NCBI GenBank assembly: GCA_963724765.1 | Contig: CAVRVY010000001.1 | Coordinates: 1,248,001-1,312,000 of the forward strand | Direction: 5' to 3' | Length of the DNA stretch: 64,000 nucleotides | From: an uncultured delta proteobacterium | GTDB lineage: Bacteria > Desulfobacterota > Binatia > Binatales > Binataceae | Shown here: positions 1 to 64,000 of the stretch, one piece after another | Numbering within the stretch: position 1 is the stretch's first letter | How the letters are laid out: each line of letters opens with the position of its first letter | Made by a program: the position numbers and the translations under genes | Notes under the pieces: generated by a model | Told to the model about the DNA's origin: nothing | Seen by the model: the letters and a program-made list of their open reading frames with translations, nothing else | Databases searched by the model: none

Positions 1-59
1 CCCCGCATTTTTGTCCGCGGCGAAATTGGCCGGTATCTCGACCAAAGAGGAAGCCGAAC

Positions 60-914
60 GTGAAAATCATTACGACGCCTGCGCAAATGCACTGCCGCTC
101 CGACGCGATACGCCGCGCGGGCAAGCGAATCGCCTTCATACCCACGATGGGCTTCCTGCATGAGGGGCATCTCAGCCTGATGCGCGAGGGCAGACGGCGG
201 GCCGAGGTCGTGGTGGCTTCGATTTTCGTCAATCCCACCCAGTTCGCGCCCAACGAGGACTTCGGCCGTTATCCGCGCGCCTTCGAGCGCGACTGCGAGA
301 TGATGAAGGACGTGCCGGTCGACCTGGTCTTTGCCCCGGAGCCGGATGCGATGTATCCGCCGGGCACGCAGACCTGGGTCGAGGCGTTCGAGATCACCAA
401 GGGGCTGTGCGGAGCGCATCGTCCGGGCCATTTCCGCGGCGTTACCACAGTGGTCGCCAAGCTGTTCAATATCGTCAAGCCGCACTACGCGATGTTCGGG
501 GAGAAGGACTTTCAGCAGTTGCGCGCGATCCAGCGGATGGTCAAGGACCTGAACTTCGACCTTGAGATCGTGCCGATGCCGACGGTGCGCGAGTCCGACG
601 GGCTTGCGATGAGCTCGCGCAACGCCTATCTCTCCGCCGAAGAACGCCAGCGCGCGCTCAGCCTGAGCGCGGCGCTGGAAGCCGCGCGCAGCGAGTTTGC
701 CGCCGGCGCTCGCGACCCGCGCGCGCTGGTGCGCGCCGCATGCGCGATACTCAGCGCGACGCCCGAACTCAGGATCGAGTACATCGAGGCGGTCGATTCG
801 GAATCGCTCGCCTCGATCGCGCGGATCGAACGGCCGGTGGTGGTCGCGATCGCAGCGCGCGTCGGCAAGACGCGGCTCATCGACAACGCGATCTTCTCAC
901 CGCCGCCCGAGTGA
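60..914 (+). CDS. panC: pantoate--beta-alanine ligase
   Basis: PTMGFLHEGHLSL, SIFVNPTQF, RPGHFRGV, FGEKDFQQ, GLAMSSRN and RLIDN motifs. Confidence 0.97.
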   Translation: MKIITTPAQMHCRSDAIRRAGKRIAFIPTMGFLHEGHLSLMREGRRRAEVVVASIFVNPTQFAPNEDFGRYPRAFERDCEMMKDVPVDLVFAPEPDAMYPPGTQTWVEAFEITKGLCGAHRPGHFRGVTTVVAKLFNIVKPHYAMFGEKDFQQLRAIQRMVKDLNFDLEIVPMPTVRESDGLAMSSRNAYLSAEERQRALSLSAALEAARSEFAAGARDPRALVRAACAILSATPELRIEYIEAVDSESLASIARIERPVVVAIAARVGKTRLIDNAIFSPPPE

Positions 915-916
915 GT

Positions 917-924
917 TTCAGAGA
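917..924. repeat. target-site duplication, left copy (TTCAGAGA)
   Basis: Exact copy at 3245-3252, directly outside the right inverted repeat. Confidence 0.93.
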
Positions 925-936
925 GGTAACTATCCC

Positions 937-965
937 TTGACTGTATAAGTTCCATTTGCTAGAAT
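937..965 (+). promoter_or_regulatory. sigma70-type promoter of the transposase, with the -35 inside the left IR
   Basis: TTGACT (937-942), 17-nt spacer, TAGAAT (960-965) with an extended -10 TG; the ATG at 973 lies 7 nt downstream, which suggests a leaderless mRNA. Confidence 0.7.
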
Positions 966-972
966 TCCTCTC

Positions 973-1914
973 ATGCAGATGAGAGACCGCAAATCCCCTT
1001 CGCGGCGTGCATCTTCTGAATCACGCTACTCGCTCATGGAGTTCATGGCCGAGTTTCCTGATGACGAAGCTTGCCTGCAACGGCTCTGGCGCGACCGCTA
1101 TTCGTCGGACGGCACGAACGCCGAGTGCTCGAAGTGCGACGCCGTGCGTCCGTTTCATCGGTATGGAATGAAGCAGCAAAGGCAGTCGTGGACGTGTACC
1201 GCGTGCGGTCATCACCTGCATCCGACGGCGGGAACGATCTATCACAAGTCGTCCACGTCGCTGCATCTCTGGTTCTATGCGATGTACCTGATGACGAGCA
1301 CCCGCTGCGGTATCTCCGCGAAGCAGCTTGAGCGGGAACTTGGCGTTACCTACAAAACCGCTTGGCGTATCTTCAATAAAATTCGGTCGCTGCTTGATGA
1401 AGAAATCCGCGACTTGGCGGGAACTGTCGAAACTGATGAAACCTTTATCGGCGGCAAAGAAAAGAATAAGCACATCGATAAGCGCCTCGATTCCGGTCGC
1501 GGTACTCTCGGCAAACAGCCCGTGTGGGGAGCGATGGAGCGCGGCGGACGTGTCATTGCGGTAGTCGTACCCGATACCAAAAAGACGACATTGCTCCCGC
1601 ACGTAATCGAGCGCGTGATGCCTCGTTCGACTGTCTATTCGGACGAAGCCTACGTCTACGATCCGCTTAAGGGGATGGGCTTTCAGCATAAGCGCGTCCA
1701 TCACGCGGCCAAGATTTACGTCGAAGGCAACGTACATGTGAACTCGCTTGAAGGATTCTGGTCGCTACTCAAACGCGGAATCGGCGGAGTGTACCATTCT
1801 GTTTCTGCTAAACACTTGCAGTCCTACGTGAGCGAGTATGCTTGGCGTTATAACCATCGCAATGACCGTCGTGCGCAATTCGATACGCTACTTGTTCGGG
1901 CCGCGAGGTCGTGA
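973..1914 (+). CDS. IS1595-family (ISXO2-like DDE) transposase
   Basis: N-terminal Zn ribbon CSKC...CTAC, HTH GISAKQLERELGVTYKTAW, VETDETFIGG, YSDE, NSLEGFWSLLKR, YVSEYAWRYNHR. Confidence 0.95.
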   Translation: MQMRDRKSPSRRASSESRYSLMEFMAEFPDDEACLQRLWRDRYSSDGTNAECSKCDAVRPFHRYGMKQQRQSWTCTACGHHLHPTAGTIYHKSSTSLHLWFYAMYLMTSTRCGISAKQLERELGVTYKTAWRIFNKIRSLLDEEIRDLAGTVETDETFIGGKEKNKHIDKRLDSGRGTLGKQPVWGAMERGGRVIAVVVPDTKKTTLLPHVIERVMPRSTVYSDEAYVYDPLKGMGFQHKRVHHAAKIYVEGNVHVNSLEGFWSLLKRGIGGVYHSVSAKHLQSYVSEYAWRYNHRNDRRAQFDTLLVRAARS

Positions 1915-2028
1915 CGGATGCGGCTGTGGCTTTGCCGCTTTTTTAAGGTTGCGCAAAAAGTCGCTACGCTTAGGAACGGGAATCTCATAGCCCTTTGGCG
2001 TTTTTTGAGTCGGCGGCTTGTCGCTCAT
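1888..2028 (-). CDS. 46-aa basic peptide MSDKPPTQKTPKGYEIPVPKRSDFLRNLKKAAKPQPHPSRPRGPNK, overlapping the transposase 3' end
   Basis: Translated by hand (ATG 2028 to TAG 1888); too short for the ORF track; the TPKGxEIPVP..DFL..LKK pattern resembles small ORFs I recall next to IS1595 transposases. Confidence 0.5.
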   Translation of the reverse strand: MSDKPPTQKTPKGYEIPVPKRSDFLRNLKKAAKPQPHPSRPRGPNK

Positions 2029-2719
2029 GGGAAATAGCCCTCTGGACATATTCGATGACATCAAAGCCTTGCTCTATCGGGCAGACGAACACCTGACGTG
2101 GATAAAAGAGATCAGTGGCGGTCGTCATGAAATCAATAACATTACCAATGATTCTGACCTTCAAACCGGACGCGTGATTCTTAAGAAATCCTTCGACCTT
2201 ATCGCGATCCAGGTCAGAATCCGCGTCGGTGAGTGTGCGAACAGCCTCCGCAGCGCCATGAATTATTTCACCTGCGCTCTGGCCGAGCAAAGCTCTAACA
2301 GAGTTGGCAAATACGTCCAGTTTCCGATTGAAGATTACCCAGATGTCTTCAAGAGTCGGCGGCATACCCATCTCGAAGGAATTTCGGAGGAATATATCGC
2401 ACTCTTCGAGAAGTTTCAGCCGTACAAGGGATGCGACTGGATGGCTTCGCTCCGCGACTTGTCCAATTTCCACAAGCACCGACGCTTGATTCACGTAAAG
2501 AAGGATGTTCGTCAACTCACTTGGTTCAAGCCGGTAATTCAAACAATAGGCGGTACGCCCAGTAATGCCATGAAGATGGAGCACAATCTGCTCTTTAAGG
2601 TAACGCTCGAAGATGGGCGCCCCATCGTACAGTCGCTTGAGATAATTCATCTGCGCGTTACCGAGATGCTTGATGAACTCCAAGCGCTTCTCAAGAAACC
2701 TGATTGAGCTATTGTTCAC
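1985..2719 (-). CDS. antisense ORF (about 244 aa) fully overlapping the HEPN-like passenger
   Basis: Open frame in a moderate-GC region; GTG at 2719 overlaps an upstream TGA (GTGA coupling), and its 3' end overlaps the start of the 46-aa ORF; may be only a shadow ORF. Confidence 0.3.
   Translation of the reverse strand: MNNSSIRFLEKRLEFIKHLGNAQMNYLKRLYDGAPIFERYLKEQIVLHLHGITGRTAYCLNYRLEPSELTNILLYVNQASVLVEIGQVAERSHPVASLVRLKLLEECDIFLRNSFEMGMPPTLEDIWVIFNRKLDVFANSVRALLGQSAGEIIHGAAEAVRTLTDADSDLDRDKVEGFLKNHASGLKVRIIGNVIDFMTTATDLFYPRQVFVCPIEQGFDVIEYVQRAISHERQAADSKNAKGL
2027..2707 (+). CDS. IS passenger protein, putative HEPN-like fold
   Basis: GECANSLRSAMNY...QFPI...FQPY...LRDLSNFHKHR contains an R-x(4-6)-H-type motif; ATG 2027 chosen over TTG 2018. 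Confidence 0.6.
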   Translation: MGNSPLDIFDDIKALLYRADEHLTWIKEISGGRHEINNITNDSDLQTGRVILKKSFDLIAIQVRIRVGECANSLRSAMNYFTCALAEQSSNRVGKYVQFPIEDYPDVFKSRRHTHLEGISEEYIALFEKFQPYKGCDWMASLRDLSNFHKHRRLIHVKKDVRQLTWFKPVIQTIGGTPSNAMKMEHNLLFKVTLEDGRPIVQSLEIIHLRVTEMLDELQALLKKPD

Positions 2720-2828
2720 GGCCACGTTGGATCGAGTTGTTTAAGAACGGATATTTGCTTAATCAAAATTCCCCTATGAAACCCAACTGGCCTGGTCAGT
2801 GGTGCACCAGCTGCTTCTTCAAACTTTT

Positions 2829-3188
2829 TCAGTTGTCGCGCTTGGGACTCCATATTTTAGCAATTTGCTCGCGTGTTTGTTGTTGCCAGACATGCAGGTG
2901 TTGTAATTCTAAATTCGGATCGGATAGCAGTGCCAAGCCATTGACGATTTGATCTTCGATCTCTTGCGGGAGAAAGGGCCAATGCCAACGAAAAAAGTCC
3001 CACCCGATAGCAAGCGCAAAGCATGCTAGAGCAATGAGCAGAAGTAGAATGCCCATTCCGTGCGATAGAAGCATCACAGCCGCGCCTATCGCCGTCACGG
3101 CAGTCCCGATCCACCAGCGACTTTTTGTGAGGCCGAGCGCGATCCAGCGGCTATTGCCCTGAGAGTCGTGTTGCCATGTGTTGCACAT
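2829..3188 (-). CDS. IS passenger membrane protein (2 TM helices), possibly frameshifted with a continuation at 2716-2853
   Basis: Hydrophobic segments WWIGTAVTAIGAAVMLL and MGILLLLIALACFALAIGW; -10-like TAGGCT 7 nt upstream of the ATG. Confidence 0.55.
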   Translation of the reverse strand: MCNTWQHDSQGNSRWIALGLTKSRWWIGTAVTAIGAAVMLLSHGMGILLLLIALACFALAIGWDFFRWHWPFLPQEIEDQIVNGLALLSDPNLELQHLHVWQQQTREQIAKIWSPKRDN

Positions 3189-3244
3189 GGCTCGTAGCCT
3201 AGCGCAAACGACGGGCGCACTTCTACAGTGACGGGATAGTTACC

Positions 3245-3252
3245 TTCAGAGA
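3245..3252. repeat. target-site duplication, right copy (TTCAGAGA)
   Basis: Exact copy at 917-924, directly outside the left inverted repeat. Confidence 0.93.
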
Positions 3253-3386
3253 ACTCCGAGCTGTTGCAATTCCCTCCTCAGTTGTTGGGGGAGGAGGTCA
3301 GAAGCGCTGTAAAAAAGGCACGGGGCGGAAGCGGGCCATCGGCCCGGTCCCGCCCCGGTGTGTAAGTGACTATAGCGGCGCGCGGT

Positions 3387-4712
3387 CTAGTAGTAATCGA
3401 CCGGGTCGATCTGACGCTTGGCGCCGTACCAGAACAGCATATTCTCGGTCAGCCCCTGCCAGGTGAACTTGCCCGGCGGCATCAGCAGCCGCTTGAACAT
3501 CGACTTGAACGAGTAGAACTCCTTGGTACAGCGCCACACGCCTTCTTCGACCTGCTGCGGCGAGAGCTTGTTGGGCACGAACATGCAGCGGAAGTTGTTG
3601 GTATACATGTCGGCGTCGGGGATGATGACGCGGCCTTCCTGCTCGAGTTTGGTGCGCATCGGCGTGCCCTTGCGCGGCGTGACCGTGTTGAAGAACGCCT
3701 CGGGGGCCTTGACCTCGTGAAGGAAGGCGAGGGTATCGTCGAAGATCTGCGGATGGTCTTCCTCCAGGCCGAAGAGAAAATTGAGCGAGTAGTAAATTCC
3801 GTAGTGCTCCAGCCGCTTCAGTAATTTCTTGTAGTCCTTGGTGTGATTCTGGATCTTGCTCATCGATAGCAGGCTGTCCTGGCTAATCGATTCCACTCCG
3901 ATATTGACGTGGAACACGCCGGCCTGGGCCGCCAAATCGAGCAGGTCCTCGTCATGGTTGGAATTGATGGTCCATAGACAGGAGAAACGGATGTTGAGCG
4001 GAATCAGCGCGCGGAACAGTTCGCGCGCGAACTTGTGTTTGCCGGTTATCTGGTCGTCGATGAACTGGAAGCGGCGAAAACCGGTGACCGCGATGACCTG
4101 TTTGATTTCCTCGACGATGTCCTCGATTGGGCGCGTGCGATAGCTGCCATCATAAAAGACCGGGATTTCGCAGAACGAGCAGCGGTACGGACATCCGCGG
4201 CTCGCCTGCACGGGCACCGCTTTGAACAGATAGCGGTTGAGCTTGAGCAGCTCGTGACGCGGCCGCGGCAGATTCTTGAGGTCGTGCAGTTTGTCGGCCT
4301 TGTAGGTGCGCTTGAGTTTGCCGTCCTGCCAGTCGCGCAAAAGCGGCTCCCATACCAGGTCGGCCTCGCCCTGGACCACCGCGTCGGCGTGCTTGAGCGC
4401 CTCCTCGGTCTGCAGCGTGGCATGAAACCCGCCCATCACGACCGGGATGCCGCGTTTGCGAAACTCGTCGCCGAGCTGGTAGGCGCGCAGCGAGGCGCCG
4501 ATGGTGGTGGTCATGCCGACTAGGTCCCAGCCGCCGTCGAAGTCGAGTTCTTCCAGCCGCTCATCGCACAGCGTCACGTCGAAGTCGTCCGGCGTCAGTC
4601 CCGCCAACAGCGGGATCATCAAACCCATGATCAGGCGCCAGCGCGTTTTATGCGGCGTACCGTCCAGATGGATCGTCGTTGGCTGTATCAGCAGGATCCG
4701 CGGTTTTTTCAC
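3387..4712 (-). CDS. cobalamin-binding radical SAM protein
   Basis: N-terminal B12-binding domain (DLVGMT...[10 protein letters not shown]...GEAD) and [11 protein letters not shown] CxxxCxxC motif. Confidence 0.9.
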
Positions 4713-5899
4713 ACTGCCTCCTGGCGGTGCCGCGCTTGGGCGCCCCGCCGTTCAAGCTCGCTCTGCCCGTTGCGACGCGTGGTTATCCACCACATCACGA
4801 AGGCAAAGATGTAAGTGCCAAATGCCGTACCCCAGGCGAAATAGTTAATCCTGTCGAGCAGCGCCAGTACGACCAGCAGATAGGCGAAGTCGCGGCCGCT
4901 CACCCGTTCAACTTGCGCGATGAACTGCTCGGCCCGTTCGCCGTTGACGCGGGTCGCGCGCCAGGTCGTGAGCGCGCACAGTCCGAAGCCGACCAGCACG
5001 ATGGCGAGCAGGTAGATGTAAGTCCGGCTGCCGCTCGCCCGATAGCATCCGGCCATGATACCGGCGAAGAGCGCGACATGCACCAGGTTGTCAGTCGTAA
5101 CGTCAAGCCGTGCGCCCCATCGCGACTCGGTCATCTTGAGCCGCGCCAGCTCTCCATCAACGCCATCGAAAGTCACCGAGACCAGGAACATCAGCGCCGC
5201 AATCAGGCGCGGCCAGTAGCTCGGCAGGCTGAACAGCCACGCGCTCAGCAATCCCAGCGCCGTGTTGGCGAGCGTCACCTGGTTAGCCGTAATCGCGGTG
5301 CGCGCAAGGCGAAGGCTGATGCGCCAGGACAGCCGCCGGTCGACCCATCGCGCCATCAGCGCGTCCTTGTCGGCGCTCTCGCGGCGCAACTCGCGCGCGA
5401 GGCGAAGTTCTGCCTCCTCGACATCCGTCGGCCGCCCGTCGAGCGCGAAGGGCAACTGCCCGCTCGGCCTGAGTCGGGCAGCCACCGCACCCGAGCCATC
5501 GATTAACTGGCCCAAAGGCCCAGCCGTGAGACTCCCGCCGCGCGCGACATCGGTGCTTTCGACACTGACGACTTCGCCGGGCCGCGCTGCCTGGCCGGCG
5601 AGCAGCCCGCGTAACTGCGAGGCCGCCAGGACCATGTTGCCTCTCAGAGCTATGCAGGGCGCGTCGGCTGGCAGTTGCTCCAGGACCTGTGCAAATGAGC
5701 CGACAAAATTAACCTCGGGATGGTCGCGAAAGGAGCCCAAAGCAACGCGCAGGCCGCCATCGTCGAGGTCGCCGACTTCGATAAAGAACCGCTTCACTCC
5801 CGCGCGTTGACACATAAGCATCAGGCGCTCCAGCAGCGATCGCCCGAAGATCATGTTGCCCGCGCGGGCAGGAACGTTGATTAGCGCTGTATCAATCAA
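4709..5899 (-). CDS. CDP-alcohol phosphatidyltransferase with a degenerate N-terminal NTP-transferase-like domain
   Basis: TANQVT and [10 protein letters not shown]...GARLDVTTD signature; C-terminal TM helices; 4-nt overlap with the radical SAM gene. Confidence 0.9.
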
Positions 5900-6098
5900 A
5901 GAAAGCCTTGTTGAACAACGGCTTTTAGACTAATTGGAGGTCAGAGTCAATGCACTGACCGTGCGGTCTGTCCACCCGGTCTGCCCCTCATCCGTCAGTC
6001 GCCTGTTCAAAACTTTAACTTTTCCGTAACTCCGCTCATTCCAGTTCTTAACGGTCTCATTTGTAGAGGCTCAATGCGAGGGCTGCTAAGCTGGGGCC

Positions 6099-6848
6099 GT
6101 GGCCAGTCCGACCCGGGCGATTTTATTTGACTTCGGTGGCACACTCGACCATCCACACCATTGGCTGGACCGTTTTGTGCGCCATTACCATGCGGCAGGC
6201 ATGCGGCTTAGCCGCGCCGAGCTGGATGTCGCGTATTCGCATGCCACGCGCACGGCTTACCAGGCCGGGGACGAGATCCATCGCCACAGCTTGCGCGCGC
6301 TGGTGAAGTTGCTCGTCGATCATCAGTTCGCCCATCTCTATCGCCACGGACCCGACAGCGTTCGCGAGCATCTCTTGGGCCTAGGCGAGGATCGTCATGA
6401 CCTCGCCGAGCGTATCGCGTCAGGCTTCGCCGAGGAGTCGGCCGACGGCCTCGCGCGTAGCCGCGGCTTGCTCAAGGAGCTATCGCGCGACTTCAAGCTC
6501 GGTGTGGTTTCCAATTTCTACGGCAACCTGCAGGTAGTCCTGTTCGAGGCCGGCATCCGCGAGCTTATCCAGGTCGCGATTGACTCCAAGCACATGCGCG
6601 TCTTCAAGCCTGACGAGCGCATCTTCCTCGCCGCGCTCAAAGTGCTCGACCTGCCGCATAACCAGGTCGCAATGGTGGGGGACTCGCTGCATAAGGATTG
6701 TGCACCTGCGCGCAAGCTCGGCATGCGCTCAATCTGGTTGCGCGGACATCACGCGGGCCCGGGCGAGCATCCGCAGGCGCGCGAGGCCGCATCGCTGGCC
6801 GACGATACGATCGATGCGCTTGATGAGTTGAAGAATCTCAAATGGTAG
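6099..6848 (+). CDS. HAD-family hydrolase
   Basis: FDFGGTLD, VVSNFYG, KPDERIF, MVGDS motifs. Confidence 0.9.
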   Translation: MASPTRAILFDFGGTLDHPHHWLDRFVRHYHAAGMRLSRAELDVAYSHATRTAYQAGDEIHRHSLRALVKLLVDHQFAHLYRHGPDSVREHLLGLGEDRHDLAERIASGFAEESADGLARSRGLLKELSRDFKLGVVSNFYGNLQVVLFEAGIRELIQVAIDSKHMRVFKPDERIFLAALKVLDLPHNQVAMVGDSLHKDCAPARKLGMRSIWLRGHHAGPGEHPQAREAASLADDTIDALDELKNLKW

Positions 6849-7591
6849 ACCGCCTTAGGGGCGCGATTATTGCCGCCGGCCGGGGCGAGCGACTGCGCGG
6901 TGCGGTGGACGATCTTCCCAAGCCATTGGTCGAGCTTGGGGGCGAGACGATGCTCGTGCGGCAGGCGCGAATGTTGCGTCACGCAGGGGCCGAGACCGTT
7001 GTGGCGCTGGTCAATTACGAGACCGCCGGGCTTATCGCAGCCCGTGCCGTCCGGATACCGCCATGGATGAAACTCCAGGTTCGCGATACGCCGAGTTCGA
7101 TGGAATCACTGTTTACGCTGGGCGAGCGCCTGCGCGATACCCCGCATTTTCTGCTTGCCACGGTCGACGCGGTGGCAGATGCGGCCGAGCTACGCCGCTT
7201 CGCCGCGCGCGCGCTGGAGCTGACCGGCGGGGCGGCGCGCGTCGACGGTGCGCTCGGCGTGGTGCGATGGCGCGGCGACAAACGGCCGTTGTTCGCCGAG
7301 GTCGCGCCGGATGGCACGATCGCGGCGCTCGGCGAGCGGGAGAGCGCGATGGTCACGGCCGGCTTCTATTACTTGCCCGCGTCGATTTTCGATTTTGCGG
7401 AGCGTGCGCGCACCCAGCGGCTGGACGCGATGCGTAAGCTGCTCGCGATGGTGGTCGCGGGCGGGATGCGCCTGGCCGCGATCGAGCTCGAGACCACGAT
7501 CGACGTCGACGAGTCGGCCGACCTTGCCGCCGCGCGTGCGATGGTTGCTGGCGCGCCGATGCGCGGTGAGTCAGGCGGGAGCCGTGACTGA
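6842..7591 (+). CDS. nucleotidyl (NTP) transferase
   Basis: AIIAAGRGERL...PKPLV; TPSSMESL; C-terminal IDVD. Confidence 0.88.
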   Translation: MVDRLRGAIIAAGRGERLRGAVDDLPKPLVELGGETMLVRQARMLRHAGAETVVALVNYETAGLIAARAVRIPPWMKLQVRDTPSSMESLFTLGERLRDTPHFLLATVDAVADAAELRRFAARALELTGGAARVDGALGVVRWRGDKRPLFAEVAPDGTIAALGERESAMVTAGFYYLPASIFDFAERARTQRLDAMRKLLAMVVAGGMRLAAIELETTIDVDESADLAAARAMVAGAPMRGESGGSRD

Positions 7592-7593
7592 CG

Positions 7594-8439
7594 ATGCGCG
7601 CGTTGGGGGTTTATCGCGAGACCGAGTTCTCGCCGGGCAAGGTCGAGCACGACGCCGCAATTCTCGACGCGGTGATGGGGGAGCTCAAACGCCACGGTGT
7701 TGAGATCTCGGTCATTACCGCCGCGAGCTTTGTCGAGGGTCCCGCGGCAGGCGCCGACCTGGTGCTCGCGATGTGTCAGGGCGAGCGCGCGCTCGGAAGG
7801 CTGGTGGCGCTCGAGCAGCAGGGCGCGATCGCGGTCAATTCGGCGCTCGCGATTCGCAACTGCTACCGCGATCTCCTGTGCGCCGGCCTAGTCCACGCCA
7901 GGGTGCCCGTGCCGACCGGCGCGCTGGTCAGGACCGGGGCGCGCCCGCCGGATCTGTCGCCGCTAGGCGTGCTGGACCTCGATTCCCCGATGTTCGTCAA
8001 ACGCGGCGACCTGCATGCACTTGCGCCCGACGACGTGCAGCGGGTAGAAAGCCGAGGCGCCCTGCGTTCAGCATTGGCCGGGATGGCGCAGCGCGGAGTG
8101 CCGGTCGCGTACGTGCAGCAGGCGGTCGAGGGCAGGGTGGTAAAATTTTACGGCGTCAGCGGCGGCGAGTACTTCGCGGCGCTGGACGAAGAAAGCGCAA
8201 GCGGCGATAGGGAATCGATATCCGAGCAGGTGCGGCTCGAACTGGCCAGGAGCGCGGCGGCCGCTGCGGCCACGCTGGGGCTGGAGGCGTGGGGCGGCGA
8301 TGCGGTAATCGACGGCGATCGCTTTATGATGATCGACTTCAACGACTGGCCGAGCTTCAGCCGGGTGCGCGAGGCCGCTGCCCGCGCGATTGCGCGACGC
8401 TGCCTGATGCTTGCGCGCCGGCCGCGCCCGGGCGTCTGA
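7594..8439 (+). CDS. ATP-grasp-like protein
   Basis: MFVKRGDLH, YVQQAVEG..VKFYGV, GGDAVI...IDFNDWPSF (RimK-like ATP-grasp pattern). Confidence 0.75.
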   Translation: MRALGVYRETEFSPGKVEHDAAILDAVMGELKRHGVEISVITAASFVEGPAAGADLVLAMCQGERALGRLVALEQQGAIAVNSALAIRNCYRDLLCAGLVHARVPVPTGALVRTGARPPDLSPLGVLDLDSPMFVKRGDLHALAPDDVQRVESRGALRSALAGMAQRGVPVAYVQQAVEGRVVKFYGVSGGEYFAALDEESASGDRESISEQVRLELARSAAAAAATLGLEAWGGDAVIDGDRFMMIDFNDWPSFSRVREAAARAIARRCLMLARRPRPGV

Positions 8440-8476
8440 GCCATACTTTTCCAGGAGATCCCTCGCAGGCCCCAGC

Positions 8477-9979
8477 ATGAGCAAACCGCAAACGCCAACG
8501 CCGCCGATATCCGGCGGATCGAAAGTTACAGACGGACTCCAAGGCGCCAACGGATCCGAGACCGTCAATGAGGTCACGGCCGCCAATGGCTCCGCGATCG
8601 CCACTGGATCGCCGGCCGCCCGCGGGCCCGGTCTCCAGCCGAAAATCACCACCGCGGTTCCCGGACCAAATTCGCGCGCGTTGTTCGCCGACGAGCAGAG
8701 CCATATCGCACCCGGCCGCCAGCGTATCTCGCTCCTTACCGGCCTCGCGTTCGATCATGGCGAGGGGGCGACGCTCACCGACGTCGACGGCAACGTGTTC
8801 GTCGATTTTTTCGCCGGGGTCGCGGTCGCGAGCCTCGGCCATGGTCATCCGGCACTGGCGCAGGCGCTCTCGCGCCAGGCCTCGCGGCTCATCGTCGGCA
8901 CCTTCGCCACGCCCGAGCGCGCGGAGGCCTTCAGGATGCTCGGTGAGGCCGCGCCCGCCGGACTCAATCGCGCCCATCTGTATAGCGGAGGTGCCGAGGC
9001 AGTTGAGGCAGCGCTCAGGCTCGCGCGCTCGAAGACCAAACGACACGAGGTGTTGAGCTTCTGGGGCGGCTTTCACGGCAAGACCGGCGGCGTGATCGGG
9101 CTTATCGGCGACGAGTCCAAGCAGGGCTACGGCCCGCTCCCCGGCGGCCAGTACATCGTGCCGTATGCCGACTGTTATCGATGCCCATTCAAGCTGGAAT
9201 ATCCCGAGTGCGGGATGTACTGCGTGGACTTCGCCCGCCAGCAGCTCAAGCACAGCTCGGCGGGGGCGCTGGCGGCCGTCATAGTCGAGCCGATGCAGGG
9301 AACGGCGGGCAACGTGATTCCGCCCGACGACTACCTGCCGGCGGTAAAACAACTCGCGCACGACCACGGCGCGATGCTCGTCGCGGATGAAATGATCACC
9401 GGCTTCGGCCGCACCGGACGGATGTGGGGAATCGAGCACAGCGGCGTCGCGCCCGACATCATGACCATCGGCAAGGGGATGGGCTCGGGCTTCCCGGTCT
9501 CCGGCGTGCTGCTCAGCGATGAGCTCGGACGAAGCGAGCCGTTTGGCAAGCCGAGCGCGTCGTCGTCGAGCTACGGCGGCAATCCCCTGGCTGCGGTGGC
9601 GGTCGCCGAAACGCTGCGCACGATCAAGCGCGAGGGCCTGATTGAAAATTCCGCCGTCGTCGGCGCGTTCATGCTCGAGCGCCTGATGCGGCTAAAAGAG
9701 AAATACGAATTCGTCGGCGACGTGCGCGGCAAGGGCCTGCTGATCGGGCTTGATTTGGTGCGCGATCGCAAGTCCAAGGAGATGCTCGGCCGTTCGGTAA
9801 CCGAGACCATCTTCACGGAGGCGCTGAGGCGCGGCCTCCTGGTGATGGGCTATTTCCCGCGCATGCGGATCAATCCGCCGCTGGTCATCACGCGCGAGCA
9901 GGCCGAAGCGGGGGTGGAAATCCTCGATGAGGTTTTCGCCCACGTCCGCGATCATCTTGACTGGCGCGCCGCTCCCTAG
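8477..9979 (+). CDS. class III PLP aminotransferase (GabT-like)
   Basis: DVDGNVFVDF, SGGAEAVEAA, FHGKT, VEPMQG, DEMITGFGRTG, PDIMTIGKG. Confidence 0.92.
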   Translation: MSKPQTPTPPISGGSKVTDGLQGANGSETVNEVTAANGSAIATGSPAARGPGLQPKITTAVPGPNSRALFADEQSHIAPGRQRISLLTGLAFDHGEGATLTDVDGNVFVDFFAGVAVASLGHGHPALAQALSRQASRLIVGTFATPERAEAFRMLGEAAPAGLNRAHLYSGGAEAVEAALRLARSKTKRHEVLSFWGGFHGKTGGVIGLIGDESKQGYGPLPGGQYIVPYADCYRCPFKLEYPECGMYCVDFARQQLKHSSAGALAAVIVEPMQGTAGNVIPPDDYLPAVKQLAHDHGAMLVADEMITGFGRTGRMWGIEHSGVAPDIMTIGKGMGSGFPVSGVLLSDELGRSEPFGKPSASSSSYGGNPLAAVAVAETLRTIKREGLIENSAVVGAFMLERLMRLKEKYEFVGDVRGKGLLIGLDLVRDRKSKEMLGRSVTETIFTEALRRGLLVMGYFPRMRINPPLVITREQAEAGVEILDEVFAHVRDHLDWRAAP

Positions 9980-10000
9980 GTCACACGGAAAGAGTCGGCA

Positions 10001-10477
10001 ATGGCTGAAGACGCCGGAAATCGTGGACTGTTCTGCGACTTGGCAGGGACGCTGGTGAAGATGGATGACACCCGCCAGCTTCCGCTGGGCGCCGACGGAA
10101 AAATCGTGGTCGAGCTGCTGCCCGGCGTGGCCGCCAAGCTCAGCCCGATACGCGATCATCTGATCTTTGTCGTCACCAACCAGGCTGGAATCGCGCGCGG
10201 GCGGCTCAGCCTCGAGCAGGTCGAAGCCGCAATCGGCGAGTTCGATCGCCAGCTCGGCGACATCCTGACCGGATGGCAGATCTGTCCTCACGACGACGCC
10301 GACCGATGCGCGTGCCGCAAGCCCAAGGGCGGGATGCTGACCGAGTTGGGCGCGATCTATGGCGTGGATATGGCGGGCTCGACGATGGTCGGTGACCAGG
10401 AAGTCGACGCCGCGGCGGCGCGCGCGGCGGGCGTCGGCCAATTCGTCTGGGCGCATGATTTCTTCGGCTGGAAATAG
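10001..10477 (+). CDS. HAD-IIIA / GmhB-like phosphatase
   Basis: VTNQAGIARG, CPH..C.CRKP Zn motif, MVGD; motif I reads DLAGT, so the second Asp is missing. Confidence 0.8.
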   Translation: MAEDAGNRGLFCDLAGTLVKMDDTRQLPLGADGKIVVELLPGVAAKLSPIRDHLIFVVTNQAGIARGRLSLEQVEAAIGEFDRQLGDILTGWQICPHDDADRCACRKPKGGMLTELGAIYGVDMAGSTMVGDQEVDAAAARAAGVGQFVWAHDFFGWK

Positions 10478-10640
10478 CCGGCGTCAGCCGCCTCGCGGGA
10501 CTTTTCGGACCGCTTGCACGTCGCTCGGCAAGCTGAACTTGACCGCCGCGATGAAAGCCGACACATTAATCTACGTGAATTGACGGTGCGCAGCCGGGGC
10601 CGGCGATGATTCGATGCAGCCCCTATCCAGATCAGATCCA

Positions 10641-10973
10641 ATGAATCGTGGGCGAACGCATCGTCGAAGCTGGATACGGACGATAGCCGGTATCGGCGCG
10701 GTTATACTGCTCGTCGCGCAGACCGTCGGCATTGCGCATTTCCATCCGCTCCCCTCCCAGCAAAAATACGTCGCGAGTGCTGCCGTCAGCGTTGACGACG
10801 GCCTTTGCGCGCTCTGTCTAGTCCGTTTCCACAGCCCGGCCGCCGTCATCGTGGCGCGTCATCCGACGGCGCTGATGCTGGCGGAACTGACCGCTCATAG
10901 CGCGGCTAGTACGGAGCCGCATTCTTCGTATCGATCGCATTGCTTCGGCCGGGCTCCGCCCGCGTCAGTCTGA
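10641..10973 (+). CDS. DUF2946/CruR-like leader peptide
   Basis: N-terminal TM segment followed by AHFH, central CALC (CxxC), C-terminal GRAPP four codons before the stop; directly upstream of a TonB-dependent receptor. Confidence 0.85.
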   Translation: MNRGRTHRRSWIRTIAGIGAVILLVAQTVGIAHFHPLPSQQKYVASAAVSVDDGLCALCLVRFHSPAAVIVARHPTALMLAELTAHSAASTEPHSSYRSHCFGRAPPASV

Positions 10974-11179
10974 ACTCCCCCCGTTTCGCAAAGTCGAAGA
11001 GTCGATGCGCGTGGGTTTTTTGGCCACGCGCGGCGCCGCGCGGCGAGATTATGGCGGCGCAGTGCTTTGCATTGGAGAAGTACGCGATGCGATCAATTCC
11101 ATCGACGCATGGCTTGGCCGTGCGGATGTCACGTGGCCATGGGGCCGCGCGGGATGAGATTTATACGGAGGAGTTCAAG

Positions 11180-13591
11180 ATGCGGAGCAGAATGCGAAGG
11201 TTAGTAGGAACGGCAATCGCGCTGCTGGCAATAACTTTTATCTTCATGCCGCTGGCCCAAGCAGCGGGCATGGGTGGGCGGCAAAATGTCACCGGTACAG
11301 TCAAAGATGCGCTGGGTCGGCCGCTGGCCGATACGAAATTGGTTTTAGAGGCCGCGGATGGTCATATTCTAGCGCGAACGCGGAGCGGTCAGGACGGCAA
11401 CTTCGAGTTCCGCGACGTGCCCAATGGCACGTATGCGATAGCGGCGAACAAGGATGGTTTCACGACCGGCACCTCGATTGTGGCGGTGAAGTCCCAGGGG
11501 GTCGCTAATCTCGACATCGCTCTTCAGTCTAAAACCGCGCTGAGTCTCCGGGTGGCGACTACCAGGATCAATCCCCAGCCCAACGCCATCTCGGAAACGG
11601 GCAACAGCCAGTATACGCTGACCGAGCATAACATCGAATCCCTTCCGCAAGGTGTTAACACCCCGATTAACGAAGTGCTTCTTCAGATGCCTGGAGTAGT
11701 TCAGGACGACGAAGCACAGGTTCATGTCGACGGTGAGCATGAAGACCTTCAGTGGCGCGTCAACGGGGTCATGATGCCGATGGATAGCTTCACGGGATTC
11801 GGCCAGATCTTCAACAGCTTTTTCGTGAAGAGCGTGAGCTTGGTCGATGGAATCCTACCGGTCACCTACGGCTTCCGGGACGCCGGCGTGCTCGACATGG
11901 TGACTAAAGACGGCTGCTCCAACCCTGGAGGGAACGTGGGATTCTATGGCGGGCAGCGGGAATGGGTGCAACCGAGCTTCGAGTATGGTGGATGTGACGG
12001 ACCGCTAAGCTACTACGTCACCGGGACATGGCTTCACAACAATTTGGCTTTCAGTTCGGCCACGCCTGGCCCGACCCCAATCCACAACATTACGAACCAA
12101 GGTCAGTTTTTCGGTAACTACACCTACGAGATCAGCCCGCTCACCAAGTTGAGCTTGATTACCGGCGTTTCGGTCAACAACAGTCAGTATCCTACTTCGC
12201 CTGGGCTTCCGCCACTCTTCCAGCTCGCCGGAGTAAATCCCGCCAGCTTCCCCTCAACCGATATCGCCGAGAATCTCGACCAGGACTACTACTTCGGAGT
12301 GCTCGCGCTGACCGGCGTAATCGGCCCAGACATCAACTATCAGGTCGCTTACACGGGCGCCTACAGCATGATCCAGTTCAGTCCGGATCCGATCGGCGAC
12401 TTGATCTATGAAGGCGGCGCCTCGAACTCCTTCCGCAGCGAATTCGACAACTCACTCCAGGCGGACCTGTCCCGCCAGTTTGACTGGCCCCACTTCGGCT
12501 CGCACAACATCGGTACCGGCTTCTATCTCGGATATTATGGGGTTGAGGCGGACGACACCACGCTGGCATTTCCGGTAAACTCGCAGGGACAGCAGACCAG
12601 CAATGTTCCAATCAGCATCACTGATAACCTGAACAACATAAACATGCTCTATGGCGTGTATCTACAGGACATCTGGTCAATCAACGAGAAATTGACCCTG
12701 ACCACCGGTGTCCGCTGGGACGGCGTAAGCGGGATCATCAACAACAATATGGTTAGCCCGCGGATCAACTTACTATACAAGATCAATCCGGATACGGCGT
12801 TACACGCCGGGTTTGCGCGCTACTTTCAGACGCCTGATTTTGCGACGATCTCGCAACAGAGCTTCGCGCTCTTCCAGAATACCACGGCCGCGGTCGGACA
12901 GGGCGGACTGCAGCCGTATCCCGAGAAGGACTATTACTGGGATGCGGGCGTGCTGCATCACTTTGGGTCTCATCTGACCGTGACGGAGAACGCCTACTTC
13001 CGTCTCTCGCAGGACCTGATCGATTTAGGGCAATTCGGCTTTGTGCCGATTTTCGAACCCTTCAACTATGAACATGGACGGATTTGGGGGTCAGAATTCA
13101 GCGCTACTTACAATTGGGGAGACCTGAGTTTCCGCGGGAACTTCACCTACTCGGTGGCGCAGGGTAATAACGTTGTGAGCGGCCAGTTCAACTTCACGCC
13201 CGCGGAAGTTGCGTATATCAAAAATCACTACATTTTCCTCGATCATACCCAGCAGTACACCGCCTCTGGAGGAATTACTTACCATTGGAAGAGCTACCTT
13301 TTCAGCATGGATGGCGTCTTTGGAAGTGGCCTGCGTTCTGGCTTCGCCAATACCGACGAACTCGGGGAGAACTTTCAAATTAACCTGGCGGCGGAGAAGG
13401 CCTGGCAGGTGCCGAAGGTCGGTGAAGTCAAGACCCGCGTGGTGCTCATCAACGCCACTGATAATATCAACGAGCTCCGCAATGGCACCGGTATCGGAAT
13501 ATTCGAACCCGGCTATGGCCCACGCCGAGCGGTTTACGGTGGGATCACAGTGCCGCTGCCGCCGATCGGGGGATCGAGGGGAACTCCATGA
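11180..13591 (+). CDS. TonB-dependent outer-membrane receptor with N-terminal carboxypeptidase-regulatory-like domain
   Basis: GGAGGAG RBS before ATG 11180; signal peptide; VTGTVKDALGRPL domain; LLQMPGVVQD plug; YLQDIWSI, SPRINL and other beta-barrel strands. Confidence 0.92.
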   Translation: MRSRMRRLVGTAIALLAITFIFMPLAQAAGMGGRQNVTGTVKDALGRPLADTKLVLEAADGHILARTRSGQDGNFEFRDVPNGTYAIAANKDGFTTGTSIVAVKSQGVANLDIALQSKTALSLRVATTRINPQPNAISETGNSQYTLTEHNIESLPQGVNTPINEVLLQMPGVVQDDEAQVHVDGEHEDLQWRVNGVMMPMDSFTGFGQIFNSFFVKSVSLVDGILPVTYGFRDAGVLDMVTKDGCSNPGGNVGFYGGQREWVQPSFEYGGCDGPLSYYVTGTWLHNNLAFSSATPGPTPIHNITNQGQFFGNYTYEISPLTKLSLITGVSVNNSQYPTSPGLPPLFQLAGVNPASFPSTDIAENLDQDYYFGVLALTGVIGPDINYQVAYTGAYSMIQFSPDPIGDLIYEGGASNSFRSEFDNSLQADLSRQFDWPHFGSHNIGTGFYLGYYGVEADDTTLAFPVNSQGQQTSNVPISITDNLNNINMLYGVYLQDIWSINEKLTLTTGVRWDGVSGIINNNMVSPRINLLYKINPDTALHAGFARYFQTPDFATISQQSFALFQNTTAAVGQGGLQPYPEKDYYWDAGVLHHFGSHLTVTENAYFRLSQDLIDLGQFGFVPIFEPFNYEHGRIWGSEFSATYNWGDLSFRGNFTYSVAQGNNVVSGQFNFTPAEVAYIKNHYIFLDHTQQYTASGGITYHWKSYLFSMDGVFGSGLRSGFANTDELGENFQINLAAEKAWQVPKVGEVKTRVVLINATDNINELRNGTGIGIFEPGYGPRRAVYGGITVPLPPIGGSRGTP

Positions 13592-13741
13592 GCTCTGCTG
13601 ACGCTGTTGATGGGATGAGCCGGACATTTATTTGAGCAGGCCCTGATAATTGCCCAAGATGGTATTTTGGATTCAAGCGGACGGCCGAGCCGGAAATATC
13701 CATTTGCGCCGATCAAAGGGCGCCTTTGCTAGGAGCTGACG

Positions 13742-14434
13742 ATGAGTGAACTCAGGAGTGCCCTGAATGAACTGCAATACGGCGGCGCGATGGTATATCC
13801 GCTGCTGTTTCTCGGAATTGTCGCCGTGCTGATCATTCTCGACCGCGCGGTGGCTTACTACCGATCCCTGCGATTGCCGCGCCCGTTGGCGGAGCTGGTA
13901 GAGACCTATGGCTTTTCCTGGGATGAATTGGATCGGCAACTTGCGGCGCTCGCGCCAGTGAATGTTTACCGGCGCTTCTTCGAAGTGATTAGCGACAATC
14001 GCAACAAGCCTGCATGGTGGGTCGAATCGCGCGCCGGTGACGAAGCGGGCGATATCGAGAAGAGCCTCAGCCGCGGCCTGTGGATACTGGAGACCGTGGT
14101 TACCGCCGCGCCATTGCTGGGCTTGCTCGGCACCATCACCGGCATGATGCAGGCCTTCAAGGTGATCGGAGGATCGGGGCTGGTCGCGCCGACGCAGGTG
14201 ACCTCGGGCGTGGCGCAGGCGCTGATCTCGACGGCGCTAGGCCTTCTGATCGCACTCTTCGCGCTGTTCGGGTTTAACTTTTTCGCACGCACGCAGTCGC
14301 AGACGCTCGATCATCTGGAGCGCCTGGGGTCGAAGCTGATTGACCATATCCGCCTGGATGAGGAAACCGGGGAAAAGGAAGCCGCTGCCAACGTGACCCC
14401 GCTCACGCCGCGAGAGGGAAGGGGCATCCGATGA
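13742..14434 (+). CDS. exbB: MotA/TolQ/ExbB proton channel
   Basis: APLLGLLGTITGM...GVAQALISTALGL. Confidence 0.9.
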   Translation: MSELRSALNELQYGGAMVYPLLFLGIVAVLIILDRAVAYYRSLRLPRPLAELVETYGFSWDELDRQLAALAPVNVYRRFFEVISDNRNKPAWWVESRAGDEAGDIEKSLSRGLWILETVVTAAPLLGLLGTITGMMQAFKVIGGSGLVAPTQVTSGVAQALISTALGLLIALFALFGFNFFARTQSQTLDHLERLGSKLIDHIRLDEETGEKEAAANVTPLTPREGRGIR

Positions 14435-14832
14435 AGCTGCGCAAGGGCCGAGGCTATCGGCGGGGCCGAATCGAGATCATCCCGATGATCGACGTGATGT
14501 TTTTTTTGCTGGTGACCTTCATGCTGGCGTCGCTGTCGATGCAGAGTCTGAACTCGATCACGGTCAATCTTCCGCAGGGCGACGCGCCCAACCTGCAGCA
14601 CAAGGAGCCGGTCGCACTGACTATTACGAAGGATAGTAAGATATTTCTCGACAAGACTCCGACCACGCTTACTACGATGGCATTCACTCTGAAGAGCATG
14701 CTGCAAGGACAGGATCAGGGAGTGGTGGTCAACGCGGACGGCGCCGCGCCCGAAGGTATCGTGGTGGAGGCAATGCTCCAGGCGCGCCGGGCTGGAGTGG
14801 AGCACTTTCTGATCGCGGTCAAGCGCGAATGA
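14431..14832 (+). CDS. exbD: ExbD/TolR biopolymer transport protein
   Basis: IIPMIDVMFFLLVTFM; ATGA coupling to exbB. Confidence 0.92.
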   Translation: MKLRKGRGYRRGRIEIIPMIDVMFFLLVTFMLASLSMQSLNSITVNLPQGDAPNLQHKEPVALTITKDSKIFLDKTPTTLTTMAFTLKSMLQGQDQGVVVNADGAAPEGIVVEAMLQARRAGVEHFLIAVKRE

Positions 14833-15569
14833 ACGGTACGGTTCAAACAGCTTCGCCGTTCCTGGACGAACCCTGGCGGCGGCTGGCCTGGATCGCGCCG
14901 CTATCGATCGCCATCTGGGCCGCGATATTGCTGGCTTTCGCGCTTGTACTCAAGCAAACGGCGCCGCCCTTGCCCGAACTCAAGCCGATCGAGGCACGGA
15001 TCGTCGAGTTGCCGCCTGCGGTCGGTTTGCAAGGCGGCCCGGCCGCCGCCCCGCATCCGGTTGCGCCTGCGCCACCCAAACCCAAGCCTAAGCTCGAAGT
15101 CCGGCGCAAAGTGATTGTGCCGGTGCATCCGCATAAGGAGAGAATCATCCCGGAAGCTCCGCCGTCGGTCGCCGGGACGCGAAAGGAAGCGCCCGCGGAA
15201 TCGAGCGCCAGCACCAGGAGCGCGGCGACCGGCGCGAGTACCGAAAGTGGCAGCGTGCAGGGGAAAGAAGGCAGCGGCAGCGGATCGGGGCTTGGCAGCG
15301 ACAGTCTCGGTGCGCGGGCGATCTATTCGCCCGTGCCGAAGATTCCGGATGAGTTGCGCGAGACCGCATTCCAGGCGGTGGCGGTGGCGCACTTCGAGGT
15401 CTCTTACGACGGAAATGTGAAAGTGACGCTGGCCAAGCCGACCGCGGATCCGCGGCTCAACCAGATTCTGATCAGCACGCTTGAGCAGTGGCGTTTCTTT
15501 CCCGCGATGAAGGGTGGAGTGGCGATCGATTCAGCCTTCGACGTGCGAATTCCGATAAGCGTTCAGTGA
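14829..15569 (+). CDS. tonB: TonB energy transducer
   Basis: N-terminal TM, Pro/Lys-rich linker (PPKPKPK), C-terminal QWRFFPAMKGG..I. Confidence 0.85.
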   Translation: MNGTVQTASPFLDEPWRRLAWIAPLSIAIWAAILLAFALVLKQTAPPLPELKPIEARIVELPPAVGLQGGPAAAPHPVAPAPPKPKPKLEVRRKVIVPVHPHKERIIPEAPPSVAGTRKEAPAESSASTRSAATGASTESGSVQGKEGSGSGSGLGSDSLGARAIYSPVPKIPDELRETAFQAVAVAHFEVSYDGNVKVTLAKPTADPRLNQILISTLEQWRFFPAMKGGVAIDSAFDVRIPISVQ

Positions 15570-15621
15570 TCCCAAGCCTCTTCCACTTCAGGGTCTTGAT
15601 AAAGCTCCCATATGCAGTACG

Positions 15622-16356
15622 GTGACCGACCGTATGCGATTCATGCCGATAGTCATGGCTTCGGTAACGCTAATCTCGACCGGGCTTGGCGGAATGGCCG
15701 CCCTGCGGTTTCGCGATCGTCTTCATCTTCTGCTCGGATTCAGTGCGGGGGCGGTAATGGCGGTGGCCCTCTTCGATATATTGCCGGAGGTCTTTGCGCT
15801 CGACGGTGGCTCCTCGTACATGCCATTCGCCGCGGCAGGATTTCTGGCCTTCTTCGGGTTGGAGCGCTACACGGCGCTCCACCGCTCGCGTGAGCACGTA
15901 CACACCGCGATCGTTCACGAGCAGGAACTTGGCGCGCTGTCCGCGGCCGGATTGACGTTTCACAGCTTCCTCGACGGCGTCGCTATCGGAGTGGGCTTTC
16001 AGACCAGCACGAGAATCGGACTGCTGATCGCGCTCGGAATAATCGTGCATGATCTCAGCGACGGCCTGAACACGGTGACCGTCGTTTTGGCCCATGGTAA
16101 TCCGCGCAGGCGCGCGATGTTCTGGCTCGCGGCGGACATGATCGCGCCGGTTCTGGGCGCCGCTACCGCGCTCCTCATAAATCTGCACGGACTGCTGCCG
16201 TGGATCCTTGCGTTCTTCGCGGGGTCGTTTCTTTACATCGGAGCCTCGGATCTCCTGCCGGAAGCGAAAGAGCACGATTCGCCATGGGTCGGCGTGGCCA
16301 CGGCCATCGGCATGCTGGTAATTTATCTGGCTACCCGAATGCTCCGAAGACTATGA
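15622..16356 (+). CDS. ZIP-family divalent metal transporter
   Basis: HSFLDG and HDLSDG metal-site motifs; His-rich loop HRSREHVHTAIVHE; AGSFLYI...DLLPEA. Confidence 0.9.
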   Translation: MTDRMRFMPIVMASVTLISTGLGGMAALRFRDRLHLLLGFSAGAVMAVALFDILPEVFALDGGSSYMPFAAAGFLAFFGLERYTALHRSREHVHTAIVHEQELGALSAAGLTFHSFLDGVAIGVGFQTSTRIGLLIALGIIVHDLSDGLNTVTVVLAHGNPRRRAMFWLAADMIAPVLGAATALLINLHGLLPWILAFFAGSFLYIGASDLLPEAKEHDSPWVGVATAIGMLVIYLATRMLRRL

Positions 16357-16430
16357 TCTAGTTGTTTGACCAGAGCCTGCTTCGATCTTCACGTGCCGAA
16401 TTCCGATAAACGTTCGGTGAGCGAATTCTC

Positions 16431-16455
16431 CGGCTGGCATTCGCAGCCGCTTTTT
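16431..16455 (+). terminator. putative intrinsic terminator of the TBDR-ZIP operon
   Basis: CGGCTG-7 nt-CAGCCG hairpin followed by CTTTTT. Confidence 0.55.
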
Positions 16456-16522
16456 GACAGAAATCGGCCTGGGGCGAGGCGCCCCTTCGCGTCTCTCATC
16501 TGACAACGCAGGAGGTGACAGC

Positions 16523-17380
16523 ATGAAGATTGGATTGCTGATGCCGTTTACCGAGGATACCGCTAATCCGGCAGACTTTTGCCGAGCCGCCGAGGCGTTG
16601 GGTTTCGAATCGATGTGGGTGCCCGAGCATCCGATTCTCCCTGCCAATCCCAAGACTCCGTTCCCGCAGGGCGGGCCGATTCCGCCCGTCTACTCGCACA
16701 TGGGCGATCAGTTCGTCGCGCTCAGCATGGCCGCCGCCGCGACCAGGAAACTGAAGCTCGCCACCGGCATCTGTCTGGTGCCCGAGCACAACCCGATGAT
16801 CCTTGCCAAGCAGATCGGCAGCCTCGACAACTTCTCGGGCGGCCGCTTCATCTTCGGCATCGGGGCCGGCTGGCTGCGCGAAGAAACCGAACTGCTCGGC
16901 GGCGACTTTCCGCACCGCTGGACGCAGACCGCCGAATACGTTGCCGCGATGCGCGCGCTCTGGACCAAGGGCGAAGCGTCGTTCGAGGGAAAGTACGTCA
17001 AGTTTCCCGCCATCCGATCCTATCCGCGCCCCGCGCAGCCGGCCGGCCCGCCGGTGTTGCTTGGCAGCCGCGACAAGAATGCGCTCAAGCGCGTCGCCAA
17101 GTGGGGCGACGGATGGTGCCCGATTCGCATCAGTGTCGACGAGATGAAACAGGCGACTGCGGAATTACGCGAGGAGTGCCATAAGGCGGCCCGCGAATAT
17201 GGCCGGCTCGATCTCACTGTGATGGGCTCGGTGGGCGACGAGCGCGCCAAGGTCCAGGACGAACTCGGCAGGTACGGGGCGCTCGGCGTCGGCCGCTTCG
17301 TGATCGCGCTGGTCGCCGGCGCGCTCGGTCCGGATAAGTACGCGCCGGAACTCGAGCGGCTGGCGAAAGCCTACCTCTAA
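16523..17380 (+). CDS. LLM-class (F420-dependent-type) oxidoreductase
   Basis: GGAGG RBS; AEALGFESMWVPEH, LAKQIGSLDNFSGGRFIFGIGAGWLREE. Confidence 0.88.
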   Translation: MKIGLLMPFTEDTANPADFCRAAEALGFESMWVPEHPILPANPKTPFPQGGPIPPVYSHMGDQFVALSMAAAATRKLKLATGICLVPEHNPMILAKQIGSLDNFSGGRFIFGIGAGWLREETELLGGDFPHRWTQTAEYVAAMRALWTKGEASFEGKYVKFPAIRSYPRPAQPAGPPVLLGSRDKNALKRVAKWGDGWCPIRISVDEMKQATAELREECHKAAREYGRLDLTVMGSVGDERAKVQDELGRYGALGVGRFVIALVAGALGPDKYAPELERLAKAYL

Positions 17381-17425
17381 CGGATCGGCGGGATCTGCGT
17401 GATCTGAAGGATTGCCTGGCTGAGG

Positions 17426-18478
17426 ATGATGCTGCGCGGAGCGATTTCAGGTTTCGGCGAGGTTGCCGCGCGGGCGCATCTTGCCGGATGGCGTACGCGG
17501 CCCGAGGTCAATATCGTCGCGATTCACGACCCGGTCTCCGAGCGGCGCCATCAGGCGATGCGGCTCATCCCGAACATCCGCGTGTACGACGACCTCGAAT
17601 TGATGCTCGACGGTGAACGCCTGGACTTCGTCGACGTCGCAAGCCCGCCCGCGTGGCATGCGGCGACGGTGCGGATGGCGCTTGCCGCCGGCGCTCACGT
17701 GCTGGTCGAAAAGCCGTTGTGCCTGGAGGCCGGGGAATTCGACTCGCTCCGCGCCGCCGCCTCAAGCCGCGGACGCGCGCTGATGTGCGTTCACAACTGG
17801 AAGTACGCCGCGACCTACCGGGTCGCTCACGACCTCGTCATGGCCGGGCGGCTAGGCGAGATTCGCTACGTCGCGCTCGATCGGTTGCGCACATCGCCGG
17901 CCGGTATCGGCGTCGGTGCGAGCGGCCGATGGCGGTTGGGTGCGATGAGTGGGGGTGGAATCCTGGTCGATCACGGATGGCATGTTTTTTACCTGATGCG
18001 ATGGCTGATGGGCGGTCTCGATCCGGTCGCAATCGCCGCGTTCATGAGCGTCAGCCAGGCAGCGGCGGTCCAACAGGAGAGTCCGGTCGAAGAGGTAGCC
18101 GACCTGAGGGTGATTTTTCCCGGCGATAGAATTTCCTCGGCCCATCTGAGCTGGCGCTCGCCGGTACGGCGCACGCGTGCGATGCTCTACGGCAGCGAAG
18201 CGGCGCTCGAAATCGACGGCGACCGCGTGATGCTGACCGCGCGGTCCGGAAGCTCTGAAGATCTCTCCCCCACGCCTGATGCCGACGATTCCTACCATTC
18301 GGCCTGGTTCGCGGGGATCGCCGCCGACTTCGAGCGCGCGGTCAATCAGATCATCGAGGACGGCGTCGAGTCCGCAACGGCCGCGGAGAACCTCGCCGAA
18401 GCGCGTGCCGCTCTGGCCCTGACACTTGGCGCGCAGGAATCGAGCCGACGAGGGGGTGCTCAGGTTAAACTTGTGTGA
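17426..18478 (+). CDS. Gfo/Idh/MocA-family oxidoreductase
   Basis: GFGEVA Rossmann motif, HVLVEKPL, GGGILVDHGWH. Confidence 0.9.
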   Translation: MMLRGAISGFGEVAARAHLAGWRTRPEVNIVAIHDPVSERRHQAMRLIPNIRVYDDLELMLDGERLDFVDVASPPAWHAATVRMALAAGAHVLVEKPLCLEAGEFDSLRAAASSRGRALMCVHNWKYAATYRVAHDLVMAGRLGEIRYVALDRLRTSPAGIGVGASGRWRLGAMSGGGILVDHGWHVFYLMRWLMGGLDPVAIAAFMSVSQAAAVQQESPVEEVADLRVIFPGDRISSAHLSWRSPVRRTRAMLYGSEAALEIDGDRVMLTARSGSSEDLSPTPDADDSYHSAWFAGIAADFERAVNQIIEDGVESATAAENLAEARAALALTLGAQESSRRGGAQVKLV

Positions 18479-18509
18479 ACGGCCTGTTACTTCCAGTCGC
18501 CGACACCTA

Positions 18510-18559
18510 TTGACTTTAGGTTATCGGACTATAAAGTGCTCATTGACCGGTAGGTTAGC
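18510..18559 (+). promoter_or_regulatory. putative promoter and operator of the tetR-hpn operon
   Basis: TTGACT (18510-15), 16-nt spacer, TAAAGT; then the imperfect palindrome ATTGACCG-GT-AGGTTAGC (18542-59). Confidence 0.4.
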
Positions 18560-18671
18560 GAGTGGCTGAGGGCCATATTCGAGGCTCTCCGAGGGCTCTT
18601 CCGTTTTATCCAGGCTGAGAACTGGCCATGGTCAGAGGAGCCAGCCAGCCAGCGCGTATCCGCCGGGCTAT

Positions 18672-19319
18672 ATGGCGCCCGATTCGCGTTCGATTTCGCC
18701 GGAAAAACCTCAGGATTCGCGGGATGAAATCCTCAAGGCGGGTATCCGTCTGTTCGCCCGCCGCGGTTTTCATGAGACCTCGATGTCCGAGGTGGCGCGC
18801 GATGCGAGGGTCAGTAAGGCGCTGATTTTCTGGCATTTCAAGACCAAAGAGGAGCTGTTCCTCGCGGTCCTCAACCGGTTGCTGGAGCCGTATTTCATTG
18901 ACTTTGCCGAGGAGGTGGGAGCGTTGGACGAGCGCGCGCAGTTGCGCAAGCTGGTGCAGTCGTACCTGCTTTTCATTCGCGACAACGCTCCCTCCGTGCG
19001 TTTTTTCCTCGGCCAACTGCTGCATGGCGAAAAGGTTCCCGAGGAACTGGCCACGCAGGTGATGAAACTGTATGACGGCTATCGCGAATTGATGATAGAC
19101 ATTGTCCGCCGTGCCCAGGAAAAGAATCTGTGCTCGCGCGACATCGCGCCCGAGGCGGCCGCCGGCTTCATGGTGTCGGCGCTAAACGGCTCGCTCATCG
19201 GCTTTTTGTTCGCCGGCGGCACGGCCGACGATCTGGGCGGTGCGGTCAGGATGCTCGAGGAATGGCTGTTCCGCGATCCCGCACAACGCTCGACTGAGGG
19301 CGGCAAAGCCGTCGCTTAA
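18672..19319 (+). CDS. TetR/AcrR-family transcriptional regulator
   Basis: ILKAGIRLFARRGFHETSMSEVARDARVSKALIFWHFKTKEELF HTH. Confidence 0.93.
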   Translation: MAPDSRSISPEKPQDSRDEILKAGIRLFARRGFHETSMSEVARDARVSKALIFWHFKTKEELFLAVLNRLLEPYFIDFAEEVGALDERAQLRKLVQSYLLFIRDNAPSVRFFLGQLLHGEKVPEELATQVMKLYDGYRELMIDIVRRAQEKNLCSRDIAPEAAAGFMVSALNGSLIGFLFAGGTADDLGGAVRMLEEWLFRDPAQRSTEGGKAVA

Positions 19320-19358
19320 CCCTGCTTTTCAGAACCCGATTGGGGGGTAACCATCGAG

Positions 19359-20360
19359 ATGCGAGTACCGCTAAAGCTGATGCTGGATCTTGGCCGCTAC
19401 ATGCGACGCAAGCGCCGCGCGGGGGAGAAATACTTTCCCCTGGTGCTGATGTTGGAGCCGCTGCACGCGTGCAACCTCGCCTGTATCGGGTGCGGACGGA
19501 TCGTGGAATACAAGGACACGATCCGCGACCAGATGCCGCTGGAGGAGGCGCTTGGCGCCGCCGAGGAAGCCGGCGCGCCGATCGTCTCGATCTGCGGCGG
19601 CGAACCGCTGATGTACAAGCACATCGTCCCGCTCACCAAGGGGCTGCTCGAGCGCAAGCGCCACGTGCAGATTTGCACCAACGCGATCCTGCTCGAACGG
19701 TTTATCCGCCACGTCGAGCCCAGCCCCTACCTAAGCTTCAATGTTCATATCGACGGCATGCGCGAGACTCACGACCGCGTGGTTGACCGCAACGGCGTGT
19801 TCGACACCTGCGTGCGCATGATCAAGCTGCTCAAAGAGAAGGGCTATCGAGTGCAGACCAACTCGACCATCTTCCGCGAAACCGGCGCGGAGGAGATCGA
19901 GGATCTGGTCAAGATGCTCGGCGCGCTCGGCGTCGACGGGATGCTGCTCACGCCGGGCTACCACTATCAGGTGCTGACCAACGACGACATCTACCTTAAG
20001 CGTGAGGAGATGCCGCTCAAGTTTAAACGCGTGCGCAAGCTCGCCGAGGACTACAAGATTATCAACACGCCGATTTATCTCGACTACCTGGTGGGCGAGC
20101 GCGACCTGCTATGCAGCCCATGGACCACCGTCACGCGCAACCCGCAAGGCTGGAAGGGCCCCTGCTATCTGATCACCAACGGCCACTACAAGACCTTCGG
20201 CCAGATGCACGCGGCGACCGACTGGGAATACTACCGTACCAAGCAGGACGTCCGATGCCGCGATTGCAAGCTGCACTCCGGCTTCGAGGGCACTGCGGCG
20301 CTGCAGTTTGGTGAGAATCTGAAGGACTCGTGGAGGATGGTGCGTCACTACATGTCCTGA
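19359..20360 (+). CDS. hpnH: adenosylhopane synthase (radical SAM)
   Basis: FPLVLMLEPLHACNLACIGCGRI, GGEPL, CSPW...NPQGWKGPCYL, CRDCKLHSGFE; hopanoid gene context. Confidence 0.93.
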   Translation: MRVPLKLMLDLGRYMRRKRRAGEKYFPLVLMLEPLHACNLACIGCGRIVEYKDTIRDQMPLEEALGAAEEAGAPIVSICGGEPLMYKHIVPLTKGLLERKRHVQICTNAILLERFIRHVEPSPYLSFNVHIDGMRETHDRVVDRNGVFDTCVRMIKLLKEKGYRVQTNSTIFRETGAEEIEDLVKMLGALGVDGMLLTPGYHYQVLTNDDIYLKREEMPLKFKRVRKLAEDYKIINTPIYLDYLVGERDLLCSPWTTVTRNPQGWKGPCYLITNGHYKTFGQMHAATDWEYYRTKQDVRCRDCKLHSGFEGTAALQFGENLKDSWRMVRHYMS

Positions 20361-20458
20361 CCGGACTGGTGCCCGGCGCGCGCGCGACGCACGCCGGCGA
20401 CCCGCTGCGCGGCCGCTGCTGTGCGCGCTAGCTTTGATGGTGAGACGGCGATACCTCG

Positions 20459-21487
20459 ATGGCAGAAGCCAAATCCGACCAGCCCGATCGTGCGCACGCG
20501 CGAAAAGGCGCGGGCGCAGCGCGCGCCAATCCGCGCACCGCGTCGGTCGACGGACAAACGCGCGCGGGTGGCAGCGCGCCGCTGGAAATTGAGCGCTACC
20601 TGCGCGAACGCGCGGCGATCGTCGAGCGGGCGCTCATTGATGCGGTCGCGCAGACCGGCGCTCCGGCCGGGCGGCTGTTCGAGGCGATGCGCTACAGCCT
20701 GCTTGCGGGCGGCAAGCGGCTACGCCCCGTACTAGCGCTGGCGGCGTGCGAAGCGGTGGGCGGCAAGCTTGCTGCCGCGATGGGGTTCGCGTGCGCGATC
20801 GAGATGATTCATACCTACTCACTTATCCACGACGACCTGCCTTGTATGGACGACGATGATCTGCGCCGCGGCCGTCCGACCAATCACAAGATTTACGGCG
20901 AGGCGATCGCGACACTGGCCGGCGACGCGCTTCTGACCGACGCGTTCTGGATGCTCGCCAAATCCCACATCAAGTCCAGCGCGACCTCCGCCAGCGTGCC
21001 CCCCGCGGCCCTGCTCGCGACGATCGCCGAACTGGCCGAGGCGGCGGGCTCAGCCGGGATGGTGGCGGGGCAGGCGATCGATCTGCTCGGTGAAGGCCGC
21101 ACCATGACGGTCGAAGAACTGGAATACCTGCATCGCAGGAAAACCGGCGCGCTTTTTATCGCCGCGGTGCGCGGCGGCGCGCGCCTGGGAGGCGCCGGCG
21201 AGGCCCAGCTCGAGGCCTTGGAGGCTTACGCGCGCGCGCTCGGACTCGCTTTCCAGGTGATCGACGACATCCTCGACGTCGAGGCCTCGACCGAACAGAT
21301 GGGCAAGCGCACCGGCAAGGACGTCGCGCACGGCAAGAACACGTATCCCGGCCTTCTCGGACTGGACAAGTCATGGCAGCTCGCGCGCGACCTGGAGCGG
21401 CGTGCGCATCGCGCGCTCGACGGTTTCGACCATCGCGCCGAACCGCTGCGGGCGCTGGCGAGTTTCGCCGTGGAGCGCAGACTGTGA
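20459..21487 (+). CDS. ispA: polyprenyl (farnesyl/geranylgeranyl) diphosphate synthase
   Basis: GGKRLRP, HTYSLIHDDLPCMDDDDLRRG, FQVIDDILD. Confidence 0.93.
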   Translation: MAEAKSDQPDRAHARKGAGAARANPRTASVDGQTRAGGSAPLEIERYLRERAAIVERALIDAVAQTGAPAGRLFEAMRYSLLAGGKRLRPVLALAACEAVGGKLAAAMGFACAIEMIHTYSLIHDDLPCMDDDDLRRGRPTNHKIYGEAIATLAGDALLTDAFWMLAKSHIKSSATSASVPPAALLATIAELAEAAGSAGMVAGQAIDLLGEGRTMTVEELEYLHRRKTGALFIAAVRGGARLGGAGEAQLEALEAYARALGLAFQVIDDILDVEASTEQMGKRTGKDVAHGKNTYPGLLGLDKSWQLARDLERRAHRALDGFDHRAEPLRALASFAVERRL

Positions 21488-22578
21488 AGCCAACTGCGGC
21501 TGAAAATTTTTCTGCGCCGGTCGCGCCGGCGTCGGAGGTGCGCCGGACCGTGGCGCGCCAGGCCGTGCTGTTCGCGCCGGGCGATCTGCGGCTTTGCGAT
21601 TTTACCCCGCCGCATCCGGGGCCTGGCGAGCTTTTGCTGCGCGTCAAATGCGCGCTTAGTTGCGGCACCGATCTCAAGACCTATCGCCGCGGTCACCCAA
21701 TGTGGCATCTACCCACGCCGTTCGGACACGAGTTCGCGGGCGTGGTGGTCGAGGCTGGCGAGGGCGTGACCGGATTCAAGGCTGGCGACGAGCTGATGGC
21801 GGCGCCGACCGCGCCATGCGGGACCTGCTTCTATTGCCGCCACGGACAGGAAAATCTCTGCCCGCAGGCGATGGAGAAGATGGTCATGGGGGCGTATGCG
21901 GATTTTCTGTTGCTGCCGGCCCATGTGGTTGCGCGCAACGCCTTTCGCAAGCCCGCTGCGCTTTCTTTCGAAGAGGCTGCGCTGCTCGAACCGCTTTCCT
22001 GCATCGTCCATGCGCAGGCCCTTGCGCGGCCTGCTCCCGCCGAGAGCGTGATGGTAATCGGCGCGGGCGCTTTCGGCCTGCTCCACATGCTGGCGCTGCG
22101 CATGGCTGGGGTGCGCGAGGTCGCGGTTGCCGGGCGCGGCGCGGATCGCCTCCAATGGGCGGGACGGCTCGGCGCCGATCGTGTGATCGATACTACCGCG
22201 GGCGATCCCGCGGCCGAAGTCGCGCGGCTCAACGATGGCTTCGGGCCTGACCTGGTGATCGAGTGCACCGGGCAAGTCGAAGGATGGCGTGACGCGTTCG
22301 CGCGGGTGCGGCGCGGCGGCCGGGTGGTGTTCTTCGGTGGATGTGCCGCCGGCACCGCGCTCCAGATCGACACGCGCCGCATGCACTACGATAATCTCAC
22401 GCTGATTGCCCCGTTTCATTTTCGTCCGCGCGACGTGCGCCGCGCCTACGAGTTGCTTGCGGACGGCCGCCTCGGCGCTGGCCGCATCATCAATGCACAT
22501 CGTCCGCTCGCGGAAATCGCCGGGGTCTTTGAAATGCTCGAGCGTGGTACGGTGTTGAAATGCGCGGTCGTTCCCTGA
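21484..22578 (+). CDS. zinc-dependent (MDR, sorbitol/threonine DH-like) alcohol dehydrogenase
   Basis: CGTD, GHEFAG, CGTCFYC...C structural Zn site, LLEPLSC, GAGAFG; GTGA overlap with the ispA stop. Confidence 0.9.
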   Translation: MKPTAAENFSAPVAPASEVRRTVARQAVLFAPGDLRLCDFTPPHPGPGELLLRVKCALSCGTDLKTYRRGHPMWHLPTPFGHEFAGVVVEAGEGVTGFKAGDELMAAPTAPCGTCFYCRHGQENLCPQAMEKMVMGAYADFLLLPAHVVARNAFRKPAALSFEEAALLEPLSCIVHAQALARPAPAESVMVIGAGAFGLLHMLALRMAGVREVAVAGRGADRLQWAGRLGADRVIDTTAGDPAAEVARLNDGFGPDLVIECTGQVEGWRDAFARVRRGGRVVFFGGCAAGTALQIDTRRMHYDNLTLIAPFHFRPRDVRRAYELLADGRLGAGRIINAHRPLAEIAGVFEMLERGTVLKCAVVP

Positions 22579-22685
22579 GGGCATAGCGCCCTGAGGGATG
22601 GCGGCGCGAGGAGAGGAGGGGAGGGGTTGGGAAATCCGAATCCAGCGCTCCGACCGACCGATAACAAGCAGGAATCTTGAACCTT

Positions 22686-24665
22686 ATGAGTGAAGCTATC
22701 GAAATCGCCAACGGCAGAGCCGTGGAACACACGTTCGTTGCGCCTGCGCCGCACGACGAGTCCGCCGCGAAAGTCCAGTCCACCATCGACCGTTCCCAAC
22801 GCGCGCTGCTCGCGCTTCAGCATCCCGAGGGTTACTGGCAGGCTGCGCTTGAGGCCAACGGCGAGATGAACGCGGAGTACATCATCTTCAACCGCTTCAT
22901 GGGCGTCAGCGACCCCGAGATGGATGCCAAGCTCAAGCGCCATCTGCTCGACCTCCAGCAGCCCGACGGAAGCTGGAACCTATTTCCCGGCGGCGAGGGC
23001 GATCTCTCGACTTCAATCGAGGCCTACTTCGCCCTCAAGCTGACCGGGCTGCGCGCCGGCGACGAGCAGATGATGCAGGCGCGCCGATGGATCCTCGCGC
23101 GCGGTGGGATTGCCCGCTCGGGTACGCTCGCGCGCTTTTACCTCGCGGCGATGAACCAGGTGCCGTGGGACTGCACCACCGCGCTGCCGGTGGAATGGAT
23201 TCTCACGCCCGACTGGCTCCCGGTTAACATCTACGAGCTTTCGTCTTGGGCGCGCGGAACGCTGGTCGCGCTGATGCTGCTGCGTGCAGGGCGCCCGGTG
23301 GTCGAGATCGATTGGCGCGAAGGTGTGCTCGAGCTTTACATCCAGCCCCCTCACTTCACCAAGTTCGAGCAGCCGCGTCCGGCGCATTGGTGGTCGCCGC
23401 ACCAGTTCTTCAACCTCGCCGACCGGCTTCTGCGTCTGTACGACCGCCGTCATCTAAAAGGCCTGCGCCGCGACGCCATGGCGCGCGCCGAGCGCTGGCT
23501 GCTCGACCATCAGGACGCCAATGGATCATGGGGCGGAATCCAGCCCTGCTATTTGCTGAGCGCGATGGCGCTGAAGGGGCTCGGCTACCGCAACGACCAT
23601 CCGGTGATGAAAAAGGCGCTCGACGCGACGCACGAGCTCATCTGGGATCAGGGCGATTCGATTCTCTTTCAGCCCTGCGTTTCGCCCAACTGGGACACCG
23701 CGCTCGCCGCCAAGGCGCTGATCGATTCGGGCCTCGCGCCCGAGCATCCGGCGTTGCGCGACGCCTCGAAGTGGCTAATCGATCATCAAATCTTCAAGCG
23801 CGGCGACTGGTCGATTAAGCGGCCCGACCTGGAGCCCGGAGGATGGGCTTTCGAGTTTTTCAACGATTGGTACCCAGACGTCGACGACGCCGCGGTCATC
23901 CTGATGGTGCTCGCGGATTCCGCCACCGATGATGCCGCTGCGCGCGAGCACGCAATCACCAGCGGTGCGAACTGGGTGATGGGCATGCAATCGAAAGACG
24001 GCGGCTTCGCCGCTTTCGACGTCGACAACAAGGCGACCTGGTTCAACTACGCGACCTTCGCCGCCGACACCGAGTCGGCCACTGACCCGGCCTGTCCCGA
24101 CCTGACCGGCCGCGTGCTCGAGATGATGTCGGTGGTTGGCTACCGCGCCGACCATGCGGTCGCGCGCCGCGCGATCGAGTGGCTCAAGCGCGAACAGGAG
24201 GACGACGGCTCCTGGTGGGGGCGCTGGGGGGTAAACTACATCTACGGCACCAGTACGGCGCTCTCGGGATTGCGCGCGATCGGCGTCAGCCCGAGCGAGC
24301 CCTGGATTCAACGCTCGGTCGCCTGGCTCAAGTCGAAGCAGAACGAAGACGGCGGATGGGGTGAGAGCTGTTTGAGCGACAAGGACCCGGCCTGGAGCGG
24401 GCGCGGCGTCAGCACGCCGTCTCAAACCGCGTGGGCGATGATCGGGCTGCTGGCCGGTGAGGACGGTATCGGTACGCATCTGATGCGCGGTCTGCAATGG
24501 CTCCTGGAGCGCCAGCGCGAAACCGGCGATTGGGAGGAGACCGAGTTCACGGGCACCGGCTTTCCCAATCATTTTTACCTGCGCTACCATCTATATGCGC
24601 ACTACTTTCCGCTGATGGCGCTCGGGCGCTTGCGCAAGCGGATGACGGAACTCGCCGCGCACTGA
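22686..24665 (+). CDS. shc: squalene--hopene cyclase
   Basis: YPDVDD catalytic motif, QW repeats (QQPDGSW, QDANGSW, QEDDGSW, QNEDGGW), TGTGFP..FYLRY. Confidence 0.97.
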   Translation: MSEAIEIANGRAVEHTFVAPAPHDESAAKVQSTIDRSQRALLALQHPEGYWQAALEANGEMNAEYIIFNRFMGVSDPEMDAKLKRHLLDLQQPDGSWNLFPGGEGDLSTSIEAYFALKLTGLRAGDEQMMQARRWILARGGIARSGTLARFYLAAMNQVPWDCTTALPVEWILTPDWLPVNIYELSSWARGTLVALMLLRAGRPVVEIDWREGVLELYIQPPHFTKFEQPRPAHWWSPHQFFNLADRLLRLYDRRHLKGLRRDAMARAERWLLDHQDANGSWGGIQPCYLLSAMALKGLGYRNDHPVMKKALDATHELIWDQGDSILFQPCVSPNWDTALAAKALIDSGLAPEHPALRDASKWLIDHQIFKRGDWSIKRPDLEPGGWAFEFFNDWYPDVDDAAVILMVLADSATDDAAAREHAITSGANWVMGMQSKDGGFAAFDVDNKATWFNYATFAADTESATDPACPDLTGRVLEMMSVVGYRADHAVARRAIEWLKREQEDDGSWWGRWGVNYIYGTSTALSGLRAIGVSPSEPWIQRSVAWLKSKQNEDGGWGESCLSDKDPAWSGRGVSTPSQTAWAMIGLLAGEDGIGTHLMRGLQWLLERQRETGDWEETEFTGTGFPNHFYLRYHLYAHYFPLMALGRLRKRMTELAAH

Positions 24666-24681
24666 AGCTCAAGAGGCAGAC

Positions 24682-25869
24682 GTGAAGTCGATTGCAATTC
24701 TCGGCTCCACGGGCTCGGTCGGCGTTACCACGCTTGACGTGGTGGATCGCTTTCACGATCGTTTCCGCGTGGTAGCAATGGCGGCCGGGCGCAACCTCGA
24801 TCTCCTGGTCCGCCAGGTCGAACGCCATCGTCCCGAACTGGTTTCGGTCGCCACGGCCGAACTGGCGGGCGAACTCAAGCGCCGGCTGGGCTCGTCGTGC
24901 AAAACCGAAATCAAGACCGAAATTCATCATGGACTCGAGGGTGCGGTCGCCGCGGCGACGCATCCGGCGGCCGAGATCGTTGTGTCGGCCCTGGTCGGCG
25001 CGCGCGGACTCGGTCCGACTCTGGCTGCGATTGCGGCGGGCAAGGACATCGCGTTCGCCAACAAGGAAGTGCTGGTAATCGCGGGTGAGATGATGACGGC
25101 CGCGGTGCGCGAGCGCGGCGTGCGCCTGTTGCCGGTCGACAGCGAGCACAACGCGATTTTCCAGTGCCTGGAGGGTCGCGGCCGCGCCTCGCTCAAGCGC
25201 ATCATCCTGACCGCGTCGGGCGGTCCGTTTCTCCGCCTCCCATCCGATCGCTTCGCGTCGATAACCGTGGCCGAGGCGCTCAACCATCCCACTTGGCGAA
25301 TGGGCAACAAGATTACGATCGATTCCGCGACCCTGATGAACAAGGGGCTCGAAGTGATCGAGGCGCGCTGGCTGTTCGATCTTCCCGCCGAGCGCATCGC
25401 GGTCATCATCCATCCGCAAAGCGTCATCCATTCGATGGTCGAGATGATCGACGGCTCGGTGATTGCCGAGATGGCCGAGCCGGACATGGCGATCCCGGTA
25501 GCCTACGCGTTGGCTTTTCCCGACCGCCTCCGGCTCGACCATCTGAAATCGCTCTCGCTGGTCGAGCGCGGCAATCTGACTTTCGAAGAGCCCGACCCGC
25601 TGCGCTTTCCATGCCTGCGCCTTGCGTACCAGGCGCTCGAGGCGGGCGGCACGATGGCGGCCTGCCTCAACGCCGCCAACGAGGAACTGGTCGCCGCCTT
25701 CCTGGGCGGGCGGGCGCGCTTCGCCGATATCCCGCGTCATATCGAGACCGTAATGATGCGCCATAAAAACTGCCCCGCGCGCACCCTTGAGGATCTCTAC
25801 GAGGTCGACGGATGGGCCCGCGCCCAGGCGCAGGAGCTGATCGGACAGGCGCCTGCCGCGAGCCTCTGA
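24682..25869 (+). CDS. dxr: 1-deoxy-D-xylulose-5-phosphate reductoisomerase
   Basis: ILGSTGSVG, LPVDSEHNAIFQ, LTASGGPF, HPTWRMGNKITIDSATLMNKGLE. Confidence 0.97.
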   Translation: MKSIAILGSTGSVGVTTLDVVDRFHDRFRVVAMAAGRNLDLLVRQVERHRPELVSVATAELAGELKRRLGSSCKTEIKTEIHHGLEGAVAAATHPAAEIVVSALVGARGLGPTLAAIAAGKDIAFANKEVLVIAGEMMTAAVRERGVRLLPVDSEHNAIFQCLEGRGRASLKRIILTASGGPFLRLPSDRFASITVAEALNHPTWRMGNKITIDSATLMNKGLEVIEARWLFDLPAERIAVIIHPQSVIHSMVEMIDGSVIAEMAEPDMAIPVAYALAFPDRLRLDHLKSLSLVERGNLTFEEPDPLRFPCLRLAYQALEAGGTMAACLNAANEELVAAFLGGRARFADIPRHIETVMMRHKNCPARTLEDLYEVDGWARAQAQELIGQAPAASL

Positions 25870-25870
25870 C

Positions 25871-26803
25871 GTGGACGCCGAGGGCGCCAAAAAACCCAGT
25901 TCCGCGTATCCGTCCGGTGCGCGCACGCCTGTCCCGTTGCCGTCGGCGTTTGAGCCCGACCCCGCGGCGCTCGCCCAGGCCTACGACTTTTGCGCGCATG
26001 TGGCGCGCTCGCACTACGAAAATTTCACCATTGCCTCGTGGCTGATGCCGCGTGCGATGCGCAAGCACATGCATGCGATCTACGCCTACGCGCGCACGGC
26101 CGACGATTTTGCCGACGAGGAGCACAACCCCGCCAAGCTCGATGAATGGGAGCGCGAACTCGACTTGGCTTACGCTGGCGTGCCGAACCATCCGGTCTTC
26201 GTCGCGCTGGCCGACACTACACGCCATTTCGATATTCCGCGCGAGCCGTTCGCCGACCTGCTGCATGCCTTTCGCTCCGACCTCGACTTTCGCGGCTTCG
26301 AAACCATCGATGATCTGCTGGGCTACGCGCGCTACTCGGCCAATCCCGTCGGCCGGCTGGTGCTCTACCTGTTCGGCTACCGCGACGCCGAGCGCCAGCG
26401 TCTGTCCGACCAGGTGTGCAGCGGACTTCAGTTCGCCAACTTCTGGCAGGACGTCGCCGTCGATCTCGAAAAGGGGCGCGTCTATCTGCCGCTTCAAGAC
26501 ATGGCGCGGTTCGGCGTGAGCCTCGAAGACCTGCGCGTGCACAATGCGAACTCGAACTTCGTTGCGCTGATGCGCCATGAGGTCGCCCGCGCGCGCGAAT
26601 TGCTGGTGTCGGGCGCGGCGCTCGCGACGATGGTGGATAGGCGGCTCTCGCGCGACATCATGATGTTCGCCGGCGGAGGCTTGGCGATCCTGCGCGCCAT
26701 CGAGCGGGCGGACTACGACGTGTTCCGCCGCCGCCCCTCGCTCGGCAAATTCGACTACCTGCGCCTGGGCTGGCGGGCGCTGCGAGGGCGGCTTGAAACC
26801 TGA
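25871..26803 (+). CDS. hpnC: squalene synthase HpnC (hydroxysqualene synthase)
   Basis: HYENF, YARTADDFADE, YSANPVGRLVL, NFWQDVAVD..KGRVYLP. Confidence 0.92.
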   Translation: MDAEGAKKPSSAYPSGARTPVPLPSAFEPDPAALAQAYDFCAHVARSHYENFTIASWLMPRAMRKHMHAIYAYARTADDFADEEHNPAKLDEWERELDLAYAGVPNHPVFVALADTTRHFDIPREPFADLLHAFRSDLDFRGFETIDDLLGYARYSANPVGRLVLYLFGYRDAERQRLSDQVCSGLQFANFWQDVAVDLEKGRVYLPLQDMARFGVSLEDLRVHNANSNFVALMRHEVARARELLVSGAALATMVDRRLSRDIMMFAGGGLAILRAIERADYDVFRRRPSLGKFDYLRLGWRALRGRLET

Positions 26804-27698
26804 GAACCTCGCGGTTGCGCCGCTGCCCCAAGCGCGTGCGGCGCTGCGCAAGGATTACGCGCGCTGCGCGTCGATCACGCGCCGTTCTTCGTCCAACTTT
26901 TATTACGCTTTCATGCTGCTGCCGGCGGAGCGCCGCCAGGCATTGTACTCGGTCTACGCGTTTTGCCGCTTCGTCGATGATATTGCGGACGACCAGTCAG
27001 TGGGCGGCCATCCCGCCGAACTGCTGACGCGCTGGCGCGAGGAACTCGAGCGCGTATACAACGGCTCGCCGACCCATCCGATATCCCGCGCGCTAGCCCA
27101 CAACGTGCGCCGCTTCGCGATCCCGCGCCGCTACTTCGAAGAGATAATCGACGGCGTCGAGATGGATCTCGGACGTACGCGCTATGCGACTTTCGACGAG
27201 CTTCGTCTCTACTGCTACCGCGTCGCCTCGGCGGTCGGCCTGGTGTGTATCGAAATTTTCGGCTATCGCAACCCGCGCGCCCGCGAGTACGCGGAGAACC
27301 TGGGCATCGCCTTCCAGCTCACCAACATCATCCGCGACTTGAGCGAAGACGCCGCCCGTGGCCGCATCTATCTGCCGCTGGAAGACCTCGCGCGCTTCGG
27401 CGTGACCGAGGACGAAATTCTGCGCAGCGTCGACACTCCCGAGCTTCGCCGCCTGCTTGAGTCCGAGGTCGAACGGGCGCGATCGTTCTACGCGCAAGCG
27501 GAACAGGCGCTTGCGGGCGAGGACCGCGCCGCGATGGTGTGTGCGGAAGCGATGCGCTCAATTTATCGCGCACTGCTCGAGCAGATCGCGAGCAAGGGCT
27601 GCGGCGTCGTCGGCCGGCGCCATCGTATTTCCACCCCGCGCAAGCTCTACCTGGTCGGCCGCACGTGGGCCGGCACGCGGCTGCGAGCGAGGAGCTAG
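26793..27698 (+). CDS. hpnD: presqualene diphosphate synthase
   Basis: SNFYYAF, YAFCRFVDDIAD, YCYRVASAVG, QLTNIIRD..ED..RGRIYLP. Confidence 0.92.
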   Translation: MKPENLAVAPLPQARAALRKDYARCASITRRSSSNFYYAFMLLPAERRQALYSVYAFCRFVDDIADDQSVGGHPAELLTRWREELERVYNGSPTHPISRALAHNVRRFAIPRRYFEEIIDGVEMDLGRTRYATFDELRLYCYRVASAVGLVCIEIFGYRNPRAREYAENLGIAFQLTNIIRDLSEDAARGRIYLPLEDLARFGVTEDEILRSVDTPELRRLLESEVERARSFYAQAEQALAGEDRAAMVCAEAMRSIYRALLEQIASKGCGVVGRRHRISTPRKLYLVGRTWAGTRLRARS

Positions 27699-27704
27699 CC
27701 CGCG

Positions 27705-29081
27705 ATGGTTGAGCCGCGCGACGTCGTCGTGATCGGCGGCGGGTTCGCCGGGCTGAGTGCCGCCGTCGCGCTTGCCAACCGGGGCTTTCGCGTCGCCGTG
27801 CTCGAAAGCAAGCCGGCGCTGGGCGGCCGCGCTTACTCTTTCGCCGACGCCGAGACCGGTGATTTCGTCGACAACGGCCAGCACGTGCTGATGGGATGCT
27901 ACGCCGAGACGCTCAAATTTCTCGACCGTATCGGTCAAAGCGGCCAGTTGGTGTTTCATCCCAACCTCGCAATCGAGATGCTCGAGAGCGACGGGCGCGC
28001 CGGCGTCCTCAAAACTGCGCGCCTACCGGGCCCTCTGCACATGACCGCCGCGCTGATGCGCTACGAGTTGCTGACACCCCGCGAGCGGGTGAGCGCGATG
28101 GTGGCGGGGCTCAGGATGCTGCGGATGCGTCGCCACGACCGCGCACGCCTGGGCCAGGCGACCGTCAAGACGTTGATGGACTTGCTGGGGCAGGGCGAAC
28201 GGGCGCGGCAATGCCTGTGGTATCCACTGGCGATCGCGACGCTCAACGAGGATCCCGAACTCGCCTCGGCCGCGCTGCTGGCCGAAGTACTGAAGCGCGC
28301 GTTTTTCTCGCGCCGCTCTGATTCCGCCTTCGTCTACGCCAAGGTCGGGCTGAGCGACCTCTATTGCCCCGGCTCCGTGCGGGTGATCGAGGCGAGTGGC
28401 GGCCTGGCCGAGACCCGCGCCGTCGTCGAGGTGCTGGAGTTCGGCGCGGAGGGCAAAATCACGGGCGTGCGGTTGCGCGACGGACGCCGTTTGCAGGCCG
28501 CCAACTTTATCGCCGCGGTTCCGCCCGCGCAGCTTGCGCGCCTGCTGCCCGAAGGGGCGGCCGCAGATCCGTTTTTCGCGCACCTGGGTGAGATCACTTC
28601 GTCGCCGATCATCTGCGTCCATGCCTGGTTCGATCGTGAAATCACCGCCGCGCCCTTCGTTGGCTTCGTGGGCACCACCACGCAATGGCTCTTCAACAAG
28701 CGCCGCATATTTTCCGACCATGGCGAACGCGCCAACGGCTATTTGAGTTTCGTTATCAGCGGCGCGCGCAAGCTGGTTGACACCAGCAACGAAGCCCTGC
28801 TTGACCTGGTCACCGGCGATTTGAATGCGATGATTCCGGGCTCCCGCGACGCCCATCTGCTCAAGGCGTTGGTGCTCAAGGAGAAACAGGCCACGATGGC
28901 GCCGTCGCCCGAGTGCGATCGCCTGCGGCCGAGCCTGGCGACGCCGATCTCGAATTTTTTTCTCGCCGGCGACTGGATTCAGACCGGCCTGCCGGCGACG
29001 ATCGAGAGCGCCGTCGCGTCGGGGCATGCCGCGGCTGCCGCCGTTGCCGCGCGCGTTGGCGATCCGGTGCGTCCGGCCTGA
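27705..29081 (+). CDS. hpnE: hydroxysqualene dehydroxylase (FAD-dependent)
   Basis: GGGFAGLSAA, GGRAYSF, DNGQHVLMGCY, LAGDWIQTGLPATIESAVASG. Confidence 0.93.
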   Translation: MVEPRDVVVIGGGFAGLSAAVALANRGFRVAVLESKPALGGRAYSFADAETGDFVDNGQHVLMGCYAETLKFLDRIGQSGQLVFHPNLAIEMLESDGRAGVLKTARLPGPLHMTAALMRYELLTPRERVSAMVAGLRMLRMRRHDRARLGQATVKTLMDLLGQGERARQCLWYPLAIATLNEDPELASAALLAEVLKRAFFSRRSDSAFVYAKVGLSDLYCPGSVRVIEASGGLAETRAVVEVLEFGAEGKITGVRLRDGRRLQAANFIAAVPPAQLARLLPEGAAADPFFAHLGEITSSPIICVHAWFDREITAAPFVGFVGTTTQWLFNKRRIFSDHGERANGYLSFVISGARKLVDTSNEALLDLVTGDLNAMIPGSRDAHLLKALVLKEKQATMAPSPECDRLRPSLATPISNFFLAGDWIQTGLPATIESAVASGHAAAAAVAARVGDPVRPA

Positions 29082-29088
29082 GGCGCTT

Positions 29089-30120
29089 ATGGCTTCGCGA
29101 ATCGCAATGGTTACGGGCGCCAACGGCTTCGTAGGATGCTACGTGGTGCGGGCATTGCTCGCGCGTGGGACCGCGGTGCGCGCGCTGGTGCGCAAGGGCG
29201 CCGATTTGCGCGCGCTTGAAGGTTTGCCGTGCGAGTTTGCCTGGGGCGACCTGCGCGATGCCGCCGCGGTGGAGCAGGCGATGCGCGGATGCGACGAGGT
29301 GTACCACGTCGCCGCGGATTACCGGCTATGGGTGCTCGACGCCGCGCCGATGTACGCCGCCAACGTCGAGGGCACTCGCAACGTCCTGGCCGCGGCGCAT
29401 CGCGCCAACGTCCGTCGCGTGGTCCATACCAGCACGGTCGGCGCAATCGGCATCCCGCACGGCGAATCCGGGCGCGAGGACTCGCCGGTTTCGCTCGACG
29501 ACATGGTGGGACCTTACAAACGATCGAAATTTCTCGCCGAGCAGGAGGCGCTCAAGGCGGCGCGTGAGGGGGTGCCAGTCGTGATCGTCAATCCGTCCAC
29601 GCCGATCGGCCCCAACGATTACAAGCCGACGCCGACCGGACGCATAATCGTCGATTTCCTGAATCGCCGGATGCCGGCCTTTATGGACACCGGGCTCAAC
29701 CTGGTCGACGTCGAAGACGCGGCCGCCGGCCATCTGCTGGCCGCCGAGCGCGGCGTAGTCGGCGAGAAATATATCCTGGGCGGCGAAAACCTAACGCTGG
29801 AGCAGATGCTGGGCCGCCTGGCGAAGCTGTCCGGTCTGAGCGCGCCCAGGATTCGCGTGCCGTACGCGGTTGCGTGGACCTTCGCGCTCGGCGCCGAGGC
29901 GGTCGCGCGCACGATTACCCGGCGCGCGCCGCGTGCGAGCCTGACCGAGGTTCGGATGGCGCGTAAGGTGATGTTCTTCGATTCCACCAAGGCGCGCACG
30001 GCGCTGGGATATGCTCCGCGGCCGATCGACGACGCGCTTGCGCGCGCGATCGAGTTCTTCCATTCAATCGGCGCAGTGCACGAAGCTTCGCGCGGCCGTC
30101 AGCGCCGGCGTCCGGCCTGA
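29089..30120 (+). CDS. hpnA: hopanoid-associated NAD-dependent epimerase/dehydratase
   Basis: VTGANGFVG, HVAADYRLW, YKRSK, VNPSTPIGP.D.KPTPTG. Confidence 0.9.
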   Translation: MASRIAMVTGANGFVGCYVVRALLARGTAVRALVRKGADLRALEGLPCEFAWGDLRDAAAVEQAMRGCDEVYHVAADYRLWVLDAAPMYAANVEGTRNVLAAAHRANVRRVVHTSTVGAIGIPHGESGREDSPVSLDDMVGPYKRSKFLAEQEALKAAREGVPVVIVNPSTPIGPNDYKPTPTGRIIVDFLNRRMPAFMDTGLNLVDVEDAAAGHLLAAERGVVGEKYILGGENLTLEQMLGRLAKLSGLSAPRIRVPYAVAWTFALGAEAVARTITRRAPRASLTEVRMARKVMFFDSTKARTALGYAPRPIDDALARAIEFFHSIGAVHEASRGRQRRRPA

Positions 30121-30138
30121 TTGGAACCGGAGCCGGCG

Positions 30139-31038
30139 ATGCATCTGCTGCTTTCGACCATTACCCTGCGGCCGTATGTGTTCGTGTTCCTGGGATGTTA
30201 CCTGGCGATCGCGATCGTCAACTTCGGCTTGCGCACTACGGTCCTGTTCACGGTGCTGACGTACACGGTGGCGTGGGCCTGCGAATGGAGTTCGGTGCAC
30301 AACGGGTTTCCGTTCGGGCTCTACCATTACATTCCGGCGACGCGCGGCCGTGAGATCTGGGTCGCCGGCGTGCCGTTCATGGACTCGATCTCGTTCACCT
30401 TTCTCTCCTTTGCGAGCTACACGGTCGCGCTGCTGCTGAGCGCGCCGCTTTACCGGCGCGGGGTTGACCTGCGCACGCTCGACACCTGGGAGGTCAGGCG
30501 TTCGCCGCGAGTGTGGCTGATGGCGGCGCTGTTCATGGTGATGATCGACATGGTGGCCGACCCGGTGAGCGTGCTCGGCGAACGCTGGTTTCTCGGCAGG
30601 ATTTTCTGGTACGACCCGCCGGGGCCGCATTTCGGCGTACCGATCAGCAACTACCTCGGATGGTTTTTCGTCGCGGCGGTGAGCGTGGCGATTTTCCAAT
30701 GGCTGGACCGCCGGCTCAATCACGGCGGGAGCAAACCGCTGGGCGCGGTGCCGGCGGCGCCGTCGCGCGCGCTTTGGGGACCGGGGCTGTATGCCGGAAT
30801 CGTCGGGTTCACAATCGTAATGTTGTTTCGTGTCGGCGCGCCTGAAATTGCCTGGGCCGGAATTTTTATCTTCCTCCCGATGCTGGCGCTGGGGCTCCAT
30901 ATCGTGACTCGCGCCGAGTGCTGGGGCGACGCCGGCGCCGTGGAGCGCCATCTGGCGGACTTCCCCTACGAGCGATCGCTTGCGGTGTGGAGCGCGGCCG
31001 CGCCGCGGCCTTCGGCTGGACGCCGGGGGGCTGCGTAA
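30139..31038 (+). CDS. CruF/DUF422-like membrane protein ('carotenoid biosynthesis protein')
   Basis: E...V.NGFPFGLYHY, GVP, D...DP, HFGVPISNYLGWF pattern; multiple TM helices. Confidence 0.8.
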   Translation: MHLLLSTITLRPYVFVFLGCYLAIAIVNFGLRTTVLFTVLTYTVAWACEWSSVHNGFPFGLYHYIPATRGREIWVAGVPFMDSISFTFLSFASYTVALLLSAPLYRRGVDLRTLDTWEVRRSPRVWLMAALFMVMIDMVADPVSVLGERWFLGRIFWYDPPGPHFGVPISNYLGWFFVAAVSVAIFQWLDRRLNHGGSKPLGAVPAAPSRALWGPGLYAGIVGFTIVMLFRVGAPEIAWAGIFIFLPMLALGLHIVTRAECWGDAGAVERHLADFPYERSLAVWSAAAPRPSAGRRGAA

Positions 31039-31050
31039 CTCCGCAATCCC

Positions 31051-31803
31051 TCACGCGCCGGGATGGCTCAGCGCCTCGAGCGCGGCAGCCAGCGCCGCCG
31101 TCGCGCGATTGAGGCTCCGCATCATGCGCGCCAGCCCGATCACCGCCGCGGGGTTGCGCAGCACGAAGCTCGCGGCCGCCAGCGGCCGCACTTCGCCGTC
31201 GGGCCCCGCCAACTCCGCGCCCACGATTTCCTCGTCAACGGTGTCGAGCACCGCGCGCACGCAGGCGAAGCGCAATCCGCGTCGATGCGCCTCGGCGGCG
31301 ACGGCGGCGCTTTCCATGTCGACCGCGCGCGCGCCGGTTCTGCGCCGGGCGTCGCGCTTGGCGGCGCCGTCCTTGAGAATCCGCGCCGCGGTCAGGATCG
31401 TTCCGGTTGTGAACGCGAGCCGATGCGCCTCCAGCGCGGCCGTGAAGCAGGCGAGGTGGGCGGGAGGGATCGCGATCGTCGCCGGCGGGGGATCGGAACG
31501 CTCTCCGTCGAGGATCAGGCGATCGGCGAGCACCAGGTCGCCGGGTTTAAGCTCCTCGCTGAGTGCTCCCGCAAGACCGGCCGCAATTATGAGGTCCGCC
31601 GAGAGATCTTCCGACGCGAACGCGCGGCGCGCCACGTCGGCAGCCCGGTGGATTCCGAGCCCCGTGGCGATACCGATGATTTCCGTGGCGCCTAGCCGGG
31701 CGCGAAATCCTCGCAGCCCGTCGATTCCGAGCGCCGTGCGGTCCGCAAGGCGGCGCTTGAAAGCGGCCGCTTCGCGCGCGAATGCGTAAAAGATAAGAAT
31801 CAC
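31051..31803 (-). CDS. hpnG: adenosylhopane nucleosidase (PNP/MTA family)
   Basis: TGLG, AGLAGAL...PGDLV, AVDMESAAVA, VRAVLD; hopanoid gene context. Confidence 0.82.
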   Translation of the reverse strand: MILIFYAFAREAAAFKRRLADRTALGIDGLRGFRARLGATEIIGIATGLGIHRAADVARRAFASEDLSADLIIAAGLAGALSEELKPGDLVLADRLILDGERSDPPPATIAIPPAHLACFTAALEAHRLAFTTGTILTAARILKDGAAKRDARRRTGARAVDMESAAVAAEAHRRGLRFACVRAVLDTVDEEIVGAELAGPDGEVRPLAAASFVLRNPAAVIGLARMMRSLNRATAALAAALEALSHPGA

Positions 31804-31916
31804 CGGGGTTTCAGCTTGAGCCGCGTCGCGCTTACCAGCAAAATTGCGCCAGTGGGGGCGCGCGTCAACAGGATTGTGACACAAGCGCGGCGGGTTGTGC
31901 GCGCGCGACCGCGTCG

Positions 31917-32807
31917 ATGACGGAAGCGAAGTCCGTCATCTTCACCGCCGACGATTTTGGCGCTTCCGCCGAAGTCAACGCCGGTATCCTGCGGGCTCAT
32001 CGGCAGGGCGTGCTGCGCGGGACGAGCCTGATGGTGGCGGCACCGGCGCGCGACGCGGCGGCTGCGTCGGCGCGCGAATGCCCGGGCCTTGATGTCGGCC
32101 TTCATCTCGTGGTGTGCAAGGGACAAAGCGTGTTGCCGCCCGCGCGGCTGGGCGGCTTGGTCGACAGCGCCGGCAGCTTCGTCGAAAACCCGGTCAGGGG
32201 CGGGATGCGCTATTTTTTCAACCGCGGCCTGCGCACTAAAATCGCGGATGAATGCCGCGCGCAGATCGAGCTTCATCTGAAGCTGGTCGGCTATCTCAAC
32301 CACATCGATGGCCACTTGAACTTCCACGTCCATCCGGTGATCAACGACATCCTGCTCGACCTGGCCTCGGAGTACCACGTGCCGTGTATCCGGCTGCCGC
32401 GCGAGTCGGTGTTCACGACCCTGGCGCTGGCGCGCGACCACGCGCCGCGCAAACTGGTCGAGGCGGTTATCTTCCGGGGACTCTCGAAGCGGGCGCGGCG
32501 AAAAATGACCGAACGCGGAATCAAATCCACCGATTGGCTCTTCGGGCTGCATCAGAGCGGCAACTTGAGCGAGCACTACCTGCTCGACGTGATCGCGCGT
32601 CTACGCCCCGGCCTGACCGAAATTTATACCCATCCGGCGGCCGATATCGGCGGCACTCCACCTTGCGCGGCGGCGCAGCGCGAAGTCGAAATCCTGACCA
32701 GCCCGCTGCTACCGATCGCGCTCACAGCCGCCGGCGTGCGCCTGACGAATTTCGCCGAACTCGCCGGCGCTGACGGCCGCGAGGCGGTGCCCCGCGACGT
32801 TCCTTGA
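31917..32807 (+). CDS. hpnK: YdjC/ChbG-family deacetylase HpnK
   Basis: TADDFG, TSLMV, VGLHL, HIDGHLNFHVHP, LFGLHQSG, EIYTHPA. Confidence 0.85.
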   Translation: MTEAKSVIFTADDFGASAEVNAGILRAHRQGVLRGTSLMVAAPARDAAAASARECPGLDVGLHLVVCKGQSVLPPARLGGLVDSAGSFVENPVRGGMRYFFNRGLRTKIADECRAQIELHLKLVGYLNHIDGHLNFHVHPVINDILLDLASEYHVPCIRLPRESVFTTLALARDHAPRKLVEAVIFRGLSKRARRKMTERGIKSTDWLFGLHQSGNLSEHYLLDVIARLRPGLTEIYTHPAADIGGTPPCAAAQREVEILTSPLLPIALTAAGVRLTNFAELAGADGREAVPRDVP

Positions 32808-32962
32808 ATAGAGCGCTCGCGGTGCGGCAGATCGCCGTCGTCCGGCGCGCGCACGCGATTGGCCGCTGACGCGCCGCGCGGTACTCTATGTCGAATGCGG
32901 CCGCGGCGGCTGAGCCTCGGCTCGCCAAGCGGACAACCTCAAACGTCAGGAAGGCTACAGCA

Positions 32963-35548
32963 ATGACAGACCAGGAGGGCGCTCCGCTCGGCGCCGACAA
33001 GGCATCCGATCACAGGCTTCCGTCCAACGTAGTGCCAGAGCGCTACGAAATAAGCCTTACCCCGGATCTTCGCGCGTTCACGTTCGCGGGCGAGGAGAAC
33101 GTGGCGGTACGGGTCATCACCGCGACAGCCGAAGTGGTGCTCAACGCACTCGAGCTGGAGATAGATCGGGTCAGCGCCGAGCGCGGAACTTTCGCCGTCG
33201 CCGGCAAGGTCACGCTGGAGCCCGCACACGAGCGTGCCCGCTTAAGCTTCGCGAGCCCGCTGGAGCCTGGCGAATGGACACTGCGCATCGCCTTTCGCGG
33301 CGTCCTCAACGACAAGCTGCACGGCTTCTATCGCAGCACCTACAAGGACGCCAAGGGCGACACCCATCTGGTCGCCAGCACGCAATTCGAGGCGACCGAT
33401 GCGCGCCGCGCGATCCCCTGTTGGGACGAGCCGGCGCTCAAGGCGCGCTTCAAAGCGCGGCTGGTGATCGATGAAGGCCTGAGCGCCTTTTCCAACGCCG
33501 GGATCGAAAGCGAGCGCAGCCTCGGCGGCGGCAAAAAGGAGATCGTCTTCAAGGAGACGATCAAGATGTCGACCTACCTGCTCGCCTTCATCGTCGGCGA
33601 ATTCGAGGCGACCGGCCCGACCGACGCGGGGACTCCGCTGCGGGTCGCGCACGTGCCGGGCAAGCGGGCGTTGACCGCATGGGCGCGCGAGATCGGCGCG
33701 TTTTCGCTCAAGTGGTTCGCCAACTATTATGAATTGCCCTATCCGGGCGACAAGCTCGATCTGATCGCGATCCCCGACTTCGCTTCGGGTGCGATGGAGA
33801 ACCTGGGCGCGATCACGTTTCGCGAAACCGCGTTGCTGATCGATGAAAAGAGCGCGTCGCGCGCCGAACTCGAGCGCGTGGCCGACGTCGTCGCGCATGA
33901 GAACGCGCACATGTGGTTCGGCGACCTGGTCACGATGAAGTGGTGGAACGGCATCTGGCTCAACGAGGCGTTCGCCACCTTCATGGAGATGCTCGCGGTC
34001 GACGCGTGGAAGCCGAACTGGAAACGCTGGGAGAGCTTCTCGGTCTCGCGCACGGCAGCGATGGCGATCGACGCGCTGAGCAGCACGCGGCCGATCGAGT
34101 TCACCGTGCTGAGCCCCGAGGACGCGCGGGCGATGTTCGACGTGCTGACTTACGAGAAGGGCGCTTCGGTGCTCAGGATGCTCGAGCAGTACCTTGGTGC
34201 GGAGCGCTTCCGCAAGGGCATCGCCGCGTACCTGCGCAAGCATCAGTACGCCAACGCCGAGACCGGCGACCTGTGGGACGCGCTGGAGCGGGCTTCCGAC
34301 GAGCCGGTGCGCAAGTTGATGGACTCGTGGATTTTCCAGCCTGGCTTTCCGATCGTCGAAGCCGCTCTGGGAGCCGACGGACGCTCGCTGGTGGTGCGCC
34401 AGCGGCGCTTTTTCTATCTCGGCAAAGACGCCACCGCTGCCGGGCACGATCAGCTCTGGCAGGTGCCGGTGATGGTGCGGGCGAAAACCGAAAGTGGCGT
34501 CGCGACCCATCGGCTGCTGCTCGGCGGCCGCGAGGCGACGCTCGATCTGGGCGGGCGCGTGGAATGGGCGCTGCTCAATGAAAGCGGTCACGGGTTTTTC
34601 CGCGTGCGCTACGCGGCCGATCTGCTCGCGGCGCTGAGCCGCAATCTGAGCGAACTCAAGGCTGTCGAGCGCTACGCCCTGGTGAGCGATTCGTGGGCCG
34701 CGACGGTCGCCGGGATGATGCCGCTTAAGGAATTCCTTGCGATGCTGCGCGCGATGCGCGGCGAGACCGACCTCAACGTCTGGCGTGCGATGCTCTCGCC
34801 GTTAGGCTATCTCGACATGATCGTCAACGAGGCCGAGCGTCCCGCGCTGGCCGCGGCGGCGCGTGAGATTATCGGCGAGGCAGCAGCGCGCCTGGGATGG
34901 GATCCGCGTCCGGGTGAAGACGAGCTGATGCGCCAGTTGCGCGGCACGCTATGGGGCTCGCTGGGGACACTCGGCGGCGATCCCGAAGTGCAGCGGCATG
35001 CGGCAGAAATCTACGCGCGCTATCTCAAGGATCCGGCGTCGGTCGACCGCGACCTGGTGCCGCCAATGATTGGAATCCTCGCCTACGCCGGCGATCGTGC
35101 GCGCTACGAAGAATTCAAGCAACACTTTAAGTCGGCGCGGACCCCGCAAGAGGAGCAGCGCTACCTGTTTTCGCTCGCGAGCTTTCGTCGCCCCGAGCTC
35201 TTACGCGCGACGATGGAGATGACGCTCAGCGGCGAAGTGCGCACTCAAAACGCGCCCTACCTGATGCATTCGTTGCTGCTCAACACCACCTGCCGCTACG
35301 AGGCGTGGGACTTCGTGAAGAAGCACTGGGAAGAGATGATCCGCAAATTCCCGGATGCCGCGCTGCCCCGGATGTGCGAAGCGGTGGTCGGACTTCTCGA
35401 GCGCGAGGCTGAGGTGCACGAATTTTTCCAGGCCCATCGGGTGAGGCTCGGCGGCAAGATAATCGACCAGCATCTCGAGCGGCTGCGCGTGGCGGTGGCG
35501 TTTCGCAAGCGCGAGGGTGCGAATCTGGCCGCCGCACTCAGGGGCTAA
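32963..35548 (+). CDS. pepN: M1-family aminopeptidase with ERAP1-like C-terminal domain
   Basis: GAMENLG, HENAH...NEAFA (HExxH-x18-E), YEKG. Confidence 0.93.
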   Translation: MTDQEGAPLGADKASDHRLPSNVVPERYEISLTPDLRAFTFAGEENVAVRVITATAEVVLNALELEIDRVSAERGTFAVAGKVTLEPAHERARLSFASPLEPGEWTLRIAFRGVLNDKLHGFYRSTYKDAKGDTHLVASTQFEATDARRAIPCWDEPALKARFKARLVIDEGLSAFSNAGIESERSLGGGKKEIVFKETIKMSTYLLAFIVGEFEATGPTDAGTPLRVAHVPGKRALTAWAREIGAFSLKWFANYYELPYPGDKLDLIAIPDFASGAMENLGAITFRETALLIDEKSASRAELERVADVVAHENAHMWFGDLVTMKWWNGIWLNEAFATFMEMLAVDAWKPNWKRWESFSVSRTAAMAIDALSSTRPIEFTVLSPEDARAMFDVLTYEKGASVLRMLEQYLGAERFRKGIAAYLRKHQYANAETGDLWDALERASDEPVRKLMDSWIFQPGFPIVEAALGADGRSLVVRQRRFFYLGKDATAAGHDQLWQVPVMVRAKTESGVATHRLLLGGREATLDLGGRVEWALLNESGHGFFRVRYAADLLAALSRNLSELKAVERYALVSDSWAATVAGMMPLKEFLAMLRAMRGETDLNVWRAMLSPLGYLDMIVNEAERPALAAAAREIIGEAAARLGWDPRPGEDELMRQLRGTLWGSLGTLGGDPEVQRHAAEIYARYLKDPASVDRDLVPPMIGILAYAGDRARYEEFKQHFKSARTPQEEQRYLFSLASFRRPELLRATMEMTLSGEVRTQNAPYLMHSLLLNTTCRYEAWDFVKKHWEEMIRKFPDAALPRMCEAVVGLLEREAEVHEFFQAHRVRLGGKIIDQHLERLRVAVAFRKREGANLAAALRG

Positions 35549-35583
35549 GGTTAAGAACTGCAAATCGACGCATGAAAGATGCG

Positions 35584-35622
35584 AACGGCGCCCGTCCCTA
35601 TGGCCGAGCGCCGTTTTTGTTT
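35584..35622 (+). terminator. putative intrinsic terminator between the convergent pepN and aldo/keto reductase genes
   Basis: AACGGCGC...GCGCCGTT stem followed by TTTGTTT. Confidence 0.6.
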
Positions 35623-35664
35623 GAGACTCAGCGCCGGGGCGCGCTGTGCGCCTGATTTAACGTT

Positions 35665-36672
35665 CTACTTTAGCATTTTGGCGGGCTTGGGCGGTTCGAA
35701 GCCGAGCACCGGATGGGGCTGATAAGGCTGTTCGAGCGCCGCGACCTCTTCCCTGGTCAGCTTGATGTCGACCGACGCGAGAAGCTCTTTGACGTGATTA
35801 AGCTTGGTCGCGCCGATGATCGGAGCGGTGACGCCGGCCGCCTGCACAATCCAGGCGCACGCGATCTGCGCCGGCGTGAGGCCGCGCTCGCGCGCGATTG
35901 CGGCCGCCGCGTCGGCGACCGCGAAGTCTGATTCGCGAAAGTACATCCCGCGCGCGATGTCGTCAGTTTTGGCGCGCAGCGTCTCGCCCGTTCCGCCCGA
36001 GCGGCGATTGCCGGCGAGAAAGCCGCGTGCGAGCGGGCTCCACGGGATAACGCCGACGCCCTGGTCGATGCAGAGCGGAATCATCTCGCGCTCTTCCTCG
36101 CGATAGACCAGGTTGTAGTGGTTCTGCATCGAGACGAAGCGATGCCATCCGCGCTCGCCCGCGGTATAGAGCGCCTTGCTGAACTGCCACGCCGCCATGC
36201 TGCTGGCGCCGAGGTAGCGCACCTTGCCCGCGCGCACCAGCGAGTCGAGCGCCTCGAGAGTTTCCTCGATCGGAGTTCTGAAGTCCCATCGATGGATCTG
36301 GTAGAGGTCGATGAAGTCGGTTTTGAGCCGGCGCAGCGAGGCGTCGCAGGCCTCCAGGATGTGTTTGCGGCTGAGCCCGCGGCGGTTGGGGCCCGAACCC
36401 ATCGGGCCGTTGACCTTGGTTGCGAGCACGATCTCGTCGCGCGCAGCCAGCTCCCCCAGCCAGCGCCCGGTTATCTCCTCGCTCACGCCGGTCGAGTAGA
36501 CGTCGGCGGTGTCGAAGAAGTTGACTCCGGCCTCAAGCGCGGCGGCGAAGTGCTCGCGCGCCTCGTCGCCCGAGATGACCCATTCGCGCCATCGCTTATC
36601 GCCATAACTCATGCATCCCAGGCAGATGCGCGAGACGTTAAGACCCGTATCGCCCAGCTTAATGTATTCCAT
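35665..36672 (-). CDS. aldo/keto reductase
   Basis: LGCMSYG, FFDTADVY, LATKV, IDLYQIHRWD, IPWSPLARG. Confidence 0.93.
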   Translation of the reverse strand: MEYIKLGDTGLNVSRICLGCMSYGDKRWREWVISGDEAREHFAAALEAGVNFFDTADVYSTGVSEEITGRWLGELAARDEIVLATKVNGPMGSGPNRRGLSRKHILEACDASLRRLKTDFIDLYQIHRWDFRTPIEETLEALDSLVRAGKVRYLGASSMAAWQFSKALYTAGERGWHRFVSMQNHYNLVYREEEREMIPLCIDQGVGVIPWSPLARGFLAGNRRSGGTGETLRAKTDDIARGMYFRESDFAVADAAAAIARERGLTPAQIACAWIVQAAGVTAPIIGATKLNHVKELLASVDIKLTREEVAALEQPYQPHPVLGFEPPKPAKMLK

Positions 36673-36717
36673 TTTGGTCTAGTAACCCGCTCGGGCGCGG
36701 CGCGCAAGCGGGCGCCG

Positions 36718-37512
36718 CTACTCGCCCTTGAATTTCGGCGGGCGCTTTTCGAGAAATGACGCGATGCCCTCGGAGCCGTCGGCGGTACGCCCCATGTCGG
36801 CGATCCACTCCGTCTCCAACTCCATCTGATCTTCGAGCGTCCTGGTCGCGCTCTCGGCGAACAGGCGCTTCACTCCCAGGTAGGCGCGCGTCGGGCCCTG
36901 CGCGAAGCCCTTCGCCAGCCCCTCCGCGGTCGCCATCACTTCGCCGTCAGCCACCACGCGGGTCACGATTCCCATTTCGTAAGCCTCGCGCGCCGAGAGC
37001 ACACGGTTGGTGAGCGTCAGGTCCATCGCACGCCTGAGGCCCACGATTCGCGGCAGGAAGTGGGTTGATGATCCGTCGGGCGTGAGTCCCGCCCGCGTGT
37101 ACGCCATCGTGAACCGCGCCGACTCGGCTGCGACTACGATGTCGCCCGCACACGCGAGACTCATCCCGGCGCCGCCCGCGGCCCCATGGATCGCGAGCAC
37201 CACCGGCGCCTTCATCCGGTTGAAGCGCGAAATCGCCTTGTGCAGATGAAAGGTGACCTTCTTTAAGTAGGTGGGCAGCATCTCTTTGGGCTGCGCGGCG
37301 AAGCTCTTGAGGTCGCCACCCGCGCAGAAGATTTTGCCCGCCGCGTTGACCAGCACCGCGCGAACGCTGGGGTCTTCCTCGCAGCACAGCGACACTTCCA
37401 TCAGGTCGTGCGCGAGTTCGGCGTTGAGCGCGTTGGCGGCCTCGGGCCGGTTGAGCGTGATGTAGGCGACGTTGTTGCGCACGTCGAAGAGCAGCGTCGA
37501 GTAGTCGGCCAT
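36718..37512 (-). CDS. enoyl-CoA hydratase/isomerase family protein
   Basis: ITLNRPEAANAL, FCAGGDL, GAAGGAG, GLTPDG, FLEKRPPKF. Confidence 0.92.
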   Translation of the reverse strand: MADYSTLLFDVRNNVAYITLNRPEAANALNAELAHDLMEVSLCCEEDPSVRAVLVNAAGKIFCAGGDLKSFAAQPKEMLPTYLKKVTFHLHKAISRFNRMKAPVVLAIHGAAGGAGMSLACAGDIVVAAESARFTMAYTRAGLTPDGSSTHFLPRIVGLRRAMDLTLTNRVLSAREAYEMGIVTRVVADGEVMATAEGLAKGFAQGPTRAYLGVKRLFAESATRTLEDQMELETEWIADMGRTADGSEGIASFLEKRPPKFKGE

Positions 37513-37610
37513 GGTGTCCTCCGGGTCTGTCGTGAACTTTGCACAAGCTTGCGCGAATCCTGTGCGCAATTAGATCAACCACGCTGCCTTCGCGCAACCG
37601 GGCGCGCCTG

Positions 37611-38498
37611 TCATTGAAGGGCGCGATACCAGTCGGCGATCGCCGTCCCAATCTCGTGCGGCGAATCCTCCTGGATAAAATGGATGCCTTTGACGGTGAC
37701 CTCGCGCTGATTGGGCCAGCGCCGGCAAAACTCGCGCTGCGGGCCAATCAGGATCGCGCCCGGCTCGGCGTTAATGAAAAGCTTAGGCACAGGGTTCTGC
37801 GAGAGCCACGCGGCGTATTCGTTGACGAGTGCGGTCACGTCGGCCGGTTCGCCGTCGAGCGGAATTTGCCGCGGCCAGGTGAGCATCGGGCGGCGCGACT
37901 CGCCCGGCGCAAGGAAGGGACGGCGATACGCCTCCATCTCGGCGTCCGTGAGCTTCCGCATCACGCTGCCGGGCAGGATGCGCTCGACAAAAGTGTTGCG
38001 CTGCAGGATGAGGTCCTCGCCGGCCGGCGAACGCATCGCCTGGAACAGCGGTCGCGCCTGCTGATTAAACTCGCTCCACTTAAGCGGCCGCACGATCGCT
38101 TCCATGTAGACGATTCCCTTGACCACGGAAGGATTGCGCCTCGCCCAATGAAAACCCAGCGCTGATCCCCAATCGTGGATCACCAGCGTCACTTTCCGCT
38201 GTGCAAGGCCGAGCGCCGCGAACCACGCGTCGAGGTAGCGGATATGGTCCGCCAGCCGGTACGAGCCGTCGGGCGCCTTGCCCGAATCACCCATCCCGGC
38301 CAGGTCCGGCGCGAGGCATCGCGCATGCGGCGTCAGGTGCGGGATTATGTTGCGCCACAGGTAGGACGAGGTCGGATTGCCGTGCAGAAAGACGATCGGG
38401 TCGCCCAGGCCTACGTCGACGTAGGCCATCTCGACGCCTGCGGCATCGAGCCGCTTGCGCGGATTGGGATCGGCGGGCGAGATTGACGCGTCGCTCAT
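37611..38498 (-). CDS. haloalkane dehalogenase (LinB/DhaA type)
   Basis: HGNPTSSYLWRN, nucleophile elbow IHDWGS, YMEAIV, TWPRQIP, GIHFIQEDSP. Confidence 0.9.
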   Translation of the reverse strand: MSDASISPADPNPRKRLDAAGVEMAYVDVGLGDPIVFLHGNPTSSYLWRNIIPHLTPHARCLAPDLAGMGDSGKAPDGSYRLADHIRYLDAWFAALGLAQRKVTLVIHDWGSALGFHWARRNPSVVKGIVYMEAIVRPLKWSEFNQQARPLFQAMRSPAGEDLILQRNTFVERILPGSVMRKLTDAEMEAYRRPFLAPGESRRPMLTWPRQIPLDGEPADVTALVNEYAAWLSQNPVPKLFINAEPGAILIGPQREFCRRWPNQREVTVKGIHFIQEDSPHEIGTAIADWYRALQ

Positions 38499-38666
38499 GT
38501 CGTAGTTCCTCGGCTGTCTTCTGATGGTCGGCATCTTCGAGAGATACGATCCCGGCCGCGCGCCGCGCAAGGCGTCGCGCACACGCGAATCACGCGATTA
38601 AGCTTGCCTCGTAGGGGCGCGCGGTTGCACAATTGTCGCTTCACGAGCAGTGGAGGGCGACTACCG

Positions 38667-40283
38667 ATGGCCGAGCAGCGCAAGCGCAGCTTCTGGGGAT
38701 GGGGTTACGAGGATCAGCAGCCGAACGCGGAGCAGCTAAAACATCTCGCTGAGCGGATGGCGAAGCGGTTCGGGCTGGCGCCGCTAACGATCACGCCGCC
38801 GCCGCGCGAAGACGAACTCAAGCTGCGCGCGCCTCGGATAAAGCCGCCCGACGCGCTCGCCGCCATCTGTTCGACCAGCACCTATGACCGCGCAGGCCAC
38901 AGTTACGGACGCAGCTATCGCGACGTGGTCCGCGCGTACCGCCGCTTCTACCCCAATCCGTTCGACGCCGTGGCTTTTCCGCACGATGAGGCCGAGCTTA
39001 CCCGCGTGCTCGAATGGTGCGACAAAGAGCGTATCGCGGCGACGCCTTACGGCGGCGGCTCGAGCGTGGTGGGCGGAGTTGAACCGCCCGCGGATGGCGA
39101 CTGGCGCGGAGCGGTGTCGATCGACCTGACCCGGCTGGACCGCGTGCTCGAAGTCGACCGCGCCTCGCGCGCGGCGCGCATTCAAGGCGGCGTGCTCGGC
39201 CCCTCGCTCGAGGACCAGTTGCGCCCGCATAATTACACCTTGCGCCATTACCCGCAGTCTTTCGAATTTTCATCGCTCGGCGGATGGATCGCGACGCGAT
39301 CGGGCGGCCATTTCGCGACGCTTTACACTCATATAGACGATTTCGTGGAGTCGCTTCGCGTCCTCACGCCGACCGGGATCGTCGAGTCGTGCCGCCTGCC
39401 CGGTTCGGGCGCAGGGCCGAGTCCCGACCGCATGTTCATCGGATCGGAAGGCATCCTCGGCATCATCACGGAGGCCTGGATGCGCCTGCAGGACCGGCCG
39501 AAGTTCCGCGCCGGAGCCTCGGTCGCGTTTCCCGATTTTGTCGCCGGGGCCAATGCGGTTCGCGCAGTCGCGCAGGCCGGTCTGTATCCGGCCAACTGCC
39601 GCCTGCTCGATGCGGGCGAGGCGGCCAGCGCCGGCGCCAACCAGGGCGAGGCCGCCGTGCTGGTGCTGGCCTTTGAGTCGGCCGACCATGAGTTGGAGCC
39701 GTGGATGAAGCGCGCACTCGAAATCTGCGCCGAGCTTGGGGGAAAGATTCCCGAGGGCGCGGGCCGCACTCGCACCGACGCCGAGGCCACCCACGAGGGC
39801 GCGGCCGGCGCGTGGCGCGAGGCGTTCATCAAGGCTCCGTACCTGCGCAACTCGCTGGCTGCGATGGGAATCGTGAACGACACGTTCGAGACCGCGATCA
39901 CCTGGGACCGCTTTCCCAGCTATCACGCGCAACTGATGGAGACCGGGACCGACGCGATCCGGCGCATCTGCGGCAAGGGCACGATGACCTGCCGTTTCAC
40001 CCACGCCTATCCGGACGGGCCCGCGCCGTACTACACGATCCTCGCGCCGGGCAAACGGGGATCCGAAATGGAGCAGTGGGACGAAATCAAGGAGGCAGTG
40101 TCGGAAGTGATCGTGAAGTTCGGCGGCACGATCACGCATCATCATTCGGTCGGCCGCGACCATCGCCCGTGGTACGATCGCCAGCGGCCCGAGGGGTTCG
40201 CGCGGGCTCTGAAAGCGGCCAAGCGCGCGCTCGACCCGCACGCAATTCTCAATCCGGGGGTGCTGATCGATCCTGAACGCTAG
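38667..40283 (+). CDS. FAD-binding oxidoreductase (alkyl-DHAP synthase-like)
   Basis: PYGGGSSVVGG, HYPQSFEFSSLGGW, GSEGILGII, ITHHHSVG, ILNPGVL. Confidence 0.85.
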   Translation: MAEQRKRSFWGWGYEDQQPNAEQLKHLAERMAKRFGLAPLTITPPPREDELKLRAPRIKPPDALAAICSTSTYDRAGHSYGRSYRDVVRAYRRFYPNPFDAVAFPHDEAELTRVLEWCDKERIAATPYGGGSSVVGGVEPPADGDWRGAVSIDLTRLDRVLEVDRASRAARIQGGVLGPSLEDQLRPHNYTLRHYPQSFEFSSLGGWIATRSGGHFATLYTHIDDFVESLRVLTPTGIVESCRLPGSGAGPSPDRMFIGSEGILGIITEAWMRLQDRPKFRAGASVAFPDFVAGANAVRAVAQAGLYPANCRLLDAGEAASAGANQGEAAVLVLAFESADHELEPWMKRALEICAELGGKIPEGAGRTRTDAEATHEGAAGAWREAFIKAPYLRNSLAAMGIVNDTFETAITWDRFPSYHAQLMETGTDAIRRICGKGTMTCRFTHAYPDGPAPYYTILAPGKRGSEMEQWDEIKEAVSEVIVKFGGTITHHHSVGRDHRPWYDRQRPEGFARALKAAKRALDPHAILNPGVLIDPER

Positions 40284-40323
40284 CGCGCACAGGCTGCAGC
40301 GATAACGCGCGGGAGCCGTGCGC

Positions 40324-40632
40324 TCAATCGTCGTCGAGGCCGAGCGTCTTGCGCGCCGCCAGGCTCATCATGTGTGGCGTCCACGGCGGATCCCACACCA
40401 TCTCGACGTTGGCCTCTTCGCAGCCGGGGATGCCGAGCAGCTTGTCCTGGATCTCGCTCGCGATCATCGCGCCCATCGAGCAGCCCGGCGCCGTCAGCGT
40501 CATCTCGACCGTGATCGCGCCGCCTTTGACATCGACGTGGTAGACCAGTCCCAGGTCAACGATGTTGACCGGCATTTCGGGGTCGTAGCACTCGCGCAGG
40601 ACTTCGTAGACTTCTTCTTCGCTGTACATCAT
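40324..40632 (-). CDS. DUF59/SufT-like Fe-S cluster assembly factor
   Basis: DPEMPVNIVDLGLVY, MTLTAPGC, VWDPPWTP.MMS. Confidence 0.88.
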   Translation of the reverse strand: MMYSEEEVYEVLRECYDPEMPVNIVDLGLVYHVDVKGGAITVEMTLTAPGCSMGAMIASEIQDKLLGIPGCEEANVEMVWDPPWTPHMMSLAARKTLGLDDD

Positions 40633-40774
40633 TTCGGCTCGCATCCCAGCCGCGGCGCCTGCCACCGCGATTTCACGGGCACGGAGCGCTAATATCTGTA
40701 GTATATAGGAGCGCTGCGGACGGCAAGAACGGCTGTGCGCGTTCGGCAGCCGCAATCAAGCACGGAGGTTCAGG

Positions 40775-41122
40775 ATGCCCGACAAGGAGGAGCTTTACGA
40801 TTCCGCGATCGACCTTTACGCCGATGGCAAGTACGACGACGCGATCGAACTATACGCGAGCGCACTCGCACAGGACCCGCGCTACACCGACGCTTTGCAC
40901 GGGATGGTCATGTGCTACCAGGCCAAGGGCGACCTAGACACCGCGATCGATCTGACCAAAAAATATATCGCGCAGGAGCCCGAGGACATCCTCGCGTTTA
41001 CCAACCTCAGCATGTTCTACCAGAAGAAGGGGATGATAAAGGAAGCCGAGGAGGCGGGAGCCGAAGCGCGGCGGCTGGACTGGAAGCGCCAGCTCAAGGA
41101 AGGCGTGGCGGGAAAGAAGTGA
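40775..41122 (+). CDS. tetratricopeptide repeat protein
   Basis: GGAGG RBS; helical TPR-type repeats (YDDAIELY..AL..DP, AFTNLSMFY). Confidence 0.82.
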   Translation: MPDKEELYDSAIDLYADGKYDDAIELYASALAQDPRYTDALHGMVMCYQAKGDLDTAIDLTKKYIAQEPEDILAFTNLSMFYQKKGMIKEAEEAGAEARRLDWKRQLKEGVAGKK

Positions 41123-41141
41123 AGGTGATGCGGAGGCGGCG

Positions 41142-41595
41142 ATGAAGCTCAAAGACAAGACAGTGCTGATAACTGGCGCGGGATCGGGGCTGGGGCGCGA
41201 GATGGCGCTGTTGTTCACGCGCGAGGGCGCTCAAGGTGATGATCGCGAATAAATCCGGACGGATCATTAACCCGGGCTCGATCGTCGGCCTGACCGGCAT
41301 CGAGATGGCCGACTACGGCGCGGCCAAGGGCGGAATAATTTCGTTCACCAAGTGCGTCGCGCGCGAGGTCGTCCGCCACGGCATCCTGGTCAACTGCATC
41401 GCGCCCGGCTTCATCGGAACGCCGATGAGCGCGTCGCTGGCCCCCGAGGTGCGCCGGACGGCGATCGCGCGGACACCGATCCGGCGCTTCGGCGAGCCGC
41501 GTGACATCGCGGCCGCGGCGCTGTACCTGGCCTGCGAGGATTCGTCGTTCATGGTCGGTCAGGTGATCAGCCCCAACGGCGGCTACGTGATGTGA
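41142..41595 (+). pseudogene. SDR (FabG-like) oxidoreductase with internal deletion and frameshift
   Basis: MKLKDKTVLITGAGSGLG... ends at TAA 41250-52; a different frame carries GRIIN.GS, YGAAKGG, VNCIAPG, GQVISPNGG; the NNAG region is absent. Confidence 0.85.
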
Positions 41596-41637
41596 GACAG
41601 CCTTTCTGAATATCTTCCTGAATGTCTCGTCTGAGTA

Positions 41638-43188
41638 ATGAACCCGCGACCCGCCATTGAGCGCATCGCCGGCGTGATGGTGCCGTTGTTTTCGCTGCGC
41701 ACGCGCGCGGACGCGGGAATCGGCGACATCGCGGCGCTCCGTGCGATGATTGACCTCGCCAACGCGATGGGCGATCGCGGGATCTTGCTTCTGCCGCTCG
41801 ATGAAACCTCGCCTGGCGAGGCCAGCCCCTACAGTGCGCTCAGCGTGTTCGCGATCGATCCAATTTATATCGGGCTCGACGGACTCGCGGGTGTTGATCC
41901 GCCGCAGGTGGAGCGCGTGCGCCGCATGCTCGTGGACGTGCCGCTTAGCGATCGCCTGACGATTCGCGCCGCCCGCCTCGGTCTGCTCGAGACCGCCTTC
42001 GCTCATTTCACGGCGCACGATGACGAGCGCGCCGCCGTGACGGAGTTCACCGCGCGTCATCGCGAATGGCTGAACGATTACGCGCTGTTCCGCGCGCTCA
42101 AGGATCGTTTCGATTTTGCCGTATGGGAGCGGTGGCCCGACGAACTGCGCCGGCGCGAGCCCGAAGCGCTCGCTCGCGCGAAGGCCGAACTCGCGCCGGC
42201 GATCGACAAGTACATGTACTGGCAATTCCTGGCGCATCGCCAATGGGCGGAGGTTCGCGCCTACGGCCGTAAGCGCGGCGTGACGCTGGGCGGCGATCTC
42301 GCCTTTTCGCCCGCGCGCGACAGCGCCGAAGTATGGGCCAACCAGGATCTGTTCGATCTCGAACGCACGGTTGGCGCGCCGCCCGACGACTTCAATCCGC
42401 AGGGCCAGCGCTGGGGTCTGCCGGCGCCGCGATGGGAACGGGTTCGCGCGGACGGATTCCCGCTGCTGAGAAAGCGCATCCGCCACGCCTGCGAGCTTTA
42501 CGATTTCATCCGCGTCGATCATGTGGTCGGACAGTATCGCACCTTTTCATTCGGCCTCGTCCCAGGGGCCGAGGGCGGCTTCTGGCCGGTGGCCGAGCGA
42601 GATCAGCGGGCGCAGGGCGAAGCGGTGCTCGGCGCGATACTGGAGGAGGCGGGCGCGACAATCGTTATCGCCGAAGACCTCGGCGTAATACCGCCTTTCG
42701 TACGCGCCTCGCTAAGCGCGTTGGGCGTACCGGGTTACAAGGTGATGCGCTGGGAGAAAGTCGGCAAGGGCACTACGGCACGAGCATTCGTTGCGCCGGC
42801 GGATTATCCCGAGCTTTCGCTCGCCACCACCGGCACGCATGACACCGATACGCTGGCCGAGTGGTGGGAGGCGGCGCCGGCGGACGAACGCGCGCAAATG
42901 CTTTCACTGCTGGCGCTCGCGCCGGCGTCCCCAGGCGACCCGGAGATCGCGTTTGACGCCGTGCGCGACGCGATGCTGGCGGCGCTGTACGCGGCCCCGT
43001 CGCGGATAGTGATGATTCCTATTCAGGATCTCTTTGGATGGCGTGAGCGGATCAATTTCCCCGGCACCGTCGGGCCCGCAAACTGGTCGTGGCGTTTGCC
43101 GCTCGCGATCGAGGACATCGTACACGATCCAGTGCTGGCGGCACGCCTGACGCAACTCCGTGAAATGGCCATGCGGGCCGGCAGATAA
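41638..43188 (+). CDS. malQ: 4-alpha-glucanotransferase (GH77)
   Basis: SPYS, GAPPDDFNPQGQRWG, RVDHVVG, IAEDLG, TGTHD, RINFPGT...NWSWR. Confidence 0.92.
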   Translation: MNPRPAIERIAGVMVPLFSLRTRADAGIGDIAALRAMIDLANAMGDRGILLLPLDETSPGEASPYSALSVFAIDPIYIGLDGLAGVDPPQVERVRRMLVDVPLSDRLTIRAARLGLLETAFAHFTAHDDERAAVTEFTARHREWLNDYALFRALKDRFDFAVWERWPDELRRREPEALARAKAELAPAIDKYMYWQFLAHRQWAEVRAYGRKRGVTLGGDLAFSPARDSAEVWANQDLFDLERTVGAPPDDFNPQGQRWGLPAPRWERVRADGFPLLRKRIRHACELYDFIRVDHVVGQYRTFSFGLVPGAEGGFWPVAERDQRAQGEAVLGAILEEAGATIVIAEDLGVIPPFVRASLSALGVPGYKVMRWEKVGKGTTARAFVAPADYPELSLATTGTHDTDTLAEWWEAAPADERAQMLSLLALAPASPGDPEIAFDAVRDAMLAALYAAPSRIVMIPIQDLFGWRERINFPGTVGPANWSWRLPLAIEDIVHDPVLAARLTQLREMAMRAGR

Positions 43189-43318
43189 GCTACTCCAAAC
43201 CATCTTAGGCCGTGCCACGACGCCTGATTGCGTCTCTTGCCTGCGTAACGTAATGATCGTCGGGTTAGCCGCTCAGAGCCGAAGGGGGGCTGCGTGTCGT
43301 CAGCGCATCGGCAAATGG

Positions 43319-44701
43319 GTGAAATCGGAAAGGGGGGATCGAGCCGTCGTATCGACTGATCATAGAATCTCCGATTCCGTGACGCCGCAACGGAGCTTGC
43401 TGGTTCGCGCCGCGATGCTGGTCCCGTTGTGGGCGGCGGTCGTAGTCGGCGTCGTGATATTGATCGCCGCACTGCCCGGGCGCGCCAACAAATGGGATTA
43501 CAGCATCTACTATAGTTCGGCGCTGGCGATGCGCCAGGGAATGAATCCCTATACCAGTGACCTGACGCCGCTCGCGCGATCGGCCGGGTTCGAGTTGGAC
43601 AAGATCAATCACGCGACCGATCCGCCGACCTTCGTGATGTGCTTCGAGCCGCTGACGCTGTTGGCGCCGCGGCCCGGATTTTATGTCTGGACGGCAATCA
43701 ATGCTGCCTCGTTCCTGCTTGCGCTCATCCTGCTTTTTCGATGGACCCCGGGTCTCGGTCGCGATGCCGCGTTGGCGATCGCGGCCTTGACGATTCTGTT
43801 TCCGCCCGTGGCCGATCATTTGATCTGGGGCCAGAACAAGATGCTGGTCCTTCTGATGTTCGTGCTGATGCTGCGATGGATGGAGCGCGGGAAGGACGCC
43901 GCGGCCGGCCTGATCCTCGCGTTCGCAAGCCTGCTGCGCGCCTTTCCGCTTATGCTCGTCGGCTACCTGATCCTGATGAAACGGTGGCGCGTCGTTGCGT
44001 ATACGATGGTCGGACTCGCCGTCGGAGGATTGCTCACGCTCGCGCTGGCGGGCGTAGGCAATACACTGAGCTTCGTCCTCGCGCCGACTTACCTGACCGA
44101 GCAATGGAGAGAGGCGCTGCCGGGAAATATCGCTCTGAGCCCGACGGTGGCGCGGATGTTCTGGTACTTCTTCGGCCTCCATCTCGGAACGACACTTCAA
44201 TGGGCTACGAAAGCCACGTCGCTGGCAGCCGAATTGGCACTGCTTTGCTTCACGGTCAAAGCCACCGTGTCGAGGCCCCGGGATGACGATCCCGACGGCC
44301 GCCTGTTCGTGCTCTGGATCATGACCGCGATCCTCGTCTCGCCGACGTCGTGGTTTTATTATCTGGTGCTGCTGGCGATTCCGATGGTGAGGCTGAGCGC
44401 TGCGGCGTCTAACGAGCGGACAAGCCGGCGCGCGCTGTGGGCCGGGGTCGCGTGTTACACGCTCGCATGGCTCTATTTCGCTGCGGTCGATATGCACTCG
44501 CAACAACTCGCACTGCATCCGAACACGCTGGTGTGGCGCGTTGGAGCTTCGCCGGTGGGACTGCTCGCCTATCTCTCACTCTACTGGTTCGCCACTGACT
44601 CGGCTGCAGCCGATCAACCGGCGCGGGGAGCGGCTTCGCAAGCCTCGCAAGCTTCGCAGTCTTCGATAGATGAGGCGCAACAAGCCCGCACCGCGGTCTG
44701 A
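43319..44701 (+). CDS. GT87/DUF2029-type (GT-C) membrane glycosyltransferase
   Basis: WDYSIYY...GMNPY, DPPTF..F.PL, WGQ, SPTSW.YY; many TM helices; start codon uncertain. Confidence 0.8.
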   Translation: MKSERGDRAVVSTDHRISDSVTPQRSLLVRAAMLVPLWAAVVVGVVILIAALPGRANKWDYSIYYSSALAMRQGMNPYTSDLTPLARSAGFELDKINHATDPPTFVMCFEPLTLLAPRPGFYVWTAINAASFLLALILLFRWTPGLGRDAALAIAALTILFPPVADHLIWGQNKMLVLLMFVLMLRWMERGKDAAAGLILAFASLLRAFPLMLVGYLILMKRWRVVAYTMVGLAVGGLLTLALAGVGNTLSFVLAPTYLTEQWREALPGNIALSPTVARMFWYFFGLHLGTTLQWATKATSLAAELALLCFTVKATVSRPRDDDPDGRLFVLWIMTAILVSPTSWFYYLVLLAIPMVRLSAAASNERTSRRALWAGVACYTLAWLYFAAVDMHSQQLALHPNTLVWRVGASPVGLLAYLSLYWFATDSAAADQPARGAASQASQASQSSIDEAQQARTAV

Positions 44702-44885
44702 CGATCGCATCGACTCAAAGTTCCGGATCGCATTGCCAGCCGGTTGATGACATGGTAACCGGGACCGGTCGCGGCGGGTAAGGCCGGACTCGAAGCCGGA
44801 ATCTTCCGGGTTGGCACAACAAGCGCAGCAGCCGCGCGCGCGGGCGCGGCAGCAGCGGTGGGGGAAGCGGACACGCACGGGTAAC

Positions 44886-46373
44886 ATGGAGGCGATACGG
44901 CAAGACTCAGTGGTTGAGAGCGATCGCGCGGCGCTGCGCGCGAGCGATGGCGAAGCATTGGCGGCTGCGCGTTATCGCGCGGAGCGGATCAGGTTCTGGA
45001 ACGGCTACGTTCGCAAACCTGCAAGTGCCGGCTATTATCGGCGGCTTGCGGAGGTTTACCGCTACCTCGTTCCGCCGCGAAGCCGGGTACTGGAACTTGG
45101 ATGCGGTACGGGCGATCTGCTGGCGGCGCTGGAGCCGTCGATGGGCGTCGGCGTTGATTTTGCGCCGGAACTGCTCAAGCAGGCCGCGCAGAGCCATCCG
45201 CAGCTCCGTTTCATACAAGGCGATGTTGATCAGCTTAGCCTAAATACCAAGTTTGACTACGTGATCCTCTCCGACCTGATCAACGATCTGTGGGATGTGC
45301 AGAAAGCGATCGAGCGGATCGCGTCGGTATGCACGCCGGCGACTCGCGTGATCATCAACAGCTACAGCCGGCTGTGGGAGTTGCCGCTGCGGATGGCCGC
45401 GCGCATGAAGCTCGCCAATCCGGCCCTGACCCAGAACTGGTTGACGCTGGCGGACCTCGACAACATGCTCGCGCTCAGCGGTTTCGAGGTTGTCCGCCAG
45501 TGGCAGGAGGTGCTATTTCCGCCCGCACTGCCGCTGCTTGCGCCGCTGTGCAATCGCTACGTGGTGAAACTTTGGCCGTTTCGGCATTTGGCGTTCACCA
45601 ACTTCATCGTTGCCCGCCTTGGGCCTGATGCCGGAACCGAGGCGCGCGGCCCCGAGCCCGTGGTAAGCGTAATCGTGCCGGCCCGCAATGAGGCCGGCAA
45701 CATCGAGAACGTCGTGCAGCGCGTGCCCGAAATGGGCGCCGGCACCGAGATCGTTTTCGTCGAAGGTCATTCGCGCGACGACACCTACGCCGCGATCGAG
45801 GCGGCCATCGCGCGCCATCCGGAGCGCCGCATGCGGCTGCTGCGGCAAAGCGGCGCGGGCAAGGGCGACGCGGTGCGCCTGGGTTTTGCCGAGGCCGAAG
45901 GCGAGGTGCTGATGATCCTCGATGCCGACCTGACGGTTGCGCCGGAGGATTTGCCACGCTTTTACCGAACGCTGCGTTCGGGCCGCGGCGAATTCATCAA
46001 CGGCGTGCGCTTCGTCTATCCGATGGAGAAGCAGGCGATGCGCTTTCTGAATTTCCTGGGCAACAAGTTTTTCAGCCTCGCCTTCTCGTGGCTGCTCGGC
46101 CAGAACGTAAAGGATACGCTGTGCGGGACCAAGGTGCTGAGCCGCGCCGACTACGATACGATCGCCGCCAACCGCTCCTACTTCGGCGACTTCGATCCTT
46201 TCGGCGACTTCGATCTCATCTTCGGCGCGGCCAAGCTCGACCTCAAACTCGTCGATATGCCAGTGCGCTATCACGAACGAACCTACGGCCAAACCAATAT
46301 CCAGCGTTGGCGGCATGGGCTATTGTTGCTGCGGATGTTCAGTTTCGCGCTGAGGCGGCTGAAATTCGTGTGA
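44886..46373 (+). CDS. class I SAM methyltransferase / GT2 (Dol-P-Man synthase-like) fusion
   Basis: VLELGCGTG; VIVPARNE, GKGDAV, ILDADLT, DTLCGTK. Confidence 0.88.
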   Translation: MEAIRQDSVVESDRAALRASDGEALAAARYRAERIRFWNGYVRKPASAGYYRRLAEVYRYLVPPRSRVLELGCGTGDLLAALEPSMGVGVDFAPELLKQAAQSHPQLRFIQGDVDQLSLNTKFDYVILSDLINDLWDVQKAIERIASVCTPATRVIINSYSRLWELPLRMAARMKLANPALTQNWLTLADLDNMLALSGFEVVRQWQEVLFPPALPLLAPLCNRYVVKLWPFRHLAFTNFIVARLGPDAGTEARGPEPVVSVIVPARNEAGNIENVVQRVPEMGAGTEIVFVEGHSRDDTYAAIEAAIARHPERRMRLLRQSGAGKGDAVRLGFAEAEGEVLMILDADLTVAPEDLPRFYRTLRSGRGEFINGVRFVYPMEKQAMRFLNFLGNKFFSLAFSWLLGQNVKDTLCGTKVLSRADYDTIAANRSYFGDFDPFGDFDLIFGAAKLDLKLVDMPVRYHERTYGQTNIQRWRHGLLLLRMFSFALRRLKFV

Positions 46374-46498
46374 GTTTTTTGCCAGGCCAGACGCTTCAGG
46401 CCCGGGCCGCATTCCTGTAATAGATTTACATCCGTGCTTGACCTTGGACCGGCGGGCGTCGATGCCGGTAAGACTGGTGCGAAGCGGGAGGGCGGTAG

Positions 46499-47491
<993 letters not shown>

Positions 47492-47616
47492 ACGTTCCAC
47501 GGGGCGGGTCCGGCCTGGAGGACGCGCGGCGCCCCGATTGATTGTGATGACGCAGATTGGCCGTCGCGCTCTGTCGGCGCGGTATACGCGCGATGGTGGG
47601 GAATTAGGGAGGTTTG

Positions 47617-48945
47617 ATGGGCGTTGCTGAGCCACACGCGGAGCGCGCGGGGGATTACCGCCGATCCGTTTCGCCTCAGCCCGGCGCGGCGCGGCCCGTA
47701 CTGTCGATCGAAGGAATCCTGGCCGCGATGCGCCATCCGCTGATGGTGGCGTTTCTCTCGCTCGCCGCGCTGATACAAGTCTATAGGCTGGCCGCGGCAC
47801 TCCCCGGTCGAATCCACGAGGAAGACTTCGCCGACTACTACTCGGCCGCCACGATCATGCGGCAGGGCGAGAACCCTTATCGAACTTCTCTCGGTCCGGT
47901 CGGCGCAAGATTCGGTCTGCATAGCAAGAGCCTCAAGCACGACGAGATCATTCCGGAAACCCCCGCCTTTCTACTCTGTCTGAAAGCGCTGGGAGCGCTC
48001 CCGCTGACCCAGGCCTACTGGACCTGGATCGCGATTAACTTTGCGGCGTTGATTGGGTCCTTTTACCTGTTGCTTGGCCCCGCAAGCGGTCTGCGGCCGG
48101 TGGACGCCTGCCTCATGATCGCGCTGGCCTTGATTTATCCACCGCTCATCGATCTTTTCCTGACTGCGCAGAGCCAGGTCCTCGTGATCCTGGGGCTGGC
48201 GCTCAGTGTCCGATGGCTAGCCAGAGGGCGCGACGGCGCAGCCGGGTTGGCGCTGGCGGCGCTGACCCTTATGCGCGGTTATCCGGGTTTGATGGGTCTT
48301 TATCTGCTGCTTACGCGCAAGTGGCGCGGGCTCGTCTTCATGGCTGCGGGTGCTGTGATTGGACTTTTGGCATGCGCGGCGATGATGGGCTGGCGGGCAT
48401 TGGTGGATTTTCCGCTCGGTCTCGCCGCGGCGGGCGGAGATCGCGCACTGTTCAAATTGGCATGGAACACCGCACCCGCATCGTTTGTCTGGCGCCTTTG
48501 CCTGTATCTCAACGGATGGCATCTCGGATCTGCGGGCGATCGCTTCGCACATGCATTAGGGTACGCTGCTGCACTTGCCATTATGGCATTCACCCTGAAG
48601 GCCACGTTCAAGCGCGGGTCCGGTCCCGACCGCGATTGGCGTCTGTTCGCCCTGTGGGTAGTAACGTCGATCGAGGTTCTGCCCGTCTCATGGCTCAACT
48701 ACAACACTTTGTTGTTCGTCCCGTTCGCGTTGATCGCCGCGGCTGGGGTGCGCAAGCGGGCTAGCGAGCGTGCGATATGGGCCGCCATGCTAAGCTACTT
48801 CCTGAGCGTGTTCGCCCTCGGGGGCCTGCTCTTTCTCGACCCGCGCCTCCCGATCGCGTTCGTCGTGCTGGTGGGAGAGAGCAAATCAGTTGCGGTGTTG
48901 GTCGGTTACCTGTCAGCGTATTGGTTCGCCGTCGACGAGACGTAA
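47617..48945 (+). CDS. second GT87/DUF2029-type membrane glycosyltransferase
   Basis: EDFADYY...GENPY, LPVSWLNY; recognisably paralogous to 43319-44701. Confidence 0.8.
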   Translation: MGVAEPHAERAGDYRRSVSPQPGAARPVLSIEGILAAMRHPLMVAFLSLAALIQVYRLAAALPGRIHEEDFADYYSAATIMRQGENPYRTSLGPVGARFGLHSKSLKHDEIIPETPAFLLCLKALGALPLTQAYWTWIAINFAALIGSFYLLLGPASGLRPVDACLMIALALIYPPLIDLFLTAQSQVLVILGLALSVRWLARGRDGAAGLALAALTLMRGYPGLMGLYLLLTRKWRGLVFMAAGAVIGLLACAAMMGWRALVDFPLGLAAAGGDRALFKLAWNTAPASFVWRLCLYLNGWHLGSAGDRFAHALGYAAALAIMAFTLKATFKRGSGPDRDWRLFALWVVTSIEVLPVSWLNYNTLLFVPFALIAAAGVRKRASERAIWAAMLSYFLSVFALGGLLFLDPRLPIAFVVLVGESKSVAVLVGYLSAYWFAVDET

Positions 48946-49020
48946 ATCATTAGTCATTACACGAACACCGCTGGCGCAACGCTTCTCGTTGCAGGGGCGC
49001 TGGTTTTCTCGACCTTCATC

Positions 49021-50064
49021 GTGCTCGGCGCCGCTGGCTGCATTTCGCCGCCGCCGCAGGCCGCGATGAATCAGCTTGGCAACCGGATCGAGGCCGGCCG
49101 CGACACCAGCACGCCCGCCTTTGCCCATCCTCCGTCCGGCCGTGGAGGCATCCACGCTCCATACGCAATCGCAGCCGGCTCCGCCGGCATCTGGTTTACC
49201 GAGTACAGCGCTACGACGCTGATACGGATGGAGCCCAGCGGTGCGTTCAAGCGGGTAGAGCTGGATGTCGACGGGTTTCCCGAGCGGCTGACCGTCGCGC
49301 GTGACGGAGCTGTATGGTTCACCGATCCCCAGGGTGATCGAATCGGACGCATTTTTCCCGACAACAGAAAAGCGGACTACTACACCGTGCCCACGCCCAA
49401 GAGCGGACCCGCCAGCATCGCGGCCGCCCGCGACGGCTCCATCTGGTTCACCGAGCACGCCGCCGACCAGATCGCGATCTTCGTTCCAGCCGGGGCCGAC
49501 CGTCCCTCTCCCGGCCGCCATGGGTTCAAGGAGTTTTCGCTGCCGCTCGGTGGCGGACCGGCCGGGATTGTCGCCGCCGCCGACGGCAGCCTGTGGTTCG
49601 CCGAGAACTCGGGCAACCGGATCGGTCGAATCACGCTGGCGCAAAACGCCGCCGAGCCCGTTATAACCGAATACCCGCTACCGGTCCCGCATAGCCATCC
49701 CAACGGCGTCGCGGTCGGCAGCGATGGCGTTGTTTACTTCACCGAGCTGGCGGCCAGCCGGATCGGCAAGATCACGCCGCAGGGACAAATCAGCGAGCTG
49801 GTGTTGCCGGTCAACGGCCCCGCGCTCGATATCGTTGCCGGCAGTGAAGGAACGATCTGGATCACGGTGCCGAGGGCGCATGCGATCTGTCGCCTTCGCC
49901 CCGGCGCTCCAATAACCGCCTTCTATCTGCCCGAAACGGCCATCCCGGCTTTCATTACCAGCGGCGCCGACGGCAATCTCTATTTCACCGAACCCACCGG
50001 AAAGGTCGCTCGCTTCACGCCGGTCGGCGTGCTGACCGAGTTTAGCCTGGCCGATTGGAATTAA
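49021..50064 (+). CDS. Vgb (virginiamycin B lyase)-like beta-propeller protein, probable lipoprotein
   Basis: Repeated P..I...DG.IWFTE...IGRI units; LGAAGC lipobox-like motif; true start unclear. Confidence 0.8.
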   Translation: MLGAAGCISPPPQAAMNQLGNRIEAGRDTSTPAFAHPPSGRGGIHAPYAIAAGSAGIWFTEYSATTLIRMEPSGAFKRVELDVDGFPERLTVARDGAVWFTDPQGDRIGRIFPDNRKADYYTVPTPKSGPASIAAARDGSIWFTEHAADQIAIFVPAGADRPSPGRHGFKEFSLPLGGGPAGIVAAADGSLWFAENSGNRIGRITLAQNAAEPVITEYPLPVPHSHPNGVAVGSDGVVYFTELAASRIGKITPQGQISELVLPVNGPALDIVAGSEGTIWITVPRAHAICRLRPGAPITAFYLPETAIPAFITSGADGNLYFTEPTGKVARFTPVGVLTEFSLADWN

Positions 50065-50241
50065 TTCGGGAACGCCGATCGGGAGAAACTGGTTTGTCGC
50101 GCCGCACACGGCGATGTTCCGGGGCAACGCGCGGGACTGTTCCGACGACGAAGATTTGCGCTATAAGCGGATTCAGTTTTTCGGCAAATCCAGCAATAGG
50201 GTCAAGGAATAAAATCCAGCAGTAAAAATCGAGGAATCGCG

Positions 50242-51141
50242 ATGGGCAAGCTTGACGGTAAAGTTGCTGCCGTCACTGGTGGCGGACGCGGAATCGGACG
50301 CGGGGTGGCGCGGGCACTGGCCGGCCAGGGCGCGGCGGTAGTGGTCAACGACCTCGGCGTGAGCCTTGCGGGACAGAAGGAAACCATCTCGCCCGCAGAC
50401 GACGTGGTCAAGGAGATCGTCGCGGCTGGCGGCAGGGCGGTGTCCAATCACATGGATATCGCGAGCGTGACGGGCGGCGAGGGCCTGGTCAACCAGGCGA
50501 TCAAGGAGTTCGGCCAACTCGACATCCTGGTCAACGTCGCAGGAATCCTGCGCGACCGGATGATCTTCAACATGAGCGAGCAGGAGTGGGACGACGTCAT
50601 CCGCGTGCATCTCAAGGGTCACTACTGCACGATTCGCCCGGCGAGCGCCCATATGCGCGAGCGCAAGACCGGCCGCATTATCAACTTCTCGTCCAACTCC
50701 GCGCTCGGCAGCCCGGGCCAGCCCAACTACGCCGCGGCCAAGGCCGGAATCCTGGGGCTCACTTATAGCTGCGCAACTTCGCTGCAGAAGTACGGCATTA
50801 CCGTGAACGCGATCATGCCCGGCGCGGCAACCCGGATGACCGATTCGATTCCGGCGGGACGGATGCCTGGGGTGAGCGGCCTGGCGGTGAGCCAGAGCGC
50901 CGAGGGCACGCCGCGCGATCCGGCGAACGTCGCGCCGATAATCGTTTATCTCGCGAGCGACCAGGCGGCCGAAGTGACGGGACAGTGCTTCGGCGCTTCC
51001 GGCTACCGGATCACGCGCTACACGCACATCAAGACCGACCGCACGATCTTCAGCGACGGCCCGTGGGAGATCGACAAGCTCTTTGAGATTTTCAAATCGA
51101 CTCTCGGGCAGGGTCTCGAAGCGGTGAACATGTTCGCGTGA
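50242..51141 (+). CDS. SDR-family oxidoreductase
   Basis: VTGGGRGIG, VVVNDLG, NVAGILRDR, YAAAK. Confidence 0.92.
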   Translation: MGKLDGKVAAVTGGGRGIGRGVARALAGQGAAVVVNDLGVSLAGQKETISPADDVVKEIVAAGGRAVSNHMDIASVTGGEGLVNQAIKEFGQLDILVNVAGILRDRMIFNMSEQEWDDVIRVHLKGHYCTIRPASAHMRERKTGRIINFSSNSALGSPGQPNYAAAKAGILGLTYSCATSLQKYGITVNAIMPGAATRMTDSIPAGRMPGVSGLAVSQSAEGTPRDPANVAPIIVYLASDQAAEVTGQCFGASGYRITRYTHIKTDRTIFSDGPWEIDKLFEIFKSTLGQGLEAVNMFA

Positions 51142-51145
51142 CGGT

Positions 51146-52033
51146 ATGCCGTCACGGCCGCAATTCCTGGTCGGCACCGCCTCGTGGACCGATCCGACGC
51201 TGGTGAAGTCGGACGTTTTTTATCCGCCAGCGCTCAAGACCGCCGAGGAACGTCTGCGCTTTTACGCCGCGCAGTTCAACACGGTCGAGGTTGACGCCAG
51301 CTACTACGCGCTGATCTCGGAACGCAACGCCGAGCTATGGGCCGAACGCGTGCCGCCCGGCTTCGTCTTCAACATCAAGGCCTTCGCGATGCTGACGCAG
51401 CATCCAGTGGACGCGACGCGGCTGCCCGCGGCTGTGAAATCGATGCTGCCGGCCGATCAACGCGCCGCGGCGCGCCTGCGCCATCCGCCGCGCGAGGTGC
51501 TGGAGATGGCTTTCGGGATGTTCTGGAGCGCGCTTGCGCCGCTCCGCGCCGCCGGCAAGCTCGGCCATCTGCTGTTCCAGTTTCCGCCGTACTTCACCGC
51601 ACGTGCGTCGAACCTCGACTATATCGCCGGGCTCAAGGAGCGGCTGCCGGGGGCGGCGATCGCGATCGAGTTTCGTCACAATAGCTGGTTCGACGGCGCG
51701 CAGCGGGCCGAGACGATTCGCTTTCTTGACCGTCACGGGCTTACTTTCGTGTCGATCGACACGCCGCCCGGAACCGTGGAGTCGATGTTTGCGGTCACCG
51801 GCTCAGAAGCTTACGTGCGCTTCCATGGCCGCAACCGCGAGAACTGGCACAAGCGCGACGGTGGCGCCGCCGAGCGTTTCAAGTATCTCTACGCGGAGGC
51901 CGAACTGGCGCAGTGGGCCGAGCGGCTGAGGTCGCTTTCCGGGGTGCGCCGTGCGAGCGTCATCTTCAATAACTGTTACAGCAATCTCGGCGTGATGAAC
52001 GCGGCCACGATGGCGCAGATGCTCAAGCGCTGA
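51146..52033 (+). CDS. DUF72-domain protein
   Basis: VGTASW, FNTVEVDASYY, LFQFPP, EFRH.SW, YVRFHGRN, IFNN. Confidence 0.9.
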   Translation: MPSRPQFLVGTASWTDPTLVKSDVFYPPALKTAEERLRFYAAQFNTVEVDASYYALISERNAELWAERVPPGFVFNIKAFAMLTQHPVDATRLPAAVKSMLPADQRAAARLRHPPREVLEMAFGMFWSALAPLRAAGKLGHLLFQFPPYFTARASNLDYIAGLKERLPGAAIAIEFRHNSWFDGAQRAETIRFLDRHGLTFVSIDTPPGTVESMFAVTGSEAYVRFHGRNRENWHKRDGGAAERFKYLYAEAELAQWAERLRSLSGVRRASVIFNNCYSNLGVMNAATMAQMLKR

Positions 52034-52092
52034 CGCCGTCCGCACAAAAACAGCGGAACAAATCCATGGGACAAAATCAGCGGGACAAATAA

Positions 52093-52812
52093 ATGAAGGC
52101 CACGCTCTATCAGTTCGTAACCAGCCCGTTCTGCTCCAAGGTGCGCAAGATTCTCGATTACAAGGGCCTGGAGTACCAGGTCGTCGAGGTCGACTATATC
52201 GAGCGCAAGGAGTTGATCGCGGCCTCGGGCCAAATCATGGTCCCGGTGCTGAGGCTCGAGCACGTCCAGGATGAAGAGGTCCGGGGCGAGAATGTCGAGG
52301 GCGGTGGCGTGGTCGAGACGATCGTCGACTCCGACCGTATCGCGACGCGCCTGGAGGAGTTGTGTCCCGAGCCGACGCTTCTGCCGGCGCGGAGCCGGGG
52401 CCTGCACCTGGCGCTCACCCGCTACATCGAGACCGAAGTCGAGGAGGCGCTGTTTTGCGCCGCGGTTCCCGACGAGGAAAAATACTTCGCCCACCAGGGC
52501 GCCGACCGCCTAGCGATGTTTCGCTTCATTCGCGACCGCAAGTACGGCACTGGGTTCTGCGATAGGATGGAACGCGAGCACGAGGCCAACATGGTCCGCG
52601 TGCGCGAGGTGCTGGAGCCGTTCGAGATGGCGCTCGAGCACGGCGCGTTTCTGCTCGGTGGTCCCGGACTGGCCGACTTCGCGCTATATGGCCAGCTTCA
52701 TTTCCTCGCGCTCACCGGCGTGCTCAAGATTCCGCACGAACTTCCGCGCTTGCGCGAGTTCTACGGCCGCGTCGATCGAATCACGGCGGCGCTGGAGGAG
52801 ACGGGGACCTAG
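52093..52812 (+). CDS. glutathione S-transferase family protein
   Basis: SPFCSKVR..L.YKG, cis-Pro VPVL, DS..I, LADFALYG. Confidence 0.82.
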   Translation: MKATLYQFVTSPFCSKVRKILDYKGLEYQVVEVDYIERKELIAASGQIMVPVLRLEHVQDEEVRGENVEGGGVVETIVDSDRIATRLEELCPEPTLLPARSRGLHLALTRYIETEVEEALFCAAVPDEEKYFAHQGADRLAMFRFIRDRKYGTGFCDRMEREHEANMVRVREVLEPFEMALEHGAFLLGGPGLADFALYGQLHFLALTGVLKIPHELPRLREFYGRVDRITAALEETGT

Positions 52813-53252
52813 GCGATTTCGATCAACGCCGCATGCAGAAAACGGCTGAACAGCGCGCCGGTGGAGTCCAGCGCAACGTCATAGAGCGATGGGCCACGGC
52901 TCGGCACGAACATCTGATGGCCCTCGTCGAGGAACGCGTAGAGCACGCATAATCCGAAGGCGAAGTAGGGGCGCGCGCGCAGCGGCCCGCTCACCAGCAG
53001 CCAGAATAGGATCGCGTAGTTGGTGAAGTGTGCCGCCTTGCGCACGAAGCCATGCGCGAGCGCGATCGTCGCCGCCGACGCTCCCGGCATCAGGAAGCGC
53101 AGGATCGGGTCGATGAATTTCGACGTGTTCTCAGCGGAGAAATATGAAGTCGAAAAGGTAAAGATAACGATCGCCCACACCACCACCGGCATCCACTTGA
53201 TCAACGGTCGTTCGCCCGATTCACTTGTTTTTACCGCGACCGCGTCGCTCAT
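52809..53252 (-). CDS. VanZ-family membrane protein
   Basis: VRKAAHFTNY, YAFLDEGHQMFVPSR....DVALD. Confidence 0.88.
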   Translation of the reverse strand: MSDAVAVKTSESGERPLIKWMPVVVWAIVIFTFSTSYFSAENTSKFIDPILRFLMPGASAATIALAHGFVRKAAHFTNYAILFWLLVSGPLRARPYFAFGLCVLYAFLDEGHQMFVPSRGPSLYDVALDSTGALFSRFLHAALIEIA

Positions 53253-53418
53253 GCCTGGGTCCTTGTCGTGATTCGATTCATTTTAGCCCGCCTGGCCGCC
53301 AAATCGCGAGCGCACTGCTTCTCTGCATCAGCGCTCAAGGCTAGCATGGGTCAGAGGATGGTCAAACTGGAGTTCCGGCCGCGGATCTCATGCTTCACCG
53401 ATTCAGCGAAGGAGCTGA

Positions 53419-54942
53419 ATGCCTATGAGCCAGACCTGGACTATCGCTGAGACGCATCCCGTGCCGCCCTGCACGGTCGTAATCTTTGGCGCTTCGGGCG
53501 ACCTCGCCGCGCGCAAGCTCCTGCCCGCACTTTACAACCTCGAGCATTGCGGCCAGGACGCGATACCGCCCAAGAGCGCAATCCTGGGTTTCGCGCGCCG
53601 CGAGATGTCGGTCGAGGCGTTTCGCACCAAGGCGCGCGAGGCGGCCGAACGCTACTCGCGCCTGAAAATCGACGAGAAATGCTGGCGCCGCTTCGCCCAG
53701 AACCTCGACTATCTCTCGGGGTTGGACCGCCCCGACGGCTTCGCGCGCCTCAAGAATCGCCTGGAGGAAACCGAAAAGGCGCGCGGCCTGCCGCCCAACC
53801 GCGTCTATTACCTGTCAGTCCCGCCCGAGGCGATTACCGAGACGGTCGAGAAGCTCTACGGCGCGGGACTGATCGCGCCGCCGGACGCTGCCCATTTCAC
53901 CCGAATCGTGGTCGAGAAGCCGATCGGCCACGACCTGCATAGCGCGCTGCACATCATCAGCGCGATTCGCAAGCATTTCGATGAGAGCCAGATCTTTCGC
54001 ATCGACCACTACCTCGGCAAGGAGACGGTGCAGAACCTGATGGTGCTGCGGTTCGCCAACAGCATCTTCGAGGATTTCTGGAACAATCGCCGGGTCGACC
54101 ACGTCCAGATTACTGTCTCCGAGCAGGAAGGGCTGGGCACGCGCGCGATGTACTACGACGGCGCCGGCGCCCTGCGCGACATGGTGCAGAACCACATGCT
54201 GCAAGTGCTCGCGCTGACCGGGATGGAACCGCCGGTATCGCTCGCCGCCGACGCGGTGCGTGACGCCAAGGTCAACGTGATCCGTTCACTGCGGCCTTTC
54301 GATGCCGGGGAGGTACGCAAGCTCGTGGTGCGTGGCCAATACGCGGCGGGCGAGCTCGACGGCAAGCGCGTCCCTGGCTATCTTCAGGAAGAGGGCATCC
54401 GCGAGACCTCGCGCACCGAAACCTTTGTCGCGCTAAAGGCGGTGGTCGACAACTGGCGATGGGCAGGGGTGCCATTCTACCTGCGCACGGGCAAGCGTTT
54501 GCCGCGGCGCGCGAGCACCATCTTCGTGCAGTTCAAGCGAGTACCTGAAATTCTGTTCAATCGCCGCGTCTCGTTGCCACCCGACGTGCTGGCGATTCGG
54601 ATCCAGCCCGACGAGGGTTTCTCGCTCAAAGTCTTGGCCAAGCGGCCGGGTCTGGATCTTTCGATTCAGCCGGTGCGGATGGATCTCCATTACGCGGCGG
54701 AGTTCGACGGTGCCTCGCCCGACGCCTATGAGCGGCTGCTACTCGACGTGATGGCGGGTGACCACACGCTGTTTCTCGGCTCCCGTTTCGTCCAGCGCTC
54801 CTGGGAATTCGTGCAGGGAATTCTCGATCAATGGCAGAGCGACCCGGGGACTCCGCTGGAGCCCTACGCGGCCGGAACCTGGGGGCCCGGGGCCGCCGAC
54901 GATTTGATCCGCGCCGACGGCCGCGAGTGGTTTGAGCCGTAA
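53419..54942 (+). CDS. zwf: glucose-6-phosphate dehydrogenase
   Basis: IFGASGDL, VEKPIG, RIDHYLGKE, RDMVQNH, GVPFYLRTGK. Confidence 0.96.
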   Translation: MPMSQTWTIAETHPVPPCTVVIFGASGDLAARKLLPALYNLEHCGQDAIPPKSAILGFARREMSVEAFRTKAREAAERYSRLKIDEKCWRRFAQNLDYLSGLDRPDGFARLKNRLEETEKARGLPPNRVYYLSVPPEAITETVEKLYGAGLIAPPDAAHFTRIVVEKPIGHDLHSALHIISAIRKHFDESQIFRIDHYLGKETVQNLMVLRFANSIFEDFWNNRRVDHVQITVSEQEGLGTRAMYYDGAGALRDMVQNHMLQVLALTGMEPPVSLAADAVRDAKVNVIRSLRPFDAGEVRKLVVRGQYAAGELDGKRVPGYLQEEGIRETSRTETFVALKAVVDNWRWAGVPFYLRTGKRLPRRASTIFVQFKRVPEILFNRRVSLPPDVLAIRIQPDEGFSLKVLAKRPGLDLSIQPVRMDLHYAAEFDGASPDAYERLLLDVMAGDHTLFLGSRFVQRSWEFVQGILDQWQSDPGTPLEPYAAGTWGPGAADDLIRADGREWFEP

Positions 54943-55228
54943 TGCGTGCTTGATGTAGGTATGTAATTCGGTAGTACTGTAAGGAGTCAAGTGCCTGCAG
55001 GATTGCTCGGGGCAGGCAGCTTGAAGATTTAAGACTGGCCGTCCGACCTATTTTGCGTGAGATTCCAAGGACTTAACGAGACAGCCCGGCTCACGAGGCG
55101 AGTTCGCGAGGAGGCGTCAGCGGGCAGGTGTCGGCCAACTCGCAAGCGCATATCCACAGACCATCGACAGACTTATCAACAGGCAGGATCGCCTGCGGCG
55201 AGCCCCGAAATATCTGCGGACGCCCGCT

Positions 55229-55423
55229 CTAGGCGTGCCGATGCATCGGGCACTGTGCCCCGTGACTGCCGCCCGAACAGCACGACTGCGAAGGGCAGCA
55301 CGACTGCTTGCTCTGGCAGCAGGCCGGCGGGTCGAAGTTGCGGCTGGCCAGCACATATCCGCCCGTACCCAGAGCTCCGATTAACATCATTGCGGCAAAT
55401 GCCTTAACCGATATCCGTTTCAT
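55229..55423 (-). CDS. small secreted Cys/His-rich protein (metallothionein-like)
   Basis: Signal-peptide-like MKRISVKAFAAMMLIGALGTGGYVLA followed by CC-x5-CC-x4-CC...H..QCPMHRH; GGAG upstream of the ATG. Confidence 0.65.
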   Translation of the reverse strand: MKRISVKAFAAMMLIGALGTGGYVLASRNFDPPACCQSKQSCCPSQSCCSGGSHGAQCPMHRHA

Positions 55424-55703
55424 TGCCCGCTCCATTACGTAGCGTCCGAGTTTCGCTTTCCCCTGACAGCGGCATTATAAGCATCGCGCGAAGCTTACGG
55501 CAAAGCCGCCGCTCTGCGCACAAATTCTGTCCTGGTGGCGCAAAAGGCAGGGGGTGCGCTAGCTTAAGATAAAGAGGCGGGAAATTTTGCGCGCGCACTT
55601 TATTTCGACAGCATGGCCCGTTTGCAAGCCGCGCGACGGAGCTTGGCAAGAGGGTCAGATGCGTAGCGCTATTCGACAGGGAAATTAAGGGAGATTTACA
55701 ACG

Positions 55704-56942
55704 ATGGCTAAGCCAGAGAGCGTCTATATCCTTGGTGGCGGACAGAGCGACTTCGCCCGCAACTGGAACAAGGAGGGCAAGCATTTTTCCGCCGTGATGC
55801 GCGAGACGGTGAATGGCGCGATGGAACAGGCCCGAATCGAGCCGCGCGAAATCCAGACCGCTCACGTCGGCAACTTTGCCGCCGAGCTTTACAGCAAGCA
55901 GGGCCAGCTCAACGCGTTTTTCCTTGAGGTCGACCCGCAATTCTTCGGCATCCCGACTTCGCGCCACGAGGCCGCCTGCGCCTCCGGGTCGATCGCTATT
56001 CTTGCCGCCTCGGCCGACATCGAAGCCGGTCGCTACGACCTCGCTGCGGTGGTCGGCCTGGAGCAGATGAAGACCGTCGATTCTGCGACCGGCGGCGACT
56101 TTCTCGGTACCGCGGGATGGTACGAGCGCGAGTGCAAGGGCGTTGCTTATCCGTTCCCGGCATTGTTCGGACGCCTGGGCGACGAATACGACAAACGCTA
56201 CGGGCTCAAGGACGAATACCTGGCGCACATCTCGTCGGTCAATTTCTCCAATGCCCGGCGCAACCCGCTCGCGCAGACCCGCGCGTGGCCCCGCAGCGAG
56301 AGCGACCCGGCGCAGGCGAGCAAGTTCAACCAGCCCATCGCAGGCCGGATCAAAGTGCGCGACTGCTCGCAGGTGACCGACGGCACCGCGGTGCTGTTCC
56401 TGGCCTCCGAGAAATTCGCCGCCGAGTATGCGAAGCGGCGCAACCTCAAACTCGAAAATCTCCCACGCATTCTCGGCTGGGGCCATCACACGGCGCCGAT
56501 CGAATTCGACAAGAAGATCGCCGAAAGCCGCGAGGACACCTACGTGCTGCCGCATACGCGCGAGGCGATCCTAGACGCGTTCCGCCGCGCCGGCCTCTCC
56601 GGCGTCACGCAGGTCTCGGGTATCGAGACCCACGATTGCTTTACCACTTCCGAGTACATGGCGATCGACCACTTCGGCATCACCAAGCCGGGTGAGTCAT
56701 GGAAGGCGATCGAGGAAGGGGCGATCGAGATGGGCGGCAGAATGCCGATCAACCCCAGCGGCGGGCTGATCGGCGTCGGACATCCGGTCGGCGGCACCGG
56801 CGTGCGCCAGATGCTCGATTGCTATCGCCAGGTGACCGGGACCGCCGGTGAGTACCAGGTCGAGGGCGCCGAGCGCTTCGCGATGCTCAATATCGGCGGC
56901 AGCGGCACGACCAGTTGCTCGTTCGTGGTGGGCAAGCACTAG
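55704..56942 (+). CDS. acetyl-CoA acetyltransferase (SCP2-type thiolase)
   Basis: EAACASG, CSQVTDG, ETHDCFT, INPSGGL...GHPVGGTG. Confidence 0.9.
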   Translation: MAKPESVYILGGGQSDFARNWNKEGKHFSAVMRETVNGAMEQARIEPREIQTAHVGNFAAELYSKQGQLNAFFLEVDPQFFGIPTSRHEAACASGSIAILAASADIEAGRYDLAAVVGLEQMKTVDSATGGDFLGTAGWYERECKGVAYPFPALFGRLGDEYDKRYGLKDEYLAHISSVNFSNARRNPLAQTRAWPRSESDPAQASKFNQPIAGRIKVRDCSQVTDGTAVLFLASEKFAAEYAKRRNLKLENLPRILGWGHHTAPIEFDKKIAESREDTYVLPHTREAILDAFRRAGLSGVTQVSGIETHDCFTTSEYMAIDHFGITKPGESWKAIEEGAIEMGGRMPINPSGGLIGVGHPVGGTGVRQMLDCYRQVTGTAGEYQVEGAERFAMLNIGGSGTTSCSFVVGKH

Positions 56943-56967
56943 AAGCGCGTCTGCGGGCTGATTGAAA

Positions 56968-58569
56968 ATGCCGGAGGCATTGCCGAGCTTTTTGCTTATC
57001 GACCAGCGTCGGTGTGCTTACTCGTTTCCTGACGGGCGGCCCGCGCTGCTCTGCTTCGTCAAGGAGGATTGCCAGACCTGCGGGATGACGATGCCGCTGG
57101 TCGAAGCGGCGTCGCTGGCATTTCGCGGTGAAGTCGATGTTGTCGCTATCGGCCAGGACGCCGCGGGTAACGCACTCCTCATCGAGCGGCACAAGTTCAC
57201 GGCGCCGATGCTCGACGACTCGGATCTGAAAGTTTCGTACGCTTACAACGTCGAGATCGTTCCGACGATCATTCTCGCGGACGCGCGCGGCGCTGAGTTG
57301 CGCCGTTTCGAGGGCTTCGACAAGTCCGACTGGCAAAGCGCGCTTTCCCAGGCGGCGCATCTGGCCGGCGGACCCCAACCGCAAATCGATTGGAATGCAT
57401 ACCCGCAATCGCGTCCCGGATGCGGCTCGAAATCGGTCGAACCCGGCGTAGCCGAACGATTGGCCGCCGAGGCTTCTGGCTCGCGCCTGCGCGCACGTCA
57501 GATCGAGCTTGGCGCCGACGAGGACCCGTTCGAATTCATGTTCGAGCGTGGACTGACCGACGGCCTGCCGGTCGTTCCGCCCACGCCCGAGCGCGTGATG
57601 CGGATGCTCGCCGGGACACGGCGCGATCCGCAGGAAGTGATCGCAACCGTGCCGCCGAACCTGGCGCCGCTCACGATCGAGAAGGTCGCCGCCAATGCCG
57701 TGATGGCGGGATGCAGGCCCGAGTACTTGCCGGTGGTGCTCGCGGTGCTCGAAGCGGTCTGTACCGACGAGTTCAATATCCACGGTGTGATGGCGACCAC
57801 GGCCGGCGCCACGCCGACCATCGTGGTCAACGGCCCCATCCGCCATCGCCTCGGGATGAACATGAAGATCGGCGCGCTGGGCTCCGGCAATCGCGCCAAC
57901 GCGACTATCGGACGCGCGGTCAAGCTCGCGCTGCGCAACGTCGGCGGCGCGCGGCCGGGCGAGATAGAACGCACCGCGCTCGGCGGCCCGGGCAAGTACA
58001 CAGCCTGCTATCCCGAATGGGAGGAGCGCAGCCCGTGGCAGCCGCTCCACGTCGAGCGCGGCTTTCGCCGCGAAGACAACGTGGTGACAGTCTTCGGCTT
58101 GGAACCGGGACCTCGCCTGATCGTCGACCAGCTCTCGCGCACCGCACACGCGCTCGCTGGCAGCCTCGGGATGGCGCTCGAGAGCTGCTGGCATCCCAAG
58201 CTCCACGGCTACGGCGAAGTCCTGCTGGTCATCTCGCCCGAGCACGCTGACACTATCGCGCGCGACGGCTGGACCAAAGCGCAGGTGCGCAATCGAATCC
58301 AGGAGGCGAGCGCGCGGCCGATACGCGACCTGGTGCCCGACGCCAACGCCGGCGAGGGGATGGCGCTTAAGCACTTCGGTCTCGCCAATCCGTCGGCGGA
58401 GCAACTCGAACAGCGCGTCCCGAAGTTCCGCAAGCCCGAGAATATCAATATCATCGTGGCTGGCGGTGAGGCCGGCAAGTTTTCGAGCGTTTTCGGCGGA
58501 TGGTTCAGCGGGCCGATGGGCTCGATAAGCGTGAGCCGGAAAATCGAGGAGGCGCCAAAATCCGAATGA
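56968..58569 (+). CDS. thioredoxin/redoxin (CxxC) domain fused to an uncharacterised 'TDGLPVVPPT' domain
   Basis: KEDCQTC and cis-Pro EIVPT; linker PGCGS; C-terminal GLTDGLPVVPPT...ANAVMAGC...GNRANATIGRA. Confidence 0.8.
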   Translation: MPEALPSFLLIDQRRCAYSFPDGRPALLCFVKEDCQTCGMTMPLVEAASLAFRGEVDVVAIGQDAAGNALLIERHKFTAPMLDDSDLKVSYAYNVEIVPTIILADARGAELRRFEGFDKSDWQSALSQAAHLAGGPQPQIDWNAYPQSRPGCGSKSVEPGVAERLAAEASGSRLRARQIELGADEDPFEFMFERGLTDGLPVVPPTPERVMRMLAGTRRDPQEVIATVPPNLAPLTIEKVAANAVMAGCRPEYLPVVLAVLEAVCTDEFNIHGVMATTAGATPTIVVNGPIRHRLGMNMKIGALGSGNRANATIGRAVKLALRNVGGARPGEIERTALGGPGKYTACYPEWEERSPWQPLHVERGFRREDNVVTVFGLEPGPRLIVDQLSRTAHALAGSLGMALESCWHPKLHGYGEVLLVISPEHADTIARDGWTKAQVRNRIQEASARPIRDLVPDANAGEGMALKHFGLANPSAEQLEQRVPKFRKPENINIIVAGGEAGKFSSVFGGWFSGPMGSISVSRKIEEAPKSE

Positions 58570-59093
58570 CCCAAACGACCCGAATTGTCGACCCGACCGA
58601 CGAACGCGTGCCGTTTAGTCGCGCGCTAGCGTCGCGCCCGCAACATCTGAGCGGCGTGGTGGCGCTGCTCGACATCGCGAAGCCGCGCGGCGACGTCCTG
58701 CTCGACCGTATCGAGCAGCGGCTCGCCGAACGCGTGCCCGGCCTCACACTCAAGCGCTACCGCAAACCGACCTTCGCCAAGCCAGCGCCCGATGAGCTGC
58801 GCCGCAGGATCGCGGCGGAGAGCGACTTCGTTATCGAAGCGCTCGCCGATTGAGGATCGTGTACAACGTGCAGTGTGCACGACTCGGTATGGTTTGAAGT
58901 GAACGGCAAGCCCTCGGTGGTGGTGGCCTCCTCGACCTTCGTCGACGCGGCCCAGGCGCAGGCGCTCGCGCTCGGATTACCGCAAGTCCGCCGCATCTTC
59001 GTTCCGCATCCGATCCAGGACGCGACCGACGACGAGATGCGCGCGAAGGCCGACGCGATCGTCGAGCGCCTGATCGAGGCGCTGACGAATTAG
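58566..59093 (+). CDS. UGSC-family selenoprotein (175 aa, Sec at TGA 58851-58853)
   Basis: ORFs 58500-58853 and 58875-59093 share a frame; readthrough gives EALAD-U-GSCTTCSVHD; a hairpin follows the TGA; ATGA coupling to the upstream gene. Confidence 0.85.
58854..58885 (+). promoter_or_regulatory. candidate bacterial SECIS element
   Basis: Stem TCGTGTACA (58857-65) / TGTGCACGA (58874-82), 9 bp with one G-U pair, loop ACGTGCAG, starting 3 nt after the UGA. Confidence 0.6.
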
Positions 59094-59171
59094 CGCGCGG
59101 CGACGCCCGCGTCCGTGTGGCGGCGCGGCGGCTTGCGTGCGAAGGCCCGCTCGCATTTGGTAAAACCAACG

Positions 59172-60338
59172 ATGCCTACGAGCAAGCCGCGGTTATTCGA
59201 CACGGCCGATCCCGATTCGATGCTGCCGTCGGCGCTGGAGGCTGAGTGGTCGCCCGAAGGCGCGCCGCTCCCGCCTGCGCCCAATCTGCGCCCGCTGCCT
59301 TCCCCCAGTCCGCATCGCATCATCGTCAAGACGGTCAACTGGCTCGGCGACCTGGTGATGAGCGGTCCCGCGCTGCACGCGATCCACGACACGTTCCCCG
59401 GTGCGCATCTGGCCGTGCTCGTGCGCCGCGAGTTGGCGAGCTTCTTCGACGGCGCGATGTGGGTGAACGAGGTGATTCCCTATCGGCTGCGCGGCGGCGT
59501 GGCCGGCCTGCGCGACCAGCTTTCGATCGTCAGGCGGATTAGCGCGGGCCACTTCGATCTCGCGATCGTCCTGCCCAACAGCTTCCAATCGGCGCTTTGG
59601 ATGGTGCTGGCCGGAGTGCAGCGGCGCGCCGGTTACGAGGCCGACCGCCGCGGCTTCATGCTCACGCACAAGGTTGCGCCGCGCGCCGACGTCGAACGCG
59701 CGCACCAGGTGTATCACTGGCTCACGATGGTCGCGGAGACGGTTGGCGCCAAGGGCACCGCCGCGGCCTATCACCTCGACGTGAACGTGCAGAGCCGCGA
59801 CAAGATGCGCGCGTGGCTCGCCAATCGCCGGCTGCGGCCTGAGCGCCCGTTGATCGCGCTCGCGCCGATCGCGGCTTATGGCCCGGCCAAGGAATGGCCG
59901 CTGGAGCGCTACGCGGCGCTGGCCGACATCCTTGCCGAACGCCATGGCGCGGAGTGCGTGCTGGTGGGCGGGATCGATGATCGTTCGCAATGCGAGCGGA
60001 TAGCCGCGCAGTGCAAAAGCGGCGCGCTCATCGCCGCCGCCGAGACCACGGTGGGCGAACTGATCGCGCTGCTCTCGTTATGCCACGGCTTTGCCGGCAA
60101 CGACTCGGGATGCATGCACTTGGCGGGCGCGCTCGGGATGCCGACCGTGGCGGTCTTCGGCTCGACCAATCCGATGCGCACGGGCCCGATGGGGCCGCAC
60201 TGCACGGTCATCTATCGCGGCCTGGAATGCAGTCCCTGCCTTCAGCGGACCTGCCGCTTCGGACACTACAACTGCCTGCGCGACATCGCGGCCGAGGAGG
60301 TCGCCGGCGCGCTCGAGGCGTACGACATTTTCGCCTAG
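59172..60338 (+). CDS. waaF: LPS heptosyltransferase II (GT9)
   Basis: NWLGDLVM, LPNSFQSA, YGPAKEWP, NDSGCMH.A.A, CSPCLQRTC. Confidence 0.9.
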   Translation: MPTSKPRLFDTADPDSMLPSALEAEWSPEGAPLPPAPNLRPLPSPSPHRIIVKTVNWLGDLVMSGPALHAIHDTFPGAHLAVLVRRELASFFDGAMWVNEVIPYRLRGGVAGLRDQLSIVRRISAGHFDLAIVLPNSFQSALWMVLAGVQRRAGYEADRRGFMLTHKVAPRADVERAHQVYHWLTMVAETVGAKGTAAAYHLDVNVQSRDKMRAWLANRRLRPERPLIALAPIAAYGPAKEWPLERYAALADILAERHGAECVLVGGIDDRSQCERIAAQCKSGALIAAAETTVGELIALLSLCHGFAGNDSGCMHLAGALGMPTVAVFGSTNPMRTGPMGPHCTVIYRGLECSPCLQRTCRFGHYNCLRDIAAEEVAGALEAYDIFA

Positions 60339-60461
60339 CCGTGCCGTCCCTCTACGCGAGGATGGCCGGCTCGCGCGATGCGGCGCTGGCGGGAAAAACC
60401 CGCTACGCTTTGAATCGCCCGCTCAAGTTGCTCGGTGAGGAGCGGCGATGGGAGCTGAGCC

Positions 60462-61490
60462 ATGAAACTCAAGGAACTCGCATTGCGGCTGGGTTTGACG
60501 CTGCGCGGCAGCGGGGAAGTCGACATCATCACACCGGCGCCGCTTGAAGCCGCCGCGCCGGGCACGATCATTTTCGTCGCCGCACCCAAGTATCTTGAAG
60601 CGTTGCGCACCACCACCGCCGCCTGCGCGATCGTGCCTGCGGAGTTTGCCTCCGACGCTCCGTGTGCGGTGCTGATAAGCGACAATCCTTATTCCGATTT
60701 CGCCCGCGTGCTGGAGATTTTCTTTCCGCCCTACCGGCCGCCCGCCGGAATCGATCCGACCGCGCGCATCGCACCCGGTGCGACGCTGGGCGAGGGCGCT
60801 TCGGTGGGCGCCTACTGCGTGATTGGCGCTGACGTGACGATCGGCCGCGACGCGGTGCTCCATCCCCACGTCACGATCTATCCCGGCGTGCGCGCGGGCG
60901 AAGGCCTGGTCTGCCACAGCGGCGTCTCGATTCGCGAGAACGTCACGATTGGCGACCGTGTGACGATTCTCAATGGCGCGGTGATCGGCGCCGAGGGTTT
61001 CGGCTTCGTCGAGCACGCGGGCGCGCTGGTCAGGATTCCGCAGGTCGGCTCGGTGGCGATCGAGGACGAAGTGGAAATCGGCGCGATGGCCACTATCGAC
61101 CGCGCCACGATGGGCGCGACGCTGATCCGCCGCGGCGCCAAGCTCGATAACCACGTACACATCGGCCACAACTGCGAGGTCGGCGAGTACTCGCGCTTCT
61201 CCGCGCAGGTCGGGCTTTCGGGTTCGGTCAAGGTCGGACGCTGGTGTCAGTTCGGAGGACAGGTCGGAGTGGCTGACCATGCGCGAATCGGCGACCGCGT
61301 ACGTGTGGTCGCACAGTCGGGAATCCCGCACGATCTCGCCGACGACGCCACGGTGGGCGGTACGCCGGCGGTCGACGTGCGCGTCTGGCGGCGGATGGCC
61401 GCGATCGTGCCGCGGCTGCCGGCGGCGATGCGCCGTCTGCGTGCGATCGAGGAGCGCCTGGGGTTGCGCACCAACGGCGAGGAGCGATGA
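60462..61490 (+). CDS. lpxD: UDP-3-O-acylglucosamine N-acyltransferase
   Basis: DNPYSDFA, hexapeptide repeats, IGAEGFGF, EIGA..TIDRA, KLDNHVHIGHN. Confidence 0.95.
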   Translation: MKLKELALRLGLTLRGSGEVDIITPAPLEAAAPGTIIFVAAPKYLEALRTTTAACAIVPAEFASDAPCAVLISDNPYSDFARVLEIFFPPYRPPAGIDPTARIAPGATLGEGASVGAYCVIGADVTIGRDAVLHPHVTIYPGVRAGEGLVCHSGVSIRENVTIGDRVTILNGAVIGAEGFGFVEHAGALVRIPQVGSVAIEDEVEIGAMATIDRATMGATLIRRGAKLDNHVHIGHNCEVGEYSRFSAQVGLSGSVKVGRWCQFGGQVGVADHARIGDRVRVVAQSGIPHDLADDATVGGTPAVDVRVWRRMAAIVPRLPAAMRRLRAIEERLGLRTNGEER

Positions 61491-61579
61491 GCGGCGGGAG
61501 GGCCTGATTTTGATATCGCATGTCTTGAGTCTAAATGGCTTCGACGTGCGAACCTTGCTTGGCGAGGAGGGGAGCCGGA

Positions 61580-61861
61580 ATGAAATACCGGGAACGCACG
61601 AATGGCAAAAATGGATGGACGTCGATCGCGATCGCGGGTGCCGCGATAATAGCGGCAGCCTTCTGCGGGAGTTGTTTGTACACGGCCTCTCCGGCGATGG
61701 GCGGGTCCAGCACCACCTCTCCGCAGTCCGCCAATAGCCAGCCGGCGGCTCAGCCATCGCCGACATCGCAGCCATCAAACGACCAGACCAATCAGAACAA
61801 GCAGCAAAATGGCATGCCGCCAAACGGCGCGCAGCCCCAAGGTCAGGGCGGAACTCTATAG
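61580..61861 (+). CDS. small exported low-complexity (Q/N/P/S-rich) protein
   Basis: GGAG RBS; hydrophobic N-region with Cys; disordered tail. Confidence 0.5.
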   Translation: MKYRERTNGKNGWTSIAIAGAAIIAAAFCGSCLYTASPAMGGSSTTSPQSANSQPAAQPSPTSQPSNDQTNQNKQQNGMPPNGAQPQGQGGTL

Positions 61862-61910
61862 CGGACGCGGCTGCCGGCCGACGGCGCCGCCGAGTAAAGG
61901 GCCTGCGGCG

Positions 61911-62555
61911 TCAGTTGCAAGCGCAGACGTTGCAGACGGTCTGCCCGGTCAGCGATGGCGAGTTTTTCAGCATGCTGCCTGGTGAATTCGACGGGCTCGT
62001 GGTGGTCGGCAGTCCCGCGCTCGAAGATGAGCTGGAGGTTGTGGACGTTGTGCTGGACGCTTCGGTGGTAGTGCCGGTCGGGGTGGTGGTGAGCGTACTG
62101 AGCCCGGGAGATTGTCCGGGCGGGATGAACGGTGACTGCGGCGTGCTCGTAAGGTAATTGAAGCAGGCGCCGGAGGCGGCCAAGGTTGCCGCGGAATAAC
62201 TTGGCGCGGTCACGGTTCCTGACCATTGCGTGGCCGAAGCGGTAGTGAAGCAACTGCAATTGAACAGTCGCGGGGCGGGCGTTGGCATCGCGGTTGGAAT
62301 CGCCACAGGCGTCAAGAGCGGCGTTGCCACGACGCCGGGTACGCTCACGAGCTGCGACGGCGCGCCGGGCAAGATCGGCACCGAGGGCTCGGTCAGCGGC
62401 GGCGGGCCGGGCGGAGGGGCGGGCGCCTGCGCGCGGGCCACGCCGGCGAGTGCGGCGAGCGCGAGCATCATCGCGATCGCGAAGCGAGCGCCTGGACAAA
62501 CGCATTCGCAAAAACGGCGCCAAAAATTTGAAACGGATATCGGGAAAATTCTCAT
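61911..62555 (-). CDS. secreted Pro/Thr/Ser-rich protein with six Cys
   Basis: Signal MMLALAALAGVARA-Q; FNCSC...GAC...CNVCACN; start codon uncertain. Confidence 0.6.
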   Translation of the reverse strand: MRIFPISVSNFWRRFCECVCPGARFAIAMMLALAALAGVARAQAPAPPPGPPPLTEPSVPILPGAPSQLVSVPGVVATPLLTPVAIPTAMPTPAPRLFNCSCFTTASATQWSGTVTAPSYSAATLAASGACFNYLTSTPQSPFIPPGQSPGLSTLTTTPTGTTTEASSTTSTTSSSSSSAGLPTTTSPSNSPGSMLKNSPSLTGQTVCNVCACN

Positions 62556-62798
62556 CGCGAAAAAACTCTCATCGGATCGTGCGATCATACCGTCTTTTTC
62601 CCGCGCGGGCGCGCCGAGTAAAGCTATAGAGCGCGCCGCTATGATCCGGAAGCCGGGCGCGCGTTGCAAGGGACACGCGTTTGGGCAAAAGTGCCTGTGT
62701 ACATTTCGCTCGATGTACGTGATTTACGAAACGGACCAGCCGCGGTTTCGTCTCTGTGGTGAGGTTTTTCAGGCTGTTTAAGGAGGTCCCGGACCCAA

Positions 62799-64000
62799 AT
62801 GTCGCGCAAGATCTTTGCCGTGATCGTAATTCTGCTGCTGCTGGCGGCGGCGGGCCAAGCGCCTGCTCTGCTCGCGCAGACCGCGCCGATGCCGCCCACC
62901 GCACCGGTCCCGGCCTCCTCGGGTCTGGCCGTCGGCGTACCGAAACTGCCGCCCATCGCCACCCCGCGCAACCAGCAAGTCATCCCGGTGCCCGAGCAGT
63001 CCGCGCCCGATCTCAATACGCCCTCCAGCCAGACCGCGCCCTTCGAGCACGGCGCCTCCGTACTGTCGCTGCCGGGGACTTTTGCCAGCCAGGTGTCGCC
63101 CACCGAGCGGGTGGCGCCCGAGAGCATCATCAGCCAGTCCTATCTGGGCTCGCGCGATGATACGGTGCGCGGGCTCTCGCTCAAGCAGGCGATCTATATC
63201 GGGCTCGCGAACAATCCCAACGTGAAGGTCGCCGAGCTCGATCCGCTGGCCAGCGAGGAGGCGGTCGAGGTCGCCAACGGCGCGTTCGACCCGGCACTGA
63301 CCGGCGAGGGCGATATCATGAAGAGCGTGGTGCCCGTGACCTCGCCGTTCCAGGTCGCTGGCAGCCGCGCGTACACCAATAAGCTTTATGATTGGGACTT
63401 CGGACTCGACAAGGTCTCCGCACTGACCAACGGCACGTTCGGCATCACCTTCGACAACGAACGTGCACTTTCCAACTCGAGCTTCGCTTCGATCAACCCG
63501 TCATACACTCCGCAACTCGCGCTGTCGATATCGCAACCGCTGCTGCGCAACTTCGGTTGGAGCTTCGCCACCCTCGACGTGCGGATCGCCGAGTCCTCGC
63601 AAAAACAGTCGCAGTGGAACATGGAGCAGACCGTCGAGGACTTCGTGCTGCGGATTGGCACCGACTACTGGAACGTGGTGGAAGCCGAGGAGAATCTGCA
63701 GGTCGCCGAGTATGCGCTCCGGCTCAACAGTGACCTGGTACGCCAGAACCGGATTTCCTTGCAGGTCGGCACGCTGGCGCCAATCGATCTGCAGGAGGCT
63801 CAATCGGCCGAAGCCACTTCAGCGGCTAACGTCTATACCGCCCAGGCCGCGCAGCGGGCCGCGCGCGCGGCGCTGCGCCAGGACGTGATGATGAATCCGT
63901 CGTCGACTTTTGTGCCGCAAGAGATCGAGCCCACCGACAAGCCCAATCCAGCGCGCGAGATGAACCCCAATGAGGAAGTGGCGCTGGAGACCGCGATCCA
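62799..64000 (+). CDS. TolC-family outer-membrane efflux protein (cut off by the window end)
   Basis: Translated by hand: AGGAGG RBS, MSRKIFAVIVILLLLAAAG signal, LSLKQAIYIGLANNP, FDP, QPLLRNFG, YWNVV; absent from the ORF track because it has no stop in the window. Confidence 0.88.
   Translation, partial: MSRKIFAVIVILLLLAAAGQAPALLAQTAPMPPTAPVPASSGLAVGVPKLPPIATPRNQQVIPVPEQSAPDLNTPSSQTAPFEHGASVLSLPGTFASQVSPTERVAPESIISQSYLGSRDDTVRGLSLKQAIYIGLANNPNVKVAELDPLASEEAVEVANGAFDPALTGEGDIMKSVVPVTSPFQVAGSRAYTNKLYDWDFGLDKVSALTNGTFGITFDNERALSNSSFASINPSYTPQLALSISQPLLRNFGWSFATLDVRIAESSQKQSQWNMEQTVEDFVLRIGTDYWNVVEAEENLQVAEYALRLNSDLVRQNRISLQVGTLAPIDLQEAQSAEATSAANVYTAQAAQRAARAALRQDVMMNPSSTFVPQEIEPTDKPNPAREMNPNEEVALETAI

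Follow-up and report, generated by a model that had tools for sequence, protein, structure and literature searches.

A candidate RAPP arrest leader, perhaps responding to zinc, before a receptor-ExbB-ExbD-TonB-ZIP operon of a Binatota-like bacterium

The leader ORF and the operon behind it

The window analyzed here, a stretch of 64,000 nucleotides, carries on its plus strand a short ORF followed by genes for a TonB-dependent receptor, ExbB, ExbD, a TonB-like protein and a ZIP transporter. The arrangement of the DNA at this locus was confirmed with reads.

10614..10973 (+): leader ORF, 119 aa from the conserved ATG at 10614 and 110 aa from the ATG at 10641
10674..10736 (+): hydrophobic N-terminal segment, a signal peptide or TM segment, with a consensus AxA at its end, just before HxH
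10737..10745 (+): H33-x-H35 (H33-F-H35), invariant among 46 close homologues and present in 134 of 136 family representatives
10806..10832 (+): CxxCxxxxH, with C56-A-L-C59 at 10806-10817 and H64 at 10830-10832
10950..10961 (+): RAPP arrest motif, R104-A-P-P107, codons CGG GCT CCG CCC, invariant in alignment A2
11180..13591 (+): TonB-dependent receptor (TBDR) with an N-terminal CarboxypepD_reg domain (PF00593, E 8.1e-23; PF13620, E 3.7e-15)
13742..14434 (+): exbB (PF01618, E 1.8e-25, 89.6 bits)
14431..14832 (+): exbD (PF02472, E 2.7e-24, 86.1 bits), its start overlapping the exbB stop
14829..15569 (+): tonB-like gene (PF03544, 23.4 bits against a cut-off of 24.6), its start overlapping the exbD stop
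15622..16356 (+): ZIP (ZupT-like) transporter (PF02535, E 1.4e-18, 67.6 bits against a cut-off of 35.1)
16431..16449 (+): terminator-like hairpin with a T-run after the ZIP gene (three such sites in the region against 2.9 expected, not significant alone)

The 110-aa ORF of the initial annotation (10641-10973, plus strand), with its hydrophobic segment, HxH, CxxC and RAPP at 10950-10961, can be read directly from the sequence and ends with the TGA at 10971-10973. Since the ATG at 10614 is conserved in all 10 of the aligned loci, the product may be 119 aa long. The RAPP motif had been described as C-terminal. The motif and its coordinates hold, but A-S-V and then the stop codon come after R104-P107, so that RAPP lies three residues before the end and not at the very end. 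The Arg codon of the motif differs synonymously between loci (CGG, AGG or AGA). The hydrophobic stretch spans approximately residues 12-32, and the N-terminal family consensus is LLLxAQLxAxAHxH. In the AlphaFold2 model of the peptide, residues 5-32 form a helix and the remainder is mostly coil (mean pLDDT of 69.6).

The proposed order of TBDR, exbB, exbD, tonB and ZIP after the uORF was borne out by Pfam matches for each gene, TonB being just below threshold; the TonB orthologues in three other loci (L056, L058, L074) pass the PF03544 cut-off. The receptor of the window gave no Plug (PF07715) match at E<=1; its homologues in L058, L067 and L074 score above the cut-off for this domain. Its only PDB sequence match is the colicin I receptor (E 1.2e-4), and no sequence kinship to characterized zinc receptors was detectable. 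The ZupT model scored 59 bits on the ZIP protein, below the equivalog cut-off of 252. Three more genes of the ExbD family are found elsewhere in the genome. A dedicated Ton motor with a ZIP importer is indeed encoded here, but the ZIP gene occurs in only five of 10 related genome loci and is missing from the other five. It sits inside an indel (15570-16380) that L009 and L012 lack, the breakpoints falling at 15569 and 16381.

The peptide family, its fixed spacing and its kinship to DUF2946

Homology search with the leader peptide gave 45 homologues at E<=0.01, and a profile search gave 136 family representatives. C56, C59 and H64 are invariant in alignment A1 of the 46 close homologues; the C56-A-L-C59 motif is also invariant in alignment A2, and CxxC is present in 133 of the 136 representatives. 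Since conservation of the leader motifs is complete or at least 90% among the 46 close homologues, and complete or nearly so in the 136-member family, they are no chance pattern. CxxC and RAPP occur together in 116 of the 136 representatives. The interval between them is exactly 44 residues in 112 of these 116, as it is in the window peptide, and RAPP stands three residues from the C-terminal end in 90. With a mean identity of 17%, nothing in the family is better conserved than RAPP and the interval of exactly 44 residues. The members come from unculturable bacteria of soil and peat that belong to several phyla.

CXXC and RAPP are the defining motifs of DUF2946, whose member CruR controls the TBDT BfrG in the copper response through RAPP arrest and Rho (PMC9426467); the arrest was demonstrated in vitro (PMC12992588). 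The interval between CXXC and RAPP in DUF2946 is conserved to within 1-2 residues; it is 45 residues in CruR, where RAPP occupies positions 139-142 of 145 (PMC9426467). The premise of the initial annotation, that DUF2946 proteins such as CruR use CxxC and RAPP stalling to control a TBDT in response to copper, is thus correct according to the available parts of both papers.

Against Pfam PF11162 (DUF2946), residues 45-107 of the window peptide align to profile positions 53-117 of 117, but its score of 12.4 bits (E 0.29) misses the gathering cut-off of 23.7. A PF11162 match at E<=1 was obtained for 20 of the 46 close homologues, and the cut-off was reached by 6 of 115 wider-family members. One family member (P0122) is a DUF2946 family protein by its NCBI name; a search with it as the query returned P0122 itself plus one weak match only. 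The nearest protein-atlas clusters include one of DUF2946 (score of 0.95). Canonical DUF2946 proteins above the cut-off were found in 2 of 201 genomes of the phylum and none in this genome, and comparison of solved structures with the family profile gave no informative match. Because of the sub-threshold score, we regard the leader peptide as a divergent DUF2946 relative and not as a member of the Pfam family. The suggested kinship to DUF2946 and CruR is supported by a common architecture and ruler (44 versus 45 intervening residues, RAPP three before the end). These sequence features suggest that the ORF serves as a CruR/CutF-type (DUF2946-like) regulatory leader and does not encode a structural protein, as part of an explanation that we find, as a whole, somewhat easier to believe than to doubt.

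The receptor cassette and the pairing of its start region with the ORF tail

The DNA around and behind the ORF shows the following features.

10533..10570 (+): conserved upstream block, a possible promoter (CTTGACCG ... GAAAGCCGACAnATTrAT), nearly invariant in the 10-locus alignment
10974..11179 (+): composite leader, made up of the resident leader with the old SD and old ATG, then donor-derived sequence
11007-11031 and 11033-11060 (+): two hairpins of the resident leader
11074-11080 (+): old SD GGAGAAG, with the old in-frame ATG at 11087
11095..13739 (+): replaced receptor cassette, delimited by a break in DNA identity versus L006, L008 and L009
11165..11188 (+): new translation-initiation region, with SD GGAGGAG at 11167-11173 and ATG at 11180, complementary to the ORF tail 10953-10984

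A scan of 10300-11300 for the sigma-70 consensus gave no sites, so that the upstream block was not called, and no inverted repeat or palindromic operator was found in 10470-10660. The distance from the leader stop to the ATG at 11180 is 206 nt. This agrees with the leader of about 200 nt noted initially, but part of that length stems from a replacement of the receptor cassette. The receptor start of eight relatives aligns to the in-frame ATG at 11087, 113 nt after the leader stop, and the leaders of the relatives measure 111-122 nt. Compared with L006, L008 and L009, the DNA is 81-86% identical as far as 11094 and once more from 13740-13747 on; inside 11095-13739 there are only short patches at 66-70%. 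The receptor proteins are 44-53% identical between classes, and ExbB, ExbD and TonB are mostly 80-99% identical to those of the window, with lower values in L012 and L014. Judged by DNA comparison, the receptor gene is a swapped cassette that has left the old in-frame start at 11087.

The start region forms with the ORF tail a duplex of 22 bp (duplexfold; -32.2 kcal/mol, z -4.7), and none of 500 shuffles was as good; its duplex ranks 238 of the 63,972 28-mers of the window. In the RNAalifold consensus, the ORF tail and the post-stop ACUCCCC are paired with the SD and the AUG. RNAalifold showed no compensatory changes in the outer helix; they occur in inner hairpins only (4 pairs). Duplex energies in the eight relatives were no better than those of shuffles in seven (z +1.3 to -2.2), the exception being L011. 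When the bases covered by the ribosome were blocked in silico, the SD and AUG were not consistently freed (unpaired probability of 0.13-0.40 free versus 0.13-0.28 stalled), and the leader segment belonging to the old start (10950-11101) folded no more stably than shuffles (z -0.04). Since both of these folding results were null, we do not claim that thermodynamics shows a switch. RBS sequestration, which the initial annotation suggested looking for, would be consistent with the 22-bp pairing between the tail and the SD-AUG; the z of the old-start segment and the lack of a consistent stall effect count against it. The genome contains rho. The receptor-cassette swap and the 22-bp pairing of the new start site with the last codons of the leader are new in this analysis.

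Signal metal, candidate mechanism and known systems

In 10 genome loci the gene order is conserved, with the leader ORF at its head. Among 27 wider metagenome loci, found with a 29-row subset of the leader-family alignment, the leader lies directly before a receptor in 22 and before a porin-like gene in five, and in four of these five ZnuA, ABC_tran or ABC-3 genes follow. A ZIP gene follows the operon also in L025. L008 carries a P1B ATPase above the Cd/Zn-type TIGR01512 cut-off, and Fur-family and ArsR/SmtB genes lie beside the leader in L005 and L013. TldD-like genes are among the neighbors in the metagenome loci, and none of the 109 neighboring ORFs there matched copper families. In the genome (97% complete), no ZnuA match was found and the only ZIP gene is the one in this operon. 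For the ZnuA-family binding protein of L063, AztC (zinc) and MntC (manganese) scored 103 and 102 bits, respectively, both below cut-off. From the ZIP- and ZnuA-type contexts, the sole ZIP gene, and the lack of copper families and of ZnuA, we infer that zinc is the likeliest signal. The earlier suggestion that the metal is perhaps not copper is thus supported by ZIP, the ZnuA-type ABC genes, the Zn/Cd-type P1B ATPase, the Fur/ArsR regulators and the missing copper families. On the other hand, CxxC is a motif classically tied to Cu(I), and the two prototypes that have been studied are copper sensors, which counts against the explanation favored here. A literature search found no arrest peptides linked to zinc uptake; File S1 of PMC9973294 may already tabulate a zinc-linked cluster.

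What was observed is the anatomy, the conservation across the family, the 44-residue ruler, the gene contexts and the complementarity. Beyond these observations, we infer that arrest occurs, which metal is sensed, in which direction control works, and how much RNA pairing and Rho each contribute. A CruR/CutF-like arrest leader, most likely with Zn(II) as its signal, would control expression of the receptor, ExbB, ExbD, TonB and ZIP genes, which we think a little better than an even proposition. In the arrested ribosome, the P site would hold Pro106 and the A site Pro107. The N-terminal hydrophobic segment together with HxH, CxxC and H64 would then be just out of the exit tunnel, since the fixed 44-residue spacer puts CxxC approximately 47 residues from the peptidyl-transferase center. 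Binding of a metal, most likely Zn(II), at the Cys2/His3 site would alter the duration of the arrest, and the arrest state would set expression of the operon. The preferred wiring is CruR-like. Without metal, a ribosome parked on the last codons would cover approximately 10 of the 22 bp and block Rho, and the operon would be on. With metal, the arrest would be released, the ribosome would terminate, the helix would re-form and/or Rho would load, and the operon would be off.

A more specific and rather doubtful version holds that the leader is a modular nascent-chain zinc sensor and the sole or main switch, in which Cys2/His3 folds around Zn(II) just outside the tunnel, at the distance set by the invariant 44-residue ruler, and thereby mechanically releases the RAPP arrest. 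Since no Zur-type operator is visible, the genome may depend on the leader, mainly or entirely, to switch its one recognizable zinc import route. Receptor cassettes may also be exchanged between lineages, the incoming start site being already complementary to the last codons of the leader.

It is possible, if improbable, that the same device has copper as its signal, as for CruR, and that the receptor imports copper. The CxxC with the ruler of CruR fits this reading. A cut after the consensus AxA would presumably leave a mature end H-x-H, an ATCUN-like Cu/Ni site, which we count for copper. Both studied prototypes respond to copper according to the available text (PMC9426467; bioRxiv 10.1101/2025.02.05.636593), but the neighbors (0 of 109 ORFs of copper families, with ZIP, ZnuA-type ABC and TldD-like genes instead) point elsewhere, and the additional invariant H33, H35 and H64 are not hallmarks of DUF2946 in the HMM-logo description available (PMC9426467).

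The wiring may also be inverse, with CutF-like sensing, a prospect we rate marginally lower than copper. Metal would prolong the arrest, with the ribosome upstream of an anti-SD (10971-10984) that is still paired, and the operon would be off; without metal, ribosomes would reach the stop codon inside the helix and melt it, turning the receptor on. In the part of the CutF work available, copper induces and does not relieve stalling. Moreover, a ribosome arrested at RAPP, with a footprint of the generally known limits, is expected to leave uncovered on its 3' side 12 of the 22 bp, among them the 8-bp UGAACUCC:GGAGUUCA helix, and a terminating ribosome would cover those 12 bp. However, a stalled ribosome turns the downstream gene on in both studied systems, and constrained folding gave no clear difference either way. 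Least probable, and in our opinion very unlikely, is that the peptide functions as a protein in its own right, exported or in the membrane, for example a periplasmic metal chaperone for the receptor, with RAPP incidental or only a monitor of Sec export. The putative N-terminal signal or TM segment and the conserved putative metal ligands would suit such a protein, and RAPP peptides were first found as Sec/YidC monitors, as the available part of PMC12992588 describes. It would not suit it that RAPP and the exact spacing are what is most conserved at 17% mean identity, that the predicted model is mostly coil, and that no Sec or YidC gene lies downstream.

Bacterial zinc uptake is a textbook case of transcriptional control by Zur. 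If the favored explanation is true, a peptide reading zinc on the ribosome would be a second, faster layer of control, and the CruR/CutF principle would then hold for a metal other than copper as well. The family offers sharply defined features, namely the exact 44-residue ruler, five candidate ligands and the 22-bp tail-to-start pairing, and the cassette exchange shows a way for such a switch to persist through the replacement of its cargo gene.

The closest known system is CruR (Bp2923 of Bordetella pertussis, the PF11162 prototype; Roy et al. 2022, PMC9426467). As far as the available text describes it, CruR shares with the window a small first gene, an export signal at the N-terminus (putative in the window peptide), CxxC, a spacer fixed at approximately 45 residues, RAPP three before the stop, a long intergenic region and a TonB-dependent transporter. 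Its reported fold resembles the AlphaFold2 model of the window peptide, with one N-terminal helix and otherwise coil. Unlike CruR, the window peptide is below the Pfam cut-off, has a spacer of 44 and not 45, and carries the additional invariant H-x-H and H64. The operon of the window has its own ExbB-ExbD-TonB and ZIP, whereas that of CruR has a PepSY_TM gene; the neighbors point to zinc and not copper, and the lineage is Binatota-like and not Proteobacteria. CutF of Rhodobacter capsulatus (Ozturk et al. 2023, PMC9973294; bioRxiv 10.1101/2025.02.05.636593) is likewise described, in the parts available, as a DUF2946-like exported leader with a Cys motif approximately 45 residues before a proline-rich stalling end and an RNA structure that hides the Shine-Dalgarno of the next gene. 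The motifs of CutF, however, are CxxxC and a PPP repeat, and the gene under its control encodes a detoxifying oxidase, which metal turns on; the window has CxxC and RAPP, and since the candidate target serves uptake, metal would be expected to switch it off.

RAPP/RGPP small proteins upstream of TonB-dependent receptor genes (EMBO J 2025, PMC12992588) form the general class of the window leader, and a C-terminal RAPP with a signal sequence and a downstream receptor is reported there to be widespread in Gram-negative bacteria. In the available part of that paper, the word zinc is absent and the HxH/CxxCxxxxH subfamily is not described. DUF2946 genes before czc-type Zn/Cd/Co efflux operons (CC2720 of Caulobacter, PMC4176598; CzcI, PMC9973294) likewise adjoin transporters of divalent metals other than copper. 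As described in the available text, these precede exporters and CzcI is without a C-terminal proline motif (PMC9973294), whereas the window family precedes importers and its RAPP is invariant. The same likely role, TonB-dependent uptake of zinc across the outer membrane with an inner-membrane importer, is served by Zur-repressed ZnuD and by ZnuK, ZnuL and ZnuM of Caulobacter (PMC4176598). Those systems rely on a DNA-binding repressor, whereas in the window the region upstream of the leader shows no palindromic operator, and the predicted point of control is the nascent peptide.

The leader peptide and its protein family

Of the features that the initial annotation had assigned to the small ORF, HxH, CxxC and RAPP could be read directly in the sequence. 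The N-terminus is basic and is followed by a hydrophobic stretch at approximately residues 12-32. RAPP had been called C-terminal; it is near the end of the ORF, but three residues still follow it.

Features of the leader (direct reading of the sequence)
10641-10973, + strand: leader ORF, 110 aa
H33-F-H35, + strand: residues of the leader ORF
C56-A-L-C59, + strand: residues of the leader ORF
H64, + strand: residue of the leader ORF
10950-10961, + strand: R104-A-P-P107, then A-S-V and TGA

Ten related genome loci (L005-L014) encode the leader, in MAG records titled "uncultured delta proteobacterium" or "Deltaproteobacteria bacterium". In the alignment of their upstream DNA, the conserved leader ATG was that at 10614, invariant in 10/10 loci, from which the product would be 119 aa.

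A word-indexed search gave 45 leader homologues at E<=0.01 from 63 candidates, all of them unnamed. In the 46-row alignment of close homologues, Q27, A32, H33, H35, C56, A57, C59, H64, S65 and A77 were invariant, and S99, H100, G103, R104, A105, P106 and P107 were at least 90% conserved. When 1.84 billion cluster representatives were searched with the profile of this alignment, 136 proteins passed the threshold of E<=0.001, nearly all of them about 90-140 aa long and aligned over their whole length. By script count, CxxC was present in 133 and HxH in 134 of the 136 representatives, and CxxC and RAPP occurred together in 116. The spacing from CxxC to RAPP in these 116 was 44 residues in 112 cases (43 in 2, 45 in 1 and 42 in 1), and RAPP was followed by 3 residues in 90, 4 in 15, 2 in 6, 1 in 3 and 5 in 2. 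Several of the 20 RAPP-less proteins had RSPP, RGPP, RDPP or QAPP ends, or were truncated. The 117-row alignment of wider, RAPP-bearing members had a mean column identity of 17%, yet C56, C59 and RAPP were invariant. Since the codon of the RAPP arginine differs synonymously between loci (CGG, AGG or AGA), selection appears to act on the amino acid. The AlphaFold2 model computed from the 117-row alignment (mean pLDDT 69.6) placed helices at 5-32 and 57-62, the second one short, and left the rest as coil. Such a mostly coil model fits a regulatory nascent peptide.

In the proposed search with the DUF2946 profile (PF11162), the leader itself matched only weakly, at 12.4 bits (cut-off 23.7; E 0.29; residues 45-107 over the last 65 profile positions); 6 of 115 wider members reached the cut-off. 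One of the six, P0122, is annotated by NCBI as "DUF2946 family protein" of a Candidatus Binataceae bacterium. Matches to PF11162 were also found for 20 of the 46 close homologues at E<=1 and for 26 of the 117 wider members at E<=0.01. In a protein-atlas feature search with the leader, an unnamed, mostly Binatota cluster ranked first and a DUF2946 cluster fifth (score 0.95). On the basis of the score below the cut-off, the partial matches among relatives and the atlas neighbour, we filed the leader as a divergent relative of DUF2946 and not a Pfam member.

Downstream genes and the candidate metal

Pfam confirmed the gene order proposed for the region behind the leader, with TonB slightly below the cut-off. 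The exbB/exbD and exbD/tonB pairs each overlap by 4 bases. The terminator scan found 3 sites against 2.9 expected, and the hairpin behind the ZIP gene is therefore only suggestive.

Genes downstream of the leader in the window (Pfam, except the hairpin)
11180-13591, + strand: TonB-dependent receptor with N-terminal CarboxypepD_reg domain
13742-14434, + strand: ExbB
14431-14832, + strand: ExbD
14829-15569, + strand: TonB-like protein (23.4 bits; cut-off 24.6)
15622-16356, + strand: ZIP transporter
16431-16449, + strand: terminator-like hairpin 3' of ZIP (scan)

The gene order at the ten loci was largely kept: aminotransferase, HAD hydrolase, leader, receptor, ExbB, ExbD, TonB, (ZIP), luciferase-like monooxygenase and oxidoreductase. 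ZIP, described earlier as an operon member, is one in the window but is present in only 5 of the 10 loci (L007, L009, L010, L011 and L012 are without it). It lies inside an 811-bp indel (15570-16380) and is absent from L009 and L012 in the DNA comparison. The leader frame including RAPP was intact in 8/10 loci and shifted in its second half in L013 and L014, and the receptor gene was broken in L005, L006, L007 and L010 (4/9 loci). These frame shifts may reflect assembly error rather than real decay. The conserved ATG is preceded, at a distance of 45-80 nt, by a nearly invariant block, CTTGACCG ... GAAAGCCGACAnATTrAT (10533-10570 in the window). This block may be a promoter, and it fitted no sigma-70 consensus in a scan. 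In a survey of the phylum, the leader-family profile matched 8 of 301 sampled genomes; the counts were 3/3 for the same family, 0/6 for the remaining families of that class and 4 elsewhere.

Features of the related loci and of the metagenome loci
L005:5445-6938, and the corresponding position in L013: Fur-family and ArsR/SmtB-family regulators, Fur on the divergent strand
L008:13169-15115: P1B-type heavy-metal ATPase between tonB and ZIP
L013:8001-8336, L014:8001-8303: frame-shifted leader ORFs
L053:6151-7530, L057:7425-8888, L062:3929-5407, L063:7353-8885, L079:3605-5137: 460-511-aa porin-like gene
L053, L056, L058, L063, L065, L070, L078 (two copies): TldD/PmbA-like gene

A 29-row sub-alignment, used to scan metagenomes, retrieved 57 loci, and + strand downstream ORFs were called in 35. 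The Pfam scan covered 109 ORFs from 28 loci, after the near-duplicate loci L028, L029, L038, L040, L042, L049 and L075 and two ORFs of L047 had been set aside; the first downstream ORF was scanned at 27 loci. At 22 of these 27, the leader was followed by the same CarboxypepD_reg receptor type. At the other 5, the next ORF encodes a protein of 460-511 aa that matched no Pfam family at 1e-5, and four of these five proteins showed a weak match to the phosphate porin family (porin O/P; E 0.001-0.014, below the cut-off). ExbB and/or ExbD followed the receptor in 15 loci. Of the 5 porin-type loci, 4 have ZnuA and/or ABC_tran and/or ABC-3 as the next genes. One locus (L025) carries ZIP downstream. 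An approximately 525-aa TldD/PmbA-like metallopeptidase gene ends the putatively leader-controlled operons in 7 of the 28 loci scanned.

The earlier guess that the metal is other than copper was favoured by these neighbours. No copper family (such as PCuAC, SCO, CopC, YcnI, multicopper oxidase or PepSY) was found by Pfam among the 109 ORFs of the 28 loci, where ZIP and ZnuA-type ABC genes do occur. In L005 and L013, the Fur and ArsR/SmtB regulators are inserted between HAD and leader. The Fur-family regulator of this insert carries an HHHHFHC stretch. The window is without the insert, and the nearest Fur-family gene in G000 (L084) was only 31% identical. The ATPase of L008 passed the Cd/Zn-type model TIGR01512 (427.5 vs 313.5) and the copper model barely (402.7 vs 397). 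The ZnuA-family protein of L063 scored 103 bits with AztC (zinc) and 102 bits with MntC (manganese), both below the cut-offs; with such equal scores, the ABC system alone cannot separate Zn from Mn. From general coordination chemistry, the Cys/His ligand set would argue against Mn. In the genome of the window (97% complete), the ZIP gene of the operon is the only one, no ZnuA-family match was found, three Fur-family genes lie elsewhere, and rho is present. Zinc is the signal that we somewhat favour for the leader.

Receptor replacement and the leader RNA

Compared with L006, L008 and L009, the window showed 81-86% DNA identity from 8400 up to a sharp limit at exactly 11094, which lies 8 bases inside the old receptor ORF. 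Past this point identity collapsed to short patches of 66-70%, and it resumed at 13740-13747, the start of exbB. Three receptor classes were found, L008/L009/L011 (86-91% mutual identity), L012 and the window, with 44-53% between classes. ExbB, ExbD and TonB were mostly 80-99% identical to those of the window (66-79% in L012 and L014). Judged from these comparisons, the receptor gene of the window is a swapped cassette in an otherwise conserved neighbourhood, with sharp breakpoints. The window therefore keeps the old SD and the in-frame old ATG at 11087, and the incoming cassette has its own SD and ATG (11180), which resemble the start in L012. Three runs from as many studies supplied contigs that cover both starts without difference (X3, 10923-11266; X4, 11049-11220; X1, 11033-11202); one of these runs may be the window's own source.

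Replaced cassette and pairing segments in the window
11095-13739: replaced receptor cassette (DNA identity breakpoints vs L006, L008, L009)
11074-11089: old SD GGAGAAG (a single G to A substitution) with the old ATG, in frame upstream of the new start
10953-10959 with 11182-11188: pairing segment
10968-10970 with 11179-11181: pairing segment
10971-10978 with 11170-11177: pairing segment
10981-10984 with 11165-11168: pairing segment

In eight relatives, the receptor start lies 111-122 nt past the leader stop, behind GGAGGAG. The RNAalifold consensus of nine sequences contained two inner hairpins, in which compensatory changes occur at 4 pairs, and an outer helix in which the last codons (GCGUCGGU) and an invariant post-stop ACUCCCC are paired with the SD and AUG. 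Because the outer helix is almost invariant, it has no covariation support. Two results here speak against an RNA switch: the old-start leader segment (10950-11101) folded no more stably than shuffles (z -0.04), and in the relatives the leader tail paired with the start site at energies inside the shuffle range, L011 excepted (fraction of shuffles as good, 0.022).

Folding of this leader had been suggested earlier as a check. The new start region of the window pairs with the leader tail over 22 bp at -32.2 kcal/mol (z -4.7; 0 of 500 shuffles as good; rank 238 among 63,972 28-mers of the window, top 0.4%). Pairing of the old start was no better than chance (-15.8 kcal/mol, z -0.2). As a third result against a switch, blocking the bases of an arrested ribosome in constrained folding did not consistently free the SD.

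Proposed regulation and comparison with known systems

It is probable that the leader is a RAPP arrest-type regulatory leader. Its anatomy, the residue ruler, the gene contexts and the complementarity are shown, and we infer the arrest geometry, the metal sensing and the on/off outcome. Arrest would place Pro106 in the P site and Pro107 in the A site, the geometry demonstrated for CruR. With approximately the last 30-40 residues then hidden in the tunnel, H64, CxxC and HxH would have just emerged; metal binding at these ligands would change the pulling force on the arrested chain.

The sign of control could be either of two. The logic of CruR would fit an uptake operon best: metal would relieve the arrest, and the downstream genes would be turned off through re-formed pairing and/or Rho. 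The C>G stretches at 10700-10800 and 10920-11000 would be consistent with a rut site like that of cruR, yet are not evidence for one. Under an inverse wiring like that of CutF, metal would prolong the arrest, and only ribosomes reaching the stop codon would melt the anti-SD helix; this alternative is self-consistent. We give the CruR-like sign about an even chance.

The kind of leader is already known from CruR, CutF and RAPP uORFs before receptor genes. The premise taken from DUF2946 was correct: the family is defined by CXXC plus RAPP, and in CruR, RAPP lies 45 residues past CXXC and three before the end, and copper at CXXC relieves the arrest, so that Rho terminates transcription ahead of bfrG, the receptor gene (PMC9426467). 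In vitro, CruR arrests with its two Pro codons occupying the P site and the A site, and RAPP/RGPP small proteins upstream of TonB-dependent receptors are called widespread (PMC12992588). The reported fold of CruR resembles the AlphaFold2 model of the leader. CutF has the opposite sign, as copper causes stalling, which melts a stem-loop over the ribosome-binding site of the next gene (bioRxiv 10.1101/2025.02.05.636593; PMC9973294). Ozturk et al. proposed that some clusters sense other metals, Ni and Co (PMC9973294). The main text of that paper does not tie zinc uptake to such leaders ("zinc", "ZIP" and "ABC transporter" each occur 0 times), although its File S1 might list such neighbours; "zinc" occurs 0 times in the searched texts of PMC12992588 and PMC9426467, and no literature joining "arrest peptide" and "zinc uptake" was found. 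The texts searched on such leaders do not link them to zinc uptake, and a zinc-sensing leader, if true, would extend the known systems to another metal; the receptor cassette replacement is new.
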